From positions 1-64,000 of IMG/VR virus record IMGVR_UViG_3300042445_001170: a stretch of DNA of 64,000 nt. The stretch is one strand, 5' to 3'. The notes beneath the pieces are model-generated. The model was not told where the DNA came from. It saw only the letters and a program-made list of their open reading frames with translations, and did no database searches. Positions within the stretch are counted from its first letter, which is position 1, and every line of letters starts with the position of its first letter. The position numbers and the translations under genes were made by a program. The stretch is from a virus. Below, in pieces: positions 1 to 64,000 of this stretch.

Positions 1-1069
1 CGTTAGCCTTAGATGTGGCGTCTGCTGCTGCTGTAGCTTCGGCTGCTGCTTGAGCGGCGTTAGCCTTAGATGTGGCGTCTGCTGCTGCAGTTGAAACTGA
101 AGCTGCGTCGCCTGATACTCTAAGTGCTGCTTCTGCTGCTACCTTAGATGTGGCGTCTGCTGCTGCTGTAGCTTCGGCTGCAGACTGTGCTGCGTTAGCC
201 TTTGTAGTAGCATCTGTTGCTGCAGTTGAAACTGCTGCTGCGATATCTGTTGTTACTTGGGCTGAATTAGCCTTTGTTCCAAGAGCTGTTGTAATTGTTG
301 TTGTGTAGTTAGCGTCATCATTGATTGCTGCTGCTAATTCATTTAATGTATTAAGAAGTGCTGGTGCACCGTCTACTAATGAATCTACTGCAGTTGAAAT
401 TGCTGTGTTACGGTTTGAAACCTCTGTTGAGATTGCAGATGAAAGAGCTGCTGCTGCAGTAGCTTCGGCTGCTGCTTGAGCGGCGTTAGCCTTTGTAGTA
501 GCATCTGTTGCTGCTGCAGACTGTGCTGCGTTAGCCTTTGTAGTAGCATCTGTTGATGCTGCAGAGATTGCTGCAGACTGTGCTGCGTTAGCCTTAGATG
601 TTGCGTCTGCTGATGCTGTAGCTTCGGCTGCTGCTTGAGCGGCGTTAGCCTTAGATGTTGCGTCTGCTGCTGCAGTTGAAACTGAAGCTGCGTCGCCTGA
701 TACTCTAAGTGCTGCTTCTGCTGCTACCTTAGTAGTTGCATCTGTTGATGCTGCAGAGATTGCTGCAGACTGTGCTGCGTTAGCCTTAGATGTTGCGTCT
801 GCTGATGCTGTAGCTTCGGCTGCAGACTGTGCAGCTGCTGCTGCGCCTGCTGCGTCAAATACGCCAGACTTTACAGAAAGCTTTCCAGCTCCGTTAACTT
901 CAAGCTGTGTGGATTCGACAGACTTTACAAGAGTCGCTCCGCCGACAAGATTGAGGATATAGCTATCTGCACCTGATTCGGTAAGTATGTTTTGGCCGTT
1001 GATTGTACCTGTTGTACCTTCAACAACAAGGCCTGATTTAATTCTAAAGTTTTTTACTACTGTTGCCAT
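1..1069 (-). CDS. Ala-rich repeat tail/fibre protein (runs off the window start; not in the ORF track)
   Basis: ATG at 1069 with GGAG upstream; reads MATVVKNFRIKSGLVVEG... then repeated ADATSKANAAQ units and the GAPALLNTLNELAAAI fibre motif; I saw no stop before position 1. Confidence 0.8.
   Translation of the reverse strand, partial: MATVVKNFRIKSGLVVEGTTGTINGQNILTESGADSYILNLVGGATLVKSVESTQLEVNGAGKLSVKSGVFDAAGAAAAAQSAAEATASADATSKANAAQSAAISAASTDATTKVAAEAALRVSGDAASVSTAAADATSKANAAQAAAEATASADATSKANAAQSAAISAASTDATTKANAAQSAAATDATTKANAAQAAAEATAAAALSSAISTEVSNRNTAISTAVDSLVDGAPALLNTLNELAAAINDDANYTTTITTALGTKANSAQVTTDIAAAVSTAATDATTKANAAQSAAEATAAADATSKVAAEAALRVSGDAASVSTAAADATSKANAAQAAAEATAAADATSKAN
33..732. 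repeat. Near-identical coding direct repeats inside the fibre gene
   Basis: A ~115-nt block at about 33-147 recurs at about 618-732; GCGTTAGCCTT units recur many times. Confidence 0.85.
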
Positions 1070-1101
1070 TTATATGACTCCTCTTGTTGCTTTTTTTTTG
1101 C

Positions 1102-1653
1102 TTACGCCTTAATTGCGGTTCTATAATACTTAAAAGTAATAGATCCACCATTAGGGGTGACTCTTAGACTAATTATACCTGAATCTTCTTCAAATGTATA
1201 ACTAAATAATGAAGTATCTGTTGTCGAAACTATGTCTGACTCTGATACCAAAATATTTGTTCCATCGTGCATTGCTGTAATGTTTGAAGAGTAAACATCA
1301 ATTCCCTTTTTAACCTGTATCTTGTAGTGAACTGTTCTCCATGTGCTTTTTGCAAATGAATCTACGTTTGTAGCATTTTCAATGCCAGTTACTTCAAGAT
1401 CATTGTTTCCATCCAAACCTAGGAGCTCTGAAATGGTATCTGAGGTATTTGCAATTCCTTGGACGGCTGTAGAAAGAGTGTTGACTTTATATGTTAAAGA
1501 GTTTGAATCAGTTGAGTTAACTACACCAACTGCTGTCTCAAGAGCTTCAATTGCATCGTTTGCATCTGCGTGTTGCTGGGCGTGGCCCACCAATTCGCTT
1601 GAAGATGAGGGATTGCTGAGATTGTCTTTACTTGTTGGAAAAACCGTTGCCAT
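1102..1653 (-). CDS. Virion/tail-associated hypothetical protein
   Basis: 183-aa ORF with AGGAGG RBS, lies in the tail gene block. Confidence 0.65.
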   Translation of the reverse strand: MATVFPTSKDNLSNPSSSSELVGHAQQHADANDAIEALETAVGVVNSTDSNSLTYKVNTLSTAVQGIANTSDTISELLGLDGNNDLEVTGIENATNVDSFAKSTWRTVHYKIQVKKGIDVYSSNITAMHDGTNILVSESDIVSTTDTSLFSYTFEEDSGIISLRVTPNGGSITFKYYRTAIKA

Positions 1654-1723
1654 TTATAAATCCTCCTGGCGGTGTTGCGTGTTATCTTATTATACCGTAT
1701 GTCTTTTATTCAAATTGCAATAT

Positions 1724-1954
1724 TTACCATTTTGATAGTGGGCATGTAGCTTTTGCAAGCTTTGTTTTTAATGGCATCACACATCCACACTGTTTGCATT
1801 GCTTGGTTAAATCTATAAGCTCTGGGCATGCCTTACATATATCATATCTTCTTGTTGCTTCCGCTTCCTCAACATATTCTGTATTAGGGTTTAGTATATC
1901 CCAAGGCCTTGTTTCGCCCAACTTTTCTTTATACTGTTGCCATTTACTGGTCAT
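1724..1954 (-). CDS. Small Cys-rich Zn-binding protein
   Basis: CKAC...CKQCGC...CPLSKW. Confidence 0.7.
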   Translation of the reverse strand: MTSKWQQYKEKLGETRPWDILNPNTEYVEEAEATRRYDICKACPELIDLTKQCKQCGCVMPLKTKLAKATCPLSKW

Positions 1955-2325
1955 TCATAAACTCCTGGAATTATGAATTGGCCTCCTTGATATAGCCAGC
2001 CTTCTTCTGCTTTGTCTGCGTGTCTTTGGGCATCTAGGCTTACATGAACAATGGTTGGATCTGAGAGCATGATTGAGTATATTTTTTCATTTGATTTTAC
2101 CGTCTCTCCATCAAGATTAAATTCAAATATTCCTGGGCTTGTCTCCCCAATATCAGACACAACAGATGAATTTAAAAACTTTTCTGCTATCTCTGGGCTG
2201 ACTCCAATAAAAGATACAATTTCTCCATCTATAATTAAAGCCAATTGCATAGCGGTTCTACCAGAGGCAATCTGGGTAGCTTTGACTCCCTGAATAAACC
2301 AGTCTTCTTCATTTAAATTAATCAT
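1951..2325 (-). CDS. Hypothetical protein (leaderless)
   Basis: TTGACA-N18-TATAAT ends 5 nt before the ATG; ATGA overlap with the next gene. Confidence 0.7.
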   Translation of the reverse strand: MINLNEEDWFIQGVKATQIASGRTAMQLALIIDGEIVSFIGVSPEIAEKFLNSSVVSDIGETSPGIFEFNLDGETVKSNEKIYSIMLSDPTIVHVSLDAQRHADKAEEGWLYQGGQFIIPGVYE

Positions 2326-2364
2326 AGTTTATTATACCCTTTATAGATTTGTGATGTCAATATC

Positions 2365-3921
2365 TTATGCATAGCATGTAGCTCTTGTTCCATCTGAGTT
2401 ATACCGAGCATCACAGTCACCTTCAGTATAACATGTTGAATAGTTTGAACTTGCTGAGTTGGTTACATCGTATGACTTACATGCATATTTACCAGTAGCG
2501 GTTTTACTAACATTTGGACAACAAGCATTTGAAGTTGTTCCGCTAAGTGAACCTGCTCTTGCAGATCCTCCAGCACAACATTCTGGAGCATAGTGGTAGC
2601 TCTGTGTTGGAGTTGTTGTGTAATTACATACACATGCTGCTGGTGGGGTATATGTGCAGGCTCTTGAATAATAGAATGGGCCATACTCAGTTCTAGTCTC
2701 TGTTGTGCAATTTGCATTTACCCAAGTTCTTGTTCTATTTGCCGCAGTACCAGCTTCAATTCCTGTTTCAGAACATGTTCCAGACCAAGTTATACTGTTA
2801 TACGTATATTCAGATCCTGCTTGCCATCCTGCTGTACATGTTGGTGTACATGCTCGTGATGTGGCATAGCTTCCATATTCAATCAAATTGTCTTCTGTGC
2901 AGTCTGAATATCTATATAGTCTATATCTCCAGCTGTACGTTCCAGCCTCAACGCTATTTACACAGCTTCCGCTCCATGTAGCTCCGCCATATGTCCAATC
3001 AGCATCTACCCATCCTGCTGTACAGCCTATAGTTATTGTTCCTGTTGCAGTTGCAGCAGATTTATTTGATACTGTAAGAGTTTTTTGTATTCCATATCCT
3101 TGATATAAAGCAGATCTTGGGTATACGCTAAAATAATTTCCTTCATTTCCATCTGCAATAGACCAAGTATAACTTAGCTGTGAAGAAGGCACATTTATTG
3201 TATCCTGTATACTGTTGCCATATTTTACAACGTCATATGAAGCTGCTCCTGGAGCGGCAGTCCATGAAATTAAAGCCTTTTTGTTTGTGTTTATTGGTGT
3301 AACCGAAACTGTGACTTGGCCAGAAGATCCTGATCCGCTAAATGTTAGACCAGATGGTGTAACTGAACCGTTATTTGTAGTTACGCTATATGTAGTTGCA
3401 TTTGTAGACGCAGTAAAGCTTCCGCTATAAGAAGTTCCGCTCTTTGCAATTGTTACAGATGTTGCTGATGGTGTCTCGGTAGCATCTGAGACTGTGACAG
3501 AAGAAACGGTAGGCAGAATAATTGTTCCAGAGTTTTGGCTTGCCGTGGTACTGCCTCTTAAATTTGTTGCAACAACGGTTACGCCAATTGTTGAATCTAT
3601 ATCGGCAATGACTGTTGTATATGTTGCAGAGGTGGCACCAGAAATATTTGTACTCCCACGCTTCCACTGATATGTATATGAAACTGGGGCATTTGCTGGA
3701 TCCATATTCCAGTTTCCTTGTACAGCCCAAACTGTTCCTACGGTTGGATATGTTGTGCCTGAATATGTGAGGGTAAGTCCTGAAGTTTTTGGTAAATTTG
3801 GATATGCAATCTGCCAGCCGTTGTTATAGACATAAGCTTTTTTTGCTGCCTCGATGCCTAACCCAGTGTGTATTCTTAGGGCTTTTGCTTCTTTCCAGTC
3901 TGAACCATCATTTATTTTCAT
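2365..3921 (-). CDS. Tail fibre/adhesin with Ig/Fn3-like region and Cys-rich C-terminus
   Basis: YTYQWKRG...ISGATSATYT Ig-like motif, ISWTAAPGAASYDV Fn3-like motif, Cys-rich tail. Confidence 0.65.
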   Translation of the reverse strand: MKINDGSDWKEAKALRIHTGLGIEAAKKAYVYNNGWQIAYPNLPKTSGLTLTYSGTTYPTVGTVWAVQGNWNMDPANAPVSYTYQWKRGSTNISGATSATYTTVIADIDSTIGVTVVATNLRGSTTASQNSGTIILPTVSSVTVSDATETPSATSVTIAKSGTSYSGSFTASTNATTYSVTTNNGSVTPSGLTFSGSGSSGQVTVSVTPINTNKKALISWTAAPGAASYDVVKYGNSIQDTINVPSSQLSYTWSIADGNEGNYFSVYPRSALYQGYGIQKTLTVSNKSAATATGTITIGCTAGWVDADWTYGGATWSGSCVNSVEAGTYSWRYRLYRYSDCTEDNLIEYGSYATSRACTPTCTAGWQAGSEYTYNSITWSGTCSETGIEAGTAANRTRTWVNANCTTETRTEYGPFYYSRACTYTPPAACVCNYTTTPTQSYHYAPECCAGGSARAGSLSGTTSNACCPNVSKTATGKYACKSYDVTNSASSNYSTCYTEGDCDARYNSDGTRATCYA

Positions 3922-3928
3922 TTATATC

Positions 3929-6142
3929 CTAGTATTGTATATAAATATCTCCAGCAACCATGCCAGTAGTAGGTAGTGTGCCAGTATTATTATAGAATGT
4001 TTTTGCACCAGCAGAAATTGTTGCAGTTCCACCAAGTGAGACTGGTGTGCCATTAATTGTTATGCTTGAATTAGCAAGCTTAGCGTTAGTTATAGAAGAG
4101 TCTGCAAAAGATGATGCCTGAAGGTTTGTTATTGTATTATTTAATCCAGATATTGTCTTATTGGTTAATGTTTGTTCCCAGGACTCATTAATAATTTCTA
4201 GCTCTGTTCCGCCAAATACTTTTTTATGATACAGTCTTCCGCTTGTTGGGTTAACCGATATTTCTGCATATCCGTTTGTACCAGACCCTAAATGGAATCT
4301 ATTTCCAACATTGTATAAAGAACCTGCACTAAAACTGCCTTCAAGTACTGTTCCAGAAAGATCTGCCCATGAGGCAACTGTGCCATTTGTTGTTAAATAT
4401 TTGCCAGTATTATTTAATTGTGTTGGAAGTGCTGTTATTCCAGTTACTGTTGCACCAGAAAAATCTACTGTTCCAGTAAATACTGGTGAGGCTTTTGTTG
4501 CATAAGTTGATGCTGCGACTGATGTAGCCAATTTAGTGTCTAATGCTGTTTGGGTTGCAGTAGATATAGGTTTTAATAGATCTGTTGTATTGTCAACATT
4601 TCCTAAGCCAACCATTGTCTTTGTAATGCCACTCACTGTACCAGTAAATGTAGGTGAAGAAATTGGAGCATATGTTGATGCTGCGTCTGTTGAAGAAAGC
4701 TTAGTTCCTACTAATGTTGTTAACGCTGTTCCTGCTGTTTGATCTGAGGCAATATAATCTGAAATTTCCTTAAGTGTATCAAATGAGGCTGGTGCTGCAT
4801 TTACAACATTTGCTATAGCTGCTGTTATATCTGATGTTCTTGCAATTGTAGAAGGTATAACTGAGTCTAGAATTGTTCCGCTTGACACTCCAAGTCTTGC
4901 ATATCCTCCTGCCAAATCTGCGTCTGCCTCCATCACATATCCGTCTAATGTGTTTCCAAGACTAGATGATGTTAAATAAGTAGAATTTGCATATGTTAAC
5001 AGGTCGTCTGTTGCTTGATTTAAATTAACATAAACATCTGTGAATCTTTGGTTTGTTGCAGCTAGTGCTCGTGCGTCTGTAAAATAAAGATTTGTTGTGC
5101 CTTCTGATACTGCGTCTGTGTTTCCAGAAAAAGTTGAGCCTCCACCTGAGCCATCTGCTCCACGAGGAATAGTAAAGTTTAAAACAGCTGCTGAGGTTGT
5201 GCCAGCATTTGTAACTACTGCTGAGGAGCCAGCGGCTCCAGTTGTAACTGTTCCAATAGATATTGTTGCTGCAGAACCAGGCGCTCCAGTTGCTCCTGTT
5301 GCTCCTGTTGATCCTGTTGGGCCTGTTGGGCCAGTGTCTCCTGTGTCGCCTTTTAATCCTTGTGGTCCTGTTGCACCTGTAGCACCAGTTGCACCACGGG
5401 GGATAGTAAAATTAAATACTGCTGCTGTTGGGGTTCCAGAATTTACAATCGAAACAGAAGAGTCTGCATCTCCAGTTAAAACAGATCCCAATGTTATTGT
5501 TGAAGATCCTCCACCTGAAGATAAGCCTGACACTGCTGTAGAAATTGCATTATTTCTGTTTGTAACCTCTGTAGCAATTTTTGCATCAGTATATGAATTT
5601 ACAGATACTGTATTTGACTGTATAGCTGTATTAAGTTCTGCTTTAGCTGCGATAACTTTTGCGGAAGCATCGTCTGATGCTGCTGAAATTGCTTGAGCTT
5701 TTGCAGTTGCGATTGCAGTTGTAGTGGTAGCTGCCTGTGTTGCAATTGCATTGTTTCTATTTATTATTTCTGTTGCAATAGCTGAGGATATTGCAAGGGC
5801 GGCAGCGTCTATTGCCCTTTGATCTGTAAAATATTTATTTGTTGATCCTTCTGCAATTGAATTTGTAGTCAATGCAGCAATTGCTCCATTTAAATCAACG
5901 GAGGCAGAAATAGAGTCTGGAAGCTGTGATGTAGGAATTTTTCCGCTGGAGTTAAGTGTTGCCACTCCATTTGCTTCGCCTAACTTTAATGCATATGAGG
6001 TTGTGGAATTCCATCTAGAGCCGTTGCCAATTTTAAATTTTAGAGTGTCTGTTTCAATTCCCAATTCGCCAGAAAGCAAAATAGGGTTATTTGATACCCA
6101 ATTTGCCGCTGTGTCTCTTCTTAGTTGTATTCTTAATGCCAT
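3929..6142 (-). CDS. Tail fibre with Mtd_N-like N-terminus and collagen-like repeat
   Basis: RIQLRRDTAANW...GELGIETDTLKFKIGNG; Gly-X-Y run; start moved to MALRIQ. Confidence 0.8.
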   Translation of the reverse strand: MALRIQLRRDTAANWVSNNPILLSGELGIETDTLKFKIGNGSRWNSTTSYALKLGEANGVATLNSSGKIPTSQLPDSISASVDLNGAIAALTTNSIAEGSTNKYFTDQRAIDAAALAISSAIATEIINRNNAIATQAATTTTAIATAKAQAISAASDDASAKVIAAKAELNTAIQSNTVSVNSYTDAKIATEVTNRNNAISTAVSGLSSGGGSSTITLGSVLTGDADSSVSIVNSGTPTAAVFNFTIPRGATGATGATGPQGLKGDTGDTGPTGPTGSTGATGATGAPGSAATISIGTVTTGAAGSSAVVTNAGTTSAAVLNFTIPRGADGSGGGSTFSGNTDAVSEGTTNLYFTDARALAATNQRFTDVYVNLNQATDDLLTYANSTYLTSSSLGNTLDGYVMEADADLAGGYARLGVSSGTILDSVIPSTIARTSDITAAIANVVNAAPASFDTLKEISDYIASDQTAGTALTTLVGTKLSSTDAASTYAPISSPTFTGTVSGITKTMVGLGNVDNTTDLLKPISTATQTALDTKLATSVAASTYATKASPVFTGTVDFSGATVTGITALPTQLNNTGKYLTTNGTVASWADLSGTVLEGSFSAGSLYNVGNRFHLGSGTNGYAEISVNPTSGRLYHKKVFGGTELEIINESWEQTLTNKTISGLNNTITNLQASSFADSSITNAKLANSSITINGTPVSLGGTATISAGAKTFYNNTGTLPTTGMVAGDIYIQY

Positions 6143-6143
6143 T

Positions 6144-6602
6144 TTATGAACCCCCTGCATCAACAATTATACCATCGATGTCTGCAGAGTTACCTCCCTC
6201 TAGAATTTGATCTTCTGCTTGCTGTATTTGTCCTTCAACGTTTCCGCCATCAAGTAATGTTTGGTCTGTTATAGATCCGCCATCATTTAGAGATGAAGCA
6301 GTTTGACCATCATAGCCAACTATGATAGGCAGAGTAACTCCTGGTGTGTCTTGAACGTTTGTTTCTTTAAATGTAATCTTGTTTTGTACATCAATTGTAT
6401 GTACATCTCCATCAAATGTATGGGTGTGCATATAGAATGGAGTTGGATCTGTGCTGGGTGGGGTCAATTCAACCCAAAGCAGTCCATTATATATTCTTAA
6501 GTTCTTCGTTACCGTATTAAAATAGATATCTCCAACTGTGGCTACGTCTGGATTCTCCATTGAGGTAAGAAGATTAAGGGCAACCTTCATCTGTCTGGAC
6601 AT
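6144..6602 (-). CDS. Tail-associated protein
   Basis: GDIYFNT...RIYNG..W motif; DGG repeats. Confidence 0.6.
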   Translation of the reverse strand: MSRQMKVALNLLTSMENPDVATVGDIYFNTVTKNLRIYNGLLWVELTPPSTDPTPFYMHTHTFDGDVHTIDVQNKITFKETNVQDTPGVTLPIIVGYDGQTASSLNDGGSITDQTLLDGGNVEGQIQQAEDQILEGGNSADIDGIIVDAGGS

Positions 6603-6606
6603 ACTG

Positions 6607-7578
6607 TTATCCTACAACTACTACTTTATATTCTCCAGCGGTTGGCGCTATTGCAAAATCTACTGTCACAACATTTGAGCTTGTTCTTTTTACATCTGCC
6701 TCAACTTGTGCAAATGGAGAAGCTGCTTCAAAAATTTGAACAGTTACATCAGTTGTGCCTAAGTTGTGAGTAATTGTATAAGATGTTGCAGATGCACCAA
6801 GTGTTTCTGCATACTTTCTAGCAATTGCATGATACGCTGTACCATTGTTTGTCAATGTCCATGTATCAGATGTCTCATTCCATAGGATTTCTACATCTGT
6901 TTCTAATCCACGCTCAACTGTAACTCCAGCATCTGTGGTTGGGGTTCCAGCAAAATTACTATTAAGCTTTACCTTATTATCTTCAATGTTAATCTGTGTT
7001 GTGTTTACAGAGTTAACTGTTCCAATTACATTTAGGTTTCCGCCAACTTGCAAGTTACCAGCAATTTCTACATTGTCTGGCAAGCCAATTGTTACAGCTG
7101 CATTATGTCCACTATTTGGTGAAACTGTAACTTCATTTGCTGTTCCAACAATTGTTGCTACATAGTCACCAGTTGTTTGTGAGTCTAGGGGTATAACTAA
7201 ATTATCTTCGCTTGCTGATGTTATTCTACCTTGCTGATCTACTGTAAATGTTGGAACTTTTGTAATAGAACCATATGTTCCTGCTGATACTGCGGTATCA
7301 TTTAATTTTATTGTGTGTGTTCCTGCTGCATCGCTGTATGTTGCAGTTAAACCTGTTCCGCCAACAACTGTCGAGCCAATTAAATCTTGAATTACTTCTT
7401 GTGAACCAGAGGTTGGTGTCCACTCTGTTCCATTATAGAAGTATAGTACGTGTGTGCCTGTATCAAAGTAAATCTGACCTGCAACTGGTGATGAAGGGGC
7501 TGACCCTAAATTCTGAATTCTAGCATTGAGTAGCTCATTCTTGTTGAGATCAATACTAACTAAAAACTTTTTTGCCAT
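6607..7578 (-). CDS. Tail fibre/structural protein
   Basis: GQIYFDT motif, AGTYGS...TVDQQGRIT fibre motif, ITHNLG C-terminus. Confidence 0.7.
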   Translation of the reverse strand: MAKKFLVSIDLNKNELLNARIQNLGSAPSSPVAGQIYFDTGTHVLYFYNGTEWTPTSGSQEVIQDLIGSTVVGGTGLTATYSDAAGTHTIKLNDTAVSAGTYGSITKVPTFTVDQQGRITSASEDNLVIPLDSQTTGDYVATIVGTANEVTVSPNSGHNAAVTIGLPDNVEIAGNLQVGGNLNVIGTVNSVNTTQINIEDNKVKLNSNFAGTPTTDAGVTVERGLETDVEILWNETSDTWTLTNNGTAYHAIARKYAETLGASATSYTITHNLGTTDVTVQIFEAASPFAQVEADVKRTSSNVVTVDFAIAPTAGEYKVVVVG

Positions 7579-7590
7579 TTTCTTTCTCCC

Positions 7591-8025
7591 TTATGACAGA
7601 TATGCTGTCCCTGAGAACGGTTGCGCCATTGTCAGTGTTATTTGATTAATACTATTATAGTCTATTCCAGTTTCTAGGATGTCCCCAGCGCTAGATTTGA
7701 CGGTTACGTTTGGGTGGAACCCAAGGTTGTGATTTATCTGAACTGAATAGACTCCAGAGACTGGCCCAGTTATTTGTGCCATTTCCCATGGATATGTCAA
7801 GGAAATTTGTTTATCCAAGATAAAGCTATTGTTTATATTCCAAGTATTTGTTGAAGCTTTTGGGCCCCAAAACCTTGTTGTGTTTGTATCAAAATAAAAG
7901 TCTCCTGGGACTCCAAGGGTGGCATCTGGATTTCCGCCTCCACTTATTATTGTTCTTCCAGGCGCTCCAGTAGACCTAACTACTACAAGTGGGTTATTTT
8001 CTGTAACTATTAATTTTGTTGCCAT
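7591..8025 (-). CDS. Tail-associated protein
   Basis: GDFYFDT...FWGPK and INHNLG motifs. Confidence 0.6.
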   Translation of the reverse strand: MATKLIVTENNPLVVVRSTGAPGRTIISGGGNPDATLGVPGDFYFDTNTTRFWGPKASTNTWNINNSFILDKQISLTYPWEMAQITGPVSGVYSVQINHNLGFHPNVTVKSSAGDILETGIDYNSINQITLTMAQPFSGTAYLS

Positions 8026-8369
8026 TACACTGTTACCGATCTATTCAATGTCATATATCCCTCTAGGAGCCTGGTCTTGTTTACACTTGGATCAACTAAT
8101 ACTAGGTCGTATGCGGATTTTGGGAAAAACATTTTGTTTGTTCTATCTGGAGATATAGAAATTTGTATTTTTCCTTCTACTGGACTTATTGTTAAGCCAT
8201 CTTGCTCTGTTAAAGTAAACGCTAGCTTTTTACCGCCTTGAGTATCTCTAACTTGAAGTTTTGCTGTGTGATTATGAAGTTGAATAGGTGTCTGATCTTC
8301 GTCTAGGTACTGGACCTCAAACGTAAACGTTGTATTTTGATCAACTTCAAAATTCTTTTGCGCTGCCAC
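8025..8369 (-). CDS. Tail/baseplate adaptor-like protein
   Basis: DQNTTF...GKIQISIS...AYDLVL...RLLEG pattern typical of fibre-proximal proteins. Confidence 0.55.
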   Translation of the reverse strand: MAAQKNFEVDQNTTFTFEVQYLDEDQTPIQLHNHTAKLQVRDTQGGKKLAFTLTEQDGLTISPVEGKIQISISPDRTNKMFFPKSAYDLVLVDPSVNKTRLLEGYMTLNRSVTV

Positions 8370-8437
8370 ATTTACCCCTAAATTAGAAAAGCCCTTATGC
8401 CAATTTTAGCATAAAGGCGTTCCTAATCAACTATAAC

Positions 8438-8677
8438 TTAGGCTTTGTTGGTAAATCCAAAATTCTTATCATTTGGATTTAATGCCTTTAAAATTACGGG
8501 TGCTACTGCTGCCACTCCGCCAAGCAATAAATCTTTAGGATTTGTATTGCCTGTCATGTATAAAGCTAGCGCTGCTGAAAGAAATGCTCTTCCGTAGCTA
8601 GCCAATGCTGCTAGGATCTGTTCTTGCATAGTTACTTTCCCATCTTTATTTAAATCTGCTTTTGCAAATTTAGCCAT
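8438..8677 (-). CDS. Holin-like membrane protein
   Basis: 79 aa, two hydrophobic segments, ...KALNPND C-terminus. Confidence 0.55.
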   Translation of the reverse strand: MAKFAKADLNKDGKVTMQEQILAALASYGRAFLSAALALYMTGNTNPKDLLLGGVAAVAPVILKALNPNDKNFGFTNKA

Positions 8678-8746
8678 TTTATTATCTCCTTGTGGGCAAT
8701 TTGCCCTTGGAATTTTCGGCTGTGGCCGAATACTATAATTCTACCA

Positions 8747-10681
8747 CTATGCTGAAATATCTACAAGTTCGCAATTGCCGTCAGAGCTACAGGCGAGGGT
8801 GGCAGAGGGTGATGTTCCATCTTCTGTTTCATAGAAAGACAAGTCTTCCCAACGAATATTTTTGGGCATTTTTTCAACAAGAGCATCATACTCTTCTTTA
8901 GAAACTTCCTGGTATGGCGCCTGCTTGTATGTATGTTCTGAATGTGGAAGGAAAGAGATTCCAGAAACTTCATCAAAATTCTTATAAACCCAAGCCCCTA
9001 CCTCCATCCACTCATCTTCTTTTACGGAAACAGTAATTGATGGCTTATGTTCACACCAAGCACGTTGGTACACTAACCAAATGTTTAAATGGTCAATTGC
9101 TGTAAGATCATTTCTTACAATTGCTCCTTCTGGTGCTTTTACTGGAAACGAGAATACGTATGTGTCGTTTGGCTTCATTACGTCGTCTTCTACTGGGATT
9201 CCGACTTCCTTCAAGAAAGTTGAAATTGGATCTCCCTTTGACCCACGAACCGTACGAATGTAATATGGCGAATGCCATGGATGCATTCCAGAAGAAACTC
9301 CAACTAATTGAGAAACTGTTCCAGAGGGCTTTACGCATGTAATGGCTGCTGATTCGGGAATACCTATCTTGGAAGACTCTTCTCTATTTACTTCTCTTGC
9401 CTTTTCACGCAAAGTCATAAGAAATGCCTCAAGTGAAATTAGGTCCTCTTTACCAGACATAAACTTATGTCCAAATTGCCCAGTCAAAGAAACTCCAAGT
9501 AGTCGCTCTTCTTCTGTATTGTCTTTCCAAATTTTTCGTAAATACTTAAAGTCAGTTAGAGTTGACTGCCACGTACCAAGAATTGTTGCAAGCTCAACTT
9601 TACGCTGAATATCTTTCTTTGTATCATTTTCACGTAATACGACTTCTGAAAGGTTACAAAACTGGTAAGGACGTAAGATAATTTCTGAGCATGGGTTAGT
9701 TCCGTAGTGTATATCTGGATCTCTTCTTCCAAACTTTGCTGCTTGGGCCTGAGCTGCGGCCACATTATATATACCTCGTTCTCCCGACTTAGAGTCATAT
9801 AAAGATTTCCATTCTGCTATAAATTGTTCCATCTCTGGCTTGCGAGAATATGCAACAGAGTTATTTGATAGTGCACGTTGTGGGCTTTGCTCCCACCAAT
9901 TTCCAGATTTTGCTTGAGCCATTTCAATATCGTTAATGTTTGAAAGAGAAATCATTGCTGATCTGCGAACTCCACCTACTACAACAACTTCACCAATCTT
10001 GCACATAATGTCATGACACTCGATTGGCTTAAGGTTTCTTCCTGTGGCATTTTTAAACTTTGCAATTGTAAAATCAAATAGATTTACAAGTGGTTGTGGT
10101 CCTGAAGACCTTCCACCCATTGTCTTAAGTCTTGCGCCTGAAGGTCTAACTTTTGAAACATCAATTGCTGGAATGTGTCCAGTCCAAAGCAATGCAAGCA
10201 GTTCACGATATGCTTTTGCCCAGCCTTGTTTAGAATCTTCTACAACAATTACAGTATCTGACTTTTCTAGTTTTTCTGGTACTGGCGGTAGCTTATTAAT
10301 ATACTTATATTCTACCGAAAACCCTACGCCTGTTCCACACATCAGAACATACATTGTTTCATCAAATGATCGTGGTGAGTCAACTGGCAGAAAAGCACAA
10401 TTGTACCCAGCAACATTATCTCTTTCAAGTGCCGCTCCAGAAGTCATTACAGATCTCATGGACGGCATAACATTTCGTTGAAATACAAACTCTTTTAATT
10501 CCGCAACTAGCTTTTCATTTGGAATATAATTATGGTTTGTCTTTAAATGGTTAGTCATAAATGAAAAATATCTGTCTACTGTCTCTCCCCATGTTTCTCT
10601 ACGACCTTCTGCTTCTACCCATTTTGCATATCTAGATAAAGCAATAAAGTTTTCATAAGGGTTTTCAATAGTTTGTGACAT
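8747..10681 (-). CDS. nrdJ: Class II (B12-dependent) ribonucleotide reductase
   Basis: YNC, GTGVGFS, GGVRRSA, TNPCSE, TCVKPSGT motifs and C-terminal Cys pair. Confidence 0.93.
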   Translation of the reverse strand: MSQTIENPYENFIALSRYAKWVEAEGRRETWGETVDRYFSFMTNHLKTNHNYIPNEKLVAELKEFVFQRNVMPSMRSVMTSGAALERDNVAGYNCAFLPVDSPRSFDETMYVLMCGTGVGFSVEYKYINKLPPVPEKLEKSDTVIVVEDSKQGWAKAYRELLALLWTGHIPAIDVSKVRPSGARLKTMGGRSSGPQPLVNLFDFTIAKFKNATGRNLKPIECHDIMCKIGEVVVVGGVRRSAMISLSNINDIEMAQAKSGNWWEQSPQRALSNNSVAYSRKPEMEQFIAEWKSLYDSKSGERGIYNVAAAQAQAAKFGRRDPDIHYGTNPCSEIILRPYQFCNLSEVVLRENDTKKDIQRKVELATILGTWQSTLTDFKYLRKIWKDNTEEERLLGVSLTGQFGHKFMSGKEDLISLEAFLMTLREKAREVNREESSKIGIPESAAITCVKPSGTVSQLVGVSSGMHPWHSPYYIRTVRGSKGDPISTFLKEVGIPVEDDVMKPNDTYVFSFPVKAPEGAIVRNDLTAIDHLNIWLVYQRAWCEHKPSITVSVKEDEWMEVGAWVYKNFDEVSGISFLPHSEHTYKQAPYQEVSKEEYDALVEKMPKNIRWEDLSFYETEDGTSPSATLACSSDGNCELVDISA

Positions 10682-10877
10682 TTATTATACGACCTTTTCT
10701 CCGCCTTGCGGTGCTAATTTTGAATGAAGTCCTAGTGTATCAAACTTTTATTTAATGGTCTAGGGGTAAAAAATACTTTTATAAGTATCAGTATGTGAGA
10801 TATAGTTTCAGTTAACTAACTTGACAGTTACTTATATTCAATGCTATTCTTAGAGTTCGTTATCTCTATAGGAGGAA

Positions 10878-11426
10878 ATGCCAATGGAGAATATAAAACA
10901 ACAGTTTAGCGATTTGGTTCGTGACTGGACAATAATAGCAGTGACAACACTGTTTTTGTTTTCTGGAAGCCCAGCAAATGCTTTGACTGTAAAACCTTTA
11001 GTGAAAACTGAAGCCCAATTAAAGCAAGAAGTCTTAGATAGTTTTAGTAAAGAGATTTACAAGCCATCTGAGATGCTTACAGACGAAGAGTTAGTAACAT
11101 TACTTAAGACTGTAGGATTCGAAGGACTAGGCCTTAAGAAAGCATGGTCAATAGCAAAGCGTGAATCTAATGGAAGACCGCTTGCATATAACGGGAATAA
11201 GAATACAGGAGATAGTTCTTACGGATTGTTTCAGATAAACATGATTGGAAATCTTGGTCCTGCAAGACTTGAGAAATTTGATCTACAGAGTAACAAGGAG
11301 TTATTCGACCCAGTAACAAACGCAGAGATAACGTACTATATGACCAATGGCGGAAATGATTGGTCGGCTTGGAAGGGTATGACCCCAAGAGCTAAGGAAT
11401 TTTATTTAAAATTTCCGACAAAGTAA
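10878..11426 (+). CDS. Lytic transglycosylase (lysozyme-like) with N-terminal signal/TM
   Basis: IAKRESNG, SYGLFQIN and WSAW motifs. Confidence 0.8.
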   Translation: MPMENIKQQFSDLVRDWTIIAVTTLFLFSGSPANALTVKPLVKTEAQLKQEVLDSFSKEIYKPSEMLTDEELVTLLKTVGFEGLGLKKAWSIAKRESNGRPLAYNGNKNTGDSSYGLFQINMIGNLGPARLEKFDLQSNKELFDPVTNAEITYYMTNGGNDWSAWKGMTPRAKEFYLKFPTK

Positions 11427-11436
11427 AGGAGATGGG

Positions 11437-11652
11437 ATGAGGGTACAATATGTATCAACTTACATCTCCATGTCAGAAGAAGGATTGGTTGAAAAGCTTT
11501 TATGCCCAGTAGACCAATCCCTTCTTTTTTCAAATCAAAACCTTTTAGATGAGGTATACTTATATTGCCTAGAGTGTGACTATAAAAAAGCACTTGGCTC
11601 AGCTAGCTATCAAAAAATAGTCGATGAGGTAAATAAACATAAAAATGTGTGA
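11437..11652 (+). CDS. Zn-ribbon hypothetical protein
   Basis: CPVD...CLEC. Confidence 0.65.
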   Translation: MRVQYVSTYISMSEEGLVEKLLCPVDQSLLFSNQNLLDEVYLYCLECDYKKALGSASYQKIVDEVNKHKNV

Positions 11653-11755
11653 AGATAATTGTATTTGTAATTTAGAAAACGAATCGGCCCCAATGCGGGT
11701 AACCGATGCAATGGGTAGAGAGGCTTTTTGGTTAGATGCAGGAAGACCTGAATGA
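11645..11755 (+). CDS. Small hypothetical protein (36 aa)
   Basis: MCEDNCIC...; fills the gap with short overlaps. Confidence 0.45.
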   Translation: MCEDNCICNLENESAPMRVTDAMGREAFWLDAGRPE

Positions 11756-11948
11756 AATAAATACCTCTGATTTAGAGGATAACCTTCCTATGGTAAATTA
11801 TATAATGTTACATAGGATATACGATTTGCTAACTCTGATGTCCAATAAAATTGTTGGTGGAGAAGACACGCAAAAAATGGTAGAATATCATAATAAGGGC
11901 TATCTACTAGGACCAGCCCCATCATTTAGACCAAACGAGGAAGAATAA
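11736..11948 (+). CDS. Hypothetical protein
   Basis: ORF track; operon packing. Confidence 0.6.
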   Translation: MQEDLNEINTSDLEDNLPMVNYIMLHRIYDLLTLMSNKIVGGEDTQKMVEYHNKGYLLGPAPSFRPNEEE

Positions 11949-11949
11949 A

Positions 11950-12138
11950 ATGGAAAAAGAAAAAGTAGTACTTTTAATGCTTGAAAAATTAAATAACGAT
12001 ACAAGATTTGCTGGTGTGTCCAGCGGTGCAGATATTGCAGATGTTGAACAGCAGATTATTAAGAACCAGCCATTTTTGCAATGGCAGATGAACAACATGT
12101 ATGACACACTTGTTGAAAAAGGCGTAATTATTCCTTGA
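11950..12138 (+). CDS. Hypothetical protein
   Basis: ORF track; GAGG RBS. Confidence 0.65.
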   Translation: MEKEKVVLLMLEKLNNDTRFAGVSSGADIADVEQQIIKNQPFLQWQMNNMYDTLVEKGVIIP

Positions 12139-12163
12139 CATTGAATCTTTATTAACTTATAAT
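12135..12163 (+). promoter_or_regulatory. Consensus sigma-A promoter
   Basis: TTGACA-17-TATAAT, exact match. Confidence 0.85.
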
Positions 12164-12167
12164 AAAG

Positions 12168-12233
12168 TGTTGGTTGAGACTCGTCTCCCAATGGTAAAGC
12201 CCCCTTTTGGATCCGCCTCCATAGGGGGTTTTT
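12168..12233 (+). ncRNA. Candidate small RNA (two hairpins ending in a U-run)
   Basis: Lies between a perfect promoter and a CCCCCT...AGGGGG-TTTTT hairpin; no credible ORF. Confidence 0.5.
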
Positions 12234-12261
12234 ACGTGTCTGGTGGTATAATAATATTAAT

Positions 12262-12420
12262 ATGGCAAGGGATCATTTTTCACAAGCATCTAAGAATCCT
12301 AGGTATCAGAGTAGATTTTATACTCACGGGGAATCTAAAGAGTTCATGTCAGAAAGAAAGATTGAATTATTTTTCTCAAAAATATTTTCTAAATTAAAAA
12401 GAATAGTTGGTAAAAAGTAA
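12262..12420 (+). CDS. Small basic hypothetical protein (52 aa)
   Basis: MARDHFSQ... just after TGGTATAAT; TAATG coupling to the next gene. Confidence 0.55.
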   Translation: MARDHFSQASKNPRYQSRFYTHGESKEFMSERKIELFFSKIFSKLKRIVGKK

Positions 12421-13244
12421 TGTTTACAGACAATCCAAAGGTAGAACAAGTTGCAGAACAGGTCTGGATTTACAGAGGATTCATAACCCCAGAAGAAAAT
12501 GAAAATATCATGCGTTTAATGAGAGAGCATGAAGCTGCTTACAAAGATTCAAAAGATGCGTTTGTATTTAAAGATCAGTATATAGACTGGTACAAGGACA
12601 AGACTGGCCCATCAATGCCTGAGCTAAAACCAATATGGGACAGACTTTCAATGATGCTTTATCCAGAACACTACATTCATCCACAGCTATTTGTAAACGT
12701 AATGCGTCCTGGCGATGAAGGAATGTTTGTGCATGCTGATAGTCCAGGAATGAATATGGAGCATGACCTAACTCAGCTAGACAGATGGTCAACTTGCTGC
12801 AGATTAAGCCATGGAGTGGTTGCTTATATGGGAGACTACGAAGGCGGAGAAATATTTTATCCAAATATTGAAGCAGATGGAAGAATTAAAGATAGACCAG
12901 GAGATCCTGATGATTGCTTGCAGGTAGACGTAAGACCTGGAGATGTAGCAATCCATGGAGCAACTCATCCCTGGGAACATGGAGTAAGGAAAATAACAAG
13001 TGGGATTAGATTTGCATACTCTAACTTCTGCATGGAAAAGGAACACGCTCCAGGAACATACGAGCTATTTGATCCAGCCAAACATCCGTTTATGACAGAT
13101 CCAAAAGAAATCATAAACTGGAACAACACTGTTTATCCTGAAACAACTTTCTGCAAAAAGAAATGTATATGCGGGGACTCTGCTGACTTTCCTTATTGCG
13201 ACAACACTCATAAAGAAGTAAATAAACTTAAATATAAGAAGTAA
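12420..13244 (+). CDS. 2OG-Fe(II) oxygenase fused to a CDGSH-type Fe-S domain
   Basis: HAD...DYEGGEIFYP...HGV...R; C-terminal CICGDSADFPYCDNTH. Confidence 0.85.
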   Translation: MFTDNPKVEQVAEQVWIYRGFITPEENENIMRLMREHEAAYKDSKDAFVFKDQYIDWYKDKTGPSMPELKPIWDRLSMMLYPEHYIHPQLFVNVMRPGDEGMFVHADSPGMNMEHDLTQLDRWSTCCRLSHGVVAYMGDYEGGEIFYPNIEADGRIKDRPGDPDDCLQVDVRPGDVAIHGATHPWEHGVRKITSGIRFAYSNFCMEKEHAPGTYELFDPAKHPFMTDPKEIINWNNTVYPETTFCKKKCICGDSADFPYCDNTHKEVNKLKYKK

Positions 13245-13388
13245 TTGAGCATATAGTGCGAAAGTGCGAAAAGTGCGGCGGTAGAAGACATTTTCAAATG
13301 TTGTTAAAAGCCCTCAAAGGGCCATATAGCAATTTTAGAACATCTGATCTATCCCAAAGTATGCAAATCAATAAAAGAGGGTCTTAGA

Positions 13389-14066
13389 ATGGCTTACAAG
13401 TCCTTTTATTATTTACAGATACCTAAAACAGGATCTAAATACTTCCTAAGCAACATGTACTCGCCATTGAAAGATGAGTTTAATAAACATGGCATTGAAT
13501 TTCTTAATATGTGGGATCAATATAGCAATCCTTTAATTATGGGGTGGCATCCAGAGATAGATAAAGATACATATGTAGCATCAACATTTAGAGATCCAGT
13601 AAAACAAATAGTCAGCAAGTATTGTGATCAATTTAAGTCAGCTAACAAATCAGAAACAAAATATTATAGCAATGATCTTCCAGATAAAGAAGCATTTATG
13701 CAGAATGTAAATCTATATGCCAACAATATGTCTAGATATCTAATTAGTCATTCAGATGTATATGGTAAAGATATATTGCAGTCAACTGAAATTAATATTA
13801 ATAGTGCAGTGCGGCGAAGTAAGAGAGTCAATAAATTCATATTAGAATCAACTAACCCAAATGACACAATGCAAAGTATATTACAGGATATGGATCTACC
13901 TGTTCCAAGTCACCTTGAAAAGGGTAAAGTCAACCATAAGATCAATGTAAACAATAGCTCTAGACTTTTATATGAGTCTTTGACCGCTGAAGAAGTTGAA
14001 GCAATTAGATCTATATCTGATATTGATGAGTATATATATAACTATGCAAAGGGATTAGATTCTTGA
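13389..14066 (+). CDS. Sulfotransferase-family protein
   Basis: IPKTGS PAPS-binding loop and FRDP...S motif. Confidence 0.7.
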   Translation: MAYKSFYYLQIPKTGSKYFLSNMYSPLKDEFNKHGIEFLNMWDQYSNPLIMGWHPEIDKDTYVASTFRDPVKQIVSKYCDQFKSANKSETKYYSNDLPDKEAFMQNVNLYANNMSRYLISHSDVYGKDILQSTEININSAVRRSKRVNKFILESTNPNDTMQSILQDMDLPVPSHLEKGKVNHKINVNNSSRLLYESLTAEEVEAIRSISDIDEYIYNYAKGLDS

Positions 14067-14194
14067 TCTATATCTTCATCTAGGTCGAAATCAAAAATTT
14101 CTACGTTTCCCGCCCAATTTAAGAATCTAGAAAGAAAAGATCCAGATAGAATTGCTATCGCAATTACACTCAAGCCAAACCATAACTTTTTCAT
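14042..14194 (-). CDS. Small membrane protein
   Basis: MKKLWFGL... after AGGAG; the longer track start overlaps the tRNA. Confidence 0.55.
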   Translation of the reverse strand: MKKLWFGLSVIAIAILSGSFLSRFLNWAGNVEIFDFDLDEDIDQESNPFA

Positions 14195-14205
14195 ATTACT
14201 CCTTG

Positions 14206-14280
14206 TAGGGATACTGGGATTTGAACCCAGAGTCGATTGTATATAAGACAATTGCTTTAACCAGATTAAGCTATATCCCC
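14206..14280 (-). tRNA. tRNA-Ile(UAU)
   Basis: Cloverleaf GGGGATA/TATCCCT; anticodon arm ATTGT-CTTATAT-ACAAT; TTCAAAT T-loop. Confidence 0.9.
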
Positions 14281-14499
14281 TAGTTCATATAGATTTGCAG
14301 AATTATTCCGCATATATGTACTAGTATAGCTATAACACCTACCCAAATGATTGTCTTCACTTTCCCGCCTTTGTTTTTTGAACTAACTTTTCAATACAAT
14401 GTGTACAAAAATTTTCAAGTACGCCTTTAGAGTTAATACGCTCTACATACTTTGGGTTTTCGCAAAAATCACATTTCATGATATTAGTATACCATAATT

Positions 14500-15402
14500 C
14501 TAGTCAACTGCTTTAATTACACAAGTTATCTGATTTGGATTGCCACCATTACCAATTTCTTCTTTGGAATTAAATACTCTACACTGCCATATAAATTTAT
14601 CAAAAGATTCTTTTTCTTTTTCTTTAAGCAATGCTTCAAATTCTTCTTCTGACATAGAATTTTTCATATCAATAAAATCCTCTTTAAACATGGCTGTAAG
14701 GAATTGACGAACATAAAATTTATTACCGACAACTGGCATTACTGCATGATATAAGTCTGTTCTAAACAATAAGCCATCTCCTGCTTCCATCTTATACGTA
14801 ATAGGAGGATCTATCATGAGACACTTCTGCTCATTTCCGTCAGCATCTATATATGTAGACTCTTCGCCACTTTCTGTATCAATTAAAACAATTTCTCCAC
14901 CTTCATAGTCATCATTAGTGTAGATGTTAAAATTGAAAATATGTGGAGTTCCTCCAAACCATGGTCTTCTATCCTGGTGGTACTCCATTGAAAGCTTAAG
15001 CTTTTTGTCAGTGTTTTCTGATTCAAGTATCACAACATCAGCTGTACAGTAATTTGGATTAAACCTTGCTTCTTCCATAGATGTTGGAATATCTGAGCTC
15101 TCGCCAATTAAATCAAAGTAGTCTTGATTAAGATAATTTTCTTTGTATATTTTTATTGCATCCCAAAATATATCTAGGAACTCTCTTAGATAAACTCCGC
15201 CTTCATTTCTACAAACTTCGTAAGATGGATCAGTCCATGGATATGCTTTTGAATACTGTCCCCATGGTCTCCAGTCTTGCCATTGTCCAAACCATTGATC
15301 GTTATTTGTCTTGGAGCGAATAACAAAATCTTGTGTCGCTGCTGGGTCCTTTAAAACATTCTTAAAAAGTATTACATCTTTTGTTAAAAGCCTATGTTCC
15401 AT
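14500..15402 (-). CDS. 2OG-Fe(II) oxygenase
   Basis: HQD, YTNDDYEGGEI, YHAV motifs. Confidence 0.8.
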   Translation of the reverse strand: MEHRLLTKDVILFKNVLKDPAATQDFVIRSKTNNDQWFGQWQDWRPWGQYSKAYPWTDPSYEVCRNEGGVYLREFLDIFWDAIKIYKENYLNQDYFDLIGESSDIPTSMEEARFNPNYCTADVVILESENTDKKLKLSMEYHQDRRPWFGGTPHIFNFNIYTNDDYEGGEIVLIDTESGEESTYIDADGNEQKCLMIDPPITYKMEAGDGLLFRTDLYHAVMPVVGNKFYVRQFLTAMFKEDFIDMKNSMSEEEFEALLKEKEKESFDKFIWQCRVFNSKEEIGNGGNPNQITCVIKAVD

Positions 15403-15438
15403 TTATTTATCCTCTTCTTTGTAAAGTTCTAAATACAA

Positions 15439-16113
15439 TTATATCACCACAGCTTTGCTTTCTTGTACTGCAACTTCAATGAACATATCGTACAGGTTTT
15501 GTGTTAATTCTTGGTTTAGTCCATCGACATCATGGCCTTTTGTTTTGTCACTAGAATCCAGGGTAAGTTCTTTAAGCCCCAATGCATCAAATATCTCTTT
15601 TTGAGTGATTACTCTTAGCCCAAGGGCCGAACCATACTCGTTTAGTGCGGCGCAAAATTCATTATTTTGCTGAAGACGTTCATCATAGGAGTATTCATCT
15701 ACTTCTTCCCAATACGGAATAATGTTCTCTTTAAACTGAGGATGTGGCTCTGCAAGTATCATCTGCGAGTTTGGAAAATATTGAATTAAAAAATCAACAT
15801 AGCGTTTGACACATTCAGCAGCATTTTTGTATTTAGGCAGTAGGTACTTTATGTCAATGTATCCAAACCAGGCTATTACTATGCCATCATCTTGGATTTC
15901 TGACCATCCTACTCTTCCCCCCTTTGGTTTTGGAGTTTCCATTAGTGAAGAGTATCGATTCATTTTTAAAAGATCGTATGGATTAAATTTCCAAGCTGAG
16001 TGTCCACCTTTACCCCAAGCTTTTAATTCAACTCTTGTTTCTTTATCAGTATAATGTTCAAATATTCTAGTTGACTGACAATCACCTATTAGGTATAATT
16101 TTTTAGATATCAC
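15439..16113 (-). CDS. SGNH/GDSL-like protein
   Basis: LIGDCQS block I-like motif; WFGYIDIKYLLP shared with 52691-53437. Confidence 0.5.
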   Translation of the reverse strand: MISKKLYLIGDCQSTRIFEHYTDKETRVELKAWGKGGHSAWKFNPYDLLKMNRYSSLMETPKPKGGRVGWSEIQDDGIVIAWFGYIDIKYLLPKYKNAAECVKRYVDFLIQYFPNSQMILAEPHPQFKENIIPYWEEVDEYSYDERLQQNNEFCAALNEYGSALGLRVITQKEIFDALGLKELTLDSSDKTKGHDVDGLNQELTQNLYDMFIEVAVQESKAVVI

Positions 16114-16222
16114 TTGATCTTAGGTCTTAGGTCTATATATATTAATTTATATGATTTACTGATTTACTGACCCCCCGACCCCCCTATTGGAAGTATACTA
16201 TTTAGAAATTCTATGTCAAGGA

Positions 16223-16921
16223 CTAGCTTAGCTTTAAATTCTTATCCTCAATAAAGTAATCTCTTCTCCAGGCTTTTCCAATGTCAGTATTTAGCCAATC
16301 AGTCGCAGTATAAATACTATTAATAGTTTTTGCAGACTCTTCATGAGCTCTATTAGATACTGCAATGCAGCTGTTTTCTTTACCTGATTTATTTGTAGGA
16401 TCAATAGGCAAATCTCTATCGTATAAGCTGAATGTGATGGTTCTCTTATTGTCAGTAGTTACAGGTGTAGCTCCATGTGGACATGAAGCAGCATGGATGA
16501 GAAGATCTCCCTTATGTGGCTTTACCGTCAAATTTTCTTCTGGGTAAAATACAATTCCGCCGTCCTCATTTGTTTCTGATAGGTATATAACAGCAGACCA
16601 TACTTTTGTATAAGGAGTTTCATCATCGGCTTCATTATCTCTATGTATACCAAACCATGTGTTTGCAGGAGTGTGCCAATGCAAGAAGTATTTTAGTTCC
16701 CAATTAAGATCTTTAAAAATTTCCTTTGCTTTGTCTTGTATTCCGTTATCTATTGCCGCCCCCAGAACTTCAATCTTGTCATAAGGCCTTACTTCTTTTT
16801 CGTCGTTATTAGATGAATACTCTGATGCCTTAAATGCTTCGTCAGCTGTTTCGTTGTCTAAAAATCCACGCCAAATATAAGAATGGTCACTTATTTTTTC
16901 AAAATTAGTAGTATCAAACAT
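16223..16921 (-). CDS. 2OG-Fe(II) oxygenase
   Basis: HRD, GGIVFYP, PHGATPV...R motifs. Confidence 0.8.
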   Translation of the reverse strand: MFDTTNFEKISDHSYIWRGFLDNETADEAFKASEYSSNNDEKEVRPYDKIEVLGAAIDNGIQDKAKEIFKDLNWELKYFLHWHTPANTWFGIHRDNEADDETPYTKVWSAVIYLSETNEDGGIVFYPEENLTVKPHKGDLLIHAASCPHGATPVTTDNKRTITFSLYDRDLPIDPTNKSGKENSCIAVSNRAHEESAKTINSIYTATDWLNTDIGKAWRRDYFIEDKNLKLS

Positions 16922-17214
16922 TTAGATCCCCCTATTAATAATTAATAATTAATTATATCACGAATAGATTCTGGTCGACTGCTATTTCAGATTTCATAAA
17001 ATGTTAATATATTTTTATTTTGTACGATACACACCTAAAAAGAAATCGGACATTTAGGATAGACCGCACATAATGAGCGTGTGCCTATGGGCAATGTGAT
17101 GCACTTCACAAAGTATTTTTTCAATTTGTCCCTAATGTCCGAATTTGGATTTGATAAATGTCAGACCCCCATGCTACGCTTATACTATAACAAACAAACG
17201 AAAGGAGTCAGACA

Positions 17215-17391
17215 ATGACTCAACTAAACGAAACACTATTCAGCACTATCGTGCATGACTTCCATAATGGCGGAGTCAAGTCCTCTTATGGACTATCTGC
17301 CTATGACCGCAAGGCTATGGTCAAGTACCTAATCTCTAGCCCTGCTTGCTACTGTATCGAGTGCGTGTGTGAGGTAACTCACACCGCATAA
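17215..17391 (+). CDS. Small hypothetical protein (58 aa)
   Basis: AACGAAAGGAG leader then ATG. Confidence 0.7.
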   Translation: MTQLNETLFSTIVHDFHNGGVKSSYGLSAYDRKAMVKYLISSPACYCIECVCEVTHTA

Positions 17392-17468
17392 GGTGCGTGT
17401 CGCCTTGATAATGTCAGACCTATACCCTATAATTCCATTATAACCAACTAACGAAAGAAGAACAGACA

Positions 17469-17621
17469 ATGACAATCACATACTCACTATGGGACGGCGC
17501 TCAACTACTAGGCGTGGACTTCACCGCTAATAGCGCAGACGAAATGAATAAGGCAGTAGCAGAACTACAAAAGGTTTCTAAGAATGTAGTAGCACACATG
17601 AGAAAGGTAACACAGAACTAA
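17469..17621 (+). CDS. Small hypothetical protein (50 aa)
   Basis: Follows promoter 17412 and the leader; TAATG coupling. Confidence 0.7.
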   Translation: MTITYSLWDGAQLLGVDFTANSADEMNKAVAELQKVSKNVVAHMRKVTQN

Positions 17622-17803
17622 TGTCATACGCATACTCATACCAAACTAATAGCGTGTCTAAGTGGGACACCATTCAGAGCGATGTCGCAGACGCATACGC
17701 CTACCTTGATGAAGAAGAAACAGAGCAACCCCCTGCTGATGATTTCGATGATGTAGACGATGAAGAATTAGCAAAAGTATTCGCACTAAGTTGGGATAAC
17801 TAA
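17621..17803 (+). CDS. Acidic hypothetical protein
   Basis: ORF track; coupled to the previous gene. Confidence 0.7.
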   Translation: MSYAYSYQTNSVSKWDTIQSDVADAYAYLDEEETEQPPADDFDDVDDEELAKVFALSWDN

Positions 17804-17805
17804 TA

Positions 17806-17943
17806 ATGGAACTACTACTAAATGACTACGGGCTAGAACTAGATACCTACATGGGCTCTCTATACCTACCTTGGCATACTATCGCTTTATCTACCGCCCT
17901 ACTAATCGCCTATAAGATTTATAAGAGAAAGAAGAGTAAGTAA
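17806..17943 (+). CDS. Small membrane protein (45 aa)
   Basis: MELLLNDY...; TM segment plus basic tail. Confidence 0.6.
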   Translation: MELLLNDYGLELDTYMGSLYLPWHTIALSTALLIAYKIYKRKKSK

Positions 17944-18053
17944 TGACTACTAATCGCATACTAACTACGCTAGTCCAACTAGGTATCGGTATCCCCGCCC
18001 TACTTATGCTCCGTCTAGTAATTCGTGATCTAATTCATAATAAATTAGACTAG
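17943..18053 (+). CDS. Small membrane peptide (36 aa)
   Basis: TAATG coupling; hydrophobic. Confidence 0.55.
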   Translation: MTTNRILTTLVQLGIGIPALLMLRLVIRDLIHNKLD

Positions 18054-18256
18054 CGCTACGGCGTGTCGGCTTGACAATGTCAAGCTGGCCCGCAAAGGCA
18101 CGGGGTCGGGCGTGTCGTTACGGATACGCTAAAAAACCCCTTGAATTTTGTGAGGTTTATCACAAAAAAGATTTATCAAAACACGGCGTGTCGTGTGGTA
18201 AATGTCAGTCCCCTCTGCTATAATTCCTACTATAACAACAACGAAAGGTCGTTAAA

Positions 18257-18385
18257 ATGACACTTGAAGAATACAAGGCGCACGTTGAGGCGCAACGCAA
18301 GGCAAGCCTTCTAAAGGCTATCGCAACAATGTCAGAGGCTAATGCTACAATGTCCTCTCTATTCAATACTAAGGAGGCTAACTAA
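18257..18385 (+). CDS. Small hypothetical protein (42 aa)
   Basis: AACGAAAGG leader; coupled. Confidence 0.65.
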   Translation: MTLEEYKAHVEAQRKASLLKAIATMSEANATMSSLFNTKEAN

Positions 18386-18507
18386 TGGGTTATGTAGAAA
18401 TCTTTCGCCTAGATGATGAGGGCGCTGGCTGGGTTGATTTATCAGAAGCAACACCAGATGAATTGTTTAACATTGAATTAGGATTACTAAATGAGGGGGC
18501 TCTCTAA
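18385..18507 (+). CDS. Small acidic protein (40 aa)
   Basis: AAGGAGG RBS; TAATG coupling. Confidence 0.65.
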   Translation: MGYVEIFRLDDEGAGWVDLSEATPDELFNIELGLLNEGAL

Positions 18508-18704
18508 TGGAGAAAACACAATTTGAAAAAGATTTAGAAATCAAGGAAAGTTTTATTGATTTACTTAATGACATTTATCCAGAGGTAAAAATTGGATACT
18601 CTACTTTTACACCCGCCGAAATTCTAGAGTGTTGCGACCCTGTTGCTTTTGCAATCGGATTAGTTGAGCACGAGGATTACCTAGCAGAAATGGAAAACGA
18701 ATAA
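18507..18704 (+). CDS. Hypothetical protein
   Basis: ORF track; coupled. Confidence 0.7.
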   Translation: MEKTQFEKDLEIKESFIDLLNDIYPEVKIGYSTFTPAEILECCDPVAFAIGLVEHEDYLAEMENE

Positions 18705-18805
18705 TGGATAAAGATATTTTTGGATTTGCCGAGGCAATTAGAATTGACGATCTTAGCGATGAAGATTTTAAAATTGTCGAATTAATTTTTAAAGATTTTA
18801 AGTAG
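18704..18805 (+). CDS. Small hypothetical protein (33 aa)
   Basis: TAATG coupling. Confidence 0.55.
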   Translation: MDKDIFGFAEAIRIDDLSDEDFKIVELIFKDFK

Positions 18806-19058
18806 CTAGCGGCGTGTCGACTTGACAAAGTTGATGCGCCCCCATAAGCACGGGGTCGGGCGTGTCGTTACGACATTGTTATAAAATCCCGTGAAATTTG
18901 CGGCGTGTCGATTTGACAGACAAATCGGACATTTCGATGTGATTAGTATCACACGGCTTGAGCGTCTCAGTATTTGGAATTACTGGCTAGTAATGTGAAA
19001 ATGTCAGTAGGCTCGTGTATAATTCCATACATAACAACAAACGAAAGAAGGTCTGCCA

Positions 19059-19265
19059 ATGGCTACCAAACTCTATACAATCGAAAGCCTACTTGTAGGA
19101 AAAAACTATCGCTCAAACTCTCGCCACTTTTCAGGCGAAATTGTTTCTGCTAAACCTCGTCCAGCAATTTGGTATGGCGATAAAACCGAAGCCTTTTTAA
19201 TTGAGGTTCGTACAGGCGGTCTGAGAAATAAATTCGCAACAATCGCAGTGAAGGTTGGTGAATAA
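19059..19265 (+). CDS. Hypothetical protein
   Basis: Promoter 19002 plus leader. Confidence 0.7.
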   Translation: MATKLYTIESLLVGKNYRSNSRHFSGEIVSAKPRPAIWYGDKTEAFLIEVRTGGLRNKFATIAVKVGE

Positions 19266-19442
19266 ATGAAAAGTTTTTCATCTGATGTAATTGACCATAA
19301 TGAATTTTATCTAATTCACGATTTATTATTTTTCTGTTGTGATGAGCAACAATTCCGCCACTCTTGTAAAGCACACGGCGAAATGATGGGTTGCTACTAT
19401 TGCGAATTTGATTACTCAAAAGATTGCGAGTGTGAGGAATAA
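19266..19442 (+). CDS. Small Cys-rich protein (58 aa)
   Basis: CC, CKAH, CYYC, CEC; abuts its neighbours. Confidence 0.6.
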   Translation: MKSFSSDVIDHNEFYLIHDLLFFCCDEQQFRHSCKAHGEMMGCYYCEFDYSKDCECEE

Positions 19443-19579
19443 TGATAAACTCAGTAATGCGTATAGATTGTTCAGAGTGTAATTCTACTGGACTAATCTT
19501 TTTTGGCGATAACAATAATTTTGATGTCGAAACTTGCGATTGCGATTTTGGCAAAGAGCAAGATTTATTTTTTAACTAA
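19442..19579 (+). CDS. Small Zn-binding protein (45 aa)
   Basis: CSECNSTG...CDC. Confidence 0.6.
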   Translation: MINSVMRIDCSECNSTGLIFFGDNNNFDVETCDCDFGKEQDLFFN

Positions 19580-19594
19580 CGAAAGGGAAAACCT

Positions 19595-19801
19595 ATGTAC
19601 CAAATAACTGTTGCCTACGATAGCAAGCCTATCCATTTCAACAAGAACTATACAGACGCTCTTGAAGCGTTTACCGCATTTCTTTCATTTACTGATTGGG
19701 GATTTGCTAACGAATACTCAACTGTAAATCTAATGACCCCAACTGGGAAAATGTATACTAAATTATTTTATCGTGAAGGTCGAAAGGTTGTAACAAAATG
19801 A
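19595..19801 (+). CDS. Hypothetical protein
   Basis: AACGAAAGGG leader. Confidence 0.7.
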   Translation: MYQITVAYDSKPIHFNKNYTDALEAFTAFLSFTDWGFANEYSTVNLMTPTGKMYTKLFYREGRKVVTK

Positions 19802-19989
19802 TGACTCGTAAAGACTATGTCGCAACGGCAGAAATTCTAAAGTATGCCAGCAACAAAACTCACCCCGCTGTATTTTCTAAAATTGTAAATGATTTTGCTG
19901 AAATGTTTGCGGTTGATAATCCGAGATTTGATGTAAAACGATTTCATGAGGCGAGTGGATACAATGTTCCTAACTTCAGTTCAAGATAA
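19798..19989 (+). CDS. Hypothetical protein (DNPRFD..RF motif)
   Basis: ORF track; coupled. Confidence 0.7.
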   Translation: MMTRKDYVATAEILKYASNKTHPAVFSKIVNDFAEMFAVDNPRFDVKRFHEASGYNVPNFSSR

Positions 19990-20095
19990 AGTAAAGCGAA
20001 TTCAGGAATTGCGTCGCAGTAATGCGGCGCAACCTGTTCGCAATAAGAAAAAATATAATCGCAAGATCAAACATAAGAATAAATATTCAGAGTAG
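19964..20095 (+). CDS. Small very basic protein (43 aa)
   Basis: ...LRRSNAAQPVRNKKKYNRKIKHK. Confidence 0.55.
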   Translation: MFLTSVQDKVKRIQELRRSNAAQPVRNKKKYNRKIKHKNKYSE

Positions 20096-20244
20096 CGCAT
20101 AACTATGCAGCTGCCCTCTCTTTTGTGGGGGGTCCAGTGTGAATTACGTCACATTTTAAAAATACCCTGAAAATTCGGCGTGTCGATTTTGATCTGTCAG
20201 TCCATTCTGCTATACTTGCCACTTAACCAACGAAAGGCTAACTA

Positions 20245-20454
20245 ATGGATAATTTTACTGTTGCTTGCTTGAACTATGAAATTTGTGGCGCTCAAGAAAC
20301 TTTTGATAACGATGCAGAATATGAAATTTATGGCGATGACTATATTTGTGCTGAATGCTATGCATCTGAGGAAATGGAATTCTTTGAAACTATAGGCTGG
20401 TCTGATAGCGATGCTCTTGCTTCCGCTGGCCACGGTATGGATGAGGATTACTAA
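20245..20454 (+). CDS. Acidic Cys-containing hypothetical protein
   Basis: Promoter 20195 plus leader. Confidence 0.7.
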   Translation: MDNFTVACLNYEICGAQETFDNDAEYEIYGDDYICAECYASEEMEFFETIGWSDSDALASAGHGMDEDY

Positions 20455-20485
20455 GATGTCAGTGGTCCCCGTTATAATTACCCCT

Positions 20486-21205
20486 ATGAAACTGAAACGT
20501 TCTAATGATAGAAAGGTGGCCAACCTTGTCACAAAAAATGGAAAGCAAGCCGCAATTGCCAATACTTTCGGATTACCTGCTGGAAAAGCTTACTCGTGCC
20601 CTGGTGCCACTAGTATTTGTGAAAGCGTTTGCTATGCAGGAAAACTCGAAAAGTTATTCCCTGGAGTAAAAACTAATCTGCTTCATAACTGGGCCCTGCT
20701 TAAAGACGCCGATAGCGAAACTATGGTCTCTCTTCTAAATGAAATGATTGTAGAATTCAAGGCAGATTGTGTTAAGAAAGACGCTCCTCAATTATTCCGT
20801 ATCCACTGGGACGGGGATTTCTTTAGCGATACTTATGCATATGCCTGGAAGACTGTTATCAACACACACGCTGATATTCAATTTTGGGTCTACACACGTG
20901 TAAAGTCTGCAGCGCTTATTCTTAAGGATATATCTAATCTGTCACTGTATTATTCTACGGATGATGATAATAAAGATATTGCTCATGATTTAAAACTAAC
21001 TAATGGCATTCGTCTTGCCTACCTAGGTAAAACATTTGCTGCAACCGAAGACACAATGAAGGAGTTAACTGGCAAGCCTGGTGCTAAGTGTCCTGAGAAT
21101 AATAAAAGCATTCCTCTTATCTCTAGCAATGGGTCCGCCTGCGTATCGTGTGGATTGTGCGTATACGGTAAAGCGGATATTAGATTTTCTGCGAGTAAAA
21201 AATAA
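20486..21205 (+). CDS. Gp88-like Fe-S/radical-SAM-like phage protein
   Basis: CPGATSICESVCYA, FRIHWDGDF, FWVYTR; leaderless ATG 7 nt after the -10 at 20473. Confidence 0.7.
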   Translation: MKLKRSNDRKVANLVTKNGKQAAIANTFGLPAGKAYSCPGATSICESVCYAGKLEKLFPGVKTNLLHNWALLKDADSETMVSLLNEMIVEFKADCVKKDAPQLFRIHWDGDFFSDTYAYAWKTVINTHADIQFWVYTRVKSAALILKDISNLSLYYSTDDDNKDIAHDLKLTNGIRLAYLGKTFAATEDTMKELTGKPGAKCPENNKSIPLISSNGSACVSCGLCVYGKADIRFSASKK

Positions 21206-21354
21206 TGATAGACATTCTCGGATCCTTGATCGGAATCATATTAATTTGTTTTTTGTGCTCACCAATTGTGTTGGCCGTGTACATGTGGAATGGGGCCAAG
21301 ATAGATAGCGATGGTGACGGGAAAGAAGATTTGCCTAATCGTTGGGATAGGTAA
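21205..21354 (+). CDS. Small membrane protein (49 aa)
   Basis: TAATG coupling; TM segment then DSDGDGKED. Confidence 0.5.
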   Translation: MIDILGSLIGIILICFLCSPIVLAVYMWNGAKIDSDGDGKEDLPNRWDR

Positions 21355-21404
21355 CGGCGTGTCGAGTTGACAATTGTCAGCTCGGCCCCCAATATTGTGG
21401 GGGT

Positions 21405-21434
21405 TTTTCCACAGGCTTACGAGAGTTATCCACA
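21405..21434 (+). promoter_or_regulatory. DnaA-box pair
   Basis: TTTTCCACA at 21405, TTATCCACA at 21426. Confidence 0.6.
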
Positions 21435-21547
21435 GACCCTGAAAATTTGTGATTAATCTCACAAAAGCTGCGACACGCCGAGAATGGATTAGGTAATGTC
21501 AGTGGCCTATGCTAAAATACTCTTATACCAACAACGAAAGGTAAGTT

Positions 21548-21772
21548 ATGTCTAATCTAATGAAAGTTCCACACACAGTTGAGTTCGAGGCAGTTATTGA
21601 CTTGGATAAAATTCCTTCACACTTGCTTCCTGCGCTAGTTTCTATGGATGCTGATTCTATTGAAAAAATGTGCAAAGGCGCAACACTACACGCACTTGGA
21701 ATGTCAAATGTAATTCCACTTGCTAATGAAAATAACACTTGGGCTGAAGTAACAATTAAGGGGAATAACTAA
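21548..21772 (+). CDS. Hypothetical protein
   Basis: Promoter 21497 plus leader. Confidence 0.7.
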   Translation: MSNLMKVPHTVEFEAVIDLDKIPSHLLPALVSMDADSIEKMCKGATLHALGMSNVIPLANENNTWAEVTIKGNN

Positions 21773-22038
21773 TGGGATACACAACAGCAGTAAGTCTATC
21801 TGAAGAATTAGATTTAGAAGTAGCACTAGGCTATCACTTACAAGGCAATCATTACCCGCCCGTTCCCCTCTCAATGGTCGAGCCTTGCATCGAGGCTATT
21901 GACGCTTATTGGGAAGAAGATTTTGATCGAGCAATCGAAATGCCTGAAGGCGTATCTTATAAAGGTCAAACTCACGCACCTGCTTGGGCTATTGTCGAGC
22001 AGCACCACTTGGACGCTTGGCTACCTGAAAGTGACTAA
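21772..22038 (+). CDS. Hypothetical protein
   Basis: ORF track; coupled. Confidence 0.7.
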   Translation: MGYTTAVSLSEELDLEVALGYHLQGNHYPPVPLSMVEPCIEAIDAYWEEDFDRAIEMPEGVSYKGQTHAPAWAIVEQHHLDAWLPESD

Positions 22039-22134
22039 GGTCACACAATAACTTTCTCAAATACTGAGATAGGGCTAGACTAATGTCAGACCCCAATGCT
22101 ATACTACCAACCTAACAAAGAAAAGAGGCAATAA

Positions 22135-22317
22135 ATGACAATAGATAATCAACTCTATCAGGTCGGAGATTTATTCACCACCCTGAAGTCAAAGAAAACT
22201 GGTGTGATTAAGGAAATCCACCCACAGGCATCTGGCTCGGTGCGTGTGCTACTAGAAATGCCAACGAAGGAAACTCGTTGGACTTCGGTATCCGCTAAGA
22301 CACTACTAGGCGCATAA
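22135..22317 (+). CDS. Small SH3/KOW-like hypothetical protein
   Basis: YQVGDL...GVIKEI beta pattern; promoter 22084. Confidence 0.65.
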   Translation: MTIDNQLYQVGDLFTTLKSKKTGVIKEIHPQASGSVRVLLEMPTKETRWTSVSAKTLLGA

Positions 22318-22452
22318 CCTAAATCGAAACAGGGACAGTTTAGGAAAGTATCTAGTCCAATGTCGTAAGTAAGAACTTTCCTCCCTTCGGGGAAATGTCA
22401 GACCCCCCTGCTATACTATCCATAACAACAACCAACCAACGAAAGGCACACA

Positions 22453-22869
22453 ATGTCAAGAGCAATCACAGTAAAGGTGGCAACACCAAAGGTAATTAAG
22501 GCACTAGAAACTCGTCTAGCAACACTAGAAAAAGACTATGCTTCACAAGAAGCAAACGAAGCAAAGTTCCAAAAGAAGCACGAAGCGTGGAAAAAGGAAA
22601 TTGGTAAGTGGGCTATCGCTAACTTCTCAAAGTCCGAGAACCTTCGCACAAACTATCGTTCTTGGAACAAAACGCTAAATGTTGATTTTGACATCATTGT
22701 AAGTGAGAAGGAGTTTCCGCTAGAGCCTGAGAAGGACTACGAAACAATCCATCAGCACACTTATCGTGAGATGAAAGAGGACATCACAAATGCCCTAACA
22801 ATTCTCAAGATGACAGATGAGGAAACAGTAAATGCTTCTACAATGAAGCAGATTGCTAAGTATCTCTAA
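22453..22869 (+). CDS. Coiled-coil hypothetical protein
   Basis: Promoter 22396 plus leader. Confidence 0.75.
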   Translation: MSRAITVKVATPKVIKALETRLATLEKDYASQEANEAKFQKKHEAWKKEIGKWAIANFSKSENLRTNYRSWNKTLNVDFDIIVSEKEFPLEPEKDYETIHQHTYREMKEDITNALTILKMTDEETVNASTMKQIAKYL

Positions 22870-22933
22870 ATAATTTGGGGGGCAGAACTAAAGTCCTGAA
22901 CCCAATCGTTCTCGCATAACGCTAAATTGCGAA

Positions 22934-22960
22934 CGACCTGAGTAAGTCGCCAAACTGCTC
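22934..22960 (+). ncRNA. Small H-type pseudoknot element, copy 1
   Basis: CGAC-CTGAGTAA-GTCG-CCAAAC-TGCTC. Confidence 0.55.
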
Positions 22961-22992
22961 TCCTTCGGGAAACTACTAACAAAGGTAATACA

Positions 22993-23253
22993 ATGGCAAA
23001 TCGTTTCAGAGTAGAAATCTACGATGCAAACAAACTTAATGACATCACGATTTATTCGGATCAAGGTGTTGATAAAGAATACTTAACTGAATTAGTATTC
23101 AGCAACATCAGAAACTTTAGCGGAAAAATTAACGCTTATGTTTTTGATAACGTGAAGAAAAAGAAAACAACTGCAATGTTTCTTGATGAGAGCACAGTTG
23201 AATTTAATAAGAACTTAATTAAAAATGCGACAAAGGTAGAGGTGGGGATTTAA
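22993..23253 (+). CDS. Hypothetical protein
   Basis: ORF track; AAAGG RBS. Confidence 0.7.
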   Translation: MANRFRVEIYDANKLNDITIYSDQGVDKEYLTELVFSNIRNFSGKINAYVFDNVKKKKTTAMFLDESTVEFNKNLIKNATKVEVGI

Positions 23254-23282
23254 TCCCCAGCTCGGCCCCCGCTTTTGAGGGG

Positions 23283-23314
23283 TTATCCACAGCGTTACGA
23301 CAACCTGTGGAAAA
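23283..23314. promoter_or_regulatory. Inverted DnaA-box pair
   Basis: TTATCCACA at 23283, TGTGGAAAA at 23306. Confidence 0.6.
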
Positions 23315-23431
23315 CCCTGAAAATTTGTGAGAATGATCACACCGCACAATTCGGACAAATGACTATCTAATCTAGACAATGTCAGTGCCACCTGTTATAC
23401 TTACAACTAATCAAACGAAAGGTAAAAAATA

Positions 23432-24436
23432 ATGGCTCATAATCTAGAAATGGAAAACGGCGAAGTTGCTTTCGCTCTCCGTGGCGCACCTGCTTGGCAC
23501 AATCTAGCAAATCGCATCTTCACACAAGATGAAGAAGTAACTACACAATCTATGCTTGAAGAAGCAAAGTTGGCTAATTGGAATGTTCGTCTATCTCCAA
23601 TAACTGAGCACATTCCAGAATCTTGGAATGATGTTTCTACTGCATCTCTTGTCATTCGTGATAACCCATTCAATGGCGGAACTGATGTTCTTGCAACTGT
23701 CGGTAAGCGTTACAAGCCTGTGCAGAATGAAGAACTATTTGCATTCGCTGATGCAATTCACGATGCCAATGCTGATTGCCGTTGGGAATCTGCTGGCTCA
23801 CTCAAAAAGGGCAAAGTTGTTTTCGGTACTGTGGACATTCCTCGCACAATGGTGCTTGACCCACAAGGCGCTAACGATGAAACTAAACTCTATCTAATTG
23901 TTTGGACATCTCATGACGGGTCTGTTGCCGTTCAGGCAGCCGTTACACCTGTTCGTGTTGTTTGCCAAAACACACTTAACCTTGCAATGAAGAATGCTAA
24001 GCAATCTTTCAAGATTCGCCATACGCAATCTGTTGAAGGTCGCATTCAGGTTGCTCGTGAAACTCTTGGGCTTGCTCTTGGTTATTTCGATGAGTTTGAA
24101 GTTGAAGCAAAGGCGCTTTACTCTCAGGCAATTACTGATGCTGAATTCTCTAAGTTGATTCAGACAATTTATCCTAAGCCTGAAAAAGATGCTAAGGGTG
24201 CAATCAAGAAGTGGGAAAACAAAGTTGTCCTGCTTGACGATTTGTATCACAACTCACCAACTAATGCTAACATCAAGGGAACAAAGTGGGGCGCATTCAA
24301 TGCACTTACTGAGCGCCTTGATTACTATCGTTCAGGTCGTGGCAATGGTGAAACTCTTATGGCGGGTGCATCAGGATTTGACCCTGTTCTAACTGCTGAG
24401 AAAAACAAAATCAAGAAATTGGTTTCTGCTTTCTAA
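23432..24436 (+). CDS. DUF932 family (phage/plasmid TIGR03299-like) protein
   Basis: MAHNL...AWH, YKPVQN, SHDGS...TPVRVVCQNTL, IRHT, GTKWGAFNALTE. Confidence 0.88.
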   Translation: MAHNLEMENGEVAFALRGAPAWHNLANRIFTQDEEVTTQSMLEEAKLANWNVRLSPITEHIPESWNDVSTASLVIRDNPFNGGTDVLATVGKRYKPVQNEELFAFADAIHDANADCRWESAGSLKKGKVVFGTVDIPRTMVLDPQGANDETKLYLIVWTSHDGSVAVQAAVTPVRVVCQNTLNLAMKNAKQSFKIRHTQSVEGRIQVARETLGLALGYFDEFEVEAKALYSQAITDAEFSKLIQTIYPKPEKDAKGAIKKWENKVVLLDDLYHNSPTNANIKGTKWGAFNALTERLDYYRSGRGNGETLMAGASGFDPVLTAEKNKIKKLVSAF

Positions 24437-24442
24437 TTAAAA

Positions 24443-24470
24443 AAATCCTGAGCATGATTTAAAACTGCTC
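24443..24470 (+). ncRNA. Small H-type pseudoknot element, copy 2
   Basis: AAATC-CTGAGCAT-GATTT-AAAAC-TGCTC. Confidence 0.55.
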
Positions 24471-24482
24471 ACATTTTTTATT

Positions 24483-24556
24483 GGTCTGTTAGCTCAGTTG
24501 GTTAGAGCGCTACCCTGTCACGGTAGAGGTCGACGGTTCAAGTCCGTTACAGATCG
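24483..24556 (+). tRNA. tRNA-Asp(GUC)
   Basis: Cloverleaf; anticodon arm CTACC-CTGTCAC-GGTAG. Confidence 0.95.
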
Positions 24557-24681
24557 CAAAATGCCCCCAATAGTAAGGGAGCAAAAAGTGTGTTACGAGT
24601 CACAAAACAATTCCCTGGAATCTATTGTATATGTCAGTGGGTTCGTGTACAATACTCCTATAACCTAACGAAAGAGGTAAA

Positions 24682-25110
24682 ATGTCACGAGAACGCAGAA
24701 CGGGATACACAGGCAATGTATTAGATGGCGAGAAGCTTGCCAAAATTGCTAATGACATCTACAACATTCAGTATACTGGTGGTGCAAGTAATTGCACGGT
24801 AGACAACCTATTACTAATTGAACTAGAAGAAAAAAATGTATTTGGGGATCCAAAGTATGCAGTAATATGCTCAGAAGGTGTTGGCTGGGAACAAGATGAA
24901 TATGGTTGCCTAGAAATACCTACAAACATTGGCGCTATGGGTCTATGGAATGGAAGAGTCTTTATCTCAGTAGAGACTGTTAAGTCTTGTCAGACTATAT
25001 TTACCAAGGAAGTATCAGAATACATTAGAACCTTTGGGTCCCGCCTGGATTCAAATTGCTCCCTATGGCAGTCCAAAATGTCAGTGGCACCTGCTACAAT
25101 ACTCGCATGA
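24682..25110 (+). CDS. Hypothetical protein
   Basis: Promoter 24632 plus leader. Confidence 0.7.
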   Translation: MSRERRTGYTGNVLDGEKLAKIANDIYNIQYTGGASNCTVDNLLLIELEEKNVFGDPKYAVICSEGVGWEQDEYGCLEIPTNIGAMGLWNGRVFISVETVKSCQTIFTKEVSEYIRTFGSRLDSNCSLWQSKMSVAPATILA

Positions 25111-25763
25111 CCAACGAACTAGTATCAAGTAAATATACATTTGTCTGCGACCCAGATGAATGTGATTGTCTAATTGAATTAACATCATCTGACGGGTTTG
25201 GATTCCCATCAGGTGTGACAGAACTCACATGTCCATGTGGCCGTAAGACTACCTTATTGTCAGTGGAGCATGCTACAATTGCACCAACAACAACGAAAGA
25301 GGAACAAATGGAAACAACAACACCTGCAGTAACCGTCCCTGATACATACAACTCAAATTTATTGGTTACCTATAAAGTAATCCGTGGCTATTCAGATGCA
25401 GAATATGCAACTGATAAGGTTGCATCTATTGAGTGGGACTTACATAATGGACGTCAATCACAAAAGCGTGTAACCACTCTCCTATCTCAAATTGATGCCG
25501 TCAAAGATATCATTACTGAATCATATGCTGATTCAAGCGACCAAGAAACACTTCAAGCAATTGCTGAAGCGCTAGACATTTCTCTAACACGAGAAGTTGA
25601 GTGGTCTGCAACAATTGAAGTTAGCGGAACATTAACAATTGATTTACTTGAAAGCACAGTTGATGATGTCGAACAAGAAATCTACGACAATCTTTATGTT
25701 GACTCACAAAACGGTCAGATTGAAATCGTTGACACTGAAGTTACGAATGTGCGTGAAAACTAA
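25107..25763 (+). CDS. Hypothetical protein: Zn-ribbon N-terminus, internal second start at 25308
   Basis: Leaderless ATG after the -10 at 25095; internal promoter 25258 plus leader give an in-frame ATG at 25308. Confidence 0.7.
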   Translation: MTNELVSSKYTFVCDPDECDCLIELTSSDGFGFPSGVTELTCPCGRKTTLLSVEHATIAPTTTKEEQMETTTPAVTVPDTYNSNLLVTYKVIRGYSDAEYATDKVASIEWDLHNGRQSQKRVTTLLSQIDAVKDIITESYADSSDQETLQAIAEALDISLTREVEWSATIEVSGTLTIDLLESTVDDVEQEIYDNLYVDSQNGQIEIVDTEVTNVREN

Positions 25764-25975
25764 TGTACTTTGAACTTACCGCTCCCGATAGGTTGTCCAT
25801 GGAGATGGCCTATTGGGATGCACAAATCACAGGGCTTGACCCTGAAGCAATGTCACCGTTGACTTTCAACATCGGAACTGGTAGTATTGAGAAAGTAAGT
25901 CGTATTCGTGATAAGTATAACTTGACAGAGTCCTACTGGTCAGATAAAGAAGCGACAGGATACAAGGAGAGATAA
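25763..25975 (+). CDS. Hypothetical protein
   Basis: Coupled ORF. Confidence 0.7.
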   Translation: MYFELTAPDRLSMEMAYWDAQITGLDPEAMSPLTFNIGTGSIEKVSRIRDKYNLTESYWSDKEATGYKER

Positions 25976-26121
25976 TGTCAGATTATAAAGATGGTTTTAC
26001 AGACGGGTATAAGTTTGCTCGTGAAGAACTAATGGAAAAGTTAGCAGAGATTGATATTGCTGACATTGACTCTTGGATTCTTGACCGTCTTTCAGAGATG
26101 ATTGAAGGTAATCAACTGTGA
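25975..26121 (+). CDS. Small acidic protein (48 aa)
   Basis: AGGAG RBS; MSDYKDGF... Confidence 0.6.
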   Translation: MSDYKDGFTDGYKFAREELMEKLAEIDIADIDSWILDRLSEMIEGNQL

Positions 26122-26309
26122 TGGCTGAGTGGCTTAAGTGTGATCAATGTGCAGCACAAGCTATGTGGGAAGCAAAGAAAGACGCTATGTCTCTTTATTT
26201 CTGCGGACATCATAAGAATGCACAGGGCGAGTCTCTTGTGGACTGGGCCCATGAAATGGTACAATTACTCAACTACGAAAAAGAACACCAACTAGAAACG
26301 GCGGAATAA
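26118..26309 (+). CDS. Small Zn-binding protein (CDQC...FCGHH)
   Basis: Motif pattern seen in small actinobacterial and actinophage proteins. Confidence 0.7.
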   Translation: MMAEWLKCDQCAAQAMWEAKKDAMSLYFCGHHKNAQGESLVDWAHEMVQLLNYEKEHQLETAE

Positions 26310-26310
26310 A

Positions 26311-26679
26311 ATGGGCGACAGAGCAAACTTTGGATTTAAAGATTCCAAGGACAATATTGTATTTCTATATGGACACTGGGCGGGGCACCGAATGCTAGAG
26401 AACCTAGCGGATGCTGTAGGCGCTGCAGAGCCACGTTGGCAGGACGAATCATATGCAACACGTATTGCTATCTCACAATTAATTAAAGACGAATGGGCTA
26501 GCGAAACAGGGTGGGGCATTACAGTAAATGAATTAGCAGACAATGAGCACAAGGTCCCTATTATCGATTGGAAGAACCAAACGTTTACATTAATGGAAGA
26601 GGACCTGAAGACGGTTGTATTTAGTACAACACTGGATGCATTTGTAACTAAGTATTCCAGTCAACCAAGTATGGTATAA
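26311..26679 (+). CDS. Hypothetical protein (MGDRAN...LYGHWAG family)
   Basis: ORF track. Confidence 0.75.
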   Translation: MGDRANFGFKDSKDNIVFLYGHWAGHRMLENLADAVGAAEPRWQDESYATRIAISQLIKDEWASETGWGITVNELADNEHKVPIIDWKNQTFTLMEEDLKTVVFSTTLDAFVTKYSSQPSMV

Positions 26680-26684
26680 TTAAT

Positions 26685-26836
26685 CCAGGACCTATGGTCT
26701 TGGTTTTAATACAGAAATGAAATGGTGCGTCTAACTAGTCTACGGGCCAGGCGCTAAGTAAAGCGGTTTATTTCTTTCGTTGGAAATCTAGCAGCCATAT
26801 TCATAACCCCCCAGCTAATCCTGGGGGGTATTCTTT
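26685..26836 (+). ncRNA. Candidate sRNA with loop complementary to the island mRNA leaders
   Basis: TGGTATAAT at 26672-26680, 5' hairpin, long closing stem, loop TTTCGTTG, terminator. Confidence 0.65.
26806..26836 (+). terminator. Intrinsic terminator
   Basis: ACCCCCCAG-CTAATC-CTGGGGGGT followed by ATTCTTT. Confidence 0.8.
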
Positions 26837-26917
26837 TGCCCACAAAAGATATGAGGGTATCAGATCTCTTTTAAGAAGTCAATATAAAATACCCTGAAAA
26901 TTTGTGATCTTGACCAC

Positions 26918-26970
26918 AAACCTAACAATAGATTAATTAAACCTAACAAGCTTTCGATCAAACCTAACAA
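26918..26970 (+). repeat. AAACCTAACAA x3 with a 21-bp period
   Basis: Copies at 26918, 26939, 26960. Confidence 0.9.
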
Positions 26971-27053
26971 TGTGGTCCAATTCACACAGCATATGTATTC
27001 CATTTGTCAGTGGTCTAGTCTATAATTAGAACATATCAACGAAAGGATATAAA

Positions 27054-27797
27054 ATGCCAAACTGGGTATTCAACGGATTAACTATTGAGGGTAATCCTGA
27101 GCAAGTTAAGTCTTTAATTACACAGATGAATAAGCCATTTATTTATTCAATTACTCCTGTTGGAGATTTAGCATATGATGTCAAGCAGACTAAGTATGTT
27201 AATCCTATCTTTGCTTTTCATAATATCTATTCATATAGAGATGCTGGTATTACTGATGAACAGTATCATTCTCAACCGCCCCATAATCCTGATACAACAA
27301 TGAAGGATTGGTTTAAGTTTGAGACCAATGATTGGTACAACTTCAATGTCCGTGAGTGGGGCACTAAATGGGATGTAGCCGTATCTGAGGATGATAAGTA
27401 TCCTGATACTACTATTGAGGAAGCCGAAAATGGCGAGAACTATGTAGTCCACTATAACTTTAATACTGCTTGGTCTCGTCCAATGAATGCTTTAATTAAA
27501 CTATCATCTCAATACCCAACATTACTATTTACTTTATCATATGAGGAAGAAACAGGTTGGGGTGGGGAATGTGAGTTCCTTCGTGGAGAAGTTATCTCAG
27601 AATCAGAATATGACAACATGTGCCGTGATTGTGATGCAACAGACCAAATGGAATACTGCGAAAATGACTGTGGTGAAATCTGTGGCAACTGCAACTGGCT
27701 TGGTGAGGCTGACCTAGAGGCTGTAGCAAAATGTCAGACCCATGCTATATACTTGGAAACTAAAGTACCCGAATATCGAAAGGCGGAGGTAAAATGA
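27054..27797 (+). CDS. DUF1281/YubB ferredoxin-like family protein
   Basis: MPNWVFN, DWYNFNVREWGTKWD, FNTAWS motifs; Cys-rich tail. Confidence 0.75.
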   Translation: MPNWVFNGLTIEGNPEQVKSLITQMNKPFIYSITPVGDLAYDVKQTKYVNPIFAFHNIYSYRDAGITDEQYHSQPPHNPDTTMKDWFKFETNDWYNFNVREWGTKWDVAVSEDDKYPDTTIEEAENGENYVVHYNFNTAWSRPMNALIKLSSQYPTLLFTLSYEEETGWGGECEFLRGEVISESEYDNMCRDCDATDQMEYCENDCGEICGNCNWLGEADLEAVAKCQTHAIYLETKVPEYRKAEVK

Positions 27798-28024
27798 GTT
27801 TTCTAGAGAACGAAAACCAAATGGTAATAGATGCAACATATTCAGAGATTGGCGAAATGCTAGTTGAAGATTGGGTTAATTCTAATTTAGATGAAGGTCA
27901 GATGTATGCAGATTTTAGATTTGCAGAAATGTCAGATAGCAATTATCTAAAGGGCAGATTTAATCAGTTCTATGATTTAAATGAAGGCGACCAGTATTAC
28001 CTAGAATGGAATGAGGAACTATGA
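27794..28024 (+). CDS. Acidic hypothetical protein
   Basis: GGAGG RBS; ATGA overlap. Confidence 0.7.
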   Translation: MSFLENENQMVIDATYSEIGEMLVEDWVNSNLDEGQMYADFRFAEMSDSNYLKGRFNQFYDLNEGDQYYLEWNEEL

Positions 28025-28200
28025 TGTTAGGTTATTCTAAAACAGATCTAGATGAAATGATTAACTCGGTCCATGATGCTAAATTGTTTTACATTAGAAA
28101 TTCAGATGTTGAGCAAGTTGACCAAGACCCTTTAGTTGAAGGCTTATTAAAAACAAATGACTTTCTTCAAGGTCTATGGGCAGAAGGGTATTTTGACTAA
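28021..28200 (+). CDS. Hypothetical protein (59 aa)
   Basis: MMLGYS...LQGLWAEGYFD; coupled. Confidence 0.65.
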   Translation: MMLGYSKTDLDEMINSVHDAKLFYIRNSDVEQVDQDPLVEGLLKTNDFLQGLWAEGYFD

Positions 28201-28310
28201 TGCATAAACATCATTGGGAATGTGATGATGTACCAGGATACTTTTATTGTGCCTGCGGAGTAATGGCTATTCATAATAGAGAAACGGGAGAGAAGGATAT
28301 TCATGACTAA
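28200..28310 (+). CDS. Small His/Cys peptide (36 aa)
   Basis: MHKHHWEC...CACG; coupled. Confidence 0.5.
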   Translation: MHKHHWECDDVPGYFYCACGVMAIHNRETGEKDIHD

Positions 28311-28512
28311 ATCATCAGTGTTCCTAGAATACATGAAACTTCATTTGATCAGTCTTAACCAGGATTGGGAAGATGCTAAAAATGGAGCACCTTTGAAGGA
28401 TGATGAATATGACCCTTCAGATGATTACTTTGAAGGAGCAATTGCAGCAACAGAACATTTATTGTCAGTGGCAACTGATATAATGAACTCTACTAACGAA
28501 AGGTATGAATAA
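28303..28512 (+). CDS. Hypothetical protein
   Basis: ORF track. Confidence 0.7.
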   Translation: MTKSSVFLEYMKLHLISLNQDWEDAKNGAPLKDDEYDPSDDYFEGAIAATEHLLSVATDIMNSTNERYE

Positions 28513-28790
28513 TGGATATGACTATGGAAGACATTGGGCTCCCGCCCCATTTGCAACGTATGGTTAATGCTGGAGTATCAGGTCTTGATATCATGCATGG
28601 AGAACTAAAGAATCTAATGCTTATGGCTGAGCAAGAACTAGCAAGCGCTTTAGAACAAGAAGAAATATCAGAAGAGGCAATGGACTCTATGGTCCGCACC
28701 GAATGTGAAGGTCGACTAGACGCCTTGGTAGAACTTTACCAATTAACTTATCAATTATCATTTGCGATTGGAGCACGGGATGAAGCCTGA
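28512..28790 (+). CDS. Hypothetical protein
   Basis: Promoter 28463 plus leader. Confidence 0.7.
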   Translation: MDMTMEDIGLPPHLQRMVNAGVSGLDIMHGELKNLMLMAEQELASALEQEEISEEAMDSMVRTECEGRLDALVELYQLTYQLSFAIGARDEA

Positions 28791-29100
28791 AGATAAAGAC
28801 AAACTAAATGAATGCTTAAAGATTCTTGACACTACTGACCTTGGTCTCTCCATGGTATGGCTGTGGACGTGGTCGACTATTAATAACATCCTAGACGATG
28901 AAACGTACAAGGCCAAGGTGACACAGGACCAGATGTGGGACAACCTCTGTGAGGCTGTAGAGGCAGGCCACGGGTTCTCTCTGGAGTACGGGGCGGAACA
29001 ACATCAGGACGATGTACTTGAATGGATGACTAATCGTGACTACATTGTGGACACAATGTGGGAGGAAGAAGAGGATGAAGACGAAGATGAAGATGAGTGA
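28780..29100 (+). CDS. Acidic hypothetical protein
   Basis: Start moved to MKPEDK after GGAG. Confidence 0.7.
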   Translation: MKPEDKDKLNECLKILDTTDLGLSMVWLWTWSTINNILDDETYKAKVTQDQMWDNLCEAVEAGHGFSLEYGAEQHQDDVLEWMTNRDYIVDTMWEEEEDEDEDEDE

Positions 29101-29233
29101 CGCATACCTGAATGATCAATTAAATACAGCACAAAAGCTTTTGTGGGGCGGGTCCGAAACAGAAAACATTGAAGCCCATAACATCATTGCTAAATTAATT
29201 AAAGATCGTATTGAACAAGCGGATCTTTTGTAA
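29093..29233 (+). CDS. Small hypothetical protein
   Basis: Start moved to MSDAY. Confidence 0.6.
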   Translation: MSDAYLNDQLNTAQKLLWGGSETENIEAHNIIAKLIKDRIEQADLL

Positions 29234-29341
29234 GGGCCAAATTCGGCGGTTACGACACAATTTAATAAACTCCTGAAACTATTTACAAAATTGGAAATAG
29301 TTGATATACTGAATAAAACATCTCTTGAAAGGGGATTCAAA

Positions 29342-29491
29342 ATGGCAACAAAGCGTGAATATCTAAAGTCACAGGGCATCACAGTCGGCGTACGTGGTCG
29401 CTTCTCAGGCGCAGCAAAGGTAGCTCTAGCGGAGGCGGTAGCCAAGGGCGTTACATTTACTGCAGAAACTCCAGCCAACAAGGCTAAGTAG
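29342..29491 (+). CDS. Lsr2-like DNA-binding domain-only protein
   Basis: REYLKSQGITVGVRGRFS resembles Lsr2 REWA..G..V..RGRI; AAAGGGG RBS. Confidence 0.65.
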   Translation: MATKREYLKSQGITVGVRGRFSGAAKVALAEAVAKGVTFTAETPANKAK

Positions 29492-29500
29492 TCCAGGGTG

Positions 29501-29530
29501 GAGGTCAGGGCTTCGTTCGTCCTTGACCTC
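29501..29530 (+). terminator. Hairpin terminator
   Basis: GAGGTCAGGG...CCTTGACCTC followed by a T-rich tail. Confidence 0.65.
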
Positions 29531-29573
29531 CTCTCTTATTTTTGGTACAATTAACAGTTAGGCGGAGGCGGAT

Positions 29574-29948
29574 ATGAAAACACAAGAAACAAAAGTAGCA
29601 GAATCATTAGTTAATCTAATGGATGACCATTGGTTTAATCCAACAATATTTGGTCGATACTTGGCGGAACAGCCATTATATACAATTGACCGAATTATGG
29701 AAATGGTCGTATCAGTTATATCAGAACAAGCAAAGATATATGATGTACAGTTAAATAGAGGTACATCTACTGAAGGTCTAATGTTAGCCAATGAACTGAA
29801 TGAATGTATCAAGGCATATCAGCAAGATAACAACTTAGTTAATCTTAAGTTGCCGTCCCGTTCTTACAAAGTAAAACGGGAGGAACCAGCAGAAAGAACA
29901 TATCAATTTGGATGGCGGGAAGAGAAAGATCCATTCAGTCAACCATAA
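29574..29948 (+). CDS. Hypothetical protein
   Basis: GGAGG RBS; TGGTACAAT upstream. Confidence 0.7.
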   Translation: MKTQETKVAESLVNLMDDHWFNPTIFGRYLAEQPLYTIDRIMEMVVSVISEQAKIYDVQLNRGTSTEGLMLANELNECIKAYQQDNNLVNLKLPSRSYKVKREEPAERTYQFGWREEKDPFSQP

Positions 29949-30007
29949 GGCATATACCAATGAATAGATGAATGCCTGGTTAGATAGATAAACATATCTA
30001 GCCCAAA

Positions 30008-30040
30008 TTATCCACAGGGTTATCCACATCCTGTGGATTT
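30008..30040. promoter_or_regulatory. DnaA-box cluster
   Basis: TTATCCACA at 30008 and 30020; inverted degenerate TGTGGATTT at 30032. Confidence 0.65.
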
Positions 30041-30407
30041 TTTGTATGCTGTGGGCATGAGGGCAAAATTTTCTATTTACGACAGAGGATCCAAATCCCT
30101 GAAATTTCTAGCTCATGGGCCAAATTTTCTATTTACGAAGCCTTGACAAAAATCCCTGAAAATGCTACACAATAATGTCTAAATGATTTATTATACATAT
30201 TAAATGTCGACAAATGTGTAGAGAATATGGCAGAATATGGGAAAATTCCTCATGAAATCTATTGACAAATATGGATCAATATGCTGCTATATGTGTCCGA
30301 ATTGTCCTATTGACATTACGTTAAGTATATGGGAGGATGTTCCATTAGACATATATGTTTAGATAGATATAACTATAGTATATGACATGCTATCTATAGT
30401 ATAAATT

Positions 30408-30434
30408 CTCCACTATGCTCCACTTTACTCCACT
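30408..30434 (+). repeat. CTCCACT x3 with a 10-bp period
   Basis: Copies at 30408, 30418, 30428. Confidence 0.8.
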
Positions 30435-30497
30435 ATATAAGCCTCTAGGAGGCTATTAGAGGCTGGAGAAATGGGAGGGGGATATAGGAGTTAGGAT

Positions 30498-30914
30498 CTA
30501 ATTGCCACGTATGTTGGCATTGTAATATGTGCCTCCACCAGCATCAAATTCAAGCAATGTGTCTGAATCTAATTGATAGTTTGCAGATCCACCTCTATTA
30601 AAACTAATATCAACATTATATTCATCTGAAGATGGGTCATATTCATATTCAATATCTCCCATACTAGATCCAATCGATCCAGATGCTCCCATCTCTTCAA
30701 TATCGTCTAAGTCCTGTTCATCTATATCGGTTATATCTACATTAAGCTCATCAGCAGCGTTTATTACGTCTTCCCACCGATTTTCATCAAAATTAGAATA
30801 TAGGTAATCAGCGTCTTCTAGATCTATATTAAATCTTTCAGAAATAGCAATAATCTCTTGCTCTTTATCATATTCGACTGCCTTAATTACATCAGCAATT
30901 AGGATCTTTTTCAT
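30498..30914 (-). CDS. Acidic protein with KTSC-like C-terminus
   Basis: EYDP...ISFNRGGSANYQ...GTYYNANIRG. Confidence 0.5.
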   Translation of the reverse strand: MKKILIADVIKAVEYDKEQEIIAISERFNIDLEDADYLYSNFDENRWEDVINAADELNVDITDIDEQDLDDIEEMGASGSIGSSMGDIEYEYDPSSDEYNVDISFNRGGSANYQLDSDTLLEFDAGGGTYYNANIRGN

Positions 30915-30916
30915 GG

Positions 30917-31099
30917 TTATTTACAGCTAACGCAGTAATATGGAGCACGAAGGTTTTCTGGAGCAGTGTATCCAGATCGAGCACATTTATGGCATGTAGC
31001 CTTAATTAGATTAGATTGTTCTATATCAAAGGTAAATGATCTTGTATAGTACAGTTTAGTAACGTACCACGTTATTAGTATTGCTAGTATAGTTATCAT
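30917..31099 (-). CDS. Small TM plus Zn-ribbon protein
   Basis: N-terminal TM; CHKC...CVSC. Confidence 0.6.
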   Translation of the reverse strand: MITILAILITWYVTKLYYTRSFTFDIEQSNLIKATCHKCARSGYTAPENLRAPYYCVSCK

Positions 31100-31111
31100 T
31101 GTTCTATTGTA

Positions 31112-31393
31112 TCATTTCTTCTTGGTTCTATTGAAGACATCTCTTAATAGTTCTATTGGTGAGGTTAGGACTTCTTCTTCCAGCCCGCCGTGTTTGTGCA
31201 ATATCTTGAGTAGGATCCCCGCTAGGAATAGATCATCAGCAAATGCCATCCATGGGAATAGTATATCAAATGGGTCAATTGGGACAGATAGGTACATAAC
31301 GCACAATATGGCTATCACCTTGATATGAATAGGGGACCTATCAAATTGAGCCCTGTAAGGCTTAAATAAAGCATTTAGTCGTTGTTTTAACAT
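31112..31393 (-). CDS. DUF1232/YkvA-like membrane protein
   Basis: YLSVPIDPFD...FADDL. Confidence 0.7.
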   Translation of the reverse strand: MLKQRLNALFKPYRAQFDRSPIHIKVIAILCVMYLSVPIDPFDILFPWMAFADDLFLAGILLKILHKHGGLEEEVLTSPIELLRDVFNRTKKK

Positions 31394-31498
31394 GTAGCCT
31401 TATTGTAGCATTTAGGTCAGGTACTGACAATAGGGGTTCTTATTTTCCGCTTCACTAATTGCGATCTATATTAGACTATATAATCCTAGTCAACTACT

Positions 31499-31702
31499 TT
31501 AGCAACTATGTGTTAATCCACATACGGTGCATTTACTGTCTACGACAACGCAATCATCACACCAATCTGGTGCATTCTTCCAAGATGGATCAAGCTTTTC
31601 TTTATTCAGACAATCTTGGCATACAGTTTCTTTAAATGTCTTTACAGATAGATTCTCATCTTCAAACTCTATATATGCTTCTAGGTTATCTAATATGCTC
31701 AT
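31499..31702 (-). CDS. Cys-rich hypothetical protein
   Basis: Three CxxC pairs. Confidence 0.6.
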   Translation of the reverse strand: MSILDNLEAYIEFEDENLSVKTFKETVCQDCLNKEKLDPSWKNAPDWCDDCVVVDSKCTVCGLTHSC

Positions 31703-31863
31703 TTTTGTAACCTCTTTTGTATACTCTCAGCTTCTTCAATTGTCTTCTGTATAGCAAGCTGAAAGGACTTGCACATCTTACATAAATCAAGCATTTCTGG
31801 GTAATTGGCCCAGGCTGCTCTATTTGTCTCTATAGAGCATGTATTGCACATTGGTGTATCCAT
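31699..31863 (-). CDS. Small Zn-binding protein (54 aa)
   Basis: CNTC...CKMC; ATGA overlap. Confidence 0.5.
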   Translation of the reverse strand: MDTPMCNTCSIETNRAAWANYPEMLDLCKMCKSFQLAIQKTIEEAESIQKRLQK

Positions 31864-31917
31864 TGAAGTTCTTTCTCTAATAAAGGGAAAGCTCCCTTAT
31901 AGAACTATTATACACCT

Positions 31918-32202
31918 TCAGGCTTCCCCGCCTTCATCGTGCCCCAGAGGGCCATCACTCACGCCATATCTATCTGGATCATCCAGTATCTCTTGCAGTA
32001 GCCCCACAGGCACATTGTGGCCAGCCTTAATATGCTCTCTTATATGAGTGATCAAATGTCCATCATCATGTATCTCTTCAGACAATGAAAACAATGAGTA
32101 CTCATCTGTACGTTCATTCAGCCAACATGCTTGACACTCTATCCATCCACCAACATGTGGATAAATATAGATATCGCTGTCAGAAAATCTGGCGTATGCC
32201 AT
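31918..32202 (-). CDS. Hypothetical protein (MAYARFS...C..C...H...H)
   Basis: ORF track. Confidence 0.7.
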   Translation of the reverse strand: MAYARFSDSDIYIYPHVGGWIECQACWLNERTDEYSLFSLSEEIHDDGHLITHIREHIKAGHNVPVGLLQEILDDPDRYGVSDGPLGHDEGGEA

Positions 32203-32303
32203 TACATTGCTTTCTTTATCTTATTAATTGCTTTACGAAACTTGATATATCTAATTGGATTCTTCCAAAATTTAAGCGGAAGCTTTACTATCTTTTTTGC
32301 CAT
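32202..32303 (-). CDS. Small basic peptide (33 aa)
   Basis: AAGGAG RBS; coupled. Confidence 0.5.
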   Translation of the reverse strand: MAKKIVKLPLKFWKNPIRYIKFRKAINKIKKAM

Positions 32304-32313
32304 TGTATCCTCC

Positions 32314-32541
32314 TTATAAATGTATCTTATTCACAGGCTCTTTGGACCAGTGTATGTATGATTTAATATAAACTACAGCATAAGCAATGGCTGAAAATAT
32401 AAACCCGTATTGTTTAGTTATTAAAGCATATGTTATCCATAGACATTCATTAAATAGAAGAACAAACCATCCCCATTTATCTTTTCTGCCTACGAAATAT
32501 ATACCCGCTACACCAATTACTGCCAATATCCATGACCACAT
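32314..32541 (-). CDS. PnuC-like small membrane protein
   Basis: Three TM segments with GW...W...QYGF pattern. Confidence 0.6.
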   Translation of the reverse strand: MWSWILAVIGVAGIYFVGRKDKWGWFVLLFNECLWITYALITKQYGFIFSAIAYAVVYIKSYIHWSKEPVNKIHL

Positions 32542-32666
32542 GTTATACCCTTATCGTTAGATATCTATTATAGCATTAAATATGTCAACGTAGTTGACTG
32601 GGATCTCTCTACCGCCGCCGATTTCACTAATTGGGATCAATATTGTGTAATATAGTTAATTTACTA

Positions 32667-32897
32667 TTAAGCTTCAGGTGAAGGAGTCGGACCTTCGTTA
32701 TCAGGTTCGGAACCTGGAGTACTGCCGTTATACGAACCTGAAATATTCTTCGGAATAATTCGCTTAATCTCGTAGCAACAGTCTGGGCATTCGCCCTTAT
32801 ACAACCAATTACCTGAATCTAAGACAACCATTTCGGTCAATCTGCCTGAAACATTTTTCTTGCATAGAACACAAAATGCGTCCAGCTTTATAGTCAT
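32667..32897 (-). CDS. Zn-ribbon protein (DUF5679-like); 3' end runs through a tRNA
   Basis: AFCVLCK...KGECPDC. Confidence 0.6.
   Translation of the reverse strand: MTIKLDAFCVLCKKNVSGRLTEMVVLDSGNWLYKGECPDCCYEIKRIIPKNISGSYNGSTPGSEPDNEGPTPSPEA
32672..32742 (-). tRNA. Atypical tRNA, anticodon CCG (Arg) or pseudo-tRNA
   Basis: TTCAGGT/ACCTGAA acceptor; CCAGG-TTCCGAA-CCTGA; T-arm GAAGG-TCCGACT-CCTTC. Confidence 0.65.
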
Positions 32898-33028
32898 TCT
32901 TCTAGAAGATGTTCATTTTCTTTAAAAGCTTTTAGAATAGCTTCTCTAAGCTTATCATTCTTTAGTGCATTATGTGTACCATTACATTCTGGATACGCAT
33001 CTGATAAGCCACATTTACATAGCGCCAT
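32894..33028 (-). CDS. Stand-alone CDGSH-type Fe-S protein (44 aa)
   Basis: MALCKCGLSDAYPECNGTH. Confidence 0.7.
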   Translation of the reverse strand: MALCKCGLSDAYPECNGTHNALKNDKLREAILKAFKENEHLLEE

Positions 33029-33296
33029 TTGTTTCAGCCTCTCTTAGCCACTGATCTTCCCATAACCCCATAAGCGATTCGTTACCAATATCATCAAAGT
33101 AGTAACGCTTATTTACAGGATTAAAGGTCCAGCCGTACCATCTATCACCTTCAGACCATGTTAGATTAGTTGGGCCTTCCTCTTTGTACTCTGACAGTCT
33201 ACGTAGCAATTCATCATTCTCATGAACAACAGCCTCAATTGCCTCTCTAAGGCGTTTAGGCCTCATGAGATATTTCTCTACAAAATTAAACAACAT
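33015..33296 (-). CDS. Hypothetical protein
   Basis: GGAG RBS. Confidence 0.65.
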   Translation of the reverse strand: MLFNFVEKYLMRPKRLREAIEAVVHENDELLRRLSEYKEEGPTNLTWSEGDRWYGWTFNPVNKRYYFDDIGNESLMGLWEDQWLREAETNGAM

Positions 33297-33304
33297 ATTA
33301 TCTC

Positions 33305-33490
33305 CTAGTATGGCCCATATGCATTAAAATGAAGGTATGAATATACCTTATCCGTATTACCTGATTGTATCAGCTCCATAGGTATGCCGTCAAGGGCTGT
33401 GTTGTGTCCGTATAGCCATTTTAAAGCATTTCCTACGTTGTCTCCCACAATAGAAAATAGCATATCTACGATCTCATCTGTTTTATTCAT
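33305..33490 (-). CDS. Xre/MbcA/ParS antitoxin C-terminal-like protein
   Basis: ALKWLYGHNTALDGIPMELIQSG. Confidence 0.6.
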   Translation of the reverse strand: MNKTDEIVDMLFSIVGDNVGNALKWLYGHNTALDGIPMELIQSGNTDKVYSYLHFNAYGPY

Positions 33491-33765
33491 TTTGGATCTT
33501 TAATTGGCGACTTATCTAAACTAAAATAATTAGTTTGATGTCCAAACTTCATCTTATTTAATCTTTTATTGATAGCCCGCCACATTCCCCATTCTGTGTA
33601 TGCAAGCCCGCCTTTACAAGCTGCTCCCCAGTAGCCGTCATTTGGCCCATCGCCCATTTGATACCATTTTTGAATATCCCAAAATCTAGCCCTTGGACCA
33701 TATTTCCAATCACGGTGAACTTTGATTATATATGCTGGACGATCTACAGATTTCTTTTTGCTCAT
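33487..33765 (-). CDS. Hypothetical protein
   Basis: ATGA-coupled ORF. Confidence 0.65.
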   Translation of the reverse strand: MSKKKSVDRPAYIIKVHRDWKYGPRARFWDIQKWYQMGDGPNDGYWGAACKGGLAYTEWGMWRAINKRLNKMKFGHQTNYFSLDKSPIKDPK

Positions 33766-33950
33766 CCTAACTCCTTCTCAATAGCCTGAATAACTTCTTT
33801 AACAGGAACACAGCAATGACCTTTTTTGTCTAAAAAATTACACAATTCCACTACTGCACGAAGGGCTCGCATAGATTGTGGGTCACCGTTGTAATAAGCA
33901 ACATCTAATCTGCGGTTAATTTCAATTAGCAATTCATCGTATGTCATCAT
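33762..33950 (-). CDS. Hypothetical protein
   Basis: Start moved to MMTYDELL. Confidence 0.6.
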   Translation of the reverse strand: MMTYDELLIEINRRLDVAYYNGDPQSMRALRAVVELCNFLDKKGHCCVPVKEVIQAIEKELG

Positions 33951-34162
33951 TGCTCCATCATAGCATTTATACCCTTGATTACACAAGTGTCTATGCCATC
34001 TCCATATCTATGGGTAAACTTTTTACCTACCCTCCATAGCTGATCGTCTTCTATGATTAAATAGTCATTGATTGAATCAGGATCTGTATCTCCTGCAACC
34101 CGCCCAATGTGGTATGTCTTAATTAGCCTATCGTTAACGTATATTGGAATGTGTATTGGCAT
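33947..34162 (-). CDS. Hypothetical protein
   Basis: Start moved to MPIHIP, just after the tRNA-Gln. Confidence 0.6.
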   Translation of the reverse strand: MPIHIPIYVNDRLIKTYHIGRVAGDTDPDSINDYLIIEDDQLWRVGKKFTHRYGDGIDTCVIKGINAMMEQ

Positions 34163-34163
34163 G

Positions 34164-34234
34164 CTCTCCCCCAAGGATTCGAACCTCAATAGCCAGGACC
34201 AAAACCTGGAGTCCTACCGTTAGACGAGAGGAGA
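34164..34234 (-). tRNA. tRNA-Gln(UUG)
   Basis: CCAGG-TTTTGGT-CCTGG; TTCGAAT. Confidence 0.92.
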
Positions 34235-34239
34235 CTATG

Positions 34240-34322
34240 CGGAAACAATAGGATTCGAACCTATGGATCTTTCAATCTACGATTTAGCAAACCGTTGCAT
34301 TCGACCACTCTGCCATATTTCC
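34240..34322 (-). tRNA. tRNA-Ser(GCU)
   Basis: ACGGT-TTGCTAA-ATCGT; long variable arm. Confidence 0.92.
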
Positions 34323-34483
34323 TTGTGTCGGGTCAGTTTATAGATTCCACACTGTAAGGCCTTTAACCGAGTCCCCCGACGAGACCGTACAGTAGACTCC
34401 TAGTTGCCCCTGTAGTTTGCGTAAACAGAAAGCTAACTTTTCGTAGCTACCGAAAGTTCCTACTGCCATACAAACGTTTCCCG

Positions 34484-34554
34484 CACCGTCTCTAGGAGTC
34501 GAACCTAGGCTTGCCGCTTTGGAGACGGCAGTGCTACCATAACACTTAGACGAT
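34484..34554 (-). tRNA. tRNA-Trp(CCA)
   Basis: GCCGT-CTCCAAA-GCGGC. Confidence 0.92.
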
Positions 34555-34685
34555 ATGTGATCAATAGGTCTACGAGCAGACTAACCTAATGATCGTGATA
34601 TATGAGGATTTACTATCGCTCGTTGTCCTCCAGTTGTCCCCGTCGGGAGTCAGTCTCAATTACCTGAAACTCAACTTTAATATCG

Positions 34686-34759
34686 TACATCAGGTAGGAG
34701 TTGAACCTACAACAATTAGTTCCTAAGACTAACGCCTCTACCAGTTGGGCTACTGACGC
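34686..34759 (-). tRNA. tRNA-Leu(UAG), short variable arm
   Basis: TTAGT-CTTAGGA-ACTAA. Confidence 0.9.
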
Positions 34760-34761
34760 AA

Positions 34762-34920
34762 ATGCTAGCCACGACTTGGGTTCTTAACCTAAACCATCTG
34801 CTAGCTGTTATACCTAGTTACGACCACAGAGCCTATCCATCAGCCTGAACGCCTTCATAAGATGCAGGTAACAGTGCTAAGTTCGGTATAACTATCTCCG
34901 TACAGGTTGTTCAGACCTTA
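34762..34920 (-). ncRNA. Candidate pseudoknotted ncRNA between tRNAs
   Basis: Interleaved helices 34807-14/34885-92 and 34842-50/34909-17. Confidence 0.45.
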
Positions 34921-34929
34921 TACTTTGAG

Positions 34930-35004
34930 TGGCGGATATGGGATTTGAACCCATGACCTAAAGCTTATGAGGCTTTCGAGCTAACCGAACTGCTCTAATC
35001 CGCT
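34930..35004 (-). tRNA. tRNA-Met(CAU), 1:72 mismatch
   Basis: AAAGC-CTCATAA-GCTTT; A1:C72. Confidence 0.9.
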
Positions 35005-35043
35005 GTGGAGATTAAGTATAGTACAGAACTAAATCCCTGTCAA

Positions 35044-35340
35044 CTATATTTGAATTGCCATTACACTCTTGGCATTAAGTAATAGATACTTAGTGTTGTC
35101 ATCATCTTCAACTTCCGTCCCAGAATGCTCTGGATAAAGGATTACATCTCCCACATTGATTCCGCCAATCGGGATCAGGTCGCCCTTGTAGTTGTATTCA
35201 CCTTCGCCCATGCTAATTACTGTAGCTTTATTTGGGCCTTGATCTGAGAACGTGGCAGATAGCACTAAGCCTGTAGCCGTTGTCTTTTCGCCTGTTTCAA
35301 TCTTCTTGATAAGCAACATTCCACCTATAGGTTTAATCAT
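35044..35340 (-). CDS. groES: Co-chaperonin GroES
   Basis: IKPIGG...KTTATGLVL...VGDVILYPEHSGTEV. Confidence 0.9.
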   Translation of the reverse strand: MIKPIGGMLLIKKIETGEKTTATGLVLSATFSDQGPNKATVISMGEGEYNYKGDLIPIGGINVGDVILYPEHSGTEVEDDDNTKYLLLNAKSVMAIQI

Positions 35341-35563
35341 TGTCTATGCCTTTTCTTATTTCCATAACGAGCCTTGACTTCTGCCTTAGCTTTATCTACA
35401 ATAGATTGCGTTAAAACATCTACATTAAATTCATCATCAAACTGCTGTTCGTTCATCTGGATCCTTTTCCCATGTAAGTTTTCCATCTTTATATACAGGC
35501 CAATATCCTAATGAACGCCAGTCCATTTTCATAATCTTTGGCTCTCTTGGCATACCACACACC

Positions 35564-36193
35564 TTAACCACGCATATATGGAAACAGTATGTAAGAGTAT
35601 AAATCATAGTTATCAAGAAGTGCTGGGTTGTCAGCCATATTACCTAAATTCATCTTCATAAGTGTCTTGTAATCAACCGTTATCATCATTGCTGGCTCTT
35701 TTTGATTTATATTTCCATACTGGTCTACTGATGGGAATGTTCCAGTAATGCATGCAGAGGCATTCTTATCCCACACTATTTCTTTATACTCAGTAAGGAT
35801 AGCAATCATATCTCTTTGACCACCACGAATTCTTGAGTCTTTGAATAAGTTATCAGAGATTGGAAACTTTACGAGTACGCAATCAGATTTACTATAACTT
35901 ACGTAGACATCTACATCTAACTCAGACTGAACATTTTTTCTAAATTCCTTAATGGGGTCTTTATTTTCATTCTTTGGATCTTCTAATACAGACTGAACTT
36001 CTTTTGCTGTTGTCTCAACAATCTTTTCTTTTTCTACTGTTGGTGGAAGTGTAGCACCAATTGCAATAAAAAGAATTGTGGGCAGAACTACTGCAAATGC
36101 CAGTAGTGATTTAGAGATAGTCTTTCTTTTAACAATTGCTACAACCATAGCAATTAAACTTAGTAGGTACAGAATAATAAATAAATCCGACAT
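35564..36193 (-). CDS. Membrane-anchored hypothetical protein
   Basis: Two N-terminal TM segments. Confidence 0.7.
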   Translation of the reverse strand: MSDLFIILYLLSLIAMVVAIVKRKTISKSLLAFAVVLPTILFIAIGATLPPTVEKEKIVETTAKEVQSVLEDPKNENKDPIKEFRKNVQSELDVDVYVSYSKSDCVLVKFPISDNLFKDSRIRGGQRDMIAILTEYKEIVWDKNASACITGTFPSVDQYGNINQKEPAMMITVDYKTLMKMNLGNMADNPALLDNYDLYSYILFPYMRG

Positions 36194-36249
36194 TTTAATC
36201 CTTTGTTTAGATACATTGTCCGCCCGACCCTGTATATACCTAAAGTATA

Positions 36250-36399
36250 CTATATATGATGGGACCCGTCAATAGTCTTTTGGCCCGCCTGACTCTCATG
36301 ATACTGTAAATGAAAATCCATTAGCTGATACGTGACCGCACAGAAGCATATTGAACAATGTGTGAGCCATTGGGACTTATCTTCCCAGGCTTTAGCCAA
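36250..36399 (-). CDS. Small C2H2-like protein (TTG start)
   Basis: CSIC...HLQYH. Confidence 0.45.
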   Translation of the reverse strand: MAKAWEDKSQWLTHCSICFCAVTYQLMDFHLQYHESQAGQKTIDGSHHI

Positions 36400-36488
36400 C
36401 TACTTGTTGCCCCTTAATTTCTTATACTCTTTAATAAAAGCAACTATGGTCACTATCAATACAAACACACACATAATAAAATAAAGGA

Positions 36489-37100
36489 TCATAGGAATTC
36501 ACCAGTAAAATTAACATTTGCGCTTAATCTAAATTGAGATGTATGGGGGTAGCTCCAACTATGAAACCTATCTGAGTAGAAAATGGCGCATGCTCCAGCT
36601 TTAGGGTGTATCTCTTTAATTATACTAAGATCTTCTACCGTTGTCTTTTTGCCATCGTACATCTTGTTGTAAAGGGTTGTAGGGCCTTCTGAGTCATTGA
36701 TATAGTACATGAAAGAGAACCCTCCGAACCTTCCATTAAGGTCTGTATGGATGGGAAGAGTCCTTTGATCGCTATTTTTTACTGTTAGGTTGACTCTTAC
36801 TCTTAAAAATTTATCAACACGAATCTTATACTTATCTGCAAAGGCATTCAATATCTCTGATAAGATAGGGGTAGATAGACTTGGCATTCCTAGAATTGAC
36901 TTATCTCCAAGAAGTATCAATCCATCCTGTGTTTGATCGGTATCTATACCAGATAGTCCATCAGTTTCTGCCCCAACAGTTTCCTGCATATAGTAGGGCA
37001 TATTCATAAATATTTTTTTATATTTCTCTATTTGTTCTTTGCTAAATATGTCTTCATCATAGATATACCCTGGGTCTACCAAAAGGTGTTCGTTGCTCAT
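36489..37100 (-). CDS. 2OG-Fe(II) oxygenase-like protein
   Basis: HTD, YYINDSEGPT, FHS...R motifs. Confidence 0.75.
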   Translation of the reverse strand: MSNEHLLVDPGYIYDEDIFSKEQIEKYKKIFMNMPYYMQETVGAETDGLSGIDTDQTQDGLILLGDKSILGMPSLSTPILSEILNAFADKYKIRVDKFLRVRVNLTVKNSDQRTLPIHTDLNGRFGGFSFMYYINDSEGPTTLYNKMYDGKKTTVEDLSIIKEIHPKAGACAIFYSDRFHSWSYPHTSQFRLSANVNFTGEFL

Positions 37101-37137
37101 GTATATATCCTACTATTTCTATTAGTTTATTGCAATA

Positions 37138-37272
37138 CTAGCTGACGTAAAAGTTTCTCATATGAGTCTTACATACGGAAATTATTGTTGCCCCTAGCTG
37201 ATCCCAGTAAATACCTGGCTCACTACAAAAATGACATTTGTCATCGTATGGCTTATTAACATCAGTCGTGTT
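37138..37272 (-). CDS. Small Zn-binding protein
   Basis: CHFC...VCKTH; start moved to MNTTDV. Confidence 0.55.
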   Translation of the reverse strand, partial: NTTDVNKPYDDKCHFCSEPGIYWDQLGATIISVCKTHMRNFYVS

Positions 37273-37483
37273 CATATCTATCTTTAATTCTCCTCCACCT
37301 TCCCCATTGGGTAGGTACATCGAGTCCAATATACTCCTGGCCAGTTTCTAAGTCAATAAGAAGCCATTTCCCAGGAGCTTTTGTATGAATTGTTAAGTTA
37401 ACAGCCTCTTCAAATTCGTGAACTTCTGCTCCTTGATACATTTTAGGTAAAAAGGTATAGACATTGTTAAGTAATTTTCTCAT
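37262..37483 (-). CDS. Hypothetical protein
   Basis: TKAPGKWLLIDLETGQEY motif. Confidence 0.7.
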   Translation of the reverse strand: MRKLLNNVYTFLPKMYQGAEVHEFEEAVNLTIHTKAPGKWLLIDLETGQEYIGLDVPTQWGRWRRIKDRYEHD

Positions 37484-37504
37484 ACAGATACTATTATATC
37501 TTAT

Positions 37505-37648
37505 TTAAACTGCTAATTCCCTTGGTAACATTATTTCGCATTTGTCACAGTAATCATAAATAGATCCAGTGTACGGACATTGCCCAGCTTCAATTAAATT
37601 ATGCCCATTAAAATAACATTTAATTCTGTTAAAGTAATGACTAATCAT
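37505..37648 (-). CDS. Small Cys/His protein
   Basis: C...GH...CP...CDKC; start moved to MISHY. Confidence 0.55.
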   Translation of the reverse strand: MISHYFNRIKCYFNGHNLIEAGQCPYTGSIYDYCDKCEIMLPRELAV

Positions 37649-37771
37649 CTTGCTTTTCTTTATCCCAAGGCGGAGGTTCAACTGGAGGTCTGCCGTGTGA
37701 CCCATCGCATACTGGATAGGACAAAGACCTACCGCATTGACACATTACTACTGCTGGATATTTGGTAGCCA

Positions 37772-38284
37772 TTATGCTGAAAGTATCTTTGATAAAGCGT
37801 TAATTGTTGCAGATATTCTACCGATATCTCTTAACTGCTCCACTGTGTACCCCTCTTCTTTTAATGTCTCATAATGTGCTTTTACACAAAAATGACACTT
37901 TCCTATAATAGATGAGGCTAGCGAGTAGGCTTCAAACTTTGCCTTTGTAGTTCCGCCATGAGTTGCAATAGCATTCATTCTTAGCTGTGCTGGCAATCCT
38001 TTAAGATTTGCATCGTCTGCCATTTCTATAAATGGATACCAAACATTATTTTGTGCCATGATTGCGCCAGCAGTAAGGGCTGCATTTTTTTCAACTTCGT
38101 CCGTTGCATTTGCAACAATAAAAGTTAGCAACTTAGAATTGCCAGTAGAAAAAGCAGCAGCTATTGAAAGATACAATGCATGTTCTGGATCAATAGTTGA
38201 TCTGTTTATCACAGCATCAAGATTTAATCTAATATCTTTTGCATACTCTGGAAGATTTTCGTTTAGCTGTCCTACCCAAGACAT
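37772..38284 (-). CDS. ahpD: Alkyl hydroperoxide reductase AhpD
   Basis: LPEYAKDIRLNL, MAQNNVWY, LRMN, CHFCVKAH. Confidence 0.93.
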   Translation of the reverse strand: MSWVGQLNENLPEYAKDIRLNLDAVINRSTIDPEHALYLSIAAAFSTGNSKLLTFIVANATDEVEKNAALTAGAIMAQNNVWYPFIEMADDANLKGLPAQLRMNAIATHGGTTKAKFEAYSLASSIIGKCHFCVKAHYETLKEEGYTVEQLRDIGRISATINALSKILSA

Positions 38285-38820
38285 TATAGCGTTTCTCCGC
38301 CAAGAGGTCTATTGCATGCACAAAGCTCACCAGTTTGGAGGGCATCTAGAACACGCAATGCTTCTCCTGCATTACGACCTACATCTAAGTTGTTGCATGT
38401 TACATGCTGAATAATGTTATCTGGATCTATAATAAATGTTGCACGGTATGTGACGCCAGATGAGTGATGTACTCCTAGATCGTTTGCTAAAGCGTGTGAT
38501 GTGTCTGCAAAAGACCATGAGTTAGTTTTCTTAAGATCTTCATGGGCATTTCTCCATGCAATTTTGCAGAACTCATTGTCCACTGATCCAGTCATAAGCA
38601 CTGCATCTCTGTCATTAAAGTCATTTACTAATGCATCGTAGGCAACAATTTCTGTTGGGCAAACAAATGTAAAATCTTTTGGATAGAAAGCAATGATCTT
38701 CCATTTTCCTGGGAATGAGTCTTGTGTCAACACTTCAAATGAGCTATCTTCATAAGATAAAGCCCCTGGCTTAACTCCAGTTACTGCGAAGTTGCCTAAT
38801 TTCTCTCCTACTGTTTTCAT
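38284..38820 (-). CDS. ahpC: Peroxiredoxin AhpC
   Basis: FYPKDFTFVCPTE; ELCACN. Confidence 0.95.
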   Translation of the reverse strand: MKTVGEKLGNFAVTGVKPGALSYEDSSFEVLTQDSFPGKWKIIAFYPKDFTFVCPTEIVAYDALVNDFNDRDAVLMTGSVDNEFCKIAWRNAHEDLKKTNSWSFADTSHALANDLGVHHSSGVTYRATFIIDPDNIIQHVTCNNLDVGRNAGEALRVLDALQTGELCACNRPLGGETL

Positions 38821-38908
38821 ATTACTACCGAATCTAATACAATGTCTACAGCATCATCCAATGATGTAGTGTGTTCTTTGGAACAATTACCGCATTCTTT
38901 ACACACGG

Positions 38909-39115
38909 TTAAACTTTCTTTCTGCCGCTTTTCTTTGGAGGTCTAGGTACTAAGCTAGTCTCTCTTCGTATCCCATGTTTATTTGTATCAATCTTAACAC
39001 CTTGTCTTGGATACCTTTTAGGTGTACTTGTGCTTGTGACAGCACCAGCTGGTGCACCAGCATTTGCTGGTGGCACCATGCCAGTACCATCTTCTTTTTT
39101 TAAACTATCTGACAC
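38909..39115 (-). CDS. Basic hypothetical protein
   Basis: ORF track. Confidence 0.6.
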   Translation of the reverse strand: MSDSLKKEDGTGMVPPANAGAPAGAVTSTSTPKRYPRQGVKIDTNKHGIRRETSLVPRPPKKSGRKKV

Positions 39116-39246
39116 TAATCTATGTCCTGTCCATTTGCGCCTTTTGGCTCTGACATTTCGTGTGTCGATGATTCTTCTATTTCCACAGACATCATTCCTG
39201 ACGCTGATCCAATAGAGTTAGACTGACAACCGCATTCAATACACAT
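39115..39246 (-). CDS. Small protein MCIECGC... (43 aa)
   Basis: Coupled ORF. Confidence 0.55.
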   Translation of the reverse strand: MCIECGCQSNSIGSASGMMSVEIEESSTHEMSEPKGANGQDID

Positions 39247-39425
39247 TAGTTGCAGTTCTCACAATCTTTTATTGCACATTCGGCATCGCCTCTTGTGTCT
39301 CTAGTGCATTCTGCTCCAGACTTAGCTGGGGCTGCAACTGGTGCAACTGCAGGTGTTGCTACTACTGCGGCTACTGCTGCTTCTACTGATGCAGCAACAA
39401 CTTCTTCTTTATCAAATAGACCCAT
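39246..39425 (-). CDS. Small Ala-rich protein with Cys C-terminus (59 aa)
   Basis: Coupled ORF ending ECAIKDCENCN. Confidence 0.55.
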   Translation of the reverse strand: MGLFDKEEVVAASVEAAVAAVVATPAVAPVAAPAKSGAECTRDTRGDAECAIKDCENCN

Positions 39426-39427
39426 TT

Positions 39428-39577
39428 TTACTTTGGGCCCTGTGCTGATGCTTGGTTAGAAACATCTGTTGCTGGAAATGCGGCTGCTGGCGCCTCTGTG
39501 TAGTTCTCTGTTGCCCATGGTGATGATCCTGCTGGCTTTGTTTCATTAAATCCTTTTAAATCTTTTCCGTCTGACAT
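39428..39577 (-). CDS. Small hypothetical protein (49 aa)
   Basis: AGGAG RBS. Confidence 0.6.
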   Translation of the reverse strand: MSDGKDLKGFNETKPAGSSPWATENYTEAPAAAFPATDVSNQASAQGPK

Positions 39578-39658
39578 GTTGTGCTCCTATAGGTTATTTA
39601 TTTAAACGGGACTAGTATTCCGCTTATGGATCTATTATAGCATTTGGTTGATTAAAAC

Positions 39659-40477
39659 CTACTCGTTGCTATTTTCCCAGCCATACCATGGCTTTACTCC
39701 ACTATCAGATTTATTGTCCAAGACTATGCCCTTTGAGACAGATTCCTCTAGCATTTCTTTTGTTATTTCCACTTCTGTTTCATACATTGGCCTTACTCTA
39801 GGCCTCATCTTGTCCCGCTCATGATAAAGGAATGAAATCATATTAATTCTTTCGCCAGACTCAACTTTTTTTACTCCATGTGGTAGGCTGTAGTCGCCTT
39901 CAAAAAAGACTAAGGTTCCTGTTTTTGGCTTATATTCAAAATCTTGGAATGGGAAAAACAGCTCCCCACCAGTATACTCTTCATTTAAATATAAAAGTGC
40001 CGCTCTATCTTCGTATTCATGCTCTCTTATTTTAAGCCCGCCTTCTGAATCAACATAGTGGTTGTCCATGTGAAGCTTATTTTCTGCTCCTGGCTTCATG
40101 TGACTATAAAACATGCTTTTTGCAACAAATGGAGTTCCATAGAAATCTGAAACCGCTTTAACCATTGAAACCGATATCAATTGAAATAGATCTAGGCTTA
40201 AATCATATGCTGGGTCACCAGTATATTTAGAAACATATTCGTATGGGGTAACGGCATTTCCAGACAATCCGCCAGATATATATTGATTATGCGGTGTCAC
40301 TGTAAGGTATTGATTTTGTATTGCTGTTAGCATTTTTGCTGTATGTGGTGATATAAAGTTTTCAACAACATGTATTTTATCAAAATAAGTTTTTACTTCT
40401 TTAAAGTAATATCTATCTGGGTCCTCAAGAAAAGGTCTATCTTGATCTAACATATTTATTCCTCTATCTGTGCCCAT
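39659..40477 (-). CDS. 2OG-Fe(II) oxygenase
   Basis: HMD, YLNEEYTGGELFFP, PHGV...R. Confidence 0.85.
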   Translation of the reverse strand: MGTDRGINMLDQDRPFLEDPDRYYFKEVKTYFDKIHVVENFISPHTAKMLTAIQNQYLTVTPHNQYISGGLSGNAVTPYEYVSKYTGDPAYDLSLDLFQLISVSMVKAVSDFYGTPFVAKSMFYSHMKPGAENKLHMDNHYVDSEGGLKIREHEYEDRAALLYLNEEYTGGELFFPFQDFEYKPKTGTLVFFEGDYSLPHGVKKVESGERINMISFLYHERDKMRPRVRPMYETEVEITKEMLEESVSKGIVLDNKSDSGVKPWYGWENSNE

Positions 40478-40704
40478 GGCGTTGCTCTATGCATGCCAGA
40501 ATATTTACAAGGGCAAGCAATTCTGAATGGCCCTTCGAACTTAAGTCTTGTTTTAATATCAATTTGAGTTAAGCAGTCTGGACATATAAAAGTTGCAGAT
40601 ATCCAGTGCCCAGCTATCGGGTTATTTTCTTCTGTTTCTTTTTTATACTTTTCGTTTAGTTCAACTGCTAGCTTAACTTGACTTTCAAGACTATCTTTTT
40701 TCAA
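40456..40704 (-). CDS. Zn-ribbon hypothetical protein
   Basis: CPDC...CPC. Confidence 0.55.
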   Translation of the reverse strand: MKKDSLESQVKLAVELNEKYKKETEENNPIAGHWISATFICPDCLTQIDIKTRLKFEGPFRIACPCKYSGMHRATPWAQIEE

Positions 40705-40823
40705 TTTTTATACTTTTCGTTATAATGTTCCTTACAGATCTCTATCATTTTAGAATCTGTCGTGGTTATATACTTAGGCTCTTGTTCACAATCTTTAATC
40801 TCACAAGTGTTGCTAATCATTAA

Positions 40824-40964
40824 TTACTTTGAACCTTGTGCTTTCTGTCCACGGTAACCAGTTTTTTTAATATTCATTGATCCTGGCTTTTTTTGACCGC
40901 TGGCGTATGTGGCAGCCTGTCTTTGTGCTAATGCACGTTGCATTTTTTCTAAATGTTTTCCCAT
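40824..40964 (-). CDS. Small basic protein (46 aa)
   Basis: MGKHLEK...KKPGSMN. Confidence 0.55.
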   Translation of the reverse strand: MGKHLEKMQRALAQRQAATYASGQKKPGSMNIKKTGYRGQKAQGSK

Positions 40965-41182
40965 TATTTAACCTTATGTCCAAACTTTGACCAAAGTCTT
41001 TCATGTAAAAAATAACCGATCATTTCGCATGCCGTGTAAATAATAGCAAATGTACCAGCATACTCCCAATGAGCTTCGCCAGTTATAGCCTTTTCAAAGA
41101 AATAGACCATCGTGCCAACAAATCCAATATGAACTGCTGGCCAAGTAATTGACTTATATAAACTTCTTTTGTTTGATTCCAT
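40964..41182 (-). CDS. DUF2061-like membrane protein
   Basis: RSLYKSITW...YFLHERLW. Confidence 0.75.
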   Translation of the reverse strand: MESNKRSLYKSITWPAVHIGFVGTMVYFFEKAITGEAHWEYAGTFAIIYTACEMIGYFLHERLWSKFGHKVK

Positions 41183-41205
41183 AATCCAATTCTATCATTT
41201 AAGTA

Positions 41206-41239
41206 TTAAAGGGGCAAGACCTAAGTCCTGCCCCTTTAA
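41206..41239. terminator. Hairpin terminator
   Basis: TTAAAGGGGCA...TGCCCCTTTAA. Confidence 0.75.
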
Positions 41240-41249
41240 TTGAAGCTAT

Positions 41250-42350
41250 TTACTTCTTTAATGCTACCTTCAACTTAGGGAACTTCTTGTTCCACTTAGT
41301 TGCAAGCGCATTGTATTCCGCCTTGTACTTTGCTGCTGCTGTTGCAGTAGCAAGATCCGATGCAACCTTTGCGGTTACTGTTGCTGAGTCAGATGCTGCC
41401 TTTGCGTCTGCAAGTGCCTTATCTGCTGCAACCTTATCGGCTGCACGTCCAGCCTTTTCTGCTGCAAGAACATTAGCTGCTGCTTGTGCATCAAGTGCAC
41501 GTCCAGCCTTTTCTGCTGCAAGCTGTGCAGTAAGAGTTGCAACTGTTCCATTAAGATCAGATACTGTGAATGCAGCCTGTGCTGCCTTAACTGGTGCTGT
41601 AAGACCAGTTACTGTTGCTGCTGATGAAGCACCTGTTACTACTACTGTAACTGTTCCTGCTACGCCAACTGCTAATGAGGCTGTCTTAGAGCCTGCTACT
41701 AGTGTTGTGTCTGCAGTTGCTTCTGCTGTTGTTGATGTAACGAGTGTCTTTGTAACTGTTCCATCAGAGAATGTTGAACCAATTACTGTTGCTGTAATTG
41801 TTTCTCCTGTCAGAATTGCGTTACCAAAAACGTCTGATGCTGACACTGTGATTGTAGGGATTGTTCCAACTGCTGATGCTGCTGGCACTGCAACTGCAAC
41901 ATTTGATGCTGCTCCTGCTGTTCCCTTGATGTATACGACTGTTGAATATCCGCCGTTAGTAATTGTAACTGTTCCAACCTTTACGCTTGTTGTATAAGCG
42001 TAAACTGTTAGCGCTGAGCCAGCAGAAGTTACTGAGAGTGTTGATACACCTGACGCAATTGTCTTTGGTGCATCTGTTGTGTGTAGAGCAGTTACAAGCT
42101 TAATTGTATCTGATGCTACAAAAGATACTACTGTTCCAGTATCTGCTGTTGCTGCTAATGCCACAGATGTTCCAGATGTGATCTGGTTAGCTGAAGGTAC
42201 CGCCACTGTTGCAGGCGCTGCAGATGTTGTTGCGTTAGTTACTGTTGCTACTGTAACGGCTAAAGGTGCTGCCGAAACTGGTGCTACAGAAACGCTGATG
42301 ATTGCTAGAGCTGCAGCAGTAACAATCGATAGTTTCTTAAATGACTTCAT
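41250..42350 (-). CDS. Secreted Ala/Thr/Val-rich surface protein
   Basis: Signal peptide, Ig-like beta region, coiled-coil C-terminus. Confidence 0.75.
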   Translation of the reverse strand: MKSFKKLSIVTAAALAIISVSVAPVSAAPLAVTVATVTNATTSAAPATVAVPSANQITSGTSVALAATADTGTVVSFVASDTIKLVTALHTTDAPKTIASGVSTLSVTSAGSALTVYAYTTSVKVGTVTITNGGYSTVVYIKGTAGAASNVAVAVPAASAVGTIPTITVSASDVFGNAILTGETITATVIGSTFSDGTVTKTLVTSTTAEATADTTLVAGSKTASLAVGVAGTVTVVVTGASSAATVTGLTAPVKAAQAAFTVSDLNGTVATLTAQLAAEKAGRALDAQAAANVLAAEKAGRAADKVAADKALADAKAASDSATVTAKVASDLATATAAAKYKAEYNALATKWNKKFPKLKVALKK

Positions 42351-42397
42351 TTAATTTATTCTCCTTATTTCCTCTGCCTCTTGATGAGAACAGAAAT

Positions 42398-42598
42398 TTA
42401 GTTTAGTTCTATTACTTTTACTTGGAATGAGCACGGATCTCCGCCTTCATCCCATTCTTGCATTTCTTCTTCTGTCATTGGCGGACCATCATGTGTATTA
42501 CAAAATACATCTGATATCCAGCCTCTGTCATAACCATTCTTGAGCCATATTTCAAACTCTACATGATTAATGTATCCTTCATCAGGGTCTAGATCCAT
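42398..42598 (-). CDS. Hypothetical protein (CNTHDG motif)
   Basis: ORF track. Confidence 0.7.
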   Translation of the reverse strand: MDLDPDEGYINHVEFEIWLKNGYDRGWISDVFCNTHDGPPMTEEEMQEWDEGGDPCSFQVKVIELN

Positions 42599-42891
42599 TC
42601 TGAAAGCTCCTCTAAAATGAGATGCTTAGGCTTGGCGCCAACAATAGTTTTAATTGGCTTCCCAGACTTAAATAGTACCATATACGGGATAGTGGTTACA
42701 GAGTATTCTGCTGACTTGATGGGATTCTCATCAACATTTAACTTTCCAATCCATAATCCACGCTCATTTGATATCTCGTCTAGTATTGGAGATACCTTTT
42801 TGCATGGACCACACCATGGGGCCCAAAAGTCGATAAGAACTAAGTTGTGTGACTCAAGAACTTTATCAAAACTTTCATCTGTAACGATCAA
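42589..42891 (-). CDS. trxA: Thioredoxin
   Basis: DFWAPWCGPCK. Confidence 0.95.
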   Translation of the reverse strand: MIVTDESFDKVLESHNLVLIDFWAPWCGPCKKVSPILDEISNERGLWIGKLNVDENPIKSAEYSVTTIPYMVLFKSGKPIKTIVGAKPKHLILEELSEWI

Positions 42892-42892
42892 C

Positions 42893-43102
42893 TTACTCTC
42901 CCTTTAATTCATCCGCTGCTTTATTAAATTTATTCATAAATGTTTGGATTACCCAAACTGCGGTTTCTCCTGCATTAACTGACATCGCTTTTGAAGCATC
43001 TTCAGTTCTATCTTCGATAGCAAGGGCGTTGTACCATTTCTGGTACAACTCCTCACCAATCTCTTTAATAATTTCTTCAAGTACGGTTAGCTTGTTATCC
43101 AT
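42893..43102 (-). CDS. Hypothetical protein
   Basis: ORF track. Confidence 0.65.
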   Translation of the reverse strand: MDNKLTVLEEIIKEIGEELYQKWYNALAIEDRTEDASKAMSVNAGETAVWVIQTFMNKFNKAADELKGE

Positions 43103-44240
43103 TTAGTCGTGCTAACTGCGCTGATTTATATGCAGCAAGTTTATCTGCTGCTGCTTTTACTGTAGCATCATATTCTGCTTGTGCTACTGCAATCGCTTTG
43201 TCAATCTCAGCCTTTAAAGCTGTCTGTGCTGCAGCTTTTGCTGCTGCATCTGCTGCTGCTTTTTGTGCAGCAAGTTCTGCTGGTGTGGGGCCAACTGCAA
43301 CAGGCTTGTATGCAAGTGCTCCGTTGATATTGATCAGTTTATTAAACTTACCCTGTCTTCCAACTGTAGAAGATGTAGTTGAACGAAAAGCATTTAGCAA
43401 TTGATCATATGTATATGAAGGATTTGCTGACTTTAGCTGAATCCATTGGGCTCCCGCTACTTGAATTGAAGCAGATGATCCTGAGATATTTTTTGCAACG
43501 TTACCAACTCCAGGAACTGTAAAGAAGCCTGGTGCAAAGAAATCTAGCTTTTCAGTGTCATTATTGCTATTAACTGAAATTTCATTTTGCTGGTCTACAT
43601 AACCGACAGAAATTGATTCATCTAAACATGCTGGCCAATCGATGCGCTTGTAGTCACGGCCATTTCCTGAAGGGAAAAAGGTTGGAATACCAATAGAAAT
43701 CAAATCTTTAACCGACTGCTGTGTTGTTGGAGTTTTTGGACAGTAGTCAGTTCCTACTGGACCAAGATTATGCATTCCTTGAGACATTGTGACGGCTTGA
43801 ATATTGTACTTAGAAGCATTGGCCTTTACCCAGTTAAGTGCATTGTACACTGCTGCTTCGCCAGCATTTTGTCTCATTCCAGTTGCTGTGTTACCAATAA
43901 TCTTAATAAAAACAATATTTACGTTTGGGTTTGTTTTTACAAAAACAGATGTCATGAGTGTTCCGTGATCAAATCCGCCAAGAGCTATTAGGTTTGCAGG
44001 CATTGAAGCCGCACCCTTGCCCTCCATAAATGATTGTCCATTTGGACATGTTGTCCACTCTAGAATACAAACTTCTTGAATAATTTTACCTTGAAATGCT
44101 GGTAGCGATGTGTCAATTGCTGTATCTAGAACAGCAACTGCTGGTGTTGAACCTGTACGGTTCTGTAGTCCCGCTGCATGAGCGGTTGTAGGTACTGCTA
44201 GTGTGATTGCGATTAACGCAGCTATTAGTTTTTTATTCAT
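43095..44240 (-). CDS. Secreted subtilisin-like (S8) peptidase
   Basis: Signal peptide; VAVLDT, HGT, SGN, GSSAS. Confidence 0.82.
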   Translation of the reverse strand: MNKKLIAALIAITLAVPTTAHAAGLQNRTGSTPAVAVLDTAIDTSLPAFQGKIIQEVCILEWTTCPNGQSFMEGKGAASMPANLIALGGFDHGTLMTSVFVKTNPNVNIVFIKIIGNTATGMRQNAGEAAVYNALNWVKANASKYNIQAVTMSQGMHNLGPVGTDYCPKTPTTQQSVKDLISIGIPTFFPSGNGRDYKRIDWPACLDESISVGYVDQQNEISVNSNNDTEKLDFFAPGFFTVPGVGNVAKNISGSSASIQVAGAQWIQLKSANPSYTYDQLLNAFRSTTSSTVGRQGKFNKLININGALAYKPVAVGPTPAELAAQKAAADAAAKAAAQTALKAEIDKAIAVAQAEYDATVKAAADKLAAYKSAQLARLNG

Positions 44241-44270
44241 GCCTTAATTCTACTAAATATCAGCAGGATG

Positions 44271-44450
44271 TCAAGGGGTTTCTGTGGTTCTTTTATACCA
44301 TTTTCCGCTATCTAGCGATTCTGTAGGCTGCATTGGAGCCATTCCTTGTGTTTCTAATAAATTAGATATACTTAAAGTAAGCAACTCAATATGCATTTCC
44401 ATTCTAACAACAGTCAGTTCAAGCTGCCTTAATCTTTCCGACTTTCTCAT
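44271..44450 (-). CDS. Hypothetical protein (59 aa)
   Basis: MRKSERLRQLE...; ATGA-coupled. Confidence 0.6.
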   Translation of the reverse strand: MRKSERLRQLELTVVRMEMHIELLTLSISNLLETQGMAPMQPTESLDSGKWYKRTTETP

Positions 44451-44803
44451 TCCTGTATCTCTCTATCTAGTAGTGTTGGTGCTGTTGCCATGCTTCCGCA
44501 GTTGGCACATTCCATATCAAGAAAGTATGTTGCTATTTCAAACTCTTCAAATATAACCTTTACGTTCCAGATGTTACATCCGCATGGACATAAATGTGTT
44601 GGAGCCCCTCTTAAATCCATTGCATGATCATAGTTTTCTGGCTTAAGATCCATAATGTCTATAGGGTATTTTCTTTGTTGGGACTGCTCTTCTATCTCTT
44701 CTAATTTATTTATATAATAAATTCCAACACTGTACCTAGCTTTTACCCACTTAATTGCAGATATGATTGAAAAAGCTATAAGTATGTACGCAACAGTCTT
44801 CAT
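44447..44803 (-). CDS. TM plus Zn-binding protein
   Basis: CPCGC...CANC. Confidence 0.7.
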   Translation of the reverse strand: MKTVAYILIAFSIISAIKWVKARYSVGIYYINKLEEIEEQSQQRKYPIDIMDLKPENYDHAMDLRGAPTHLCPCGCNIWNVKVIFEEFEIATYFLDMECANCGSMATAPTLLDREIQE

Positions 44804-44817
44804 GAATCAATTATACA

Positions 44818-45375
44818 CTAAACTTGAATATATGTATAGGGTGCTGCCACGCTCATATTAAACTCAGTTGCTGCTTCTAATGCCGCCTTTAGGCGTAAGC
44901 GTGGATTCTTCTGATTCTTAGTAGCGTATAAAGCTCCTAGGGCTATCATTCCACCGCTACCTTCTGCCATATAGTTTACAACATTTTCTCCAACATGAAA
45001 GTCTTCATCTATAGTAAAGATTCTTCCGCATACACCGACAATAAAAATTCCACCAGTATCTTCTTCTGATGAGGAGCCAATGCTTCCATATCCATTATCC
45101 TTAAACGCAGCTTTAACTGAATCAATAAATTTAGTTCTCATAAATTTATCTAGGCCAGAATTTGTTTTTGTTGGAGTATACTTTGGTGGTGTCCAAGAAT
45201 ACTGTAGTATTTGTCCCATGCGAAACGAGTCTGTAAAAGCAACTCCGTATTGCCCAACTTTAAAAACCTTTGGTTCTTTTCGTGACAGGATCCACCCAGT
45301 TTTATCATCTGATGCGGCATGGTCTGATCCCATGTAGACGACACCATTTTGGGCAATAGCAACAATACAAGTCAT
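44818..45375 (-). CDS. HslV/proteasome-beta-like Ntn peptidase
   Basis: N-terminal MTCIVA, K..K, GSG...ALGAL. Confidence 0.8.
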   Translation of the reverse strand: MTCIVAIAQNGVVYMGSDHAASDDKTGWILSRKEPKVFKVGQYGVAFTDSFRMGQILQYSWTPPKYTPTKTNSGLDKFMRTKFIDSVKAAFKDNGYGSIGSSSEEDTGGIFIVGVCGRIFTIDEDFHVGENVVNYMAEGSGGMIALGALYATKNQKNPRLRLKAALEAATEFNMSVAAPYTYIQV

Positions 45376-45407
45376 GCTATTAGTATACTATTTCTATATT
45401 TGTAGGG

Positions 45408-45716
45408 CTAGTCCTCATTGGAATGAATTTCTATATGTGTCAATTTAAGCATAGTTCCCTCTAGCTCTGCCTTTACCTGAATTAATTCCTGCAAGGCTTC
45501 AAAATATTTATCTTTCCATTCATTCAGATCTTTCTCTAATTTATAGAGCTTAATCTGAAGGTCCTTAATTTCTAATAAGAGCTGATCGTGTGCTTTGTCT
45601 GCTAATTGTGCAATTTTATCTTTTTTTACTCGCCTAGAGTTCACCCACGCAGTAAATACACCACTTATAGATGCAGCGAACAGAGTTATTAATATCTGAA
45701 TTATAGAGATCTTCAT
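45408..45716 (-). CDS. TM plus coiled-coil protein
   Basis: N-terminal TM, heptad pattern. Confidence 0.65.
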   Translation of the reverse strand: MKISIIQILITLFAASISGVFTAWVNSRRVKKDKIAQLADKAHDQLLLEIKDLQIKLYKLEKDLNEWKDKYFEALQELIQVKAELEGTMLKLTHIEIHSNED

Positions 45717-45746
45717 TATACCTATAATTATACCTTATTATTTATG

Positions 45747-45983
45747 TTAAATTAATAACTCAGATGCCGTTATGTCTAGTCCGATATACTTCTTTTTTGC
45801 AATATATTCTTTAACATGCTCAGCGCCATATTGTCTGCCAGCCAAAATAATTATCCATCTTGGCTCAATTTTATTTTCCGTACAGGATTTGCAAAGAAGT
45901 AAATTAATTGGCATAAGCAATGATTTTTTTGCAGCGAGCTCATTCTTGCTCTTATTACATGAGTAACATAAAACTTTATCCAT
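45747..45983 (-). CDS. Zn-binding hypothetical protein
   Basis: CYSC...CKSC; start moved to MDKVLC. Confidence 0.65.
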   Translation of the reverse strand: MDKVLCYSCNKSKNELAAKKSLLMPINLLLCKSCTENKIEPRWIIILAGRQYGAEHVKEYIAKKKYIGLDITASELLI

Positions 45984-46296
45984 TATTTTTTCCCCCAGGC
46001 TTTCCTTCAAGCTCTACTCTAACACCATATGATTCCAAAATATTTTTTACCATTTCTACATACTCTATAACTCTGACTCTCATTGAGCCGTCGTATTGTG
46101 CAAAATTATCTTCGTAAAGCCTTATTGCTAGGAACTCTGGATACTTTACAATGTCCATCTGCAAGTTGCCGTCTGGCTTTTTCAGCTCCCTTATTTTAAG
46201 TGCCATGTCCTTATTATAAAATGTTGGCTTATTTGGTTCACCAGTCCACTCATTGACACCGTATTTAAAATGATCTTTATTCTTATCAATAAACAT
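45976..46296 (-). CDS. Hypothetical protein
   Basis: ORF track. Confidence 0.7.
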   Translation of the reverse strand: MFIDKNKDHFKYGVNEWTGEPNKPTFYNKDMALKIRELKKPDGNLQMDIVKYPEFLAIRLYEDNFAQYDGSMRVRVIEYVEMVKNILESYGVRVELEGKPGGKNNG

Positions 46297-46597
46297 GCTT
46301 TTCCTTTATTCTTTTCCATACTTCTTTTGTCTTATGTGCATTTCTAACTTTGTCATGAGACCCAGAATTTAAATAAACTCCACCCCATACTCCATAATCA
46401 CTATTTGATACCCCGCTGTCATAGCATAACTTAATGACTGGGCACGATAGGCATGCCTCGTCTATGCTTTTTGCTATATTGACATCTGCTTCATACTTAT
46501 CAAAAAAAAGATTAGTGTCCATTCCCAAGCAAAGGGCTAGCTTGTACCAATCTAAATTATCTTCATCTACATTTAAACTATTTAAAATATTTGACAT
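46286..46597 (-). CDS. whiB: WhiB-family Fe-S transcription factor
   Basis: W...ALC...FF...CLSCPV...C...GVWGG; start moved to MSNIL. Confidence 0.9.
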   Translation of the reverse strand: MSNILNSLNVDEDNLDWYKLALCLGMDTNLFFDKYEADVNIAKSIDEACLSCPVIKLCYDSGVSNSDYGVWGGVYLNSGSHDKVRNAHKTKEVWKRIKEKHVY

Positions 46598-46811
46598 ATC
46601 GTTTTGGCAGTTCCCAGATTCCTTCACGGCTGACAGAAATCTTTTCTGCCTTACCCCAAGCATCTTTCCTATACATGCCTTTTACATCAGTATAGCCGCC
46701 ACTATCTTTTTTCCAAATTACAAGATCATAGTTATTCCAAAACGATTCTTGTAACTTTGTTTGAGATCTTTTAATAAAAACCTCAACACCTTTCTCCGTT
46801 AGATGTAACAA
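46578..46811 (-). CDS. Hypothetical protein (TTG start)
   Basis: C-terminal part of the track ORF; its upstream part is tRNA. Confidence 0.6.
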   Translation of the reverse strand: MLHLTEKGVEVFIKRSQTKLQESFWNNYDLVIWKKDSGGYTDVKGMYRKDAWGKAEKISVSREGIWELPKRYVKYFK

Positions 46812-46831
46812 ATTACTTTTACCTTTTCTAG

Positions 46832-46913
46832 TACCCGAAGTCGGACTTGAACCGACATGCGATGAAGCAACAAATTTTAAGTCTGTCGTGTATACCGATT
46901 CCACCATTCGGGC
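46832..46913 (-). tRNA. tRNA-Leu(UAA)
   Basis: ACAGA-CTTAAAA-TTTGT; variable arm. Confidence 0.92.
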
Positions 46914-46918
46914 GTACG

Positions 46919-46991
46919 CTGGTCCACCAGGTCTCGATCCTGGGACATCCAAATTAACAGTTTGGCGCTCTACCAACTGAGCTATGGACCA
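46919..46991 (-). tRNA. tRNA-Asn(GUU)
   Basis: CCAAA-CTGTTAA-TTTGG; atypical T-loop ATCGAGA. Confidence 0.9.
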
Positions 46992-47051
46992 CTACGCACA
47001 AAACCGCTGTACTATGTAAGTATACACGGGAAACAGCGGGTTTGTCAACGA

Positions 47052-47195
47052 CTATTTAGTTGTTATTTTAACGATATTAACTTTTTTAATTTCGTCATCT
47101 ATATTAAAAATATCATGAATATATTCTGATGCATCTTCGGTATTAAAGGCTTCTACTTCAACCTCAACATCTAATTTAATGCGATATTTATTCAT
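47052..47195 (-). CDS. Small hypothetical protein (47 aa, leaderless)
   Basis: TGATATAAT-N6-ATG. Confidence 0.6.
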   Translation of the reverse strand: MNKYRIKLDVEVEVEAFNTEDASEYIHDIFNIDDEIKKVNIVKITTK

Positions 47196-47210
47196 AGTAT
47201 AATTATATCA

Positions 47211-47501
47211 TTACTTAGTAGCTTTTTTATCTACTGCTGAAAATGCTGCATTAATTTCTGCTACAGTTAATTTGCCATCATCTAGGAAACCTCGTGCAAG
47301 CCTTTCAACTACGGTGGCAACGCCAAGAGTCCCAGCTAATATTACTGCTTTAGCTGTGCTAATTCCTACTACTGCACCTGCTCCAATTACTGATAATCCA
47401 GATGCTGCAAATACTGCAATTATTCGCATAATAATATTATTAATGCTTGCAATTGCTCCTGATCCTACCTGTGTTGGCTCTTCAATATATGCCTTTGCCA
47501 T
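47211..47501 (-). CDS. Membrane protein (holin-like)
   Basis: Two TM segments; DDGKLTVAEINAAF. Confidence 0.6.
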   Translation of the reverse strand: MAKAYIEEPTQVGSGAIASINNIIMRIIAVFAASGLSVIGAGAVVGISTAKAVILAGTLGVATVVERLARGFLDDGKLTVAEINAAFSAVDKKATK

Positions 47502-47503
47502 TT

Positions 47504-47683
47504 TTAATCCTCTCTATTTCTGATCGGACTTGTAATTATCCAAAGAGCAGTAGTTGCCATGATTCCATAACCAACTACAGTCTTTGCACTTCCGTCCAGA
47601 ACTACCCAAGCAATAAACATACCGAGAAGCGTCCATGCTTGGTCTACCATATCTTTTAGGATATTCTTTATTATTCTTACCAT
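47504..47683 (-). CDS. Small two-TM protein (59 aa)
   Basis: MVRIIKNILKDMVDQAWTLLGMFIAWVVL... Confidence 0.6.
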   Translation of the reverse strand: MVRIIKNILKDMVDQAWTLLGMFIAWVVLDGSAKTVVGYGIMATTALWIITSPIRNRED

Positions 47684-50133
47684 CTTCTTCCTCCTCGTGA
47701 ACCTGGTGAATTGGCTCCTGAGCCTCCACCAGAACTTCCTCCGCCTCCTGTGCCACCCCCTGTGGCTCCTCCTGTGGCAACTGCTGCTGCGTTAATTGCA
47801 GCACCTGCTGCAACTACTGTTGCTACAACCATATCGGTTGCCTCTTCTCTTTCTTCATCTGACATATCTGCGCCCACGCTACCTAATGCCTGTAATGCTG
47901 CACCTGGATCTGAAAAAGCTGTCTCTAATAATGCTCCTGGGTCCTGAAGCAACTCAACCTTTGCTGCCGTTTCCGCTGTAATCACAACGGCATTTCCATT
48001 TTCATCCTGTCTAGTTTCTACTGGTGTAGCAGGTGGTAAATCTTTATATTCAATTCCAGATGATTGGATTTGTTGTGCAGTAACAGCCTGTCCTGACTCT
48101 AATGCCTTTTCAATTAATACTGCCGCAACTTCTGTCTTTTGATCTTTTGTTAATTCTTTTCCCGATTCGGTAGCTTTTTTAGCATCTTCAATTGCTTTAT
48201 CTTTAGCTGCCTGCTCTGCTTCTTTAGCTGCTTTTTCTGCTGCTATCTTGTCCTCAGCTGCCTGCTTTTTATCTGCTTCTGCTTTAGCGTTAGCTTCTTC
48301 TTGTGCTTTCTTTTCTGCTTCTGCCTTTGCTATTGCTTCTTCATTAGCCTTCTTTTCCGCTTCTAGCTTAGCATCAGCCTCTGCTTTTTCTTTTGCAGCC
48401 TGCTCTGCAGCTAATTTTTCTGCTTCTGCTTTCTCAGCATCAGCTTTTGCTTGAGCATCTTTTTCTGCTTGAATTCTTGCTTCTTCTTCTGCTTTAGCTT
48501 TTGCAGCTTCTGCTTCTTTTGCAGCTTGCTCTGCAGCTATACGTGCATCTTCTGCAGCTTTAGCTTCTGCTGCTGCCTTTTCTTGTGCAGCTTTTTGTGC
48601 AGCAATTGCTGCTTCTGCTGCAATTCTATTTGCTTCAGCTTGTGCTGCTAACTCTGCTGCTCTTGCTGCTCTTGCTTCTGCTGCTGCAGCTTCTTGAGCT
48701 GCTTGGGCTGCTGCTTCTTCTGCAGCTCTTTGTGCAGCTAACGCTGCTGCTGCAGCTGCTGCTTGCGCTGCTGCTTGTTGCTCTGCATAATAATTTGTAG
48801 TAACCTGAGCAGCATTTGTCATTGCAGTTACTGCTTCATCAACCTTTGTTGCTGCTGTATTTGCAAGAGTATTTGCCGCTTGAACTGTTGCTGTTGCAGT
48901 TTCTGTTAGCTGAGTTAATGTAACCACCTCAACTGCTTTAACTTCAGTCTTATCAACAACTACTGCCTCTGCTGCAGTTTTTTGAGTAGTTAACGTATTA
49001 AGAACTGTAGTGTCATTATTAAGAGTTGTTTGTGCTGTAGCAACCGCTGCAACCAACACTGGATCTTTTGTTATTATTGTAGTTGCAAATGCTCCCTGTG
49101 TTGGGGTTGTGAAATATCCAGTTCCATCTGCTCTTGTTATTCCATAACCAAGTATGACCTGTGATCCTCCACCGTTTTCGTAATACCAGATTACAAAGTC
49201 CTGCTGCTTATCTGTAGTTGTATTGTAAGTTGGAGAATACTGACTCCAGCCACCACCCTTATCAATCCACTCATTTATTGCAAGCTGTCCATCTATATAC
49301 ATCTTTGCGCCATCGTCTGAATGTATGGCATACTTTACTGCCACGGCTTCTTCTGGAACAGTAATAGTTCCTTCAAATTTAACAATTACATTATCTACCC
49401 GTCCAGAGTTAAGAACTTGTCCACTGCCAAAAGTATGAGCAACATATGGAACTGTAGTAGTTGAAAGCGGTGTAGCATTTTCTGCTGGGATAGCTGGAGA
49501 TGCACCTCCAGGTGAGGCATAAGTTGTTGCATTAACCCCATTGGTTGTTGTCTCTACAGCTGAATTATCTGCAGCAGTTTGAGCTGCAGTTAAATTAACC
49601 ACGTCTGTGGCAACCACAGCAGTTTGCGATTCAACCTGTTGAGTAACTGTATTTAAATTAGTTTGAGCAGTATTAAGATTTGTTGTCGCCTGTGCAACTA
49701 CTGCAGTTTGTGATTCAACTGCTACCTGAGCTGTTGCTGCAACTGTTACAGCTGTTGTGGCAGACTCTATTGCTGTTGTGGCTTCTTGAACCTTGACTGT
49801 AGCATCTGCAACTGCTGTTGCAATAGGTTCTTGTGTTGTAGCAATTGTTGCTGCCTGTTGAGGTGTTGTGTCAGGAACATTTGCTTGAACTGTTGCTATG
49901 ATCGCATTGCCTTGAGTCTGAGCTGCTGCCTGCAATGTATCTGCTGCTGCTTCAACCTTATCTGCAACTATCTCAACTGTAATAGGAGTGGTTGCTGTGG
50001 CGGTATCTGAAGAAGGATTTGCTGGAGTTACTTGAACTGTTGGCTCATCAGCATTTGCTATACTGGGCCCAAAAAGGAAAAGCCAGCCGATAATAAAAAG
50101 GCTGGTTAAAAAATACTGTAACTTTCTAGTCAA
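47677..50133 (-). CDS. Secreted PA14-domain protein with long Ala/Glu/Lys coiled coil
   Basis: Signal peptide; SDDGAKMYIDG...YYENGGG. Confidence 0.8.
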   Translation of the reverse strand: MTRKLQYFLTSLFIIGWLFLFGPSIANADEPTVQVTPANPSSDTATATTPITVEIVADKVEAAADTLQAAAQTQGNAIIATVQANVPDTTPQQAATIATTQEPIATAVADATVKVQEATTAIESATTAVTVAATAQVAVESQTAVVAQATTNLNTAQTNLNTVTQQVESQTAVVATDVVNLTAAQTAADNSAVETTTNGVNATTYASPGGASPAIPAENATPLSTTTVPYVAHTFGSGQVLNSGRVDNVIVKFEGTITVPEEAVAVKYAIHSDDGAKMYIDGQLAINEWIDKGGGWSQYSPTYNTTTDKQQDFVIWYYENGGGSQVILGYGITRADGTGYFTTPTQGAFATTIITKDPVLVAAVATAQTTLNNDTTVLNTLTTQKTAAEAVVVDKTEVKAVEVVTLTQLTETATATVQAANTLANTAATKVDEAVTAMTNAAQVTTNYYAEQQAAAQAAAAAAALAAQRAAEEAAAQAAQEAAAAEARAARAAELAAQAEANRIAAEAAIAAQKAAQEKAAAEAKAAEDARIAAEQAAKEAEAAKAKAEEEARIQAEKDAQAKADAEKAEAEKLAAEQAAKEKAEADAKLEAEKKANEEAIAKAEAEKKAQEEANAKAEADKKQAAEDKIAAEKAAKEAEQAAKDKAIEDAKKATESGKELTKDQKTEVAAVLIEKALESGQAVTAQQIQSSGIEYKDLPPATPVETRQDENGNAVVITAETAAKVELLQDPGALLETAFSDPGAALQALGSVGADMSDEEREEATDMVVATVVAAGAAINAAAVATGGATGGGTGGGGSSGGGSGANSPGSRGGRRW

Positions 50134-50199
50134 TTAGGATCTCCTAAGTAATGCAATATTTTTGCTTACTTAGTAATTATAGCAGAATGTTAGTTTAAA

Positions 50200-50388
50200 C
50201 TACTTAGGATTATCTGTTTTATAAAATCCATTACCTTTAAACTGTATGCCAAATGGTGTAAAGTGTCTAGTCATTTCAGACTCGCATTCTACACATGTAT
50301 ATCCTGGATCGTCATCAACAATAGACCTATGCACTGACATTGTTGCATGTGCATCGTCGTATGAGCATTTGTATTCGTATACTGGCAT
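50200..50388 (-). CDS. FmdB-family Zn-ribbon protein
   Basis: MPVYEYKC...CVEC...FKGNGFYKTD. Confidence 0.85.
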   Translation of the reverse strand: MPVYEYKCSYDDAHATMSVHRSIVDDDPGYTCVECESEMTRHFTPFGIQFKGNGFYKTDNPK

Positions 50389-50442
50389 AAGATAATCCCT
50401 TAATTTTAGTAGGCAGTTTTTGGACGTACCCAGGTCTCAATG

Positions 50443-50859
50443 TTATTTGATCTTTAGTATTTTGGGTTGTTTTTCTTTAGGTAGATTTCTGATTACACGG
50501 ATATGTAGCATACCGTCTTTTAGCTCTACACTTGAAACTTCCATGTATTCACTGAGTTCAAAGATCCTTGTAAACTTACGTGCAGCAATTCCTTTATGGA
50601 CAACTTCTCCATCTGTTACTGACGTAATTTCTCCTGTTATCCATAGACTTCCGTCCTCAATTGATACAGTTAGATCTTCTCTTGTGAATCCAGCAACTGC
50701 CAGCGATAGCTGGTAGTTGTCATCGTCTAGTTTTAATAAATCATACGGCGGAAAAGCTGTATTGTTTACCTTGCTTAGACTGTTAAAACGTTCCAACTCT
50801 CGGTTGAAACCAATAAAAAATGGATCCTTGAAAAGATCCATGGCGAATTGTGTTACCAT
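50443..50859 (-). CDS. hsp20: Small heat-shock protein Hsp20/IbpA
   Basis: FPPYD, LAVAGF, HKGIAARKFTRIF, LKDGML. Confidence 0.93.
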   Translation of the reverse strand: MVTQFAMDLFKDPFFIGFNRELERFNSLSKVNNTAFPPYDLLKLDDDNYQLSLAVAGFTREDLTVSIEDGSLWITGEITSVTDGEVVHKGIAARKFTRIFELSEYMEVSSVELKDGMLHIRVIRNLPKEKQPKILKIK

Positions 50860-50945
50860 TTTTGCTCCTTTTAAGCGAGTTAAATTAGTACCCCCTATAG
50901 GCAGGTACTGATCTATTATATCATTTAGACAACCAAGATTGCAAG

Positions 50946-51353
50946 TTATTTTTTAGACTTTGCTCTTGCTTTGGCAAGTGCTTCAAAGTCCTTTACTTTA
51001 GTGTCTCCCAAGTATCCCCAAGCATATCCATCTGCAATCATTTGTTCGTTTACTGATACTGTCTGGTCGTCAATAAATAGCCAACCTAAGATTCTTCCAT
51101 ACTTCTCGGAAGAGTCCATCTTTTCAGTTTTTATTTTTACAGACTTGGAATCCTTTAATTTATACTTTAAGTATTCCTTTGCTTCAAGCCCTAGCTTTTT
51201 TTCTGCCAGATCTTTTGTTCTTGATTCTGGCGTATCGATTCCAGCAAGTCTTACTCTAGATGCAAATAGTATGTCAAAGCCTAGATCGATGAGGACATCA
51301 ATTGTATCCCCATCGACTACACCTTCTACTTTTCTAACATAATATTCGTACAT
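50946..51353 (-). CDS. SNase-like thermonuclease
   Basis: VDGDTI, VRLAGIDTPE, KYGRILG. Confidence 0.88.
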   Translation of the reverse strand: MYEYYVRKVEGVVDGDTIDVLIDLGFDILFASRVRLAGIDTPESRTKDLAEKKLGLEAKEYLKYKLKDSKSVKIKTEKMDSSEKYGRILGWLFIDDQTVSVNEQMIADGYAWGYLGDTKVKDFEALAKARAKSKK

Positions 51354-51964
51354 TACTTAATCTTCTTAGGTGCTACTTTTTTTGCAGCTGGCTTAACTGT
51401 TGCTGCTTTCTTTACTGGTGCGGGTGCCAACTTATTTAAAAGAGGTGCATTTTCTTCTCCAGCATATACTGGTCTACCCCAACCAACAACTGCATTAAGT
51501 AGTTTCTTCTTGTTGTCCTTCACATACGCACGAGTTTTTTCAACACACATTCCGCCATTGCGCTGATCTCCTTTTGCTGTTCCAGAAGTATTTCCTTCAA
51601 TAACCTGAATTGTTCCGTCTCCATTATTTTTAATGCATAGACCAACATGCGAAATTCGATTTACGCCATCATCTGGAAAATCAAAATAGATCCAGTCACC
51701 CGCCTGTGGGTCATCATTACGTGCATCTGACCAACGTCCTTCTTTCTTAAACTGATCAGAAGCTGCTACTGTTGATGCTGACTTTGGAAACTTTGCTACA
51801 CCAGCTGTGAAAGCGCACCAAGAAACGAACGATTGACACCATGGCTGGAAGTTAACCTTCATCCATGCACCATACTTTGTTTCATTGTCTTTTGGACCTT
51901 CAATTGTTCCAATTTCTTTTTTTGCAACTTCGATGATTGCCTCTAAACTTCCTTTTGCTGCCAT
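51353..51964 (-). CDS. CHAP-domain endolysin
   Basis: PWCQSFVSW, SHVG, IEGNT. Confidence 0.85.
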   Translation of the reverse strand: MAAKGSLEAIIEVAKKEIGTIEGPKDNETKYGAWMKVNFQPWCQSFVSWCAFTAGVAKFPKSASTVAASDQFKKEGRWSDARNDDPQAGDWIYFDFPDDGVNRISHVGLCIKNNGDGTIQVIEGNTSGTAKGDQRNGGMCVEKTRAYVKDNKKKLLNAVVGWGRPVYAGEENAPLLNKLAPAPVKKAATVKPAAKKVAPKKIK

Positions 51965-51977
51965 TTTATTTCTCCTA

Positions 51978-52661
51978 TTATCTACTTAGATTATTTACAT
52001 GTAAAATTGATAGTGTTTCTATATTTACATGCTCTGGTACCATTAAAGCCCATCTAATTGCATCTGCTACATCTTCTGGGTTTAAACAATTATTCCTATC
52101 ACGATCACCACGGCTATTTACATTGCCTGGTGCTATCTCTGTTACTCTAATATTCTTGTCAAACAATTCAAATCTCAATATCTCTGCAAGCGCTACTTCT
52201 GCATGCTTTGCAACTGTGTAGCTGCTTCCTCCACGATAAACAAAGTGGCCTGCCATTGATGTAATTAATACAACATTGCCTCCACCATTTTTTATCATTG
52301 ATGGCGCTACAGTTTTTGTCATATTCATTGCGCCAACAACATTTAAATCATAAGCTTTTTTCCAGTTGTCAACATCATCATTTAATATGTTGTTAGGCAA
52401 ATTAAATCCACCACCTGCGTTATTAACCAATGCATCTATTTTTTTGTCGTAGATATATTTACTAAACTTTGCTACTTCTATATTATTAGTAATGTCCATT
52501 TGATAGACCTCTATATTGTCTGACTCTATGGACTTAAGCTCATCTATACTTCTTGCAATTGCTATAACATGAAAATTATTTTCTGCAAGCAGCCTTGCTG
52601 TTGCCTTGCCTATGCCAAAGGAGGCTCCAGTCACTACTACGGTCTTCTTTAAATTTTCCAT
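51978..52661 (-). CDS. SDR oxidoreductase
   Basis: TGASFGIG, NNAG, YTVAK. Confidence 0.92.
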   Translation of the reverse strand: MENLKKTVVVTGASFGIGKATARLLAENNFHVIAIARSIDELKSIESDNIEVYQMDITNNIEVAKFSKYIYDKKIDALVNNAGGGFNLPNNILNDDVDNWKKAYDLNVVGAMNMTKTVAPSMIKNGGGNVVLITSMAGHFVYRGGSSYTVAKHAEVALAEILRFELFDKNIRVTEIAPGNVNSRGDRDRNNCLNPEDVADAIRWALMVPEHVNIETLSILHVNNLSR

Positions 52662-52690
52662 AAATCCCAGTATACCATTTCTATTAATTA

Positions 52691-53437
52691 TTATATAGTC
52701 TTTGCTATATGCTTGACTATCTTTTCATAGTACTTTTGAGTCATATGGTCATTTAATAAAATCTTTAAAGGTTTTTTAGGCTGCATGTATGGCTCAATCA
52801 TGTCTGTACCTAGTATTTCGTCTACCCTTATAGGGGCCTCCAGCCCTCTTTCTAAGCATTGTTTTCTAAGCTCCTCTACAAACACTAGGTGCTGTTCATA
52901 TCTCCGCTCAAACTCAATGTCTGGGTCACTTGAATTTATTCTCCACCCATTAGTTATGATGCATATAAACTGTGGCAGTGGTTCCATAAATACTATACGG
53001 CATTTATCAAACTTATTTAAAACATTATCCATGTATTGAGATACTACATCTGCAGCAGATTTATAATTATTTAGATGTGTTTGTGGTAGCCAATTTCTAA
53101 TGTCTATGTATCCAAGCCAAGGTATAACAACATTTCCATCCTGATTCCAATTATCAAGAATATATTTCTGTGTTCCGCTTGCAAAGTTTTCAAAATCATA
53201 ATTAAGGGCAGATCGTCCTGGATGTGAGGACATCCATATTTTTATATCTGAGTCTTCATACATTCTTAATGAGTCTCTAAGCCAAACTTCGTTACCGTTT
53301 TCTATGTATCTGGTTACGTAATTCTGATCGGAGTCTTTAAACTCCAACGCAACGTTCTCTCTAAGAAAAACATCTGGCACACAGTTGCCAAGCTTTGCTG
53401 TGTGTGAGTCTCCAACTATTAATATATTTCTCATCAT
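52691..53437 (-). CDS. SGNH/GDSL-like protein
   Basis: IVGDSHT, NDH; paralog of 15439-16113. Confidence 0.55.
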   Translation of the reverse strand: MMRNILIVGDSHTAKLGNCVPDVFLRENVALEFKDSDQNYVTRYIENGNEVWLRDSLRMYEDSDIKIWMSSHPGRSALNYDFENFASGTQKYILDNWNQDGNVVIPWLGYIDIRNWLPQTHLNNYKSAADVVSQYMDNVLNKFDKCRIVFMEPLPQFICIITNGWRINSSDPDIEFERRYEQHLVFVEELRKQCLERGLEAPIRVDEILGTDMIEPYMQPKKPLKILLNDHMTQKYYEKIVKHIAKTI

Positions 53438-53457
53438 ATCTCCATTATACTATTTTG

Positions 53458-53530
53458 TGTCCCCAGATGGTATCGAACCATCGACCCGCAGATTAAAAGT
53501 CTGCTGCTCTACCAGCTGAGCTATAGGAAC
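53458..53530 (-). tRNA. tRNA-Lys(UUU)
   Basis: GCAGA-CTTTTAA-TCTGC. Confidence 0.95.
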
Positions 53531-53531
53531 G

Positions 53532-53603
53532 TACCCCTGGCTGGGATCGAACCAGCGACCTACAGATTAGAAGTCTGTTGCTCTTCCGCTGAGCTACAAA
53601 GGT
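53532..53603 (-). tRNA. tRNA-Arg(UCU)
   Basis: ACAGA-CTTCTAA-TCTGT. Confidence 0.95.
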
Positions 53604-53604
53604 G

Positions 53605-53678
53605 TGCAACAGGTAGGACTTGAACCTACGATTACCGAATTATGAGTTCGGGGCTTTAACCAACTAAGCTACTGTTGC
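53605..53678 (-). tRNA. tRNA-Met/Ile2(CAU)
   Basis: CCGAA-CTCATAA-TTCGG. Confidence 0.9.
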
Positions 53679-53703
53679 CTAGTTGAAAGTATACCTAATA
53701 TAC

Positions 53704-53937
53704 TTAATTTTTGTCAATAGATTGTTCGACTATTTGCTGCACATACTCAGAAAAATGTTTTCTAATTGATCCCATTGGTCTTGACCCAAAAGACTCCCAG
53801 AGTCTTTTATACTCAACAATATTTGAAAATGTTGTTGGGCACACTACAGTTCCATTATACTCCCTAAGTACGGTTGGTAGCGGAACATGCTTGCTGCAGC
53901 ACTTACACTCTTTTGCTTTTTCTTGGTATTCGCTCAT
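53704..53937 (-). CDS. Hypothetical protein
   Basis: ATGA-coupled to the terminase. Confidence 0.65.
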   Translation of the reverse strand: MSEYQEKAKECKCCSKHVPLPTVLREYNGTVVCPTTFSNIVEYKRLWESFGSRPMGSIRKHFSEYVQQIVEQSIDKN

Positions 53938-55736
53938 ATTATTTGCATCCTGTCCATTGCTTCTCTTAAGTCTTCAGGCATTCTTGGCGCCCTAATCATA
54001 TTATAACTTGTTGTTTCAGGATCATCTTTTGATCCAAAATCATTATCGTAACTCATTGATTCATATGTATGTATATTTATCTCTTGGTTATTATCAAACT
54101 TTGTTCTGCTTATTGAATTAAATATAGCGCCACATGTAGCATCTGCTAAGTCCTTAGAGCCTTTTCTTGGGTGGTCCACCCTGTCTCTCATAATTCTAAG
54201 CTGGCAGAGTTCGTCAATAAGCAAAGGTATATGTGGGCCAATCAATCTTTCTTCCGCAACGATCATAGCCATATCATCATAATGTTTTTTAGCGACAGAC
54301 AGAATCTCTGTATTGATGCCATATTGTTTTAGTTGTTGCATCATATCATGAGAGTTCCATCTGTCAAAGGTACATACTGCTATATTGAATCCCCTTGTTT
54401 TAAGAGACAGAATATAGTCTTTTACTTCAGTAAAATCTACAGATTTATCTGGGGTCGGGGTCCAGTATCTAACAGCGTCAATCTCCACAATTGGAGCAGG
54501 CTGTGAATATGTGTCTGTTACTTTAACATTGACCCACCTATTAACGTGTGCCATAGTAACGGCACAATGGTCATGCTTCTGCGCTAAGTCTACATGGATA
54601 TAATATTTTTTATCTGGGTCTGGAAGAAACCACTCCTCCAGTCTTCCAAATGTATCTACTGCTATTTGTCCTACGCTAAAAGCTTTTTCTACTTTTTCTC
54701 TTGATTTAAAAAATGCATCAACTGCGTCAGGTGGCATGCAAGCAAATCTTGATAAAGCGTCTGTTGGGTTTGTATAGAAGGCTGTCTTAAAGTCATCAAT
54801 TTTTCTAACTGGGTTGATCTCCCAAGTCGGGCGCTTAATAGCATATACTTTAGGTATCTTGTAAGATATGATATGGTCTTCTTCCCACTGTATTTCAAAC
54901 TCATTGCCATCCGTCCCATCAGGAATCTCTTCATACATTTTAAACTTATGTTCCCTGATTACCGTTTCCTTTTCGCCAATTACAGCATCATATCTTTGCT
55001 GAATATAATCATTCTTAAATCTAGGAAATGAAAGCAATATAACTTTGCCAAAATCTGGGAAACGTGAGTCAACGGATGCCCTGTACATGTCATAAACTGC
55101 ACTACCAGTTTTTGCTTGATCATGGCCAGTTGTATTTTCAATTGCAAATCCAGATATCTCGTCAAGAATAACAACTATAACGTTGTATCCTTCCCACGCC
55201 TCTCTTTCCGAGTGCCCAGAGTGAACTGTGATTGCCTTGTCAAACTGTATTTCAGATGCCTTTGCATAGTATTTACCAACAAACCATGGAGACTTGTCTA
55301 TTCGGCTTCTAAAGCCTTTAAAAAACACATTGCTTGCTTGCTGCGAGTTTATAGCAATATTAATTATATCAATTGAGTCACCAGGAGGCTTGCCATAATA
55401 TGTTGCTGGGTCTTTTAAACATAGTAGTAAATAAACTATGTAGGCTACAGCAATTGTTGAGCAATAATCTTTTCCAGAGCCTTTACCTAATTGTGCTACA
55501 ACTTCATTAGCGGTTTGTTTAAATCTAATAGCACCTTCTTCTTCACCAAATAATTTTTTTAGCGTAGACTCTTTATAAATCTGAGAGCTTTTTTCAATTA
55601 AAGTATACTGATACTCTGATAGGGGCGGCAAGCCCAAGTAGTTTGGATCATTTACAAATGTCCTTAAATCTACTGGCTTTTCTTCAAACTCTTCACCGTC
55701 CAGAATATCTATTAAGTCAGAAAAATCAAAGGTCAT
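53934..55736 (-). CDS. terL: Terminase large subunit
   Basis: GKGSGKD Walker A, VILDE Walker B, HVDLA and KDLADA nuclease motifs. Confidence 0.88.
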   Translation of the reverse strand: MTFDFSDLIDILDGEEFEEKPVDLRTFVNDPNYLGLPPLSEYQYTLIEKSSQIYKESTLKKLFGEEEGAIRFKQTANEVVAQLGKGSGKDYCSTIAVAYIVYLLLCLKDPATYYGKPPGDSIDIINIAINSQQASNVFFKGFRSRIDKSPWFVGKYYAKASEIQFDKAITVHSGHSEREAWEGYNVIVVILDEISGFAIENTTGHDQAKTGSAVYDMYRASVDSRFPDFGKVILLSFPRFKNDYIQQRYDAVIGEKETVIREHKFKMYEEIPDGTDGNEFEIQWEEDHIISYKIPKVYAIKRPTWEINPVRKIDDFKTAFYTNPTDALSRFACMPPDAVDAFFKSREKVEKAFSVGQIAVDTFGRLEEWFLPDPDKKYYIHVDLAQKHDHCAVTMAHVNRWVNVKVTDTYSQPAPIVEIDAVRYWTPTPDKSVDFTEVKDYILSLKTRGFNIAVCTFDRWNSHDMMQQLKQYGINTEILSVAKKHYDDMAMIVAEERLIGPHIPLLIDELCQLRIMRDRVDHPRKGSKDLADATCGAIFNSISRTKFDNNQEINIHTYESMSYDNDFGSKDDPETTSYNMIRAPRMPEDLREAMDRMQII

Positions 55737-56326
55737 TTTACACCCAATGGGACATCAATATATACAAAAATTTTATTAGAGTGTGTATATCTTATATCAC
55801 TCTCTAAGGCCAGCACCTCATGAGATATGTCTGATCTATGAATTAGCATATCACCCTTTTCTGGTTTGTATTGCATTCCAATCTCTGGGTACGATATCTC
55901 TGCGCCATCATAATCATTAAAATAAAATATAACGCCATGGGTAGTATATTCAGCTGGGTATACGGTATCGCCCTCTTTTACACTTAAGTTAGCTTCAAGC
56001 AAATGAATTGAGTCATGGTTATCTTTATGAAGATTCCATGTCTGGCCTTTTATAAATTTTACAAGGCTAAGGTTTTCTCCAAGATAAAAATCTTTTTTTA
56101 AAATAGATTTTAAATGGTTGTGCACTGGGAGTAAATGGCTTATTTGTTTCTTGGTAGATTTATACCAATCTCTTTCAAACCACATGTTGTCTGGGACGCT
56201 ACTTGCAACACCAGTAATAGAATCACAATCCTGATCAGAAATAAATTTTTTATACACCCATATGCCATCACTTAATTTTTTAAAATTGTCTACGCTTGCA
56301 GAAAATGGAAATGTATTAGACAGCAT
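55733..56326 (-). CDS. 2OG-Fe(II) oxygenase
   Basis: HKD, YFNDYDGAEISYP, SHEV...R. Confidence 0.8.
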   Translation of the reverse strand: MLSNTFPFSASVDNFKKLSDGIWVYKKFISDQDCDSITGVASSVPDNMWFERDWYKSTKKQISHLLPVHNHLKSILKKDFYLGENLSLVKFIKGQTWNLHKDNHDSIHLLEANLSVKEGDTVYPAEYTTHGVIFYFNDYDGAEISYPEIGMQYKPEKGDMLIHRSDISHEVLALESDIRYTHSNKIFVYIDVPLGVK

Positions 56327-56852
56327 CTGACTCGTGAATCAGAACGCTCTCAACAATACCTGTTATTTGAGATAATCTTTTTGCAACATCTAGTTTGCAT
56401 TTAGGGCACCCAGCAGTCACTTCTTTTAGGATTCCAACAAGGATGTCTTGCTTCCTTTCAGTTTCGGCAATTTGAGATGCAATCTGAGTATTCTCAAGAA
56501 CTCCGACTGACTGTAGCATTGCTATTCTTTTTGTTTCAATGTCTGCAATTAATTTAAGGGCGCCAGCCTTTACACTAAGCTGTCCCTGTGTATCAGCATC
56601 TTCTACTGTTTTCCAGGCTTCTTTAATTAACATTGCATAATGCTCATCCGCACCAGATATTGCCTCTCTTGCACGGTCTCTTAAGTTGGTATCATTATGG
56701 ACCACGGACTTCCATTCATCAACATACTCAAGAACCTCTTTTCTAGAGAATCCAGTAAGTGTTGCTATTTGTGTTGCCGAGTTACCCTTTAATAATTCCT
56801 GAACAACCTTGTTCATTCTGTCAAAGTGTACGGCAGGCTCTAATTCGCTCAT
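56316..56852 (-). CDS. HTH protein, candidate terminase small subunit
   Basis: SATQIATLTGFSRKEV HTH; helical; upstream of terL. Confidence 0.55.
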   Translation of the reverse strand: MSELEPAVHFDRMNKVVQELLKGNSATQIATLTGFSRKEVLEYVDEWKSVVHNDTNLRDRAREAISGADEHYAMLIKEAWKTVEDADTQGQLSVKAGALKLIADIETKRIAMLQSVGVLENTQIASQIAETERKQDILVGILKEVTAGCPKCKLDVAKRLSQITGIVESVLIHESDAV

Positions 56853-56879
56853 ATATAAATTATACCATGTTTTAGTTGA

Positions 56880-57206
56880 CTAAGACTTATTGGCAATTTT
56901 AAGAAGAATCAGATACCCAATTAAATCATCTATGTCATTATCTCCTGGAAAAGCTTGATCATTTTGAATCCTATTTAGCTTATCATCAATACGAACTCTA
57001 ATCTGCTCTGTTGAATCCGCCTTTGAAAATATACGGATTGGATCAAGAGCAGAGTTGCCATAGGACACATTTTTTTTAATTAGCATTTCTGCCATCTCTA
57101 AGCACTCTACAATTATCTTATGTCCAGAAGGAGCATCTGTTGCTATTAGCTGTAGGTCTGTTATCCAAGCCTGGTATCCGCCAGCCTTGTTTGGATAATC
57201 TGTCAT
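56880..57206 (-). CDS. Nucleotide-modification-associated domain 1 (DUF1599-like) protein
   Basis: KKNVSYGNS...RIDDKLNRI...DDLIGY. Confidence 0.7.
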   Translation of the reverse strand: MTDYPNKAGGYQAWITDLQLIATDAPSGHKIIVECLEMAEMLIKKNVSYGNSALDPIRIFSKADSTEQIRVRIDDKLNRIQNDQAFPGDNDIDDLIGYLILLKIANKS

Positions 57207-57207
57207 T

Positions 57208-57741
57208 TTATTCCTTTGGCTTTAATACTGCAATGAACTGCTCATTATTGTTTAGATCAGTATTTGTAGTTAGTATGTCAATGATAAAATATCTTTCGAG
57301 AATTGTCAAGATGTCTTTATTTCCATCATCCATGAGTCTGCGTCCGTGAACCACAAATCTGTTTGACATATTAACAATATCTTCTAGGTATGGAACTAGG
57401 TACTCTTCTTCAATATGGTCTAGTACAGAAAGAGCAAGTATCGCATCAAACTTTTTTGTCTTTAAGCTATCCCAGTCAGATGTGTATTTTACCCTAGATT
57501 TATCAAATAGTCCATCAAAGTTGTCTACAAGATCTACAACATTGGGTATATCGTATGCTGTTACATGGTTGAATGTCTGAAGAATAGAGTCTAGGTTTCT
57601 TCCAACTCCCGCACCAAATTCAAGAGCAGATTTTCCTTCTCTCATTGCATCAATAACTTCATTGTATACAGAGGTTTTGTTTAGCTCAGTAAAATAATCT
57701 ATGCCATTTTGCCCAACAAGAGCATCCCAAAAATCTTTCAT
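57208..57741 (-). CDS. Class I SAM methyltransferase
   Basis: ALEFGAGVGR, YDI, FDAILALSVLDHI. Confidence 0.82.
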   Translation of the reverse strand: MKDFWDALVGQNGIDYFTELNKTSVYNEVIDAMREGKSALEFGAGVGRNLDSILQTFNHVTAYDIPNVVDLVDNFDGLFDKSRVKYTSDWDSLKTKKFDAILALSVLDHIEEEYLVPYLEDIVNMSNRFVVHGRRLMDDGNKDILTILERYFIIDILTTNTDLNNNEQFIAVLKPKE

Positions 57742-57884
57742 TTTTTTCTAACCAACCCGAATTCCTGTAAATATCTCTGTATAGTCATAGCAGAGACCCC
57801 GCATTCTTTTCCTATTTCAGTAACAGTTTTCTTTTGAACAATATATTTTCTATACAGCCAATCTTTACTTTGATATAATTTCAT
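57738..57884 (-). CDS. Small HTH protein (48 aa)
   Basis: WLYRKY...EIGKECGVSAMTIQRYL. Confidence 0.75.
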   Translation of the reverse strand: MKLYQSKDWLYRKYIVQKKTVTEIGKECGVSAMTIQRYLQEFGLVRKK

Positions 57885-58447
57885 CTTTTTGTAAGCACCT
57901 GGTTGCTGTAGTGTGCTATGCCAAAACTATCTGCAACATCAAAATCTGAAATCTGTAGGGAATACTTTTTATTAAAGTAGTCTACAGTTCTTTGCTTACG
58001 CATATTCCTTAATTGATTCTTGTACCATGAGTCTGCATACCCTGGGTTTGCCAACCTTATTGCAGACTTTTCATCTTTTGTAGGATTTTTGTTGCCAATG
58101 TAGGCCTGCCATGCGGATGGGCTAATGGTGATAACCTTAGCGCCAGTAGACATTAGCTCAGCAATAACAACTCCATAGACATATGATAATTTTATCACAG
58201 CATCAGGTGATCTGACAAGTATGGCACCTTCAACTACTATATAATCACTCTTAAGCTCATCTAACATCATTGCCATTTTATTTTTTGCATCGTAAATTTT
58301 TTCATATATGTCTTCACCGACTAGGTTGATCTTACCCCACTTAAGAGGTACATCGCCTTCCATTAAACAAAAGGCTATAGAGTTTGTTGAAGCATCTATG
58401 CCCAAAACCCTATTTGCTTTTGTTTTTACAAGGCTAGCTAATTTCAT
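57881..58447 (-). CDS. ruvC: RuvC-like Holliday junction resolvase
   Basis: VLGIDAST, VVE, DVADSFGIA. Confidence 0.8.
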   Translation of the reverse strand: MKLASLVKTKANRVLGIDASTNSIAFCLMEGDVPLKWGKINLVGEDIYEKIYDAKNKMAMMLDELKSDYIVVEGAILVRSPDAVIKLSYVYGVVIAELMSTGAKVITISPSAWQAYIGNKNPTKDEKSAIRLANPGYADSWYKNQLRNMRKQRTVDYFNKKYSLQISDFDVADSFGIAHYSNQVLTKR

Positions 58448-58712
58448 CGAGGATGTCCTGCAATAACTTTCTGGCCTTGGAGTTAGTCTCTTTTAGACAT
58501 GAAGAGCAAATGTCGTCTGAATTATATCTGCTTAGCTGCGATTTACATTTTTTGCAAAGTCTTACTGCGCCCTTTTTGATAGCCTTTTTCTCATAATACT
58601 TTTGCATAATTCTTTTATTAGTTGCAACTCGGCAACATTCGTCAGAACAATACTTTTGATTATGTGTTTTTGAATCAAACTCTTTGGCACATTCGGTATT
58701 AGCGCAAATCAT
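58434..58712 (-). CDS. Cys-rich Zn-binding protein
   Basis: C...C...KYCSDEC...CKKC...CSSC. Confidence 0.7.
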   Translation of the reverse strand: MICANTECAKEFDSKTHNQKYCSDECCRVATNKRIMQKYYEKKAIKKGAVRLCKKCKSQLSRYNSDDICSSCLKETNSKARKLLQDILDEIS

Positions 58713-59500
58713 ATTTTGGGCACCTTATATAAATCTATTTCAACTGTACCGACTGGACCAGACTTGTCATAGCAAGCTTTTTTAACTGGGCAATACGTGC
58801 AAGGCATCTTAGACTTTGTAGATCCTGCTGGCCTTACTGGAAGTTCTCCATTTTTAAAGTTATCCCAGACTTGCTCCATCCATGCGAAAGCTTCTTCAAT
58901 TATTGCCTTGTTCTTTTCATTCATTGAAATTGGAATAATTAATATCTCTTGGGTGTTCTTGTTTTCATATAGAAAGAACCCCTCTTTAGCATTCTTTAGC
59001 TTCATATAGGTTAACAGCTGAAGCATGTGGTTAGCTGATGACTTCATCTCCGACTGTCTGGTATCCCAAACCTCTTGCTTTGCCGTTTTAATTTCACCAA
59101 TTACAGTTTCGCCATCATACTCCATAATTAGATCGATAAACCCTCTGATAGGTGGATATTCGTTAACAATCTCTTCTTCCTCAGCTTTCCACTCAGGCAT
59201 TGTGCTGATGAGCTTCTGGAGTCTTTCGTGGGCCTGTGTGCCTTGAGCCATGTTTGCAACTGCTACGGCGTCATTATCATCAATAAATACAGCACCAGAA
59301 AAAGCCATGTACCAATATCTTGGGCATGTGCCATGACCGTATCCAAGGGAGCTTGGGCTAAATGACTTCTTGGTCATCTCTCCATCTGCTCTTTTGGTAT
59401 TGCGATAAGACTCATCAAGTAATGCAGCAAATTTTTCTGGGTCGAAGAATTTTCCAGTGTGCTTTTTAAACTTAAGGTTCTTTACAATATCTCTAGCCAT
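58709..59500 (-). CDS. Cas4-like PD-(D/E)XK exonuclease
   Basis: CPR, GT..H, ID, EIKT, QLLTY, CTYCP...C. Confidence 0.85.
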   Translation of the reverse strand: MARDIVKNLKFKKHTGKFFDPEKFAALLDESYRNTKRADGEMTKKSFSPSSLGYGHGTCPRYWYMAFSGAVFIDDNDAVAVANMAQGTQAHERLQKLISTMPEWKAEEEEIVNEYPPIRGFIDLIMEYDGETVIGEIKTAKQEVWDTRQSEMKSSANHMLQLLTYMKLKNAKEGFFLYENKNTQEILIIPISMNEKNKAIIEEAFAWMEQVWDNFKNGELPVRPAGSTKSKMPCTYCPVKKACYDKSGPVGTVEIDLYKVPKI

Positions 59501-59839
59501 TTATGAGTTATACCTAACGACATACTTAAGTGCATCTACAAGTTTGTCTATGGACTCCTTTACTGAGTAATATACATTTTTCTTATTGTTATTTACGGTT
59601 CCTGCTTTGTCCTTAGCAATTGTTGAATATACTGAAGACATCACTGCAAACTTAGTAGACATAGCCTGAAGCTCCATTATAAGCATTGGGGCCTTTGCTG
59701 ATGGTACATCTGGAGTCATTAGTAGCTTAACAACAATAGCAAGTGCCTTATCAAGATGCTCATCTTGCATATATTCATGCAGATCATTGAACTCAGTGAT
59801 ATCACTAATTAGTTGAAGTGTATTTTTATCTTCCGCCAT
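59501..59839 (-). CDS. Hypothetical helical protein
   Basis: Start moved to MAEDK. Confidence 0.7.
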   Translation of the reverse strand: MAEDKNTLQLISDITEFNDLHEYMQDEHLDKALAIVVKLLMTPDVPSAKAPMLIMELQAMSTKFAVMSSVYSTIAKDKAGTVNNNKKNVYYSVKESIDKLVDALKYVVRYNS

Positions 59840-59926
59840 CTTTAATCCTTTTGTCCCACTTGTCAATGAATAGCCCAATTGGGTACCCTAATGTAAATCC
59901 TACCATTAATCCTAAAAGAAAGATAG

Positions 59927-60898
59927 TCATCTTAATCTTCCGTCAACATATATATGATTTTCTTTTGCAACTTCAACTTTAATTGAAGGGTTTACATCTT
60001 GCCACACGGTTCCTTCAATACGAACTTCACGGTCATATATTCCAGTAGAAACCTTTGCCTGCACATCTTCATCTACTAAACGCAGCCATTCTTCTTCACC
60101 ATACTTGGCAATACCATCTGCCCATTCTTGTGATCCTGGGTAGTCCCACTGTGCAAAAACTCTTACAAAAACTTTTTTGTTTCCTTCGGTTACTGCTTTT
60201 GCTGAATGGAAATATGGTATTCCTGATGGGAATACTGTGACGTCGCCTACACCTGGCTTATATGTAACAACATTTGGGATCTCATCAATTTCATTTAAGA
60301 ATTCCACTTCTCCACCAGTATAGTCATCATTCACGTATATCGTGATTGTGATAATCTGCTGGGCTCTTGGCTGACCAACTCTGTGCTTATGTGCGTCAGT
60401 GTGAAACGTAATTGCAAGATTTTTCTCTGCATGTATGTCGTGCTTTAAAACCTCAATGACTGAGTAGTGCATTCTTGTTGAGCCAGGTCCATTAAGCTCC
60501 CAATTATCAATATACTCTGGCCAGTATCCAGACTCTGACCACTCATTAATATAGTCATCAAAAACTATTTTAAATATAGAATACAGCTTTTCTCTGAAGT
60601 CATATAGAAACTTAATGTTTTCATCTTCAATTACATTTGGTCTATGCTTAAAATTAAAAAATGTCTTTTTGCCAAATGTATGCCATGGGACCCATTTATT
60701 TATAGGCGAATTATCTCTTTGCTCTATCGGTAGAGTTCCATGATTGTCTCCTCTTGTCGAGTCTTCCTCATGCACAATCTCAAACTCACTAGTATCATTT
60801 TCATATAAGTCCATTAAGTCATAAAACCTCTTTAGCTCATTTTTATCAAAAAGATCTCTATATATAACAACCTGCGGCATAACCTGATATTTATTCAT
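59927..60898 (-). CDS. 2OG-Fe(II) oxygenase
   Basis: HTD, YVNDDYTGGEVEF, YFHS; similar to 14500-15402. Confidence 0.82.
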   Translation of the reverse strand: MNKYQVMPQVVIYRDLFDKNELKRFYDLMDLYENDTSEFEIVHEEDSTRGDNHGTLPIEQRDNSPINKWVPWHTFGKKTFFNFKHRPNVIEDENIKFLYDFREKLYSIFKIVFDDYINEWSESGYWPEYIDNWELNGPGSTRMHYSVIEVLKHDIHAEKNLAITFHTDAHKHRVGQPRAQQIITITIYVNDDYTGGEVEFLNEIDEIPNVVTYKPGVGDVTVFPSGIPYFHSAKAVTEGNKKVFVRVFAQWDYPGSQEWADGIAKYGEEEWLRLVDEDVQAKVSTGIYDREVRIEGTVWQDVNPSIKVEVAKENHIYVDGRLR

Positions 60899-61196
60899 TG
60901 TGTTCCTCCCAGAACTGTATTAACTCTTCTAAAACCGACCACTCTATTATTCCCAGCCTAACCTTAGACTCAGAACCAATAATAATTTTTAGCGCTGGGT
61001 GCATGTCCCTGTTTACCTTAAAGGTATCTGTGCATATCTTTGCCCAGTTATCTTTATTCAAAGTAAAAGAAACGCCAGCTTCTTTATAGTCTACAAGGAA
61101 TTGCTTCCACTGTGCATCACCCTTTTGATAGTCACCTCTACCAGAATTTTTTTGTGCTTTTGCGCCATCTCTTTTAACTTCAGCTCTCTCAGACAT
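60891..61196 (-). CDS. PD-(D/E)XK resolvase-like protein
   Basis: NSGRG...KGDA...LVDYKE. Confidence 0.65.
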   Translation of the reverse strand: MSERAEVKRDGAKAQKNSGRGDYQKGDAQWKQFLVDYKEAGVSFTLNKDNWAKICTDTFKVNRDMHPALKIIIGSESKVRLGIIEWSVLEELIQFWEEHNE

Positions 61197-61393
61197 TATC
61201 CAACCGAATACCTTGTCTCATGTCCATCTTTACATTTCCAATACATTTCCATTGTTTGATTATTAAATTGATATGTATCAACATATAAATCACACTTAGA
61301 ACAGGGTCTCATTTGTTCTATAACTTCAACCCTTTCATCAAGAGGCACTGTTTCAATAGTAGATTTGCTTAAAAACTCATCAAGATTTGGCAC
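61196..61393 (-). CDS. Zn-ribbon protein
   Basis: CSKC...WKCKDGH; probable GTG start. Confidence 0.6.
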   Translation of the reverse strand: MPNLDEFLSKSTIETVPLDERVEVIEQMRPCSKCDLYVDTYQFNNQTMEMYWKCKDGHETRYSVG

Positions 61394-62384
61394 TGATATC
61401 CTCAATTAGACTGTCAACAACCTCTGGGTTATCACGTAAATATTGAACTGCCTTTGCACGTCCTTGAAGTCTTTCTCCATTAACAGTATACCAAGCGCCG
61501 CCCTTTTCAATTGCTCCGACCATTTCTGCAACATCAAGAGTTTCCCCAACTAAGTCTACTCCTAGTGAGTCTCCTTGGTAGTAGAAATCGTATTGTCCAG
61601 ATAAGTTAGGGGGGCCGAGCTTGTTGTAATCAATAATCCAATTGACTGGTCTGCCAACCCTTTGTTCAATAATTTTGTCACCGACCCTAATGCCAGCTTT
61701 GATAGCATTAGCCTCAGCCTCAGAAGACCAAAGCTTAATGACGGTGGAAGAGAAGAACTTGACTGCCATTCCTCCTGTCGGTATATGGGAGGCATGCATA
61801 GATCCAAACTGATTTCTCTGTTGTGAGATGAGTACCAATAATGTGTTCTTGTTTGCATAGTTTAACATTTTGACTGCGTGAGTCATATCCTTTGCTTCAG
61901 CGCCGATTTGCTTTGTGTCTTGCAAATCTTTCATTTCATTTCCATCTTTTTCAAAATAAATAGCTGGCAAGAGTGCTGAAATAGAATCAACAACAATAAT
62001 ATCTACACCAGCATCCATTAGCTTTGTTGCTACATCGACCATATCGTTAACGGTTTTTGCTGGTGAGTAAATAAGGGAAGAAGAATCTACTCCAAGCATT
62101 TCTGCCCATGACTGATCGTACGATGCCTCTGCATCAATCCACGCACAAGTTTTACCTTCTTTTTGTGCGAGGGCAATCATCTGCAAACAAAATGAAGACT
62201 TTCCTGCAGATTTGTTTCCCCAAACAAGAACTTGTCTACCATAGCCTAATCCACCTTTGAGGGCCATGTTTAAGCCAATGCTAGGTGTCTTTTGCTTTTC
62301 AACTTTTACATCTTGTGCTGCTTTTACTCTTGCTCTTGTTTTTGGATCTAATCCCGCTAGGATGTCATCAATCGCTATAGTCAT
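61380..62384 (-). CDS. recA: RecA/UvsX-like recombinase
   Basis: GNKSAGKS, IDAE, IVVDS, TGGMAVKFFSS, KGGAWY. Confidence 0.92.
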   Translation of the reverse strand: MTIAIDDILAGLDPKTRARVKAAQDVKVEKQKTPSIGLNMALKGGLGYGRQVLVWGNKSAGKSSFCLQMIALAQKEGKTCAWIDAEASYDQSWAEMLGVDSSSLIYSPAKTVNDMVDVATKLMDAGVDIIVVDSISALLPAIYFEKDGNEMKDLQDTKQIGAEAKDMTHAVKMLNYANKNTLLVLISQQRNQFGSMHASHIPTGGMAVKFFSSTVIKLWSSEAEANAIKAGIRVGDKIIEQRVGRPVNWIIDYNKLGPPNLSGQYDFYYQGDSLGVDLVGETLDVAEMVGAIEKGGAWYTVNGERLQGRAKAVQYLRDNPEVVDSLIEDISAKS

Positions 62385-62416
62385 TTATTGTCTCTCTCTT
62401 TGATACAATTATATCA

Positions 62417-62806
62417 TTAAAATAAATTGCCGTGAAGCTTTGGTCTAGCCTTATTTTTTTCCATTTTTTTAAACAAAACTTCGTCAAGGCTGTGTTCTAC
62501 GAATCCGCCATTTCTCATTGATGCATAAAGATCAAGAGTTCTAATTAAGATGTCAACCATCTCTTCTACAATTTCTTCCGACCCTTTATTTTTTCTAATA
62601 GCCTCCAGCACCTCTGTTACTTCAGAATGCACTAATGCCAACTTATTCCCAAACACATCAAAGTTTTTTGGTTGATCCCAAAAACCTTTTTCAATTGCAG
62701 TTTCATGAAGCAGCGCAGAAAGAACATCAAGTCCATAATCTGTTGCTAGCTCTATTTCTTTATTCGAAACTTTCAATGAGCTGGTTGTTATTAAACCCTG
62801 ATCCAT
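62417..62806 (-). CDS. mazG: MazG-like NTP pyrophosphatase
   Basis: HSEVTEVLEAIRK...EEMVD...KMEKNKARP. Confidence 0.8.
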   Translation of the reverse strand: MDQGLITTSSLKVSNKEIELATDYGLDVLSALLHETAIEKGFWDQPKNFDVFGNKLALVHSEVTEVLEAIRKNKGSEEIVEEMVDILIRTLDLYASMRNGGFVEHSLDEVLFKKMEKNKARPKLHGNLF

Positions 62807-62993
62807 CTTTATCCTTTAGTTTAAATTTAAAAGATTGACTATCTGAATCGTAATCAACCTGCAACTCCTTATCTTCTGTTGCTGCATCAATAAATGATGC
62901 TGAGGGAATAGATATTTCTTTTTGAACTTCTAAAATTGCCACTAAAATCTTTGAAACATTTAGAGATGCAAAAATATCCTGCTCTTCTGTCAT
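62760..62993 (-). CDS. Hypothetical protein (paralog family)
   Basis: LNVSKILVAIL motif. Confidence 0.7.
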   Translation of the reverse strand: MTEEQDIFASLNVSKILVAILEVQKEISIPSASFIDAATEDKELQVDYDSDSQSFKFKLKDKDGSGFNNNQLIESFE

Positions 62994-63421
62994 TTAATTT
63001 CTCCTTGAACTGGCTTAATGCTATGGACGTTCCATGGCCTTCTAATTGAAAAGAAACCCATTGTTTCTCTTTTTTTCTGAGCCTCGATGCCATCTTCATG
63101 GCTGACTAGGTTCATTGAAACTTTATCTGTTTGGGGGTCAAACTTAACAACAACGTGTCCGCCTAGATCTTTGATGTAATCAAAAAAATCTGGGTCGTAT
63201 GGGTTTACTGCTGTGTCATTAGGAGGCAAGTCATACTTATTTAAATGAGTAACCTGATCTCTATCAAAAACAACCTCTCCAAAATTTTGAAATATCAAGG
63301 TTAGCAATGAAGATGCGTTCAGTCTATGAAAGAAATCTTCAACCTCATTGCTTCTTCTTTCGCATTCTTCTCTGCTTACTGTTACTCCGTCATCCATAAA
63401 GACATCATGAGTGTGCATATT
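62990..63421 (-). CDS. Hypothetical protein (paralog family)
   Basis: LNASSLLTLIF motif; start uncertain. Confidence 0.65.
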   Translation of the reverse strand, partial: NMHTHDVFMDDGVTVSREECERRSNEVEDFFHRLNASSLLTLIFQNFGEVVFDRDQVTHLNKYDLPPNDTAVNPYDPDFFDYIKDLGGHVVVKFDPQTDKVSMNLVSHEDGIEAQKKRETMGFFSIRRPWNVHSIKPVQGEIK

Positions 63422-63764
63422 GGTTCCACCTAGCTCTCGTACAAACATAACCCATGTCACCTATTTGACCAAGGGTTCTTTCTCCTTCTTCTTTTGACAC
63501 TAACTTTAATTTAAATTTATCTCCATCAACAATAGTTACATTTACGTAACCACCATTTTCTTTAATGTAGTCCATAAATGTATCTACATAAGTTGACTCT
63601 GCATTTAGATCCATTAGATCTTCTGGCTTTTGATACTTTAGAATTCCTTCAAGCTCTGCAATTGGGATCTCTACTGGACCAGCGGTTTTTAAAATTGCAG
63701 TAAGCATGTTAGAGGCATTAAGCCTACCCATTACTTGCTGCAGTAAATTTTGTTCTTCTACCAT
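63405..63764 (-). CDS. Hypothetical protein (paralog family)
   Basis: LNASNMLTAIL motif. Confidence 0.7.
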   Translation of the reverse strand: MVEEQNLLQQVMGRLNASNMLTAILKTAGPVEIPIAELEGILKYQKPEDLMDLNAESTYVDTFMDYIKENGGYVNVTIVDGDKFKLKLVSKEEGERTLGQIGDMGYVCTRARWNQYAHS

Positions 63765-63955
63765 TTTTTTATAACACCTTCATCTTGAACCCATTTTTCA
63801 TTTGGATCGTTTCTTATAAAATATTGCAATACATCGTTTGTAATGCAAGCATGACAACTGCACTTATCGCTATGCGAACCAATATGTGGAATTATTCTAG
63901 ATAGCACATCCTTGATTAAAATTTCAGAAGTATATTCATGAAAATTAGTATCCAT
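63758..63955 (-). CDS. Hypothetical protein
   Basis: H...CSCHAC. Confidence 0.6.
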   Translation of the reverse strand: MDTNFHEYTSEILIKDVLSRIIPHIGSHSDKCSCHACITNDVLQYFIRNDPNEKWVQDEGVIKKW

Positions 63956-64000
63956 TCTTCCAGCAAGTACAAATTTTAATGCAGAAATATAACCATCTAA

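Follow-up and report, generated by a model that had tools for sequence, protein, structure and literature searches.

In phage T4 the endoribonuclease RegB cleaves GGAG, and the translational repressor RegA binds initiation regions. In actinobacteria, a phylum without Hfq, the host-encoded 6C sRNA carries two C-rich loops and works independently of Hfq. Closer to the locus considered here are antisense RNAs made by phages themselves, such as c4 of phages P1 and P7, a small structured RNA that blocks phage gene expression (PMC12197685). Both c4 and the CI RNA of phage P4 are small, pair through short antisense loops at or near a ribosome-binding site, and serve as immunity factors of temperate elements, being cut from the operon that they control and having one or two sites there. 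Phage-encoded small RNAs are few, the known cases of loop-antisense control (c4 and CI) concern a single temperate-element operon, and the literature that was searched contains no description of an sRNA with which a phage targets a leader common to its early genes.

The locus described here belongs to an uncultured lake-water phage and encodes what is, judged by its conservation in sequence, a structured non-coding RNA of a previously uncatalogued family of freshwater actinophage-like siphoviruses. Our preferred reading, to which we give a probability of roughly 0.55, is that of a trans-acting antisense RNA that would block the Shine-Dalgarno elements of 12–14 of the 17 early transcription units of the phage. 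A preliminary description of this DNA had put the idea forward in a broader form, with one sRNA repressing the whole early regulon.

The phage, its early island and the RNA locus

The record is an IMG/VR phage genome of 112,167 bp, rated complete, and the window, that is, the whole stretch of DNA that was analysed, comprises its first 64 kb, with a G+C content of ~39%. ARAGORN and the Rfam tRNA/tmRNA models find 13 tRNA genes in the window, all of them elsewhere and none at 26672–26836, where the RNA lies. The host is probably an actinobacterium, since the large terminase is 62–63% identical to those of ~128-kb Streptomyces phages and DNA related to the phage is found in metagenomes of lake, river and estuary.

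Between 17.1 and 28.5 kb the plus strand carries small genes in what looks like a virulent-type early island, served by 17 promoters of the form TGTCAG-N10-TAnnnT; with the spacer allowed to vary (TGTCAG-N9-11-TAnnnT), 17 of 19 plus-strand matches fall within these limits. Stop-start overlaps are common among the downstream cistrons of the island units. The PafBC promoters of mycobacteria have the consensus tGTCgg(N10)tA(N3)T; their element occupies -23 to -28, and a -35 is lacking (PMC8635444). Compared in geometry only, the island promoters are the same as these PafBC-dependent (-26 element) promoters, a GTC hexamer standing exactly 10 nt before TAnnnT with no -35 element.

This likeness concerns the promoters of the putative target genes. 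The promoter predicted for the RNA itself combines an extended -10 (TGGTATAAT), which overlaps the stop codon of the upstream ORF, with AGTCAA, a 4/6 match to TGTCAG, and may therefore be read differently from those of its targets. The preliminary description had reported a -10 lacking the TGTCAG element; the exact hexamer is indeed absent, but AGTCAA keeps the GTC core at the N10 spacing, and it might conceivably act as a weak -26-type element. AGTCAA or AGTCGA is found in most relatives, despite a differing encoded C-terminus. The extended -10 is invariant in the main clade, and other clades have TGCTATAAT, TGATATAAT or TTGACG-17-TACAAT at this position.

The remaining parts recognized at the outset, namely the -10, the 5' hairpin, the closing stem and the terminator, are all present in the sequence. 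The 5' hairpin shows compensatory variants in relatives (CCAGGACC/GGTCTTGG, AGGACC/GGTCCT and AGGCCC/GGGCCT); it could form the 5' end of the RNA, and it could also cause weak termination of the upstream operon. The stem of the terminator drifts freely in sequence among relatives, which keep the hairpin and the T-run. The fold energy of the interval has z = -3.45 against shuffles. No ORF of more than 11 codons occurs in it, and the 11-codon frame is disrupted by indels in relatives, in agreement with the earlier opinion that there is no convincing ORF. In the window the RNA appears to be a unit of its own of ~150 nt, with a promoter, a 5' hairpin, a three-way-junction core and a terminator (Table 1).

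Table 1. Features of the RNA locus and predicted target sites on the early island, with positions in the window
Feature	Position	Strand	Promoter of unit	Duplex with loop (kcal/mol)	Remarks
122-aa ORF upstream of RNA	26311-26679				stop codon overlapped by extended -10
AGTCAA, GTC-containing match to -26 element	26659..26664	+			exactly 10 nt upstream of TATAAT
Extended -10 TGGTATAAT	26672..26680	+			predicted RNA promoter
5' hairpin	26685..26703	+			8 bp, loop TAT, then TTTT at 26704-26707
Three-way-junction core	26715..26805	+			covariance model R1, 91.5 bits, E = 1e-19
P1, 5' strand (ATGAA-A-TGGT)	26717..26726	+			pairs with 26794-26804, interrupted by small internal loop
P2 (GCGTC/GGCGC)	26727..26754	+			26727-26731 with 26750-26754; internal loop CTA..A / CA; apical P2a (GTC-TACG-GGC), closed by TACG loop
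J2/3 junction TAAGTAAA	26755..26762	+			family consensus TAANTAAA, nearly invariant
P3 hairpin	26763..26792	+			GC/GC base; stem GGTTT/AAATC (26765-69 with 26784-88); 14-nt loop ATTTCTTTCGTTGG at 26770-26783
Loop segment CTTTCGTTGG	26774..26783	+			reverse complement of leader tag CCAACGAAAG
P1, 3' strand (GCCA-TA-TTCAT)	26794..26804	+			preceded by invariant AGCA
Intrinsic terminator	26806..26836	+			hairpin 26806-26829; 9-bp stem with 7 G-C pairs, 6-nt loop, T-run
Tag AACGAAAG, predicted target	17197..17204	+	17159	-12.7	
Tag, predicted target	17450..17457	+	17412	-15.1	
Tag, predicted target	18240..18247	+	18203	-13.0	
Tag, predicted target	19040..19047	+	19002	-12.3	
Tag, thirteenth	19578..19585	+		-14.9	no TGTCAG promoter directly upstream
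Tag, full 10-nt CCAACGAAAG	20227..20236	+	20195	-15.3	
Tag, predicted target	21533..21540	+	21497	-13.0	
Variant site CCAACGAAGG	22261..22270	+		-17.3	
Tag, full 10-nt match	22436..22445	+	22396	-15.3	
Tag, predicted target	23414..23421	+	23380	-9.9	
Tag, predicted target	24667..24674	+	24632	-16.2	
CCAACGAA in codons 2-4	25111..25118	+	25079	-10.8	apparently leaderless gene
Tag, predicted target	25292..25299	+	25258	-14.9	operon ends just upstream of RNA
Tag of Api92-like gene	27038..27045	+	27005	-14.4	downstream of RNA
Tag, predicted target	28495..28502	+	28463	-12.9	

Architecture and conservation of the RNA

The 122-aa protein encoded upstream of the RNA retrieved 65 related loci, of which 64 keep CTTTCGTTGG, down to 57% protein identity. 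The long invariant runs of the core in the alignment are GGTGC, CTA, TAAGTAAAGC and GCAGCC, and a pattern built on such runs brought to light a divergent clade as well as additional lineages. The covariance model R1, which spans the 94 positions of the core, matches 52 distinct sequences; over 60 contigs of related freshwater phages carry a copy, and the 112-kb genome has a single one. Across the 52 distinct RNAs 92.6% of cells are paired, against 78.1% in shuffles, and the covariation score is 0.368, against 0.123 in shuffles (reached by 0/500), figures that lean towards the structure because the alignment was fitted to R1. When the partners were slid by 1–3 columns as a control, the score was at most 0.124, and the compensatory stems are also visible in raw MAFFT alignments.

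Rfam yielded no family match at the gathering score over the window, or at E <= 10 over 26600–27060, the hits being tRNAs and chance matches only, and megablast of 26000–28000 against GenBank phages matched nothing. Among 185,000 species genomes, matches to the scaffold pattern came from three short phage contigs that binning had placed in MAGs, and no host-encoded copy was among them; the rest were chance matches in coding DNA of Romboutsia and Pseudobacteriovorax.

The core is organized around helices P1, P2 and P3. The inner 4 bp of P1 are 98% paired, with a variable pair seen as UA, AU, GU or GC, and its outer part covaries (GAA/TTC, GAT/ATC, TAATGG/CCATTA). P2 is 100% paired in the 52 RNAs, two of its pairs varying as GC/CG/AU and UG/CG/GU, and P2a shows four pair types among the family RNAs. 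The stem of P3 diverges widely in sequence between clades with complementarity retained, as in GGTTT/AAATC, GGATTT/AAATCC, GGATCT/AGATCC, AGAGTTC/GAAC-CTCT, ATCGG/CCGAT, AGGT/ACCT and others. Since it is this outer, GGTTT/AAATC-type stem that covaries in relatives, the whole 14-nt segment ATTTCTTTCGTTGG is taken as the loop. The inner hairpin at 26770–87 of the preliminary description fares differently: ATTTC/GAAAT can form, but it uses the same 3' strand as the conserved P3 stem, which the covarying relatives keep instead, and we rejected it as a conserved pairing. A 10-bp pairing of 26711–26722 with 26765–26774, present in the single-sequence MFE structure, is likewise not retained in other clades. 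When the sequence is folded singly, much of the loop enters alternative pairings, and only UUC at 26776–26778 is mostly free; closure by a short inner stem (CU/GG or ACU/GGU) might reduce the loop to the hexaloop UUCGUU.

Island relatives occur in four metatranscriptome runs from three studies, represented by contigs only. RNA-library contigs, for which DNA carry-over is possible, cover 26682–26795. Two contigs, 415 and 552 nt long, run on from the upstream ORF and reach into the RNA or past it; a separate small RNA is therefore not demonstrated by these data, which speak neither for nor against one. Bins 26796–27023 are uncovered by contigs in three runs, and one RNA-library contig crosses the terminator from the RNA towards 26996. 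This last contig would fit a cis-acting element, either a processive antiterminator (HK022 put/EAR) or a riboswitch-like leader, that controls read-through at 26806–26829, as would the order of promoter, structured RNA, terminator and genes. The same holds for the arrangement in two other lineages, in one of which (L180, L279 and L284) the RNA ends ~10 nt before an ORF, whereas in the other (L201) nothing but a T-run separates it from the next promoter. We nevertheless regard such an element as unlikely. The next gene in the window is independent in that its promoter and leader, both strongly conserved, belong to it alone and lie ~170 nt beyond the RNA; the terminator varies freely and has no alternative pairing with the invariant core; Rfam riboswitch and antiterminator families gave no match; many members of the family have no terminator; and the match between loop and leaders would be left unexplained. 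In the divergent 'A-loop' clade, many members have neither 5' hairpin nor terminator and abut the upstream stop codon, and in these cases it may represent a 3'-UTR element and not a gene in its own right.

Complementarity between the P3 loop and the early leaders

The preliminary description had held that the loop matches, as a reverse complement, 8–10 nt of at least 13 island leaders, and the counts bear this out. There are 13 plus-sense copies of AACGAAAG, at 17197–28495, each 7–13 nt upstream of an ATG, and the sole minus-sense copy in the window is the loop itself (26774–26781). The total of 14 compares with 1.7 expected and is reached in 0/100 shuffles. On the minus strand of the entire 112-kb genome the word occurs only twice, in the loop and at 99904. 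Two leaders match the loop over the full 10 nt. It is highly improbable, in our estimation, that the interval has no RNA function and is simply the terminator region of the upstream operon with a leader complement arisen by chance. Its position between two terminator-like hairpins would agree with that, but the expectation for a 10-mer is ~0.06 chance matches per strand in 64 kb, base-pair covariation is strong, the junction nucleotides are invariant, and the single-copy RNA is conserved across phages whose neighbouring protein is only 57–75% identical.

Twelve of the 13 tagged island genes stand behind TGTCAG-N10-TAnnnT promoters. Viewed from the side of the promoters, ACGAAAG comes after 12 of the 17 and CGAAAG after one; another drives an apparently leaderless gene with CCAACGAA, in which the ATG lies 7 nt past the -10 and the word is kept in some relatives; the remaining three have unrelated Shine-Dalgarno sequences. 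The expression 'whole early regulon' accordingly has to be narrowed to 12 units with the full tag and two with a partial one, 3/17 being without a match.

A scan of duplexes with the 14-nt loop over both genome strands places the island leaders at the top of the predicted duplexes genome-wide: each of the best nine non-self sites falls within the early island, and eight coincide with AACGAAAG tags, with energies of -14.4 to -17.3 kcal/mol against a mean of -3.8 (sd 2.1). Genome-wide counts of the words complementary to all 7- and 8-mers of the RNA carried no information, A+T-rich words being common. The loop has also remained constant, a point on which the original proposal had been made to depend. 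Its core CTTTCGTT (CUUUCGUU in the RNA) is invariant in 46 of 47 distinct loop-bearing RNAs, the exception being L122 with CTTTCGAT.

The tag includes GAAAGG, which we take to match the 3' end of actinobacterial 16S rRNA (CCUCCUUUCU); pairing would therefore cover the Shine-Dalgarno element and should exclude the 30S subunit. The following sequence of events can be envisaged under the antisense reading: 1) the 14-nt loop of P3 would present CUUUCGUU(GG). 2) This would pair in trans with (CC)AACGAAAG(G) in the short 5' leaders of the 12–14 units. 3) The duplex would bar the 30S subunit from the first cistron in every unit. 4) Repression of the first cistron would spread along the unit, because many downstream cistrons overlap stop and start codons. 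5) The island as a whole would thereby be shut down or dampened. What the comparison of sequences shows is the RNA family with its structure, the invariant loop, its complementarity to the tag and the joint occurrence of the two; that the proposed promoter is used, that pairing takes place in vivo, that the effect is repressive and when it sets in are matters of inference.

The same pairing evidence would also serve a scheme of the opposite sign, in which the RNA activates or protects the leaders, for instance by making 5' ends inaccessible to RNase J or RNase E, or one in which the real targets are host mRNAs with the same Shine-Dalgarno context, as neither the direction of the effect nor the full set of targets can be read from sequence. 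We hold these schemes to be decidedly unlikely: the duplex covers the predicted Shine-Dalgarno GAAAG(G) 7–13 nt from the start codon, and in known cases duplexes over this element block initiation.

Sister lineages and comparison with known systems

A natural contrast is offered by three sister lineages (14 RNAs), which have the same scaffold, homologous island genes and TGTCAG promoters, with different P3 loops: 1) CCUNGAAAW (CCUCGAAAA, CCUAGAAAU or CCUUGAAAU) in L201, L224, L236 and L282–L287. 2) CUGGGGGUGUU in L180, L279 and L284. 3) A minimal GCGC hairpin whose loop is ACA or TTAG (GCGC-ACA/TTAG-GCGC) in L168, L204, L280 and L281. Behind the TGTCAG promoters of these lineages ACGAAAG leaders number 0/36, and GAAAG is found in 19/36. 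When leaders are aligned on GAAAG, a C stands directly before it in 89% of 255 unique leaders from phages with the loop and in 0/10 leaders from six loop-variant loci (a subset), which have A, G or T instead. This C pairs with a loop G and is dispensable for the Shine-Dalgarno element; it is the best available sign that tag and loop may have been selected together. In the loop-bearing relatives ACGAAAG has 10–14 copies on the strand of the RNA and one on the opposite strand, which is the loop. In whole records the tag stands at 14:1 and 10:1 in two loop-bearing phages and at background in three loop-variant phages.

Of the covariation of loop and leader that the preliminary description had proposed to look for in relatives, the co-occurrence of loop and tag across lineages is observed, but compensatory double changes are not seen. 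Both elements are invariant within a lineage, and the support is therefore one of co-occurrence and not of repeated compensatory change. It comes from about three independent lineage contrasts, and with so few, shared ancestry could still explain the association. Flanking positions (U, A or C before CUUUCGUU against those after GAAAG) show only a weak trend, with G at 0.86 versus 0.69–0.73 (n = 22), which we do not count in favour of the reading. Repeated complements of the variant loops (TTTCGAGG, ACACCCCCAG) occur in their own phage records at control level, and a duplex scan with these loops in their own phages gave no leader targets.

As the sister lineages keep the scaffold without the antisense loop, antisense pairing can be neither its sole function nor the original one. 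Conservation of the scaffold equals or exceeds that of the loop and extends more widely, a distribution that implies a further function beyond antisense; and, since the scaffold persists where the loop is lacking, either it has a loop-independent role or it is a shared platform on which the loop serves as an interchangeable guide. In one version of the former, the main function would lie in the junction (P1, the P2 internal loop and J2/3 UAANUAAA) binding a partner, such as an RNase, the ribosome, RNA polymerase or a phage protein, with the P3 loop peripheral and exchangeable. The leader match would then be either an addition peculiar to this lineage, by which the complex is tethered to early mRNAs, or devoid of function. 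The invariant junction and internal-loop nucleotides common to all lineages, the retention of scaffold and island context where P3 is minimal or its loop unrelated, and the variant loops without phage targets all suit this account. It leaves unexplained, on the other hand, why CUUUCGUU is invariant over a drifting stem, and why an extra AAC precedes the Shine-Dalgarno element in ~89% of leaders and only where the loop exists. Its partner is hypothetical, and no conserved neighbour gene accompanies the RNA across all lineages. We consider it a possible but rather doubtful account of the main function; it is compatible with the antisense reading, the two not being mutually exclusive.

A more speculative and somewhat more doubtful extension would make the RNA a modular guide scaffold: the P3 loop would be an exchangeable guide, programmed differently in different lineages and borne by the conserved three-way junction, at which an effector such as an RNase or the ribosome might dock. 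Here the guide would be directed against a tag that the phage has placed on its own early leaders, and the other loops would be directed against host transcripts. If true, it would be an RNA-based counterpart of T4 RegB, executing the switch away from early expression.

Returning to the antisense reading, the nearest known systems by mechanism are c4 and CI, although, by the Rfam comparison, the RNA is not a member of the C4 family, whose model gives no match here at the gathering score or at E <= 10. Unlike those RNAs, it would act on 12–14 dispersed units that share one tag and have separate promoters over 11 kb, and its scaffold also occurs without the antisense loop. With sRNAs of the 6C type it shares a pyrimidine-rich, anti-Shine-Dalgarno-like loop on a stable stem-loop scaffold and several mRNAs as proposed targets, whereas 6C differs in its fold, in being host-encoded and in having two C-rich loops, and the Rfam 6C model has no match here. 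The scaffold adds a new RNA family to freshwater actinophage genomes. The natural variants with the same scaffold and other loops make the idea directly testable, and the RNA is potentially a reusable regulatory part. The proposed system is compact, an 8–10-nt tag and a 14-nt loop on a stable scaffold, in what would be Hfq-free actinobacterial hosts. Its logic is the same as that of RegB and RegA in T4, a short motif in or near the Shine-Dalgarno element being common to many early mRNAs that are down-regulated jointly. In T4 the recognizers are proteins, whereas here the recognizer would be an RNA loop and the motif an 8–10-nt tag; if the antisense reading is true, a single RNA loop would give a phage a new way to time its programme, in place of the RegA and RegB proteins of T4.

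Sequence elements 3' of the RNA

The interval that separates the candidate structured non-coding RNA from the next promoter holds three distinct sequence elements (see table). Directly downstream of the terminator lies GCCCACAAAAGATATGAGGGTA, a version of which was found 3' of the RNA in every clade that bears the antisense P3 loop, including those whose RNA has no terminator; no version was found at this position in the loop-variant lineages, which carry the same scaffold with other P3 loops. The Api92-like gene downstream may have this element in its regulatory region. The palindrome TGTGATCTTGACCACA is kept in most relatives. The AACCTAACAA array, of which a fourth copy occurs at 22109 (0.2 expected), appears to be an insertion of repeated sites specific to this strain, because relatives have other sequence at its position. 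Apart from the products of the DUF7455 and DUF1281_C genes, the island proteins tested against Pfam gave no match.

Features near the RNA and scaffold variants in related loci
Feature	Position	Description
63-aa gene upstream of the RNA	26118-26309	DUF7455
GCCCACAAAAGATATGAGGGTA	26838-26859	directly 3' of the RNA terminator; single-copy in the window
TGTGATCTTGACCACA	26903-26918	CRP-family-like palindrome, TGTGA-N6-CCACA
AACCTAACAA array	26919-26970	three exact copies, 21-nt period
Gene downstream of the RNA	27054-27797	DUF1281_C (Api92-like ferredoxin-like) domain
Promoter and start of an apparently leaderless gene	25079-25118	
Scaffold variant with loop CUGGGGGUGUU	L180:2739-2827; L279; L284	
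Scaffold variant with reduced P3	L168:138-214 (-); L204; L280; L281	P3 cut down to GCGC-ACA/TTAG-GCGC

Arrangement of the scaffold in relatives

In much of the divergent clade (L154, L159, L176, L195, L200, L209, L242 and others) the RNA begins at or inside the upstream ORF's stop codon, lacks both the 5' hairpin and the terminator, and is followed by CTTGACAAAT. The variant with loop CUGGGGGUGUU is preceded by TGATATAAT, and its 3' end falls about 10 nt short of an ORF (MELNEYITKV...), an arrangement more like that of a 5' leader than of a separate gene. Phages with the reduced P3 have leaders carrying AAAGAAAG, ACGGAAAG or AATGAAAG, not AACGAAAG. Three 3-kb contigs with the RNA and TGTCAG promoters (L270, L272 and L274) lie inside MAGs labelled Bacteroidia, Polynucleobacter and 'bacterium'; these are most likely mis-binned phage contigs, and the labels therefore say nothing about the host.

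Starts and promoters of the early island

One island gene starts only 7 nt 3' of its -10, and is therefore apparently leaderless. Its codons 2-4 (ACC AAC GAA) include CCAACGAA, which matches the RNA loop over 8 nt; the match is conserved in only some relatives. Promoters of the form TGTCAG-N10-TAnnnT number 17 on the plus strand between 17159 and 28484, many with TGn preceding the -10, and only two further plus-strand matches occur elsewhere in the 112-kb genome. Mycobacterial PafBC promoters are of the -26-element type (PMC8635444), and the island promoters share their geometry.
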